A stretch of DNA of 6,620 bases, taken from a virus (taxonomy: Duplodnaviria; Heunggongvirae; Uroviricota; Caudoviricetes). Under the pieces are notes generated by a model that made no database searches, was not told the origin of the DNA, and was given only the letters and a program-made list of their open reading frames with translations. Of the stretch, positions 1 through 6,620 are shown in pieces (the first letter of the stretch is position 1; each line of letters starts with the position of its first letter). Made by a program: the position numbers and the translations under genes. The stretch lies in the IMG/VR virus record IMGVR_UViG_2671180299_000021; one strand, given 5' to 3'.

Positions 1-168
1 GTACTCAGTCTGAAAATGTTCGGGCTGGGGCTGCCGGTGATGCTGAAGGAATACGGACTGAATTACGAGAAGCGCCATACCAAACAGGGGATACAGACCA
101 ACCTGACGCTGAAAGAGGAAAGCTACGGCGACTGGCTGCCAAAATGTGACGACCCTGCAACAACCTGA
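1..168 (+). CDS. 3' end of an unidentified protein-coding gene (last 55 codons; start is upstream of the window)
   Basis: Frame 1 is open from base 1 to TGA at 166-168 (...MLKEYGLNYEKRHTKQGIQTNLTLKEESYGDWLPKCDDPATT*), followed within 20 nt by a GC hairpin plus T8 terminator. Product not recognised. Confidence 0.5.
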   Translation, partial: VLSLKMFGLGLPVMLKEYGLNYEKRHTKQGIQTNLTLKEESYGDWLPKCDDPATT

Positions 169-184
169 CCCTCATGACTCATCT

Positions 185-210
185 GACCGGCATCTGCCGG
201 TCTTTTTTTT
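185..210 (+). terminator. Rho-independent terminator (GACCGGC-atct-GCCGGTC stem followed by T8)
   Basis: Seen in sequence: 7-bp GC-rich inverted repeat at 185-191/196-202 immediately followed by eight T (203-210), placed 17 nt after the stop codon at 166-168. Confidence 0.65.
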
Positions 211-225
211 ATCCCTGAATTCCCC

Positions 226-356
226 GCAGGTGAACAATCCACTGTTCATCCTTCACCGTGTATTTACCCGTTATCACACTGAAATTAAAAGAGAAAAACG
301 AAAGGTGAACAGTGTGAACAATCAAATCAAAAAAAACTTTTTTCGCCCTGTGTGAT
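226..356. repeat. Tandem repeat unit 1 (~130 bp) with GTGAACA heptamers in both orientations and an A8-C-T6 tract
   Basis: Aligns base for base with 406-534 at an exact 180-bp offset. The 20-mer AAAGGTGAACAGTGTGAACA at 301-320 is identical at 481-500. GTGAACA at 230-236, 305-311, 314-320; inverted TGTTCAT at 244-250; A8 at 329-336 and T6 at 338-343. Confidence 0.6.
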
Positions 357-405
357 TTCAGTGCGGAGGATTAATCCCCTGCACAAGTCACACCGGCAGA
401 ATGCC

Positions 406-534
406 GGAGGTGAAGAATCGAATGTTCACCCTTCACCCATTATTCACCACCTATCACTCTGAAATAAAAGGAGAAAACAGAAAGGTGAACAGTGTGAACA
501 GTTCTTTCGAAAAAAAATTTTTTTCCTGTACGAT
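406..534. repeat. Tandem repeat unit 2 (~130 bp), diverged copy of 226-356
   Basis: Roughly 80% identical to unit 1 by eye. GTGAAGA at 410-416, TGTTCAC at 423-429, GTGAACA at 485-491 and 494-500, A8 at 510-517 and T7 at 518-524. Preceded by hairpin CCGGCA-gaa-TGCCGG (393-407), echoing the CCGGC stem of the terminator before unit 1. Confidence 0.6.
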
Positions 535-815
535 ATAGCATCAATCCAAGTAAAAATGCGTTTTCATTTCACATTAACTTACAGCCATTGGTATACGATT
601 AGGTATACGTACAAAAACTGAATTAAACAAAATCATTAAAAATCAAAGCAATACAGTATTTATTCAAACTCCGCCAGCCCACCAATCATGATTGGACGGT
701 GTAAGGACAACACCAACAAAAACAGGAAGTTAGCAGTCTCAGCAGGACACCGACCAGACGGTGAGGAGACAAAAAAGGATACGCAAAGGAGCCGCGGCTC
801 TCAAGTGTGAAAGAA

Positions 816-838
816 GCCCGCAAATTGCGGGCTTTTTT
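816..838 (+). terminator. Rho-independent terminator (GCCCGCA-aat-TGCGGGC followed by T6)
   Basis: Seen in sequence: perfect 7-bp GC-rich stem at 816-822/826-832 with a 3-nt loop, then TTTTTT at 833-838. Lies 55 nt upstream of the ATG at 894. Confidence 0.7.
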
Positions 839-893
839 ATTGATCAGTCAACAATAAACAGTAACCGAATGAGAATTTAATAAGGATATTCAT

Positions 894-1925
894 ATGGAAG
901 CTACTGTGGATTCGATTGATTTTCTGATCCGTAGTGAAGATGATTTTCTAAACTTTCTGGAAGAAATGAAAGCCCGAGAGGGGCTTGATTCTAAAGAGTT
1001 TATTTTCCCTAACGTAAAGTTTGCAGGCTGGCCATCCTTAGACATAAATGTAAAAGGAGAGCGGTATCATTCATCAATTACATCAGCAATGTTGTTTGGT
1101 ATGTCAATGCTCAACGAGGAGATACAGCGGGCGTTTGCAACCATACGATACGGATCGCAGAATCTTCAACGCTTGACTAATGAAGACAAGCAACGACTTG
1201 ATATAAATTTTAAAATTAGCGAAGGTTCTAGTGATGCGGAAGGCACCACTGACAAGATCATCAACGCAGTAACTGATTTTTTGCGAGATACTATGTCTGG
1301 ACTGAACGGCTGGCAGAAAATGCTTGTTATAATCACAATGGTTGGCGCGGCCAGCACATGTGGTTATCACTACATTTCAGAAAATGCCGTAACAGAAAGA
1401 CATGCAACTGATCGGCAGGTTGAAATTGCAAAAACCACATCCGATGGCATAAACAAAGCCATAGAAGCAACATTAGATTATAAAATCTATGGGAAATCAG
1501 CGATTAGCGATAAAGTTACTAGTCACGGACAAGCAGGTAAAAGTGCTTTAGTGAAGCAATTAGCTGCTGATCCTACTGTCGAAACCGTGACTTTAGGAAA
1601 TGAGAAACTAACACGACAAGACCTAAATACCTACAACAGCCGACAATCTGTAGATAGAGAACGTAAAGAACGAACTGATATATTTTCCATCAAAGGTGTA
1701 ACCAGAACAGGGCCAACAAATCAGGATATTAATATTAACGTTGTTAGGGTCTCTAATGACGAATGCTTCACAATCAAAGCTTCAGCTGATGTTATCACCC
1801 AAGATGAGTTGACAGCTATTGTTGACGCTTTGTCAAACAACTCTCATATTAAAATCAGTTACTTAGAGGTAATTGAAAAGGGTGCTGTTTCTATAGGTCA
1901 GTTCAACACTATTGTTTCAGAATAA
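894..1925 (+). CDS. Hypothetical protein, 343 aa (cargo gene A); mostly polar/charged with one hydrophobic segment near aa 143-158 (MLVIITMVGAASTCGY)
   Basis: Long ORF with Shine-Dalgarno AAGGA 7 nt upstream of the ATG. Visibly AT-rich relative to the phage tail genes. No catalytic or family motif recognised by eye. Confidence 0.8.
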   Translation: MEATVDSIDFLIRSEDDFLNFLEEMKAREGLDSKEFIFPNVKFAGWPSLDINVKGERYHSSITSAMLFGMSMLNEEIQRAFATIRYGSQNLQRLTNEDKQRLDINFKISEGSSDAEGTTDKIINAVTDFLRDTMSGLNGWQKMLVIITMVGAASTCGYHYISENAVTERHATDRQVEIAKTTSDGINKAIEATLDYKIYGKSAISDKVTSHGQAGKSALVKQLAADPTVETVTLGNEKLTRQDLNTYNSRQSVDRERKERTDIFSIKGVTRTGPTNQDININVVRVSNDECFTIKASADVITQDELTAIVDALSNNSHIKISYLEVIEKGAVSIGQFNTIVSE

Positions 1926-1976
1926 TCACTTAACCCCATTTATGTCGGTTGAGGTTATAAGTCACGGAGACCAGAT

Positions 1977-2321
1977 ATGTCCTTAAAGTATGCACATGAA
2001 AAATTTCATACTGCAGTACTTACTCTTGCGGGCCATGGAAGTATTCAAGAACGCTTGATTAATTCGTATGTTTTTAGCCTTGGGCATCTTAAAACAGCCG
2101 ATGATATTCCAAATGCCTTACAAAGCAGGTTCGATGAATTATGTAAGGAACTGACTAAGTTTGATGCCACTGGCGATGAGGGGCGAGTTCAAGCAACAGT
2201 ATCAAAACTTAACGATTTCGAGATCAATAAACTGATCGAAGATATTGTCAGTCTTAACGATGATATTTGCATGAAATTGGCTCTGACGGATGAGACTTAC
2301 CAAGACATACACCAAAGTTAA
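1977..2321 (+). CDS. Hypothetical small acidic protein, 114 aa (cargo gene B), co-oriented with gene A
   Basis: ORF begins 51 nt after the gene A stop, with GGAG 7 nt upstream of the ATG. Followed 28 nt downstream by a strong hairpin terminator. Product not recognised. Confidence 0.7.
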   Translation: MSLKYAHEKFHTAVLTLAGHGSIQERLINSYVFSLGHLKTADDIPNALQSRFDELCKELTKFDATGDEGRVQATVSKLNDFEINKLIEDIVSLNDDICMKLALTDETYQDIHQS

Positions 2322-2348
2322 TTGATTAAATTCAAAAAGTTAACGTTC

Positions 2349-2380
2349 AACCAGCCAGTTTTTGGCTGGTTTATTGTCTT
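2349..2380. terminator. Bidirectional intrinsic terminator between convergent genes (AACCAGCCA-gtttt-TGGCTGGTT then T-rich)
   Basis: Seen in sequence: perfect 9-bp stem at 2349-2357/2363-2371 with a T-rich tail on the + strand (TTATTGTCTT) and a T5 run 11 nt downstream on the - strand. Sits between the stop of the + gene (2321) and the stop of the - gene (2406). Confidence 0.65.
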
Positions 2381-2405
2381 ATAATATTCTTGCTCGAATG
2401 ATGCA

Positions 2406-2618
2406 CTATTTATGATGTAATCCGGACATCAGTTCATGGACAAGATTATCTCTTTCATTGTGTTGCAACCGTAAATGCATAGCAAAAAGGTGAGCACTAT
2501 CCTCATTCCTCTTCAAGCCATGCTGTTCAAGATACCCGAAAAAACGGCTTCTCTTATCCGCTATTTCCTGAGTCTGACGTGCAACATTTACCAAATTTTC
2601 TAGCGTTTTTCTTGGCAT
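2406..2618 (-). CDS. Hypothetical small protein, 70 aa (cargo gene C), immediately downstream of pin on the same strand
   Basis: ORF with strong Shine-Dalgarno AGGAGG 7 nt upstream of the ATG (plus-strand 2616-2618 = CAT). Product (MPRKTLENLVNVARQTQEIADKRSRFFGYLEQHGL...) not recognised. Confidence 0.65.
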   Translation of the reverse strand: MPRKTLENLVNVARQTQEIADKRSRFFGYLEQHGLKRNEDSAHLFAMHLRLQHNERDNLVHELMSGLHHK

Positions 2619-2659
2619 ACTATTTCCTCCTGAAATTGTTGTAATTCACTAGGATATTC

Positions 2660-2687
2660 ATTTTAATTTGTATCATTTAGTACCAAA
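2660..2687 (-). promoter_or_regulatory. Candidate sigma70 promoter for gene C (-35 TTGGTA/TTTGGT, -10 TAAAAT on the minus strand)
   Basis: Read by eye on the minus strand: TAAAAT (plus 2660-2665) about 40 nt upstream of the ATG, with a TTGGTA-like hexamer 15-16 nt further upstream. Match is marginal. Confidence 0.25.
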
Positions 2688-2816
2688 ACCGCTATCAATT
2701 AACAAAGCCATCGTTGTGGTTTACCTTGCAGCCGTTTTTTGTCATTGACTCTATGTGAAAATAATGAATCATCATGAGATTGGCTCACACGTTCTTGAAT
2801 TCGACGAGCTGTGTCT

Positions 2817-3371
2817 TTATTTATCTCCTGCCGGAAACCTCTGATACAAAGTCGATACGCCAACATCATAGATAATCGCAACTTTCTGGCGCGGAACTCC
2901 TGATGCAATTAATCGTCCGGCTTGTGCCCATTGTTCTGGTGTAAGTTTGGGACGACGTCCACCAATTCGTCCCTGTGCGCGAGCAGCTTCCAGTCCAGCT
3001 TTTGTTCGTTCAACAATCAGTTCTCGTTCCATTTCAGCCAGGGCCCCCATCACATGAAAGAAAAAGCGCCCCATTGGGGTACTGGTATCAATTGAATCCG
3101 TCAGACTACGAAAGTTGATGCCTCGTTCGCGCAACTCCTCCACCAGCACGACAAGATGCCGCATACTGCGCCCCAGTCGGTCCAGTTTCCAGACCACCAG
3201 CGTATCGCCTGCCGATAATGTCCTGAGCAGTTTTTTCAGTCCCGGCCTTTCGGACTTTGTACCGCTTATCTTGTCTTCAAAAATCAGCTCGCATCCTGCA
3301 CAGTTCAGCGCATTACGTTGTAGATCTGTGTTCTGGTCATTTGTTGACACACGTACATAGCCAATAAGCAT
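2817..3371 (-). CDS. pin: Serine-recombinase DNA invertase Pin (Hin/Gin/Cin/Pin family), 184 aa
   Basis: Translation MLIGYVRVSTNDQNTDLQRNAL... carries the resolvase/invertase N-terminal catalytic motif (YVRVSTxxQ, Ser10) and a C-terminal HTH region (VAIIYDVGVSTLYQRF). Length of 184 aa fits Pin. GGGAG Shine-Dalgarno sits 8 nt upstream of the ATG at 3371; the track ORF starts 12 codons earlier at 3407 with no SD. Lies next to an invertible tail-fibre segment. Confidence 0.95.
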   Translation of the reverse strand: MLIGYVRVSTNDQNTDLQRNALNCAGCELIFEDKISGTKSERPGLKKLLRTLSAGDTLVVWKLDRLGRSMRHLVVLVEELRERGINFRSLTDSIDTSTPMGRFFFHVMGALAEMERELIVERTKAGLEAARAQGRIGGRRPKLTPEQWAQAGRLIASGVPRQKVAIIYDVGVSTLYQRFPAGDK

Positions 3372-3397
3372 GGTAGATCTCCCTGACAAAAGCAGGA

Positions 3398-3910
3398 ATG
3401 ATGCCATTTGCTCGTTATTTCTGCATTTTCATAAACGTTGGTTTGGGAGAAGGTTCGGCATTACCCGTTGGTGTGCCTGTTCCGTGGCCTTCCGCCACTC
3501 CGCCAACGGGGTGGCTAAAATGTAACGGAGCAGTATTTTCTTCTGAAAAGTACCCAAATCTGGCAAAGGCTTACCCAACATTAAAATTACCAGATTTACG
3601 CGGTGAATTTATTCGTGGCTGGGATGATGGGCGCGGGATTGACTCTGGTCGTAACTTATTATCTGCACAGAATGATGCAATTCAGAATATTGTTGGTTCT
3701 TTTGGGCGTACCCAGCTTTTTAGAGACGTACTTAGTTCAGGGCCATTTAGTCAACATGGGCAAGTATTATCTACAGGTCTAAAGGAAGCCGAAATTATTG
3801 AGGGTTATGGCGCTTATAACTGGACATTCGACGCATCTCGCTCAGTTCGCACAGCATCTGAAACCCGCTCCCGTAACATCGCCTTTAATTATATTGTGAG
3901 GGCTGCATGA
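3398..3910 (+). CDS. Alternative tail-fibre C-terminal (receptor-binding) cassette, currently in the silent orientation (stfE-like); functional coding starts at the crossover site near 3434
   Basis: Translation contains the conserved tail-fibre C-terminal signature (...PTLKLPDLRGEFIRGWDDGRGIDSGRNLLSAQNDAIQNIVGSF...). The frame enters from the crossover site (NVGLGE). No independent SD; the upstream ORF portion overlaps the pin start in antisense. Confidence 0.8.
   Translation: MMPFARYFCIFINVGLGEGSALPVGVPVPWPSATPPTGWLKCNGAVFSSEKYPNLAKAYPTLKLPDLRGEFIRGWDDGRGIDSGRNLLSAQNDAIQNIVGSFGRTQLFRDVLSSGPFSQHGQVLSTGLKEAEIIEGYGAYNWTFDASRSVRTASETRSRNIAFNYIVRAA
3426..3451. other. 26-bp recombination (crossover) site, pin-proximal (pix/gix/hix-like)
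   Basis: TTTTCATAAACGTTGGTTTGGGAGAA is an inverted copy (21 of 26 positions identical) of the site at 5371-5396. Both encode N-x-G-L-G-E in the tail-fibre reading frames, and the central dinucleotide is TT here against AA at the partner. Confidence 0.7.
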
Positions 3911-4512
3911 TAAGTAAAGCTGTATTAAATAATGAACTCATCGCCACAAAGGCCGGAGACATTACCGTTTATAATTATGATGGTGAAACACGGGAATATA
4001 TTTCCACATCAACTGAATATCTTGCTGTGGGTGTTGGTATCCCGGCATGTTCCTGTTTAGATGCTCCTGGCTCATATAAAGCTGGTTATGCAATTTGCCG
4101 TTCTGCAGATTTTAACTCATGGGAATATGTGCCAGACCATCGCGGTGAAATCGTCTATAGCACCGAAACAGGAGAATCAAAAGAAATCACAGTTCCGGGT
4201 GATTACCCTGAAAATACAACCACTATCGCCCCGTTAACGTCATACGATAAATGGGATGGTGAGAAATGGGTGACCGATACTGAGGCACAGCATAACGCCG
4301 CAGTAGACGCGGCAGAAGTACGGCGCCAGTCACTGATTGATGCTGCTATGGCTTCCATTAGTCTGATTCAGCTGAAATTGCAGGCCGGGCGGAAGCTGAC
4401 GCAGGCAGAAACAACCCGGCTTAACGCTGTGCTGGATTACATTGACGCGGTGACTGCAACAGATACCAGCACCGCGCCGGATGTCATCTGGCCTGAACTA
4501 CCGGAGGCGTAG
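3907..4512 (+). CDS. Tail fibre assembly protein (Tfa family), partner of the silent cassette, 201 aa
   Basis: ATGA start/stop overlap with the preceding cassette (translational coupling). C-terminus ...NAVLDYIDAVTATDTSTAPDVIWPELPEA is the typical Tfa chaperone motif. Confidence 0.85.
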   Translation: MISKAVLNNELIATKAGDITVYNYDGETREYISTSTEYLAVGVGIPACSCLDAPGSYKAGYAICRSADFNSWEYVPDHRGEIVYSTETGESKEITVPGDYPENTTTIAPLTSYDKWDGEKWVTDTEAQHNAAVDAAEVRRQSLIDAAMASISLIQLKLQAGRKLTQAETTRLNAVLDYIDAVTATDTSTAPDVIWPELPEA

Positions 4513-4927
4513 GCCATTCAATATCTGGAGCACTGGAGGTATCAACCAGTTCCAGTGCGTCCAGATAATCCAGCCATAAATTATATTGTTCCAGCTCGTA
4601 ACCTTTCAGACGACCAATAGCAGCTTTGCCAGGCCACTGATGGGTATTGATGTAGGTATTGACTTCTGAAACCAAAGATATCTTTTTCATTTCAGCCGCC
4701 AGCATCTCATCCTCTTTTGAAGGCGGCGGGGAATTAATCCATATTGGCCGTCCTGAACTGTCAGCGCCAATTTCTTTCCCTTCTGGATGCAGCCCAAGAA
4801 ATTGCTCATATGTTTCTCTGGTAATTTCAATAACATCATCAGGAAGCGTTCCCGCATCCTCATATTCTGGAAACAATTCTTGCAGATAAAAACTTTTACT
4901 TGCGGGTGAAAAGAATACTGAGTTCAT
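4484..4927 (-). CDS. Tail fibre assembly protein (Tfa family), partner of the currently expressed tail fibre, 147 aa
   Basis: C-terminus ...LWLDYLDALELVDTSSAPDIEWPTPP is the Tfa signature. Starts 2 nt after the stf stop on the minus strand. Confidence 0.85.
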   Translation of the reverse strand: MNSVFFSPASKSFYLQELFPEYEDAGTLPDDVIEITRETYEQFLGLHPEGKEIGADSSGRPIWINSPPPSKEDEMLAAEMKKISLVSEVNTYINTHQWPGKAAIGRLKGYELEQYNLWLDYLDALELVDTSSAPDIEWPTPPVVQAR

Positions 4928-4929
4928 TC

Positions 4930-5673
4930 TTACCGTCCAATGATTAACGCTGAGACGCTGGTATCTGAAGGAAAGGCTGCATTCAGTGGTTTGTCGACTT
5001 TGAACACAATCGTATTATTCCCCCTGACAGCGGCAAAAGAACAAACCGCCGTCGCGTATGAACCTGTAATATTACTGGATACACCACCATAAGCTGTTGT
5101 TGATACCAGAGGGATAACGCCCAGCACCTTATTAGGAAATACAAAGGGCAATGTGGCTGTGGCAATATAAGACTTATTAGAACCTGTAATGGCATAAGCA
5201 TTATCAGTCATTCCATTCATCGCCACTGGACCGCTTATACTTACAGTAACCATCTGAATGATTAGCCCGTCAGGTTGACGAATCACAAAATTTCCATTGC
5301 CACCAGTAACCGTCCAGAAAGACATATCAGGGATTTGGTTTTCCCCGTTGCCCACATTTCGTTTTGCCGCTTCTCCCAAACCAAGGTTTTCGAGAGCCGT
5401 TTTCACCGTGCCATCAGATTTGATATCGCCAAACGGATTCTTGCGGCTTAACAGCAGCGCACGAAGCGCGGTAAGCAGCTGGTCATGCCGCCCCTTCTCC
5501 AGGCTGGCACCGGATGCCTCCACCACGCTGCAGAGTTCTTCCTGCAACATGTCAAAGTAGTCATCATCCAGATCGGTGGCAGGTGTGCCGGTCTGGGGGT
5601 TACCACGGGTAAAACCGTTCTTACCCGCGCCGAACTTATCCTTCTGCGCGGTTTTCGTGTCTATACGATGCAT
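4930..5673 (-). CDS. Side tail fibre protein, 247 aa: constant N-terminal part (5397-5673) fused to the variable C-terminal cassette in the expressed orientation
   Basis: GGAG Shine-Dalgarno 6 nt upstream of the ATG. Crossover site at 5371-5396 encodes [10 protein letters not shown] at about aa 93-102. Starts 3 nt after the upstream ymfQ-like stop. Confidence 0.85.
5371..5396. other. 26-bp recombination (crossover) site inside the tail-fibre gene (constant/variable junction)
   Basis: TTCTCCCAAACCAAGGTTTTCGAGAG has imperfect dyad symmetry around a central AA and is the inverted partner of 3426-3451. Resembles published gix/hix/cix-type sites as recalled from the literature (family consensus of the type TTnnCnnAAACCnnGGTTTnnGnnAA). 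Confidence 0.7.
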
Positions 5674-5676
5674 GGA

Positions 5677-6620
<944 letters not shown>

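Follow-up and report, generated by a model that had tools for sequence, protein, structure and literature searches.

A tandem iteron array at 224-523 as the probable crr of an ssrA-integrated satellite prophage of the P4 type

The repeats at positions 224-523 of the window (the whole 6,620-base stretch of DNA that we analysed) are almost certainly the crr of a P4-type satellite prophage at ssrA, that is, an iteron array for the alpha initiator, to judge from sequence comparison with the reference phage. A preliminary description of this DNA had offered, among other readings, an iteron-like protein-binding array; this option is correct, the sites being those that X51522 and X05623 mark as type I iterons in the crr of P4, and the BLASTN-type comparison it had proposed identified the region as the crr of satellite phage P4. 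The array is real and non-random; it is known already, from the annotation of the reference phage.

The crr and its type I iterons

A megablast comparison with phage records aligns window 1-523 to satellite phage P4 at 94.5% identity; for crr alone the figure is 95.7%, over the 300 nt that match positions 4291-4590 of X51522. The P4 records X51522, X05623 and NC_001609 annotate, over the homologous stretch, the end of the alpha gene, 'talpha' and crr, which GenBank describes as the "cis required region for replication" and in which it marks 'crr 120bp direct repeat' twice and 'ori type 1 repeat' ten times, the latter being octamers (TGTTCACC), five in each 120-bp repeat. In the alignment these P4 features map one-to-one onto the window with a constant offset of +10, which arises after indels of 9 bases and 1 base located just before and in the terminator. 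The window covers just the last 55 codons of alpha, with ori and the remainder of the gene lying outside it; residues 1-48 of this piece are identical at 48 of 48 positions to residues 53-100 of PDB 1KA8 (E = 5e-28), the solved structure of the P4 origin-binding winged-helix domain. The alpha stop codon is at 166-168 and crr begins at 224. Between them lies the terminator t-alpha, found by a terminator scan, with a fold of -14.1 kcal/mol and with the P4 'talpha' at the homologous position; it is kept, with altered loop bases, in most relatives in which alpha abuts crr. The features of this stretch are as follows.

1-168, + strand: 3' end of the gene for alpha (primase-helicase-origin-binding), last 55 codons and stop, from alignment with the P4 alpha CDS
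185-210, + strand: t-alpha, the rho-independent terminator of alpha, a stem-loop at 185-202 followed by T8
187-200: hairpin CCGGCATCTGCCGG, fold z = -5.5, the first of the two hairpins and the same as the alpha terminator
224-523, no strand: whole crr (cis replication region), very probable from homology to the P4 crr
224-343, no strand: crr 120-bp direct repeat unit 1, from the repeat finder, homologous to the P4 feature 'crr 120bp direct repeat'
229-236, - strand: type I iteron, exact TGTTCACC, from P4 annotation and motif scan
243-250, + strand: type I iteron TGTTCATC, one mismatch, through a C-to-T change at 249 private to the window
251-257, + strand: CTTCACC half-iteron abutting 243-250, its columns invariant or nearly so in 18 sequences
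261-268, + strand: type I iteron TATTTACC (in P4, TATTCACC), with a C-to-T change at 265 private to the window
304-320, - strand: type I iteron pair 9 bp apart, GGTGAACA at 304-311 and TGTGAACA at 313-320
329-343, no strand: A8-C-T6 tract ending unit 1, conserved in relatives and without annotated function
344-403, no strand: inter-unit spacer of 60 bp, with lineage-specific palindromes at 361-384 and 393-407
393-407: hairpin CCGGCAGAATGCCGG, fold z = -5.2
404-523, no strand: crr 120-bp direct repeat unit 2, from the repeat finder, 100% identical to P4 unit 2
409-416, - strand: type I iteron variant GGTGAAGA, from P4 annotation and motif scan
423-437, + strand: type I iteron TGTTCACC at 423-430 with CTTCACC at 431-437
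441-448, + strand: type I iteron TATTCACC, from P4 annotation and motif scan
484-500, - strand: type I iteron pair, GGTGAACA at 484-491 and TGTGAACA at 493-500
510-524, no strand: A8-T7 tract ending unit 2, read from the sequence, majority fraction 0.92

Applied to the 6620-base window, a gap-free repeat finder recovered the direct-repeat family 224-343 and 404-523, with a start-to-start spacing of 180. Tandem Repeats Finder missed this family: the 180-bp period is absent from its output, in which only the 9-bp iteron pair (the period-9 array of the unit 2 pair) and an 11-bp chance repeat are reported. The two units are identical at 96 of 120 positions (80%), and identity between the copies collapses past 343 and 523. 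The preliminary description had given the units as about 130 bp long at a 180-bp offset; the offset stands and the length is corrected to 120 bp, the longer comparison from 226-356 giving 99 identities in 131 positions. The 20-mer AAAGGTGAACAGTGTGAACA that it saw conserved in both units is found at 301-320 and 481-500, and its A/T tracts are found as A8-C-T6 at 329-343 and A8-T7 at 510-524. The GTGAACA dyads are present as described, except that the left arm of the second reads GTGAAGA, and both of the hairpins noted ahead of the units fold stably but are 206 bp apart, out of the 180-bp register. The one ahead of unit 2, at 393-407, is lineage-specific and not kept in diverged relatives.

Each crr unit has five annotated octamers, which occur in both orientations and have the consensus TGTTCACC; it also has a CTTCACC that abuts one of them, and it closes with an A/T tract. 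At the ten P4-annotated positions, four sites are exact, five have one mismatch and one (261-268) has two. All six exact copies of GTGAACA in the window fall within 230-500 (expected 1.1), a number that 0 of 200 shuffles reach, and with up to one mismatch to TGTTCACC 9 of the 14 matches in the window fall within 229-500, the observed iteron count for this octamer again being reached in 0 of 200 shuffles. The CTTCACC half-iteron at 251-257 is without annotation in the P4 records. The G variant at 409-416 is retained in 17 of 18 aligned sequences, the other (L055) having GGTGAGGA. Of 22 sequences, the window is the only one with the two C-to-T changes, at 249 in TGTTCACC and at 265 in TATTCACC; both strike the cores of unit 1 iterons and may weaken these sites, and they are compatible with slight decay of a resident prophage whose unit 2 is intact.

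Conservation of crr among Enterobacterales

Relatives were collected through a scan for the 17-mer GGTGAACAGTGTGAACA, with one genome per species, which returned 110 loci. About 30 of these, all from Enterobacterales, carry crr-like units, and their genera include Enterobacter, Citrobacter, Raoultella, Klebsiella, Serratia, Pantoea, Pectobacterium, Cedecea, Leclercia and Atlantibacter. Many of the 110 matches come from unrelated phyla and have no crr-like unit; these were treated as due to chance. In most of the 30 related loci, a crr unit begins about 50 nt past the alpha stop. Seventeen loci have two units and are 59-66% identical to the window over a 380-nt region. In an alignment of 18 sequences, the majority fraction averages 0.95-0.97 for the iterons, where the invariance of the one pair contained in the 17-mer seed is partly by construction and the other iterons lie outside the seed, and 0.92-0.93 for the A/T tracts (0.93 at 329-343); it is 0.80-0.82 for the rest of the units, 0.59 for the spacer and 0.48 downstream. 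The repeats are thus not the unconserved filler that the preliminary description had named as the case against it, the iterons and the A/T tract being kept in 17 diverged homologues.

The spacer varies in sequence as well as in length, the repeat period ranging from 151 to 181 bp among relatives, and an exact 180-bp period is a property of the P4 lineage and not general to crr. Across genera, orthologous units are alike at 0.81 and 0.84, and paired units inside one element at 0.66-0.75 (0.80 in the window). Since orthologous units are more alike than those within an element, the duplication is an old one, with both copies maintained since.

Departures from the two-unit arrangement were also observed. 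Seven loci (L023, L045, L038, L112, L019, L007 and L055:5534) have a single crr unit, with a 5' part like unit 1 and a 3' part like unit 2, the outcome that recombination at the 17-mer iteron pair common to both units would be expected to give, and another (L027:5677-6000) retains a second unit whose iterons have decayed. These natural one-unit variants, together with L027, suggest that one crr unit can suffice. Four loci (L039, L068, L094 and L038) have roughly 0.7-1.4 kb of additional DNA separating crr unit 1 from the alpha stop, and in them unit 1 is not preceded by the usual terminator hairpin; the gap between alpha and crr in these elements may be a hotspot for the insertion of accessory genes.

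A further reading, which we regard as possible but rather unlikely, is that crr holds functional determinants beyond the annotated alpha iterons. Pointing towards it are the A7-8(C)T5-7 tract at the unit ends, about as conserved as the iterons, the persistence across genera of unit-specific signatures such as GGTGAAGA in unit 2, and a floating spacing (151-181 bp) together with the collapse of some elements to one hybrid unit. The A/T tract could act in communication between ori and crr, for which a bend, an element for unwinding or a site for a host factor might be needed, and units 1 and 2 could be non-equivalent; the P4 records X51522, X05623 and NC_001609 mention neither a function of the tract nor a non-equivalence of the units.

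The right end of the element and other readings of the repeats

Past crr, the window runs through the right end of the satellite into the chromosome. Two features are placed here.

590-609, + strand: tandem GGTATACG(ATTA)GGTATACG with a 12-bp period, candidate integrase arm sites read from the sequence
663-685, + strand: attR core at the satellite's right end, duplicating the final ~23 nt of ssrA (tmRNA)

The match to E. coli begins inside the 3' end of ssrA (in L114, ssrA is at 1161-1523 and the match at 1501-1681), and 46 satellite-free E. coli genomes match the window at 99.7-99.8% from exactly 663. The copy of the ssrA 3' end and these satellite-free matches from 663 indicate that the satellite sits at ssrA and that 663-685 is attR, which places crr about 140 bp inside the right end of the element. 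ARAGORN finds no tRNA or tmRNA gene in the window, the piece of ssrA being only about 23 nt long. Positions 686-844 are native ssrA-ypjA intergenic DNA, and a hairpin with a T-run at 810-838 closes this ssrA-downstream stretch. The junction of the satellite side with the DNA from 845 onwards was found in no complete E. coli genome of the collection.

Beyond this junction, three ORFs lie downstream of ssrA, at 894-1925 (+, 343 aa), 1977-2321 (+, 114 aa) and 2406-2618 (-, 70 aa). They have no match in Pfam or PADLOC; in 46 E. coli genomes they follow ssrA directly, next to an e14-like remnant. A gene for a Pin/Gin-type serine invertase (2817-3407, - strand; Resolvase and HTH_7) stands beside a segment of about 1.9 kb that is bounded by 20-nt inverted repeats at 3433-3452 and 5370-5389 and holds opposed genes for tail-fibre C-terminal parts and tail-fibre assembly; window 2817-5673 is an ordinary invertible host-range switch of the e14/Mu type. 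Further on, a full-length Rfam match to isrC (150 bits, 6305-6427) coincides with the 5' end of orfA of an IS3-family transposase (6273-6620), and the IS abuts the start of a ymfQ-like gene of the Mu Gp48 family (5677-6288), which suggests a prophage remnant truncated by the IS.

The proximity of the repeats to this boundary invites a reading of them as arm-type integrase or excisionase sites of the attP region, which the preliminary description had offered as an arm-type recombination region: they lie some 140-440 bp from the att core at 663-685, and the P4 crr directly adjoins the attP arm region. We consider this very improbable, for the crr octamer recurs, unlike arm sites, in an ori cluster about 4-4.7 kb away in relatives, and the annotated arm repeats of P4 have different sequences and lie downstream of crr. 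Moreover, crr is common to P4 and the present ssrA-site element, whereas the downstream att region is not conserved: homology between the window and P4 stops at 523 because the attP region of P4, which integrates at leuX, is a different one. A separate candidate arm pair is also present, at 590-609, with its copies of GGTATACG at 590-597 and 602-609, some 55-75 bp ahead of the att core. The ssrA-associated P4-like relatives L038 and L023 have comparable tandem pairs, and the geometry resembles that of P4, where two tandem 12-mer arm repeats are found 54-77 bp upstream of the attP core. This pair would be a likelier arm site than the crr repeats.

We give equally little credit to the view that the two units represent small RNA genes or some structured RNA. 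Inverted iterons can indeed be drawn as hairpins, a T-run ends each unit, and a fold with z = -2.2 is obtained for the minus strand of unit 2. Among the z-scores for both units and both strands (-0.98, -0.15, -0.12 and -2.17), however, the other three lie between -0.1 and -1.0, and the value of -2.17 reflects the inverted iterons; the T-runs at the unit ends have no G+C-rich stem before them. No promoter-like site is seen in or beside the units on either strand. At a permissive E-value Rfam gives nothing above noise in 185-540, the sole overlapping row being mir-4520 at 338-404, with 23 bits against a gathering score of 90, and RNAalifold gives a covariation term of +0.52 and a compensatory change in 1 of 46 pairs, its predicted stems being the invariant inverted iterons. 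The small-RNA option is thus left without an Rfam match, a promoter-like site or covariation, and the Rfam and covariation analyses that the preliminary description had suggested for it both came out without an RNA signal.

Least probable of all is that the units encode small paralogous peptides. As first described, ORFs are present at 146-355 and 401-538 in one and the same frame, and in the P4 RefSeq a GeneMark 'hypothetical protein', P4p05, overlaps unit 2. Yet the window ORF frame meets stops in unit 1 of 15 and in unit 2 of 16 of the 17 diverged homologues, and no other frame is open in all 17, which bears out the earlier argument against a peptide and supports conservation at the level of DNA. 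The count of codon differences that had been given in its favour (about 3 synonymous against about 17 non-synonymous) is closely reproduced, with 3 synonymous, 16 non-synonymous and 21 identical codons, so that the changes from copy to copy are mostly non-synonymous. ORF 146-355, furthermore, has its start inside alpha and would read through the alpha terminator, and P4p05 (NC_001609; L116 673-1008) runs from crr unit 2 into and across the attP core. P4p05 is very likely a false gene call, and the two small ORFs of the window are incidental. Read as a record of selection, the alignments show that it acted on the octamers and not on any reading frame or RNA fold.

The paired ori and comparison with known systems

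If 224-523 is the crr of a P4-type element, a second cluster of the same octamer is expected on the far side of alpha, as in P4, where replication starts at ori and not at crr. In a relative that is 97% identical over window 1-844 (L003, from E. coli strain 201609), six exact copies of TGTTCACC are found at 3391-3494, 4.7 kb from its crr and with alpha between; six further diverged loci reach far enough to show an iteron cluster as well, at a distance from crr of about 4.0-4.1 kb. In strain 201609 the same DNA forms the right end of a complete P4-like element. This element encodes psu, an ogr/delta-like protein, an HTH regulator and an Icd-like protein, and its primase-helicase gene of 2334 nt ends just before crr. 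The cluster of TGTTCACC across alpha from crr in the 201609 element is the ori/crr layout of P4.

For P4, the type I iterons of both ori and crr are reportedly bound by alpha, crr is said to be required in cis even though ori is the start site, and alpha is reported to be able to bridge the two. On this model, alpha (a primase and SF3 helicase with a C-terminal winged-helix origin-binding domain) would bind the crr iterons of the present element and also the same iterons in ori, about 4-5 kb away past the alpha gene. The crr would be needed in cis for alpha-dependent initiation at ori, with the element replicating as phage or plasmid, and bridging of ori and crr by alpha oligomers would be the likely route at this locus. 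The binding of alpha to crr and the cis requirement are taken here from record annotation, secondary citations and the P4 literature in general. Alpha has been described as binding the P4 origin repeats through its winged-helix domain and then unwinding and priming (PMC4234260, which cites Ziegelin & Lanka 1995 and Yeo et al. 2002 for alpha at the P4 origin), and crr has been described as essential for the replication of P4 phasmids (bioRxiv 10.64898/2026.03.30.715334).

The main value of these results lies in annotation, in that they identify the right end of a P4-like satellite prophage, with alpha, crr and attR at ssrA; the two small ORFs of this stretch, and P4p05 in the P4 RefSeq, should not be called genes. 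The identification of crr raises no new question. The comparative crr data, which span the conservation of the iterons and the A/T tracts, the variable spacer and the natural one-unit variants, are a modest by-product for work on P4 replication or on P4-based delivery vectors.

The closest known system is the crr of P4 itself, which has the same two 120-bp direct repeats, 60-bp spacer and ten type I iterons at the same positions, follows directly after the alpha terminator, and has a unit 2 that is base-for-base identical. The window differs from it by thirteen substitutions, mostly in unit 1 and the spacer, among them the two private changes at 249 and 265, and past 523 it carries the att region of an ssrA-integrating lineage, whereas P4 has its own attP. 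The P4 ori shares the TGTTCACC octamer with crr, and the same winged-helix domain of alpha would probably bind at both. The ori of L003 has its six exact iterons mostly in direct orientation, within about 100 bp and beside A/T-rich DNA; crr, by contrast, consists of a 120-bp module present twice, whose iterons point both ways and include degenerate variants. Among iteron plasmids, P1 incA and F incC are secondary iteron arrays that exert negative control of copy number and are dispensable for initiation. By general description crr can be likened to them, as a second initiator-binding array that stands apart from the origin and can pair with it through the initiator, but it differs from both in being annotated as required in cis for replication.

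Follow-up and report, generated by a model that had tools for sequence, protein, structure and literature searches.

The DNA analysed here (the window, 6,620 nucleotides of the viral record IMGVR_UViG_2671180299_000021) carries two genes, termed A and B, and in front of them a stretch from 540 to 893 that starts AT-rich, becomes structured and contains a hairpin with a T run shortly before gene A. What is this stretch, and to which gene does it belong? The earlier note had treated it as a single unit and as an RNA private to gene A, either a discrete small RNA or an attenuator. This view is not tenable because satellite DNA lies to the left of positions 662/663-684 and the flank of the tmRNA gene ssrA to the right; the features listed earlier are thus distributed over three unrelated pieces of DNA. 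We conclude, with a probability of about 0.88, that 540-893 is the attR of a P4-like satellite integrated in ssrA, upstream of a resident prophage remnant. The flagged stretch is explained by well-known biology: tandem mobile elements at the tmRNA gene, a displaced gene fragment and a host terminator.

The left flank was recognised by its homology to P4, which reaches 94% identity over positions 1-523, through the 3′ end of the alpha primase gene, t-alpha and crr, and stops at 523. The 3′ end of the alpha-type primase-helicase gene, involved in satellite replication, occupies 1-168 (+ strand); beside the P4 match it gave a C-terminal Pox_D5 match in Pfam (E = 1.6e-4), and a primase-helicase is annotated at the equivalent place in relatives. 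The intrinsic terminator t-alpha of the satellite follows at 185-210 (+ strand), where the terminator scan returned a match at 185-202 plus a T run and where the P4 record has 't alpha' at the homologous place. The cis replication region crr (224-523) consists of two 120-bp direct repeats (family D1, 224-343 and 404-523) with TGTTCACC iterons, in agreement with the crr and type 1 repeats annotated in the P4 record. Nine TGTTCACC-like sites are located in 229-500, and the whole window has 14 against 5.8 expected, a number reached in none of 200 shuffles. A P4-type replication module (alpha, crr) therefore directly adjoins the junction.

The AT-rich segment described earlier is real, since the GC content drops to 27-34% in 100-nt windows over 501-700 and is around 50% on either side. 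According to the limits of homology and to the GC content, it corresponds to the AT-rich arm of the satellite attachment site (524-662), that is, to the satellite side of attR. The arm is 98.9% identical to that of the satellite integrated at ssrA in strain MDR_56. In strain CFSAN027350, the arm homology ends at around position 680 of the window and is followed by another integrase island. The direct repeat GGTATACG was found, exact, at 590-597 and 602-609, with a 12-nt period. The pair is statistically weak alone, with four matches (at most one mismatch) in the window against 3.0 expected. In the intact relative MDR_56, three exact GGTATACG copies lie just upstream of int (locus L007, positions 5816, 5828 and 5856 on the minus strand), as a tandem pair and one inverted copy, and a diverged satellite has a tandem GGTATACG/GGTATACA pair. 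Furthermore, the repeats of P4 (GGGGGCA, twice) and of CP4-57 (GGACCAA, twice) have an equal geometry, with a 12-nt period and a distance of around 50-55 nt from the core. In the P4 record, the attP arm repeats are indeed annotated as tandem pairs with this period. From this geometry and co-occurrence, the pair at 590-609 (+ strand) looks like candidate arm-type integrase-binding sites.

Positions 663-684 (+ strand) form the att core, in which the final 22 nt of ssrA are imperfectly copied; this copy resembles the pseudo-ssrA 'psaA' and lacks T357. The core reads TTCAAACTCCGCCAGC-CCACCA, whereas the real ssrA end reads TTCAACTCCCGCCAGCTCCACCA. Its positions 673-684 (GCCAGCCCACCA) fit the delta-T357 signature CGCCAGC-CCACCA, listed for P4-type integrases at ssrA (PMC10107115, Table 1). 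In K-12, the equivalent core is annotated as the pseudogene psaA at the end of CP4-57, and ARAGORN found no tmRNA gene in the window. The boundary of the element is hence marked by a displaced partial 3′ end of the target gene; as a general principle, an island restores the gene in which it inserts, and a displaced fragment remains at its far end (PMC4383910). The tmRNA locus is a known hotspot of E. coli for prophages and P4-like satellites (PMC10121019). The ssrA gene, attL and the integrase gene all lie outside the 6.6-kb window; integrase and attL were seen in the relative MDR_56. The palindrome CCAATCATGATTGG at 682-695 (+ strand), noticed earlier as a perfect 14-bp palindrome and confirmed as such, spans the CCA end of the ssrA copy, which provides its first three bases, and the first bases that follow. 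This palindrome (hairpin H1) is nearly invariant and has no compensatory changes, so that an RNA role is indistinguishable from a DNA role as integrase core site. In several other elements, the junction falls inside the same palindrome.

The junction was then located by comparison with relatives. In strain EC1515, ssrA (identified by ARAGORN and RefSeq, locus L002, 3661-4023) runs straight into the sequence found here from position 685. Aligned with this strain, the window departs from ssrA upstream of around 663, while downstream of it a single difference (base 814) occurs up to the end of the alignment at 900; over 663-6620, the window is 99.6% identical to the EC1515 copy. The two best genome matches to the window begin at 663. 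MDR_56 shows the same joining of arm and ssrA flank, and its element is complete, in the order ssrA, int, HEPN/DUF262 cargo, psu, delta, alpha, crr and arm. The integrase of this element shares 37% identity with P4 Int (E = 1e-85). A match to at least 80% of 540-893 was found in 233 E. coli genomes, and among those listed it runs through arm, core and flank (540-845). The satellite, this variant of the flank and gene A occur together in none of the complete E. coli genomes examined.

The DNA to the right of the core (685-838, + strand, 154 nt) is the 3′ trailer of ssrA, here displaced; it begins just behind the CCA and closes with the first intrinsic terminator of the transcription unit. In EC1515, BH100 and RM13322 it stands immediately behind ssrA, as it does in 19 of 40 sampled E. 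coli entries and also in other genera of the Enterobacteriaceae; 4269 of 5426 complete E. coli genomes contain it. Since the genome-contig scan gave many chance matches in high-GC genomes, the comparison was restricted to the Enterobacteriaceae loci, of which one (L038) was likewise a chance match. In BH100, ssrA and the trailer are followed by glaH, with no island. More generally, the gene after the terminator differs by strain, being glaH, a restriction-modification pair or the convergent ypjA. In the relatives where the trailer abuts ssrA, it sits between the tRNA-like mature 3′ end and the first terminator of the unit, and neither RNAfold nor the consensus scan detected a terminator-like hairpin with a U run between the CCA and position 816. 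A duplicate of icd′ as in e14, considered because of the pinE/ymfQ context, was dropped when ssrA was found abutting the segment. Judged by these alignments, the trailer is native to ssrA, and in this native arrangement transcription of ssrA probably continues through 685-838, which would form the 3′ tail of pre-tmRNA and end at 838. Copies of the trailer are also present in phages LLS, phiNP and Ayreon, in a circular element of 44.6 kb and in at least 120 contigs of IMG/VR. In phage LLS, a 39-nt tmRNA pseudogene and the trailer adjoin xis-int. Because phages bear the trailer next to attP, the copy in the window may be prophage-borne rather than ancestral chromosomal DNA. A literature search found no paper describing the enterobacterial ssrA trailer, nor were its sequence strings found.

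The terminator that closes the trailer (816-838, + strand; GCCCGC-AAAUU-GCGGGC followed by U6) was correctly recognised in the earlier note. Its 6-bp stem (816-821/827-832) is composed exclusively of G and C, the loop covers 822-826 and the T6 run 833-838. RNAfold and the inverted repeat I7 agree on this hairpin, and the pair 820-828 (GC in 68 variants, AU in 13) shows compensatory changes; the stem is kept while the loop and the flanks vary. With its G+C hairpin, U tract and maintained stem, the predicted structure has the properties of a Rho-independent terminator. The consensus scan missed it, probably because flanking A/T runs extend the stem, and we relied here on RNAfold and covariation instead. 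On the + strand, no sigma-70-like promoter passed the consensus scan in 150-1000. A weak promoter had been suggested at 840-867: the letters TTGATC-N16-TAACCG are indeed present, but they match only around 6 of 12 consensus positions and remain below the scan threshold.

Homology to K-12-type flanks ends at around 845. Positions 839-893 (+ strand) would open the cargo cassette as the 5′ untranslated leader of gene A; a Shine-Dalgarno AAGGA is read from the sequence at 882-886. Genes A (894-1925) and B (1977-2321), both on the + strand, are prophage cargo. Gene A matches phrog_6191 (E = 7e-38), of the PHROG class 'unknown function', while genes A and B and a 70-aa ORF gave no Pfam, NCBIfam or PADLOC matches, so the label 'toxic or defence operon' attached to A-B finds no support. 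The A-B cassette was found in 46 of the 5426 E. coli genomes, and the trailer with its terminator (4269 genomes) is around 90 times more widespread; this distribution indicates that the terminator belongs to ssrA and is not an attenuator of A-B.

The trailer itself has the properties of a structured RNA. The fold of 685-838 has a z-score of -3.2 relative to shuffled sequences, and the MFE, centroid and consensus folds all show successive hairpins that form independently of one another; none predicts an alternative antiterminator. Hairpin H2 (698-714, + strand) has a 5-bp stem and the loop AAGGACA. Its pair 698-714 is GC in 48 and AU in 28 of the 82 variants, and its pair 702-710 is AU in 35, UA in 31 and CG in 11. 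A divergent trailer keeps the AGGAC loop on another stem (GUGCA/UGCAC). Hairpin H3 (736-770, + strand), taken from the RNAalifold consensus, has an outer stem 736-740/766-770 and an inner stem 748-752/759-763. RNAalifold gives it as 100% paired and the inner stem is invariant, an invariance limited by ascertainment because the homologues were gathered with 18/19-mers that contain this stem. In hairpin H4 (788-801, + strand; GGAGC-CGCG-GCUCU), the pair 792-797 is CG in 77 variants and UA in 4. Altogether, six pairs in H2, H4 and the terminator change on both sides with pairing kept, a number reached in none of 500 shuffles (2.7 pairs) or in slid controls (0-2), and 98% of the cells are paired across the 82 variants.

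The trailer is also rich in AGGA. Six copies occur in 130 nt against 1.57 expected (4 of 5000 shuffles), four of them at a 20-nt period (704, 724, 744 and 764), and GGA is found around once per 19 nt. The copies at 704, 724, 744 and 776 are unpaired in the consensus fold and kept in 68 to 82 of the 82 variants. The Rfam search that the earlier note had called for returned sub-threshold matches alone, both on the whole window and in a permissive scan of 520-900, and assigned the trailer to no family. These matches lie mostly on the terminator hairpin, on either strand (Leu, Trp and Thr leaders, SraG, MicC and RsmZ). PrrB_RsmZ scored 19.0 bits against a gathering score of 44, and the CsrB and CsrC models gave no match at E<=10. 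The single true Rfam match in the window, isrC at 6305-6427, is unrelated.

Hence the trailer is apparently a conserved, structured and undescribed RNA element. Its function would possibly be that of a pre-tmRNA spacer, perhaps one that binds a protein. We propose tentatively, at well below even odds, that it is a structured RNA of the Enterobacterales, made as the 3′ tail of pre-tmRNA, that would act either in cis on the maturation or level of tmRNA or in trans as a spacer of the CsrA- or Hfq-sponge type that binds protein or RNA. The element would comprise the four hairpins and the terminator, with the invariant CACCG-ACCAGA-CGGUG hairpin and the AGGA motifs at a 20-nt period. The phages that integrate at ssrA would bear their own copy so as to preserve the trailer on integration. 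On the same proposal, the trailer would have been overlooked in K-12 because P4-type elements (CP4-57 there, the satellite here) cut it from the ssrA promoter.

The conservation of 685-815 could instead reflect selection on DNA, the segment being an arm of lambdoid phages that integrate at ssrA, with AGGA as protein-binding sites and a phage-borne spread between genera. The 39-nt tmRNA pseudogene and trailer beside xis-int in LLS, as well as the copies in phiNP, Ayreon, the circular element and the IMG/VR contigs, are in line with this idea; the 20-nt period of AGGA corresponds to around two helical turns, and the palindrome at 682-695 never covaries. We nevertheless consider it unlikely, because the two-sided changes that keep H2, H4 and the terminator paired, in excess of both controls, would be explained by selection for pairing and not by protein-binding sites in DNA. 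The proportion of paired cells also argues against it, as does the presence of the trailer at island-free sites such as in BH100. That the segment encodes a small protein is practically negligible. A 40-aa ORF on the + strand (688-810) and a 45-aa ORF on the - strand (686-823) do exist in the window, but 35 of the 82 variants of the former stop after 4 codons and only around 18 keep at least 39 codons or reach the end of the segment. It has a TAA at codon 16 in both BH100 and MDR_56, and its variable columns are evenly distributed over the codon positions (22/17/19), with no bias, so the absence of a plausible ORF noted earlier is borne out.

A discrete small RNA gene, with a promoter in 540-680 and a transcript of 150-200 nt ending at 838, appears very unlikely, although part of this earlier proposal stands. 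The terminator at its end is good, 685-838 resembles a structured RNA in its folding and compensatory changes, and arm and trailer are joined in the listed members of the 233 genomes mentioned above. The promoter of its own is what fails, since the AT-rich part is not native to the trailer, which in its original place directly follows ssrA. The two halves differ in origin and meet at the att core; in most genomes, ssrA or other elements precede the trailer, and the conservation of the body does not extend to the DNA in front of it. Moreover, the promoter scan and Rfam were negative as described, and K-12 has no annotated ncRNA between psaA and ypjA. Highly improbable, too, is a leader in which A-B would be transcribed from upstream and 816-838 would act as a conditional terminator. 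The terminator does lie 55 nt before gene A, with no promoter detected between them, and EC1515-like strains have the highly active promoter of ssrA directly upstream, so that read-through could feed gene A. Such read-through from ssrA was shown for the prophage gene speA of S. pyogenes M1 (PMC9951164), which resembles the EC1515-type gene A in its place just past the ssrA terminator and in lacking a strong promoter of its own. In the window, unlike in the speA case, gene A and ssrA are held apart by the whole satellite, which takes the ssrA promoter out of the vicinity; read-through into gene A is putative. The trailer and terminator have no evolutionary linkage to A-B and precede unrelated or convergent genes, their hairpins are independent, and the Leu, Trp and Thr leader matches (15-24 bits against thresholds of 41-55) concern the terminator hairpin alone.

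Under the attR reading, 524-662 would provide the satellite arm with two tandem arm-type integrase sites (GGTATACG), and 663-684 the recombination core derived from the imperfect ssrA 3′ end without T357. We infer that the tyrosine integrase of the satellite binds the arm sites and the core and so brings about recombination between attL and attR. After excision, ssrA would be expected to carry the delta-T357 defect, by analogy with CP4-57. The segment 685-838 would be the DNA that stood directly behind ssrA before the satellite arrived, corresponding to the 3′ trailer of the tmRNA primary transcript, and 839-893 would be the leader of cargo gene A. In the ancestral arrangement, the terminator would have brought ssrA transcription to an end and shielded the cargo genes; in the window, severed from the ssrA promoter, it would stop solely transcription entering from the satellite end.

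The closest known counterpart is the attR of CP4-57 with psaA in K-12 (b4645). Both have a displaced, imperfect ssrA 3′ end without T357 (CGCCAGC-CCACCA), behind it the trailer with its terminator (around 89% identical between the two), and on the left an element of the P4 integrase family with a tandem arm repeat of 12-nt period around 53 nt from the core. Unlike CP4-57, the window has a true P4-like satellite with alpha and crr, whose arm motif is GGTATACG and not GGACCAA, and the genes downstream are the prophage cargo A-B and not the convergent ypjA. P4 targets the tRNA-Leu gene leuX. The attP region of P4 is ordered crr, arm repeats, core, arm repeats and int, and the same order of crr, AT-rich arm with tandem repeats of 12-nt period and core around 50-55 nt further on is found here. 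In contrast to P4, the target site is another one, core and arm motif are unrelated (GGGGGCA in P4), the homology ends at 523, and the integrase of the relative MDR_56 shares just 37% identity with P4 Int.

In E. coli, 3′ETS-leuZ is a 3′ external transcribed spacer of a tRNA operon that acts as an RNA. The trailer likewise separates the intrinsic terminator of its operon from a tRNA-like 3′ end (CCA), and by analogy it would be freed by 3′ processing with the terminator hairpin retained. Unlike 3′ETS-leuZ, it is longer (154 nt), carries four hairpins and AGGA repeats and is detached here from its parent gene. It also recalls CsrB, CsrC and RsmZ in its closely spaced A(N)GGA motifs (AGGA occurs six times within 130 nt), several of them in hairpin loops or linkers, and in its intrinsic terminator. 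It differs from them by its scores against their models and by being much shorter than CsrB, and CsrA is a putative ligand.

These data remove the case for a private riboregulator of genes A-B. Excision of the CP4-57 element inactivates tmRNA (PMC10107115), and excision of the satellite described here is expected, by analogy, to do the same and to switch ribosome rescue to ArfA, as shown for CP4-57. The displaced trailer is not a junk spacer: it is conserved across genera, its hairpins covary, phages bear copies of it and AGGA motifs are frequent in it, with no Rfam family to describe it. If it is a functional RNA, the long-studied ssrA would have an overlooked companion, whose link to the ssrA promoter would be toggled by the insertion of mobile elements.

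The region 540-893 is best explained as a composite, in which the attR arm of a P4-like satellite, a pseudo-ssrA core, the displaced trailer of the tmRNA gene ssrA with its terminator, and the 5′ untranslated region of gene A succeed one another. The features described in the earlier note were all recovered: the AT-rich segment (27-34% GC between 501 and 700), the direct repeat GGTATACG at 590-597 and 602-609, the perfect palindrome CCAATCATGATTGG at 682-695, the terminator at 816-838 (GCCCGC-AAATT-GCGGGC followed by T6), and the weak promoter pair TTGATC-N16-TAACCG at 840-867, which matches about half of the sigma-70 consensus. There is no plausible ORF, and a 40-aa ORF in the trailer is not conserved. 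A consensus scan found no promoter-like sites on the + strand in 150-1000. The same scan missed the hairpin at 816-838; this was attributed to the scan's own limits, the hairpin being supported by RNAfold, an inverted-repeat finder and covariation alike. The observation is confirmed, while its interpretation as a discrete small RNA or as an attenuator leader ahead of operon A-B does not hold as stated and for the most part gives way to a structure of a known kind.

Sequence comparison gave 94% identity to phage P4 over positions 1-523. P4 homology places the 3′ end of the alpha primase gene and the t-alpha terminator (185-210) in this part, and the cis replication region crr was identified from the P4 record and from its 120-bp direct repeats (224-343 and 404-523) with TGTTCACC iterons. 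The homology stops at 523, the final base of the second repeat; in P4, it is the attP arm that comes after crr. The AT-rich segment 524-662 shares 98.9% identity with the corresponding arm of a complete P4-like satellite inserted in ssrA of E. coli MDR_56. This satellite has the order ssrA, integrase, HEPN/DUF262 cargo, psu, delta and, further on, alpha, crr and arm, and its integrase is 37% identical to P4 Int. The two GGTATACG copies, with a period of 12 nt and ending 53 nt ahead of the core, look like candidate arm-type integrase sites. Tandem 12-nt "attP arm sequence repeats" (GGGGGCA motif) are annotated on both sides of the core in P4, where the crr-side pair lies at a similar distance (about 54 nt), and CP4-57 of K-12 has the same arrangement but with another motif (GGACCAA twice). 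Furthermore, MDR_56 carries three more exact GGTATACG copies (a tandem pair and one inverted) between ssrA and the int start codon, and a diverged satellite in NCCP 15734 (81% identity) has kept GGTATACG/GGTATACA at the equivalent place. We infer that the integrase binds the GGTATACG pair.

The core at 663-684 (TTCAAACTCCGCCAGC-CCACCA) reproduces the 3′-terminal bases of tmRNA (TTCAACTCCCGCCAGCTCCACCA) imperfectly; ARAGORN detected no tmRNA gene in the window. The equivalent fragment in K-12 is annotated as the pseudogene psaA at the right end of CP4-57, and the junction in the window, where mobile elements lie in tandem at ssrA, is the equivalent of CP4-57 attR/psaA. An island regenerates the gene that it inserts into, and a displaced fragment of that gene remains at its far end (PMC4383910); in E. 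coli, the tmRNA locus is a hotspot for both prophages and P4-like satellites (PMC10121019). The T absent from the core is the T357 deletion listed for P4-type integrases at ssrA (Table 1, PMC10107115). After CP4-57 excision this deletion inactivates tmRNA and ribosome rescue switches to ArfA (PMC10107115); by analogy, excision of the window's satellite would do the same.

The trailer (685-838) was found next to an intact ssrA in other strains. In E. coli EC1515, ssrA (annotated and confirmed by ARAGORN) runs straight into a match of window 685-900 with one mismatch (814), after which genes A and B, pinE and tail-fibre genes follow as in the window. BH100 has ssrA, the trailer and then glaH without any island, RM13322 has a type II restriction-modification pair after the trailer, and in K-12 and O157 the trailer lies at the far end of the inserted island, ahead of the convergent ypjA. 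Among 5426 complete E. coli genomes, the trailer is present in 4269 and the gene A-B cassette in 46. Since no U-run hairpin was found between the CCA end of ssrA and 816, the ssrA unit has its first intrinsic terminator at 816-838. This position, the adjacency of ssrA and trailer and the counts of 4269 versus 46 genomes show that the terminator belongs to ssrA and not to gene A. The attenuator of operon A-B does not hold as proposed, the terminator having no linkage to these genes, and neither does the discrete small RNA, the AT-rich and structured halves of the region being unrelated DNA. The window records a later satellite insertion between ssrA and an older prophage remnant.

The slot behind the terminator (window 839-2700; 2755-5172, 3647-8227 and 2680-3203 in the retrieved loci L009, L003 and L008, respectively) varies by strain, with genes A and B here, the restriction-modification pair in RM13322, ypjA in K-12 and O157, and nothing in BH100. 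Homology between the trailer types stops at about 845. Strains with different downstream cargo also differ in the final ~40 nt of the trailer (about 803-845), which suggests that cargo is exchanged through recombination for which the conserved trailer serves as an anchor.

Ancestrally, gene A (894-1925) starts 55 nt past the ssrA terminator and no promoter of its own could be detected, so that ssrA read-through could contribute to its expression. Such read-through has been shown for the prophage gene speA in S. pyogenes (PMC9951164). In the window, the satellite insertion has taken this possibility away. Genes A and B (B, 1977-2321) have no recognisable function: neither has a match in Pfam, NCBIfam or PADLOC, and the one hit is that of gene A to phrog_6191, so that there is no support for the proposed "toxic or defence operon". 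In the interval from gene B to pinE, a 70-aa ORF (2406-2618, − strand), a hypothetical protein in RefSeq relatives, belongs to no family in Pfam, PADLOC, PHROGs or NCBIfam. The pinE-type DNA invertase (2817-3407, −) has opposed ORFs for tail fibre and tail-fibre assembly at its flanks (3398-4512, +, and 4484-5673, −); 2817-5673 is an invertible host-range segment of the classic kind, belonging to an e14/Mu-like prophage. Full prophages are homologous up to near 6240, and the prophage is therefore truncated in the window's lineage. The Hfq-binding RNA isrC (6305-6427, +; full-length Rfam match, 150 bits, E 1e-37) lies just past this remnant; in related genomes, remnants of an autotransporter (ypjA-like) adjoin it.

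The trailer is not mere spacer. A search across genera (one genome per species, with a 19-mer from the trailer centre) located it immediately downstream of ssrA in Escherichia albertii, E. ruysiae, E. whittamii, Klebsiella indica, K. spallanzanii, Leclercia and Pseudenterobacter, and after an ssrA-end copy or another junction in Enterobacter and Citrobacter. Mean column identity is 91% (19 sequences); the post-terminator sequence is unalignable among these genomes. RNAalifold predicted five hairpins, H1 (682-695), H2 (698-714), H3 (736-770), H4 (788-801) and the terminator, with 98.6% of cells paired and six both-sided pair changes versus 2.7 in shuffles (0/500) and 0-2 in slid controls. Across 82 distinct variants, IMG/VR contigs included, 98% of cells are paired; H2 pair 698-714 is GC in 48 and AU in 28, H2 pair 702-710 is AU in 35, UA in 31 and CG in 11, and terminator pair 820-828 is GC in 68 and AU in 13. 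H1 and the H3 inner stem show no variation, for H3 partly since the search word lies inside it. AGGA occurs six times in 130 nt versus 1.57 expected (4/5000 shuffles), at 704, 724, 744 and 764 with a 20-nt period, and at 776 and 787. The copies at 704 (H2 loop), 724, 744 and 776 occupy unpaired positions and are kept in 68-82 of the 82 variants.

Two IMG/VR viral contigs, L122 and L174, have divergent trailers, both of which retain the CACCG-ACCAGA-CGGUG hairpin. L174, whose ssrA-end copy is CCCCAGC, has also kept an AGGAC-loop hairpin on a different stem and an AAAAAGGA linker; GGTATACG arm repeats of a P4-like satellite are present there too. In phage LLS, a 39-nt "tmRNA pseudogene" and attP are annotated beside xis-int, followed by the trailer, which also occurs in phiNP, Ayreon, a 44.6-kb circular element and at least 120 IMG/VR contigs. 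A 74-nt trailer core (window 704-777) is found at 92% identity in the Klebsiella pneumoniae plasmid pHNGS471-3 (L012, 4001-4074) and in five other Klebsiella plasmids. These IncFII/IncR-type copies have unrelated flanks, near queH, yagU and TonB/TolA-like genes, and carry neither ssrA end nor terminator; the IMG/VR variant L162, whose ssrA end is joined straight to the 704-777 core, may be their source. In Escherichia albertii NBRC 107761, the trailer is internally deleted (about 770-790 gone) and does not have the usual terminator sequence; as a natural variant, it could inform on function.

The presence of the trailer in phages and the 20-nt AGGA periodicity would fit a role at the DNA level, the trailer being possibly an attachment arm of lambdoid ssrA phages; however, this leaves unexplained the compensatory stem changes and the trailer at empty sites. 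A CsrA sponge is suggested as well, the sole pointers being motif density and placement, but the trailer does not belong to a known family of this kind: Rfam, the search proposed earlier for this region, has no family for the trailer, and its top hit, PrrB_RsmZ, reached 19 bits where the threshold is 44. No ncRNA is annotated at the trailer in K-12, and the sequence was not found in the literature searched; as far as we found, it is previously undescribed. Its closest functional analogy is a 3′ external transcribed spacer freed from a tRNA-like precursor. The satellite of MDR_56 gives ssrA its own short tail and terminator (L007, 5701-5770; GCCCGCA...TGCGGGC and T6, ~40 nt past CCA), unrelated to the native 154-nt trailer, so that tmRNA 3′ tails differ between strains; K-12 likewise functions with a different tail, supplied by an island. 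It follows that tmRNA function does not depend on the trailer. What is new here is a conserved, structured, AGGA-rich ssrA trailer, whose function is testable.

Follow-up and report, generated by a model that had tools for sequence, protein, structure and literature searches.

HK97 gp15 and T4 Imm and Sp are inner-membrane superinfection-exclusion proteins that act on incoming phage. P22 SieA, an inner-membrane protein expressed from the prophage, also acts on incoming phage, as described in PMC10883804, and the same is proposed here for the product of a gene that we call A. A has no sequence or PHROG link to any of these proteins (it belongs to PHROG 6191), is larger than all of them and contains two globular domains. 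In their build, AbiP and AbiC of Lactococcus and SNIPE (PD-lambda-1) of E. coli come nearer, being encoded, like A, by one gene and combining one membrane anchor with a globular domain; AbiP is a nucleic-acid binder, and SNIPE works where the phage genome is injected. The membrane helix of these proteins is N-terminal, however, whereas in A a domain of 135 residues lies ahead of the helix. A is also devoid of a DUF4041 or GIY-YIG domain, and no homology to AbiP/AbiC or SNIPE was detected.

Other described systems share their genomic slot with A or with its homologues. The RexA/RexB genes of lambda lie in the cI-N slot, co-oriented with cI, just as do the A homologues of the phages phi458 and PhiR12, and both RexA/RexB and A are membrane-associated prophage genes. 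Rex, however, is made up of two proteins, RexA, a soluble sensor, and RexB, a membrane protein with four helices (PMC8585504), whereas A is one protein with one helix. PMC8585504 describes the stretch from cI to N as a mosaic hotspot; rexAB and bstA are found there, and lysogens transcribe it together with the repressor. BstA of prophage BTP1, described in the same source, is encoded right after the prophage repressor, like the A homologues of the cI slot, but it goes to sites of phage DNA replication and not to the membrane, whereas A is predicted to be membrane-anchored. In DS-34, given as validated in Tables S6/S8 of PMC13092281, a CI gene is likewise followed by a single membrane-protein gene, whose product, of 323 aa, is predicted to have its membrane region at 184-237 and remotely resembles AbiZ. 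Neither BstA nor DS-34 shows detectable sequence similarity or a shared architecture with A. Finally, McrA occupies the same pin-att slot of e14, in the same type of prophage, as A; McrA, a type IV restriction enzyme of the HNH kind, is soluble, whereas A has no nuclease motif and a predicted membrane anchor.

Gene A was studied in a stretch of viral DNA of 6,620 nucleotides, here called the window, a 6.6-kb region in which mobile elements meet at the tmRNA gene (table 1).

Table 1. Features of the window and predicted parts of protein A (nucleotide positions count from the first base of the window; aa, residues of A)
Feature	Position	Strand	Details
P4-like satellite, right end	1-662		carries the C-terminus of the alpha primase-helicase
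Terminator within the P4-like satellite end	185-202		
Two 120-nt crr-like direct repeats in the satellite end	224-343 and 404-523		
att core, copy of the ssrA (tmRNA) 3' end	662-685	+	NWU_1 alignment and K-12 match
ssrA trailer and intrinsic terminator	686-844	+	hairpin 810-838
Gene A	894-1925	+	WP_021530618.1; 343 aa; predicted single-pass membrane protein
A, N-terminal alpha/beta domain	aa 1-135		conserved; AlphaFold2
A, hydrophobic helix	aa about 139-161		model helix 139-154, then low-confidence linker
A, helical hairpin	aa 169-224		AlphaFold2
A, C-terminal OB fold	aa about 229-340		five-stranded barrel b1-b2-b3-helix-b4-b5
Gene B	1977-2321	+	WP_000054185.1; 114 aa; acidic; 51 nt 3' of A
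Terminator hairpin between convergent genes B and C	2349-2371		10 bp stem (scan)
Gene C	2406-2618	-	WP_001137529.1; 70 aa; basic, pI 9.4; annotated in RefSeq
pinE serine invertase	2817-3371	-	Pfam Resolvase and HTH_7; annotated pinE; fixed landmark of the cargo slot
Pin-invertible tail-fibre segment	inverted repeats 3433-3452 and 5370-5389		pix-like repeats
ymfQ (Mu gp48-like)			beyond the invertible tail-fibre segment
IS3-family element	start 6273		remaining prophage cut off by it

The att core is the junction between the upstream P4-like satellite and the ssrA trailer: the annotated ssrA of E. coli NWU_1 stops at the position aligning to 685, and the match to K-12 begins at 662. The trailer is 89% identical to the K-12 DNA between ypjF (the right end of CP4-57) and ypjA, its sequence is present in 4170 of the 5426 complete E. 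coli genomes, and the same trailer lies upstream of A in Cronobacter and Mangrovibacter. A terminator that the first-pass annotation had assigned to the front of an A-B operon is a real hairpin that folds well (13 bp, -19.3 kcal/mol, z = -5.5, followed by a U-run), but it belongs to the ssrA trailer and is no feature of an operon. Weak leader-like Rfam matches at 808-915 were rejected, being merely this terminator; Rfam otherwise returned no families for the cargo region, and a search for tRNA genes found none.

The order ymfQ-fibres-pinE-cargo-att is common to the window and to the e14 prophage of K-12, in which the cargo is mcrA, as the first-pass annotation had proposed. The prophage remnant is thus e14-like in type, although located at ssrA. 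A fuller copy of the prophage in NWU_1 still contains ymfK/ymfT/ymfL, lysis genes and the integrase; a second copy of the ssrA trailer was sought at the far end of this copy and not found.

Within the cargo, the reading frames and sizes given earlier for A and B were recovered, together with the acidic nature of B (pI 4.9) and the Shine-Dalgarno sites (AAGGA 7 nt before the start of A and GGAG 8 nt before that of B). Positions 686-2800 have a G+C content of 39%, whereas that of pin and of the tail genes is 49-50%, in agreement with the AT-rich cargo described before. Judged from substitution patterns, A and B are real genes under purifying selection: B has a dN/dS of 0.15 against a copy of 84% identity and the C-terminus of A one of 0.07 against a diverged copy, with dS saturated in the comparison with the Cronobacter copy. 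No sigma-70-like promoter was detected by a consensus scan of the 55 nt that separate the terminator from the start of A. A third cargo ORF, gene C, is convergent with B and preceded by the Shine-Dalgarno sequence AGGAGG. The stem of the hairpin between B and C folds on both strands (-15.2 kcal/mol on the plus and -16.2 kcal/mol on the minus strand), but its earlier description as a bidirectional terminator is only partly true, because the T-run is not adjacent to the stem on the minus strand.

Genes similar to pinE were found in 2540 of the 5426 E. coli genomes, and what lies between pinE and the end of the prophage differs among them. The cargo is mcrA in K-12 and ARS-C301, a gene for a KAP-family NTPase in fS25a, one for a LEM-3-like GIY-YIG protein in ES5, E1739 and STS63-1-E, and genes for a HipA-family kinase and a DUF3037 protein in UTAK-5, whereas DEC5A is empty at this place. 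The pair of HipA-family kinase and DUF3037 protein is listed as validated, under the name DS-6, in PMC13092281. In one genome, that of E1739, Avs2 adjoins a second copy of pinE. The contents of the fixed position next to pin are therefore variable between conserved flanks, which confirms the idea of a cargo slot advanced in the first-pass annotation.

Searches against Pfam, NCBIfam, PADLOC and PHROGs with A, B and C gave a single match, that of A to PHROG 6191, whose function is unknown, bearing out the earlier statement that neither A nor B resembles a known family. Against Pfam-A, NCBIfam and PDB sequences, A had no match above threshold and B only sub-threshold noise; C matched nothing in the phage collection or the family databases. 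PADLOC-DB 2.0 (5027 models) contained no match for A, B or C at E <= 1, and PADLOC run on 63 members of the A family returned scattered single weak matches only. Searches of PDB sequences, made with single A sequences and with the family profile, produced weak matches to membrane anchors only, the profile weakly matching the single-pass anchors of PBP5, MotB and PgdA. No homology of A to validated defence or exclusion proteins emerged from the family searches.

The size of the family depends on the search: a word-indexed search gave 76 clusters at 90% identity, and an exhaustive profile search yielded at least 839 at 50% identity, of which 495 had E <= 1e-10; the lengths are nearly all 314-377 aa. 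Members that were named or fetched come from Enterobacterales, Acinetobacter, Shewanella, Zobellella, Oceanimonas, Pseudoalteromonas and Pseudomonas, and a Moraxella phage contains a partial match. A second ORF of 343 aa near A in Cronobacter proved unrelated to A. The A family is thus a large, uncharacterised family of prophage membrane proteins.

One published screen had already reached this family. Table S10 of the DefensePredictor study (Science 2026, PMC13092281), with 1,041 predicted but uncharacterised clusters from 3,000 E. coli genomes, contains as a "Predicted novel defense gene" the cluster WP_021530618.1, and this identifier is exactly protein A. The listed member of the cluster, WP_001272876.1, has 348 aa; its mean log-odds are 6.86 (range 5.2 to 9.0), and the table gives no HHblits or Foldseek match for the cluster. 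Under the accessions checked, the cluster was not found among the cloned units in the part of Table S6 of that study that was covered. False positives of DefensePredictor are substantial: about half of the transcription units that it chose for screening were not validated, according to the same source, and the listing in Table S10 therefore supports a defence role of A but does not prove it. The validated systems DS-3, DS-31 and DS-34 were considered as possible homologues of A and rejected, DS-3 being a split PIN, DS-31 unrelated to A and DS-34 AbiZ-like. The accessions of A, B and C were not found in the main text of papers. The operon called unrecognised in the first-pass annotation remains so in that neither protein has a known family, but not in that A was already present in Table S10; the A family has been flagged by one machine-learning screen and is otherwise undescribed.

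A structural model of A was obtained with AlphaFold2 from 33 homologues (mean pLDDT 74). Its C-terminal domain is recognised as an OB fold both by the order of its strands and by structural matches to OB proteins, the best of which include the periplasmic or exported proteins CusF/SilF and YgiW and the B subunits of AB5 toxins. The invariant motifs of A are GWP45-47, K54/G55, D103 and E110-G111-S112. For the N-terminal domain there was no fold match, and none of its invariant residues is clearly catalytic; the chemistry of the effector therefore cannot be named. Foldseek against viral structures returned only uncharacterised full-length look-alikes, one of them a DUF6575 protein.

The single hydrophobic segment claimed for A was recovered as its sole hydrophobic window (aa 143-161). 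In the copy of the window it is only moderately hydrophobic (Kyte-Doolittle 1.41). Among distant homologues, 62 of 63 have a hydrophobic window at position 120-146, with a median Kyte-Doolittle value of 1.72, and a second window above 1.4 was found in none of the 63; the position of the segment is kept while its sequence drifts. The predicted segment has the properties of that of a single-pass (bitopic) membrane protein. The positive-inside rule gives no topology call (143 vs 146 K+R in the flanks). No signal peptide was found in A, however, and residues 1-135 would therefore stay in the cytoplasm, with the OB domain probably facing the periplasm. The architecture of A would then consist of a conserved cytoplasmic N-terminal domain, one membrane helix, a helical stalk and a variable, probably periplasmic OB domain.

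The homologues of A occupy many different genomic positions. In about 20 of about 60 loci, a gene for a CI-type repressor (HTH_3 and Peptidase_S24) lies 25-145 nt upstream of A on the same strand. In the lambdoid coliphage phi458, cII and CI are followed, after a gap of 25 nt, by an A homologue of 46% identity; the A homologue of PhiR12_1 to PhiR12_5 is preceded by cro and cI and followed by N; and Acinetobacter prophages show a cro / cI-A arrangement in which A has 25% identity and adjoins a gene with an HSDR_N domain. In lambdoid phages, A homologues have the orientation of cI, opposite to that of the early lytic operons. The copy of the window lies between att and pin, not beside cI. Elsewhere, A is convergent with a lambda-type integrase at the end of a prophage (loci L019 and L052-L056), lies between the tail chaperone DUF6246 and the tape measure gene in K. 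oxytoca (L061), follows gpK (L062 and L065), or, in Shewanella and Zobellella, has Mu G on one side and the protease on the other within Mu-like phages. In Enterobacter it adjoins a host gene at the end of a lambdoid prophage, in Cronobacter it lies beside the ssrA trailer at a place where there is no prophage, and some copies are found in non-prophage defence islands. With such a distribution, A is a mobile single-gene insert.

Taken together, these data make A a good candidate for a single-gene anti-phage function, either defence or exclusion. We consider that A is, on balance, probably a prophage-expressed, single-gene moron of the inner membrane that protects the lysogen from superinfecting phages at the envelope, with B as a non-obligatory neighbour. 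A would be an autonomous accessory module expressed from the prophage, and the purifying selection on it, together with its retention in a remnant truncated by an IS element, was counted in favour of this reading. In many of its relatives, A is probably co-transcribed with the CI repressor. Its likeliest job would be to guard the lysogen at the envelope, and it may do so either at the inner membrane, where it would block or sense the entry of genomes, or by triggering a membrane-based abortive response. The part of the argument that depends on position is guilt by association; morons in such slots also encode virulence or fitness factors.

In another reading, A is a lysogenic-conversion factor apart from defence, that is, an envelope or fitness factor, or else a membrane sensor relaying a periplasmic signal to the prophage switch. 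We regard such a role as possible, if rather unlikely. It would agree with an architecture that resembles signalling or envelope-assembly proteins, with the periplasmic or exported proteins among the best OB matches and with the annotation of the PhiR12 homologue as a "T2SS GspM containing protein", and the linkage to cI would also fit a regulator of induction. Many copies, however, have no cI close by and occur instead within head or tail modules, next to pin or an integrase, or in non-prophage defence islands; A shares its slots with validated defence genes; and its DefensePredictor score is positive.

The first-pass annotation had also read A and B as a two-gene operon, perhaps a toxin with its immunity protein. 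Some features of the window would agree with an obligate pair of this kind, or of sensor and effector: the gap between A and B is free of terminators, and B has its own Shine-Dalgarno sequence and is maintained by purifying selection. Furthermore, 46 of the 5426 complete E. coli genomes carry these genes, and always A, B and C at once. The A-B pair, with near-identical A, was found at the ssrA/pin site and in addition on one short contig (L072), where a SRAP gene takes the place of C-pin after A-B. In the wider family, however, this association dissolves. Only six close clusters of B were found among 5.8 billion proteins, and across the roughly 60 fetched loci B is found behind A only at those whose A is some 97-100% identical to the copy of the window. 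Homologues of A with 66-82% identity, from Cronobacter, Mangrovibacter and metagenomic prophages, are without B and C, and B is also missing beside A in Citrobacter, Enterobacter, Klebsiella and all other fetched loci; no remote relative of B or C was found in any of the fetched loci at phmmer E <= 1. In most loci the gene downstream of A is convergent, and in Mangrovibacter and Citrobacter pin directly abuts A, which is evidently stable there without B.

An obligate A-B system thus appears very unlikely, since B is not conserved with A and disappears beside every homologue of 82% identity or less. The absence of B beside diverged homologues argues that A stands alone and needs no antidote. 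On the evidence of gene neighbourhoods, A is a conserved, self-sufficient single-gene unit, to which B and C were added recently in one lineage of E. coli. B is probably co-transcribed with A but is not required by it in other lineages; it may act as a modulator or represent an independent small piece of cargo, and is neither an obligatory partner nor an antitoxin. Of the earlier guess of a defence or toxin-immunity module, the anti-phage part is favoured, for A, by genomic context and by the machine-learning prediction, while the pairing of A with B did not hold. Small ORFs beside a candidate gene should not be presumed to be its partners.

Some copies of A lie inside morphogenesis modules (chaperone and tape measure, gpK, Mu G and I), as would be expected if A served the lytic cycle of the phage in the timing of lysis or as a helper of injection or assembly. 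This seems very unlikely, however: the position of A is fixed in no module, most related phages do without it, it runs along the cI strand and against the early lytic operons in lambdoid phages, it is retained in a defective remnant unable to make particles, and it matches no structural or lysis family. Just as unlikely is a variant of the defence reading in which the OB fold is cytoplasmic and A is a membrane-anchored nucleic-acid binder, targeting the DNA or RNA of incoming phages in the manner of AbiP or SNIPE, given that it needs the export of a 135-residue N-terminal domain that lacks a signal peptide, that A has no nuclease domain and that its top OB matches are extracytoplasmic proteins.

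Returning to the protection of lysogens at the envelope, a more specific and tentative possibility, which we hold to be rather unlikely, is that the A family acts as a new class of transmembrane anti-phage sentinel. The variable periplasmic OB domain might sense a component of an incoming phage while its genome is being ejected, such as the tape measure, an ejection protein or the passing DNA; the signal might travel through the single membrane helix, and the conserved cytoplasmic domain of novel fold might then block entry or trigger abortive infection. If this were true, A would represent outside-in sensing by one protein, used by lambdoid phages in the place of RexAB.

The pin-to-att end of e14-like prophages emerges from this comparison as a true hotspot of defence cargo, and the N-terminal fold of A is unlike anything solved. 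The role of A is directly testable in E. coli K-12, and cultured carriers exist in phi458 and PhiR12. If A does protect lysogens, it would be a gene that could naturally stand in for RexAB in lambdoid phages, and its relatives, in at least 839 clusters at 50% identity, would constitute a widespread single-gene family of defence or exclusion in the Gammaproteobacteria.

The ssrA trailer preceding gene A, the candidate defence gene of the cargo, was also found upstream of A in Cronobacter, Mangrovibacter and metagenomic prophages, which indicates that the gene and the trailer travel together. In the Cronobacter loci (L003-L005), the A homologue stands without pin or tail genes, and the DNA upstream of it is occupied by variable elements, either a CP4-57-like island with CbtA as its last gene or a P2-like prophage. 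It looks like an orphaned cargo gene at an integration hotspot. The prophage of E. coli NWU_1, a fuller copy of the one studied here, showed no second trailer at its other end.

Features of the window and of the Cronobacter loci (window coordinates unless a locus is named)
Feature	Position	Strand	Remarks
P4-like satellite, right end	1-662		Integrated in tandem at ssrA
Alpha primase-helicase C-terminus	1-168		Part of the satellite
Terminator	185-202		Within the satellite end
Two 120-nt direct repeats	224-343 and 404-523		Mutual identity 80%
ssrA att core and ssrA trailer with terminator	662-844
C, third cargo ORF (WP_001137529.1)	2406-2618	-	70 aa, pI 9.4, AGGAGG Shine-Dalgarno site
20-nt inverted repeats, pix/gix/hix type	3433-3452 and 5370-5389		95% complementary
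IS3-family element (transposase OrfA)	6273-6620		Inserted directly after ymfQ
A homologue, 82% identity	L003-L005, 5753-7023		Directly after ssrA trailer

At the left end, the satellite stretch showed 98% identity to sequences from more than 300 E. coli genomes, and its direct repeats resemble the crr region of P4. Between the terminator of the ssrA trailer and the start codon of A (839-893), a consensus scan revealed no sigma-70-like promoter; one possibility is that A and the downstream gene B are transcribed by read-through from the strong ssrA promoter. Gene C, which is convergent with B, is present in every complete E. coli genome that carries A-B, and no homologue of it was found in any library searched or in the phage collection.

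Other E. coli strains hold different genes beside pin. In UTAK-5 (L086, 1769-3324) the slot contains a HipA-family kinase and a DUF3037 protein, a gene pair that the DefensePredictor study (PMC13092281) lists among its validated systems under the name DS-6, and in E1739 (L085, 7010-7553) Avs2 adjoins a second pinE copy. In the window, the inverted repeats bound a 1.96-kb Pin-invertible segment with alternative tail-fibre tips and the chaperones that assemble them. In this lineage the IS3-family element has removed the remainder of the prophage, and the A-B-C cargo thus persists in a fragment some 5.5 kb long; an Rfam isrC match (6305-6427) falls inside the orfA of this element.

As to what A may be, its homologue in phage PhiR12_1 (L074, 4899-5924) was named "T2SS GspM containing protein" by the depositors, and one distant family member gave a weak match to Pfam PilO (E = 0.005). 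Both hint that the A family may resemble assembly proteins built of a membrane helix, a coiled coil and a periplasmic domain.

Follow-up and report, generated by a model that had tools for sequence, protein, structure and literature searches.

Does the DNA between two inverted 26-bp sites in a short phage-derived sequence still invert, and, if so, which enzyme inverts it and what does the inversion switch? We studied a stretch of 6,620 nucleotides recorded as a virus of the class Caudoviricetes (IMG/VR record IMGVR_UViG_2671180299_000021), which in its whole length is called the window here. An earlier interpretation of the letters and open reading frames (the sequence-only reading) had described a Pin-controlled invertible tail-fibre segment with the architecture of the e14 P, Mu G, and P1 C systems, and had regarded the system as a known one.

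Knowledge of the Pin system of e14 dates from the 1980s, and published work shows that the e14 segment inverts within clonal cultures of K-12 (PMC4272514, PMC12529663). Kirigo et al. (2025; PMC12529663) stated that it was unclear what the e14 inversion does and reported that StfE2, a K-12 protein of the inverted state made from the stfE leader and the gp53-like StfP tip, is created by inversion of the P segment and blocks the adsorption of T2.

In the present study, we examined the sites, the invertase, and the reading frames of the window and compared them with the corresponding loci of other strains. We found that the locus is very probably a DNA-inversion switch of the Hin/Gin/Cin/Pin (Din) family, of the e14 P-segment type, which is located in a prophage truncated by an insertion sequence (IS).

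Organization of the prophage remnant

The features of the window are listed in Table 1. The remnant is 5.6 kb in length and extends from the att repeat to the IS at about 6241. Homology to IS-free loci ends at 6240, and the first seven or so codons of ymfQ are replaced by the end of the IS; from residue 8, the protein is 98% identical to K-12 YmfQ. In identical loci, the element is annotated as an IS3 family transposase. Relatives of the locus directly adjoin ssrA and carry Mu-like baseplate genes; the intact ones continue with the genes for baseplate J, gp46, and V, and the window has no upstream baseplate genes. The possibility that the locus is e14 itself was rejected, as the locus adjoins the att repeat of ssrA, not icd, and the context of its relatives contains the Mu-like genes.

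The phage genes that are left are pin, the segment, the constant part of the tail fibre (Sc), and the 5'-cut ymfQ, and these do not make up a phage capable of forming virions. Three other ORFs (894-1925, 1977-2321, and 2406-2618) gave no match in Pfam, and these three uncharacterized ORFs and both fibre ORFs gave no match in PADLOC. The sequence-only reading had added that systems of this architecture switch host range. Such switching has been established in Mu and P1 but never in the defective e14; since the present locus is a 5.6-kb remnant, no virion is made, and host-range switching is inapplicable.

Table 1. Positions of the features in the window (strand: +, plus; -, minus;., none assigned)
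Feature	Position	Strand	Remarks
att repeat, repeating the 3'-terminal 23 nt of ssrA; marks the opposite end of the remnant	663-685	+	window 663 = position 354 of a related locus, in which ssrA is annotated at 14-376
pin, DNA invertase (small serine recombinase), 184 aa	2817-3371	-	Pfam Resolvase 1.5e-51 and HTH_7 3.6e-13
Predicted equivalent of the recombinational (Fis) enhancer	3282-3353	-	pin nt 19-90, 5' end of pin
Pin-proximal ORF, 169 aa: 13-codon leader MPFARYFCIFINV and cassette A (fibre tip) in frame	3401-3910	+	Pfam Collar 1.7e-15
Pin-proximal crossover site	3426-3451	+	central TT at 3438-3439; 54 bp from the pin start codon
Invertible segment	3439-5383	.	1,945 bp core to core
tfaA, tail-fibre assembly chaperone for cassette A, 201 aa	3907-4512	+	Pfam Caudo_TAP 6e-32
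tfaB, tail-fibre assembly chaperone for cassette B, 147 aa	4484-4927	-	Pfam Caudo_TAP 6.4e-27
Whole tail-fibre ORF, Sc and cassette B, 247 aa	4930-5673	-	
Cassette B, variable C-terminal 150 aa, now fused to the constant region	4930-5382	-	Gp53-like_C borderline
Constant-region-proximal crossover site	5371-5396	-	central TT at 5383-5384 (minus) = positions 2-3 of codon Leu97
Tail-fibre constant N-terminal part (Sc)	5385-5673	-	97% identical to K-12 StfP residues 1-106
ymfQ, homologue of the Mu gp48 baseplate wedge protein	5677-6249	-	Pfam Phage_Mu_Gp48 1.1e-26
IS3-family element, left end, truncating the prophage	6241-6620	+	HTH_Tnp_1 transposase orfA

Crossover sites

The sequence-only reading had reported two inverted 26-bp sites, identical at 21 of 26 positions, within the tail-fibre reading frames, both encoding GLGE. 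Our results bear this out. The pin-proximal site reads TTTTCATAAACGTTGGTTTGGGAGAA, and the reverse complement of the constant-region-proximal site reads CTCTCGAAAACCTTGGTTTGGGAGAA. When the window was searched with the consensus of the Hin, Gin, Cin, and Pin sites (TTNTCNNAAACCNNGGTTTNNGANAA, up to two mismatches), exactly these two sites were obtained, with 0.00 matches expected from 200 shuffles. As Din-family sites are an inverted 26-bp pair, each member consisting of two 12-bp half-sites near TTNTCNNAAACC, we also scored the half-sites; both sites agreed at 17 of the 18 specified positions, and nothing else in the window reached 13/18. In a repeat search, the core of the sites was found as a 20-nt inverted repeat of 95% identity (3433-3452 and 5370-5389). 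Multiple inversion of the Min- or shufflon-like type was ruled out, as the window holds only two crossover sites.

An identical, non-palindromic central dinucleotide in both sites enforces inversion in this family. In the window, the dinucleotide is TT in both sites, asymmetric and in inverted orientation. Translation of the two strands gave GLGE in frame at each site (plus strand, ...INVGLGEGS; minus strand, ...ENLGLGEAA). The sequence-only reading had made its claim depend on whether the sites align with those of homologous prophages; in fact, both are base-for-base the sites of K-12 e14, the pin-proximal one being the site that adjoins pinE and the other the site within stfP. The pin-proximal site also aligns column for column with Mu gixR, and its spacing from the start codon is the same.

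Invertase and predicted enhancer region

Pin, Gin, Cin, and Hin cross-complement one another, and in the genes of the Din family two Fis sites, matching the Fis consensus, lie 48 bp apart within the 5' end of the invertase gene. The ORF finder placed the start of pin at 3407 (196 aa); the start shared with K-12 pinE and annotated by RefSeq in the genomes that match the window is at 3371 (184 aa). An identical protein, WP_000904997.1, is annotated as pinE in RefSeq. Pin differs from K-12 PinE by 4 substitutions in 184 residues (97.8% identity) and aligns with Mu Gin (3UJ3) over residues 1-181 (E = 1.3e-93). It has the composition of a Din-family recombinase, that is, an N-terminal resolvase domain, the catalytic serine (Ser9, in YVRVSTNDQ), and a C-terminal helix-turn-helix.

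The predicted enhancer region of pin aligns without gaps with the annotated enhancer of P1 cin (nt 19-90 of cin in AF234172); 55 of 72 positions are identical to cin and 70 of 72 to K-12 pinE. Matches to the Fis consensus KNNYRNNWNNYRNNM were found at 3335-3349 and 3287-3301, 48 bp apart; in each of pin, pinE, cin, and gin, such matches are located at nt 23 and nt 71. We infer that pin nt 19-90 functions as an enhancer; because the region doubles as coding sequence, its conservation does not in itself prove that function.

If the locus works as other members of the family do, Pin dimers would bind both inverted sites, and Fis, bound to the enhancer in the first 90 bp of pin, would aid the assembly of the invertasome on supercoiled DNA. 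Ser9 would then cut both sites at the central TT, one pair of subunits would turn by 180 degrees, and religation would leave the 1,945 bp between the cores inverted.

Cassettes and reading frames

Between the sites are two convergent pairs, each of a cassette and a Caudo_TAP chaperone gene. The sequence-only reading had called the C-termini of the cassettes unrelated, and BLASTP found no similarity of cassettes A and B to each other. The start of tfaA overlaps the stop of cassette A as ATGA, and the 3' ends of the convergent tfaA and tfaB overlap by 29 bp, as in K-12. The product of tfaA is 91% identical to K-12 TfaE, and that of tfaB is 54% identical to K-12 TfaP, chiefly in the C-terminal part.

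The sequence-only reading had considered the variable domains worth comparing with those of K-12 e14, and this comparison gave a different answer for each cassette. Cassette A is 58% identical to K-12 StfE, and the DNA homology is broken at 3643-3851, where the middle is swapped; its nearest phage relatives, HK97 Stf and Citrobacter phage Omnitron, are about 66% identical. As judged from these alignments, the Collar-type cassette A is a mosaic relative of K-12 StfE. For cassette B, BLASTP gave no match in the variable part of StfP from K-12 (beyond residue 106). The score of cassette B against Pfam Gp53-like_C was 24.6 bits, just below the cut-off of 24.9, and its identity to invertase-adjoining cassettes of P2-like phages was at most 40% over about 100 aa. 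Cassette B seems to represent a gp53-like domain that is divergent and of borderline assignment. Proteins with exactly this 247-aa fusion occur commonly in E. coli, Shigella, and Salmonella, under the name 'hypothetical protein'. The list of homologues of cassette B is nearly clonal (98-100% identity).

As the sequence-only reading had proposed, the pin-distal cassette (B) is the one currently fused to the constant region. Both crossover cores are located at codon positions 2-3, in Val13 of the leader ORF and Leu97 of the fibre constant region; therefore, both ORFs stay open in either state. The 13-codon leader sits outside the invertible segment, and its own ATG is 13 codons ahead of the crossover point. 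The products are Sc+B (247 aa) and leader+A (169 aa) in the window state, and Sc+A (253 aa) and leader+B (163 aa) in the flipped state. In either state, each cassette is followed by its own Tfa chaperone gene, and the constant N-terminus of the fibre is alternately joined to two variable C-termini, each with a Caudo_TAP chaperone.

The sequence-only reading had also held that the 247-aa fibre is expressed and that the pin-proximal cassette is silent. Both statements go too far. Expression of the fibre can only be presumed, because the IS3-family element cuts the operon within ymfQ (at about 6241) and no promoter-like site above chance is located upstream of the fibre ORF. The pin-proximal ORF, in turn, is an intact ORF of 169 aa with its own ATG and is annotated as a CDS in RefSeq. 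A scan for promoters and terminators over 2600-6400 gave counts no higher than those of shuffles, and none of pin, the leader ORF, and the fibre ORF had a sigma-70-like promoter that exceeded chance. The Shine-Dalgarno sequence of the leader ORF is weak and closely spaced.

Orientation of the segment in other strains

When positions 3439-5383 were inverted in silico, window 2817-6240 matched a part of the E. coli 602687 locus exactly, whereas with inversion of 3437-5385 it did not; the crossover thus lies within 3438-3452 and 5370-5384. Strain 602687 agrees with the window in its IS3 truncation and in its pinE, tfa, and ymfQ proteins, and its annotated CDSs of 253 aa and 163 aa (the latter WP_001115559.1) are the predicted flipped products. 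Among complete E. coli genomes with this cassette pair, 38 have the window orientation and 104 are flipped. Both orientations, with the exchange at the sites, are thus found in nature by comparison between genomes, and the exact inversion in 602687, together with the two states of the 38 and 104 genomes, indicates that the switch flips in nature. From these other genomes, we infer that it also flips in the source strain, and we judge it to be a still flipping relic of a phage tail-fibre switch. The leader fusion may serve in phage defence, as its K-12 counterpart is reported to do.

The proposal of a Pin-controlled segment with the e14, Mu G, and P1 C architecture is accordingly upheld by the sites, Pin, Sc, and the inverted locus of 602687. 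That the system was already known is also correct, as identical loci in both orientations are present in RefSeq, annotated as pinE, tfaE, and ymfQ.

Discussion

The Din-family switch described above leaves room for a different enzyme. Most flips may be made in trans by a PinQ/PinR-like invertase, or by one from a P2- or Mu-like prophage, rather than by the adjacent pin. UTI89 and APEC O1 share a dead pin stub, holding only the first 123 nt of the gene, yet their segments are exactly inverted (in reverse complement, 1,927 aligned columns with 100% identity). In K-12, PinQ and PinR are reported to invert the e14 segment more strongly than PinE does, and the same paper cites the classical cross-complementation of Pin, Gin, Cin, and Hin (PMC12529663). 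On the other hand, the cis pin of the window is full length with all catalytic residues, and deletion of pinE is reported to lock the segment in K-12 (PMC12529663). We consider a trans enzyme somewhat unlikely as the main source of flips, but the flips do not have to be the work of the cis Pin.

Another explanation concerns the function and is compatible with the mechanism of inversion. The remnant may be retained since the flipped-state leader+B protein (163 aa), as an analogue of StfE2, blocks the adsorption of some lytic phage, with inversion toggling a costly protein. This idea follows from the K-12 system, in which inversion is reported to create StfE2 and to block T2 adsorption through it (PMC12529663), and the same leader ORF is present here (MPFARYFCIFINVGLGE, compared with MPFACYFFIFINVGLGE in K-12) and keeps its frame in either state. 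The remnant has kept its six ORFs intact despite the loss of the rest of the prophage, and in UTI89 and APEC O1 the segment persists beside the dead pin stub. However, cassette B has no detectable similarity to the K-12 StfP tip, its gp53-like match is sub-threshold, and none of the PADLOC models match. In addition, the Shine-Dalgarno sequence of the leader is poor, as mentioned above, the promoter scan found none, and the K-12 claim comes from one paper and is based partly on over-expression and docking (PMC12529663). We regard defence as the reason for retention as rather doubtful. An extended form of the idea appears improbable: the host would keep the remnant as a recombinase-switched anti-phage module, the 163-aa leader+B protein would block phages other than those affected by StfE2, and the many allelic cassette pairs found at this locus would form a diversifying, phase-variable surface shield that any resident invertase could flip, even where a lineage has only a dead pin of its own.

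It is also conceivable that the locus is a frozen fossil: despite intact-looking sites and pin, the segment would have ceased to invert in this strain, and the two orientations in the databases would be old inherited states. The heavy decay of the prophage and the lack of a detected pin promoter in the scan would suit this explanation. However, strains PS1Thumoskin9 and CD45 (window state) differ from 602687 (flipped) only by the exact inversion, with 99.9-100% identity, and all three have the same derived IS3 truncation. Because strains in opposite states share this derived truncation, the flip post-dates it. Pin is, moreover, intact, with only the few substitutions mentioned above relative to the active K-12 PinE, and we consider a frozen state very unlikely.

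RecA-dependent homologous recombination between the short inverted repeats is an extremely improbable cause of the inversion: the sites do share a 19/20-nt inverted repeat, and the comparative data place the crossover no finer than a 15-nt interval, but efficient RecA recombination usually requires uninterrupted identity longer than the 15 bp present here, and the repeats are textbook invertase sites beside an invertase gene, with the central dinucleotide included in the exchange interval.

We return to the inversion switch of the Din family. The feature is confirmed to be real but ordinary, namely, the known Pin switch of E. coli cryptic prophages in a short truncated remnant. Its significance is modest: the switch survives and still flips in an IS-cut remnant of 5.6 kb. 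As the cassette pair differs from that of K-12, phenotypes tied to the tips in K-12 (for example, the T2 block reported for StfE2) are not simply transferable. The flipped segment in a lineage with a dead cis invertase fits reports of such segments as shared substrates of several invertases.

Comparison with known systems

The G segment of Mu, inverted by Gin, shares the logic of a constant region and two variable cassettes with chaperones (S/U and S'/U' in Mu). In both systems the invertase gene reads away from the segment, and the distance from the site to the start codon is the same in an ungapped alignment of 210 nt. However, Mu is a complete phage, and its switch has been shown to change the host range, whereas the virion genes are missing from the window. 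The Mu segment is 3 kb and its fibres are far longer (Sc of about 170 aa, compared with 97 aa in the window), and the core dinucleotide and the half-site sequences differ.

The P1 C segment with Cin and the Min system of p15B have crossover sites of the 26-bp type, as in the window. In P1, the enhancer is in the 5' end of the invertase gene, and the Fis-consensus matches are at the same gene positions as in pin of the window. Unlike pin, P1 cin reads towards the segment, with cixL overlapping the 3' end of cin, and the P1 segment is 4.2 kb, compared with 1,945 bp here. The p15B Min system performs multiple inversion, in contrast to the two sites of the window.

K-12 e14 (ymfQ-stfP-tfaP-tfaE-stfE-pinE) has the same gene order, and in both loci the tfa genes overlap by 29 bp and a leader ORF of 13 codons lies beside the invertase gene. 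The sites are identical, and the proteins are close (Pin 97.8%, Sc 97%, YmfQ 98%, and TfaE 91%). The orientation of the window is that of the MG1655 reference, with the Collar cassette beside pin. The two differ in location (e14 at icd, the remnant at the ssrA att repeat), in the IS3-family element that truncates the window prophage in ymfQ, and in the presence of three uncharacterized ORFs instead of mcrA. Relative to e14, the Collar cassette has an exchanged middle part (3643-3851), and a replacement at 4598-5344 affects cassette B together with the N-terminal part of its chaperone. Measured core to core, the segment of the window has 1,945 bp and that of e14 about 1,827 bp. The variable cassettes (the StfP and StfE tips) are thus not the same, and the domain types are parallel: Collar and, borderline, gp53-like.

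The PinQ/StfE2 system (PMC12529663) has the same substrate architecture, with a leader ORF that gains a gp53-like cassette on inversion. The fused domain differs, being only borderline gp53-like here (24.6 versus 24.9 bits), and the window is in the 'non-inverted' state.

Inversion of the tail-fibre segment

The same IS-truncated prophage remnant was found in three complete genomes: PS1Thumoskin9, CD45, and 602687. The first two are collinear with the window, in which the constant fibre N-terminus (Sc) is joined to cassette B and the short leader ORF beside pin to cassette A; PS1Thumoskin9 has no mismatch over 5,960 aligned columns. Genome 602687 shares the IS and the pinE, tfa, and ymfQ proteins with them, but has the inner genes reversed in order and strand. 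When 3439-5383 was inverted in silico, 2817-6240 became an exact substring of the 602687 locus, and the match was lost when the breakpoints were moved two bases outward (3437-5385). Thus, the exchange took place within 3438-3452 / 5370-5384, an interval that includes the central dinucleotide. The predicted flipped products, Sc+A (253 aa) and leader+B (163 aa), are the two CDSs annotated in 602687.

Among complete E. coli genomes, 38 were collinear with the window's state over at least 80% of the pin-to-ymfQ region, and 104 with the flipped query. The K-12 segment flips within clonal cultures (PMC4272514, PMC12529663). CD45 (NZ_CP182220.1) has the module twice: as the IS-truncated remnant, oriented as in the window (1213220-1218895), and, elsewhere in the genome, as a 98%-identical copy in the flipped orientation (4308676-4312097). 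One Pin could act on both.

Features of the inversion system and the adjoining att repeat (window positions)
Feature	Position	Strand	Evidence
att repeat, copy of the last 23 nt of ssrA	663-685		sequence match
pin, small serine recombinase, 184 aa	2817-3371	-	Pfam Resolvase and HTH_7
Predicted Fis-consensus matches in pin	3335-3349 and 3287-3301	-	match to KNNYRNNWNNYRNNM
Pin-proximal 26-bp site	3426-3451	+	reads TTTTCATAAACGTTGGTTTGGGAGAA
Cassette A, Collar domain	ends 3910	+	Pfam
tfaA, Caudo_TAP chaperone	3907-4512	+	Pfam
tfaB, Caudo_TAP chaperone	4484-4927	-	Pfam
Cassette B, 150 aa, C-terminus of 247-aa ORF	ORF 4930-5673	-	ORF call
Constant-region-proximal 26-bp site	5371-5396	-	reverse complement reads CTCTCGAAAACCTTGGTTTGGGAGAA

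Crossover sites, invertase, and cassettes

As the sequence-only reading had described, the 26-bp sites are inverted, share 21 of 26 positions, and both encode GLGE inside open reading frames. The repeat finder gave their core as a 20-nt, 95% inverted repeat (3433-3452 / 5370-5389). A search of both strands of the window for the invertase-site consensus TTNTCNNAAACCNNGGTTTNNGANAA, allowing up to two mismatches, returned only these two sites (0.00 expected, 200 shuffles); both matched 17 of the 18 half-site positions, and every other 26-mer fewer than 13. Each site consists of two 12-bp half-sites flanking a 2-bp core, which reads TT in either site when that site is taken in its own orientation, so that religation is possible only after inversion. 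The core occupies codon positions 2-3 (GTT, Val13 of the leader ORF starting at 3401; CTT, Leu97 of the fibre ORF), and thus both ORFs stay open in either state. Both sites align with a homologous prophage, being identical base for base to those of K-12 e14. The pin-proximal site is 54 bp from the pin start codon, and gixR and the gin start of Mu align with this site and start column for column, without gaps.

The ORF finder gave Pin 196 aa; the start at 3371, which yields 184 aa, is shared with K-12 pinE and is the RefSeq-annotated start in matching genomes. Pin has the catalytic serine and is 97.8% identical to PinE of e14, and the crystallised Gin of Mu aligns with its residues 1-181 (E = 1.3e-93). 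Over the stretch equivalent to the annotated cin enhancer of P1 (nt 19-90), pin is identical to cin at 55 of 72 positions and to K-12 pinE at 70 of 72. In all four invertase genes, pin, pinE, cin, and gin, the degenerate Fis consensus has matches at nt 23 and nt 71. Enhancers of the Hin/Gin/Cin/Pin type have Fis sites spaced 48 bp apart, as are the matches in pin. Because the region is also coding sequence, these points are only suggestive of an equivalent enhancer within pin. The anatomy fits the Hin/Gin/Cin/Pin invertasome model.

Between the sites are, as had been read, two convergent cassette and chaperone pairs, and BLASTP detected no similarity between cassettes A and B. Among sequenced phages, cassette A has its best relatives at about 66% identity (HK97 Stf and Citrobacter phage Omnitron). 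For cassette B, identity to the best relatives does not exceed 40% over about 100 residues, and most of these are cassettes next to invertase genes in P2-like phages. Exactly this 247-aa fusion protein is commonly encoded in assemblies of E. coli, Shigella, and Salmonella, under the name 'hypothetical protein'.

The prophage remnant and its surroundings

We rejected the assignment of the locus to e14 at icd, since the att repeat copies the ssrA end and relatives adjoin ssrA. These related genomes carry the module immediately next to ssrA and have Mu-like baseplate genes (J/gp47, gp46, V) on the far side of ymfQ. The window has no such continuation: homology to the ssrA-adjacent loci ends at 6240, where an IS3-family element starts, replacing about the first seven ymfQ codons. 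The tailed-prophage remainder (about 5.6 kb) comprises three ORFs with no assigned function, pin, the invertible segment, the constant region, and the 5'-cut ymfQ. RefSeq places the new ymfQ start at a GTG within the IS end (6249). A match to Rfam isrC (Hfq-binding sRNA, RF01387; 6305-6427, plus strand; 150 bits, E = 1e-37) lies in the 5' part of the element and overlaps the start of the transposase orfA.

Positions 1-523 match one end of the satellite phage P4 genome at 94% identity, namely the 3' end of the alpha (primase) gene and the crr cis-replication region. They contain two 120-bp direct repeats (224-343 and 404-523; 80% alike, 180-bp spacing) and four exact TGTTCACC iterons, compared with 0.26 expected by chance. 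A P4-like island and the tail-fibre remnant therefore occupy one att site in tandem.

Of the three ORFs between the att repeat and pin (894-2618), those of 343 aa and 114 aa are on the plus strand and that of 70 aa is on the minus strand; none had a Pfam or PADLOC match. K-12 e14 has mcrA at this position, and other genomes have different cargo (a DUF262 gene, a KAP P-loop NTPase, or a ClpP-like protease); the spot has the appearance of a hotspot for variable cargo or defence genes. In strain 23AR1101 (L002, 5156-7669), pinE at this ssrA locus has an internal stop, and the cassette pair, both annotated gp53-like, differs from the window's. The strain thus shows cassette allelic turnover and invertase decay at the ssrA site.

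Agent and function of the inversion

A second invertase could plausibly flip the segment in trans. In both UTI89 and APEC O1 (2500-4650 of loci L008 and L009, respectively), all that is left of pin is the same stretch of its first 123 nt, adjoining a DUF262 gene; this stub retains the enhancer equivalent and the adjacent site. The UTI89 segment is the reverse complement of that of APEC O1, with 100% identity over 1,927 aligned columns, which implies flipping in trans after the cis gene died. In K-12, PinQ and PinR, encoded by different cryptic prophages, are reported to invert the e14 segment more strongly than PinE does (PMC12529663).

The physiological role of e14 inversion was previously unclear (PMC12529663). 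K-12 StfE2 (stfE leader and StfP tip), made from the leader after inversion, is reported to block T2 adsorption (Kirigo et al. 2025, PMC12529663). By analogy, the leader-fusion protein here may possibly serve phage defence; however, its cassette tip is unlike that of K-12, and no PADLOC model matched. We consider it improbable that the leader+cassette B protein blocks adsorption in a phase-variable manner.

It is unlikely that the segment is a frozen fossil that no longer inverts, since the derived IS truncation is common to all three genomes and the flip thus post-dates the reduction to a remnant. RecA recombination across 15 identical bases is a very unlikely source of the inversion.

The sequence-only reading took the 247-aa fibre to be expressed and the pin-proximal cassette to be silent. 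The former goes beyond the evidence: the IS cuts the operon upstream of the fibre gene, and the promoter scan gave no signal above chance. Transcripts of ymfQ and the fibre gene, if there are any, would need to emerge from the IS end. Silence is doubtful: the cassette belongs to a 169-aa ORF that is intact, has an ATG of its own, and is annotated in RefSeq as a CDS. The proposed host-range switching is established for Mu and P1, but not for e14, and cannot apply to this remnant.

Comparison with K-12 e14

The constant fibre N-terminus is 97% identical to StfP residues 1-106 of K-12, YmfQ 98% to its namesake, and TfaA 91% to TfaE. The alignment with e14 that had been proposed for the cassettes gave 58% identity of cassette A to StfE, with the ends conserved and the middle replaced (DNA homology breaks at 3643-3851), and no detectable similarity between cassette B and the StfP tip. 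TfaB is 54% identical to TfaP, chiefly in the C-terminal part. Cassette B scored 24.6 bits against Pfam Gp53-like_C (cut-off 24.9), and StfP 58.7 bits. From these scores, both loci would pair a Collar-type tip with a gp53-like-type tip, the window's second tip being a different, very divergent allele.

The inverted sites and the fusion of the pin-distal cassette to the constant region are confirmed, and the interpretation as a Pin-controlled inversion system is supported by the e14-identical sites, the close identity of Pin to PinE, and the flipped 602687, with the caveats on expression, silence, and host range. The locus is of the already known e14-type, and its sequence is present in public genomes in both orientations. 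It differs from K-12 in two respects: the chromosomal context, here an IS-cut, ssrA-adjacent remnant in tandem with a P4-like island, and the cassette alleles.
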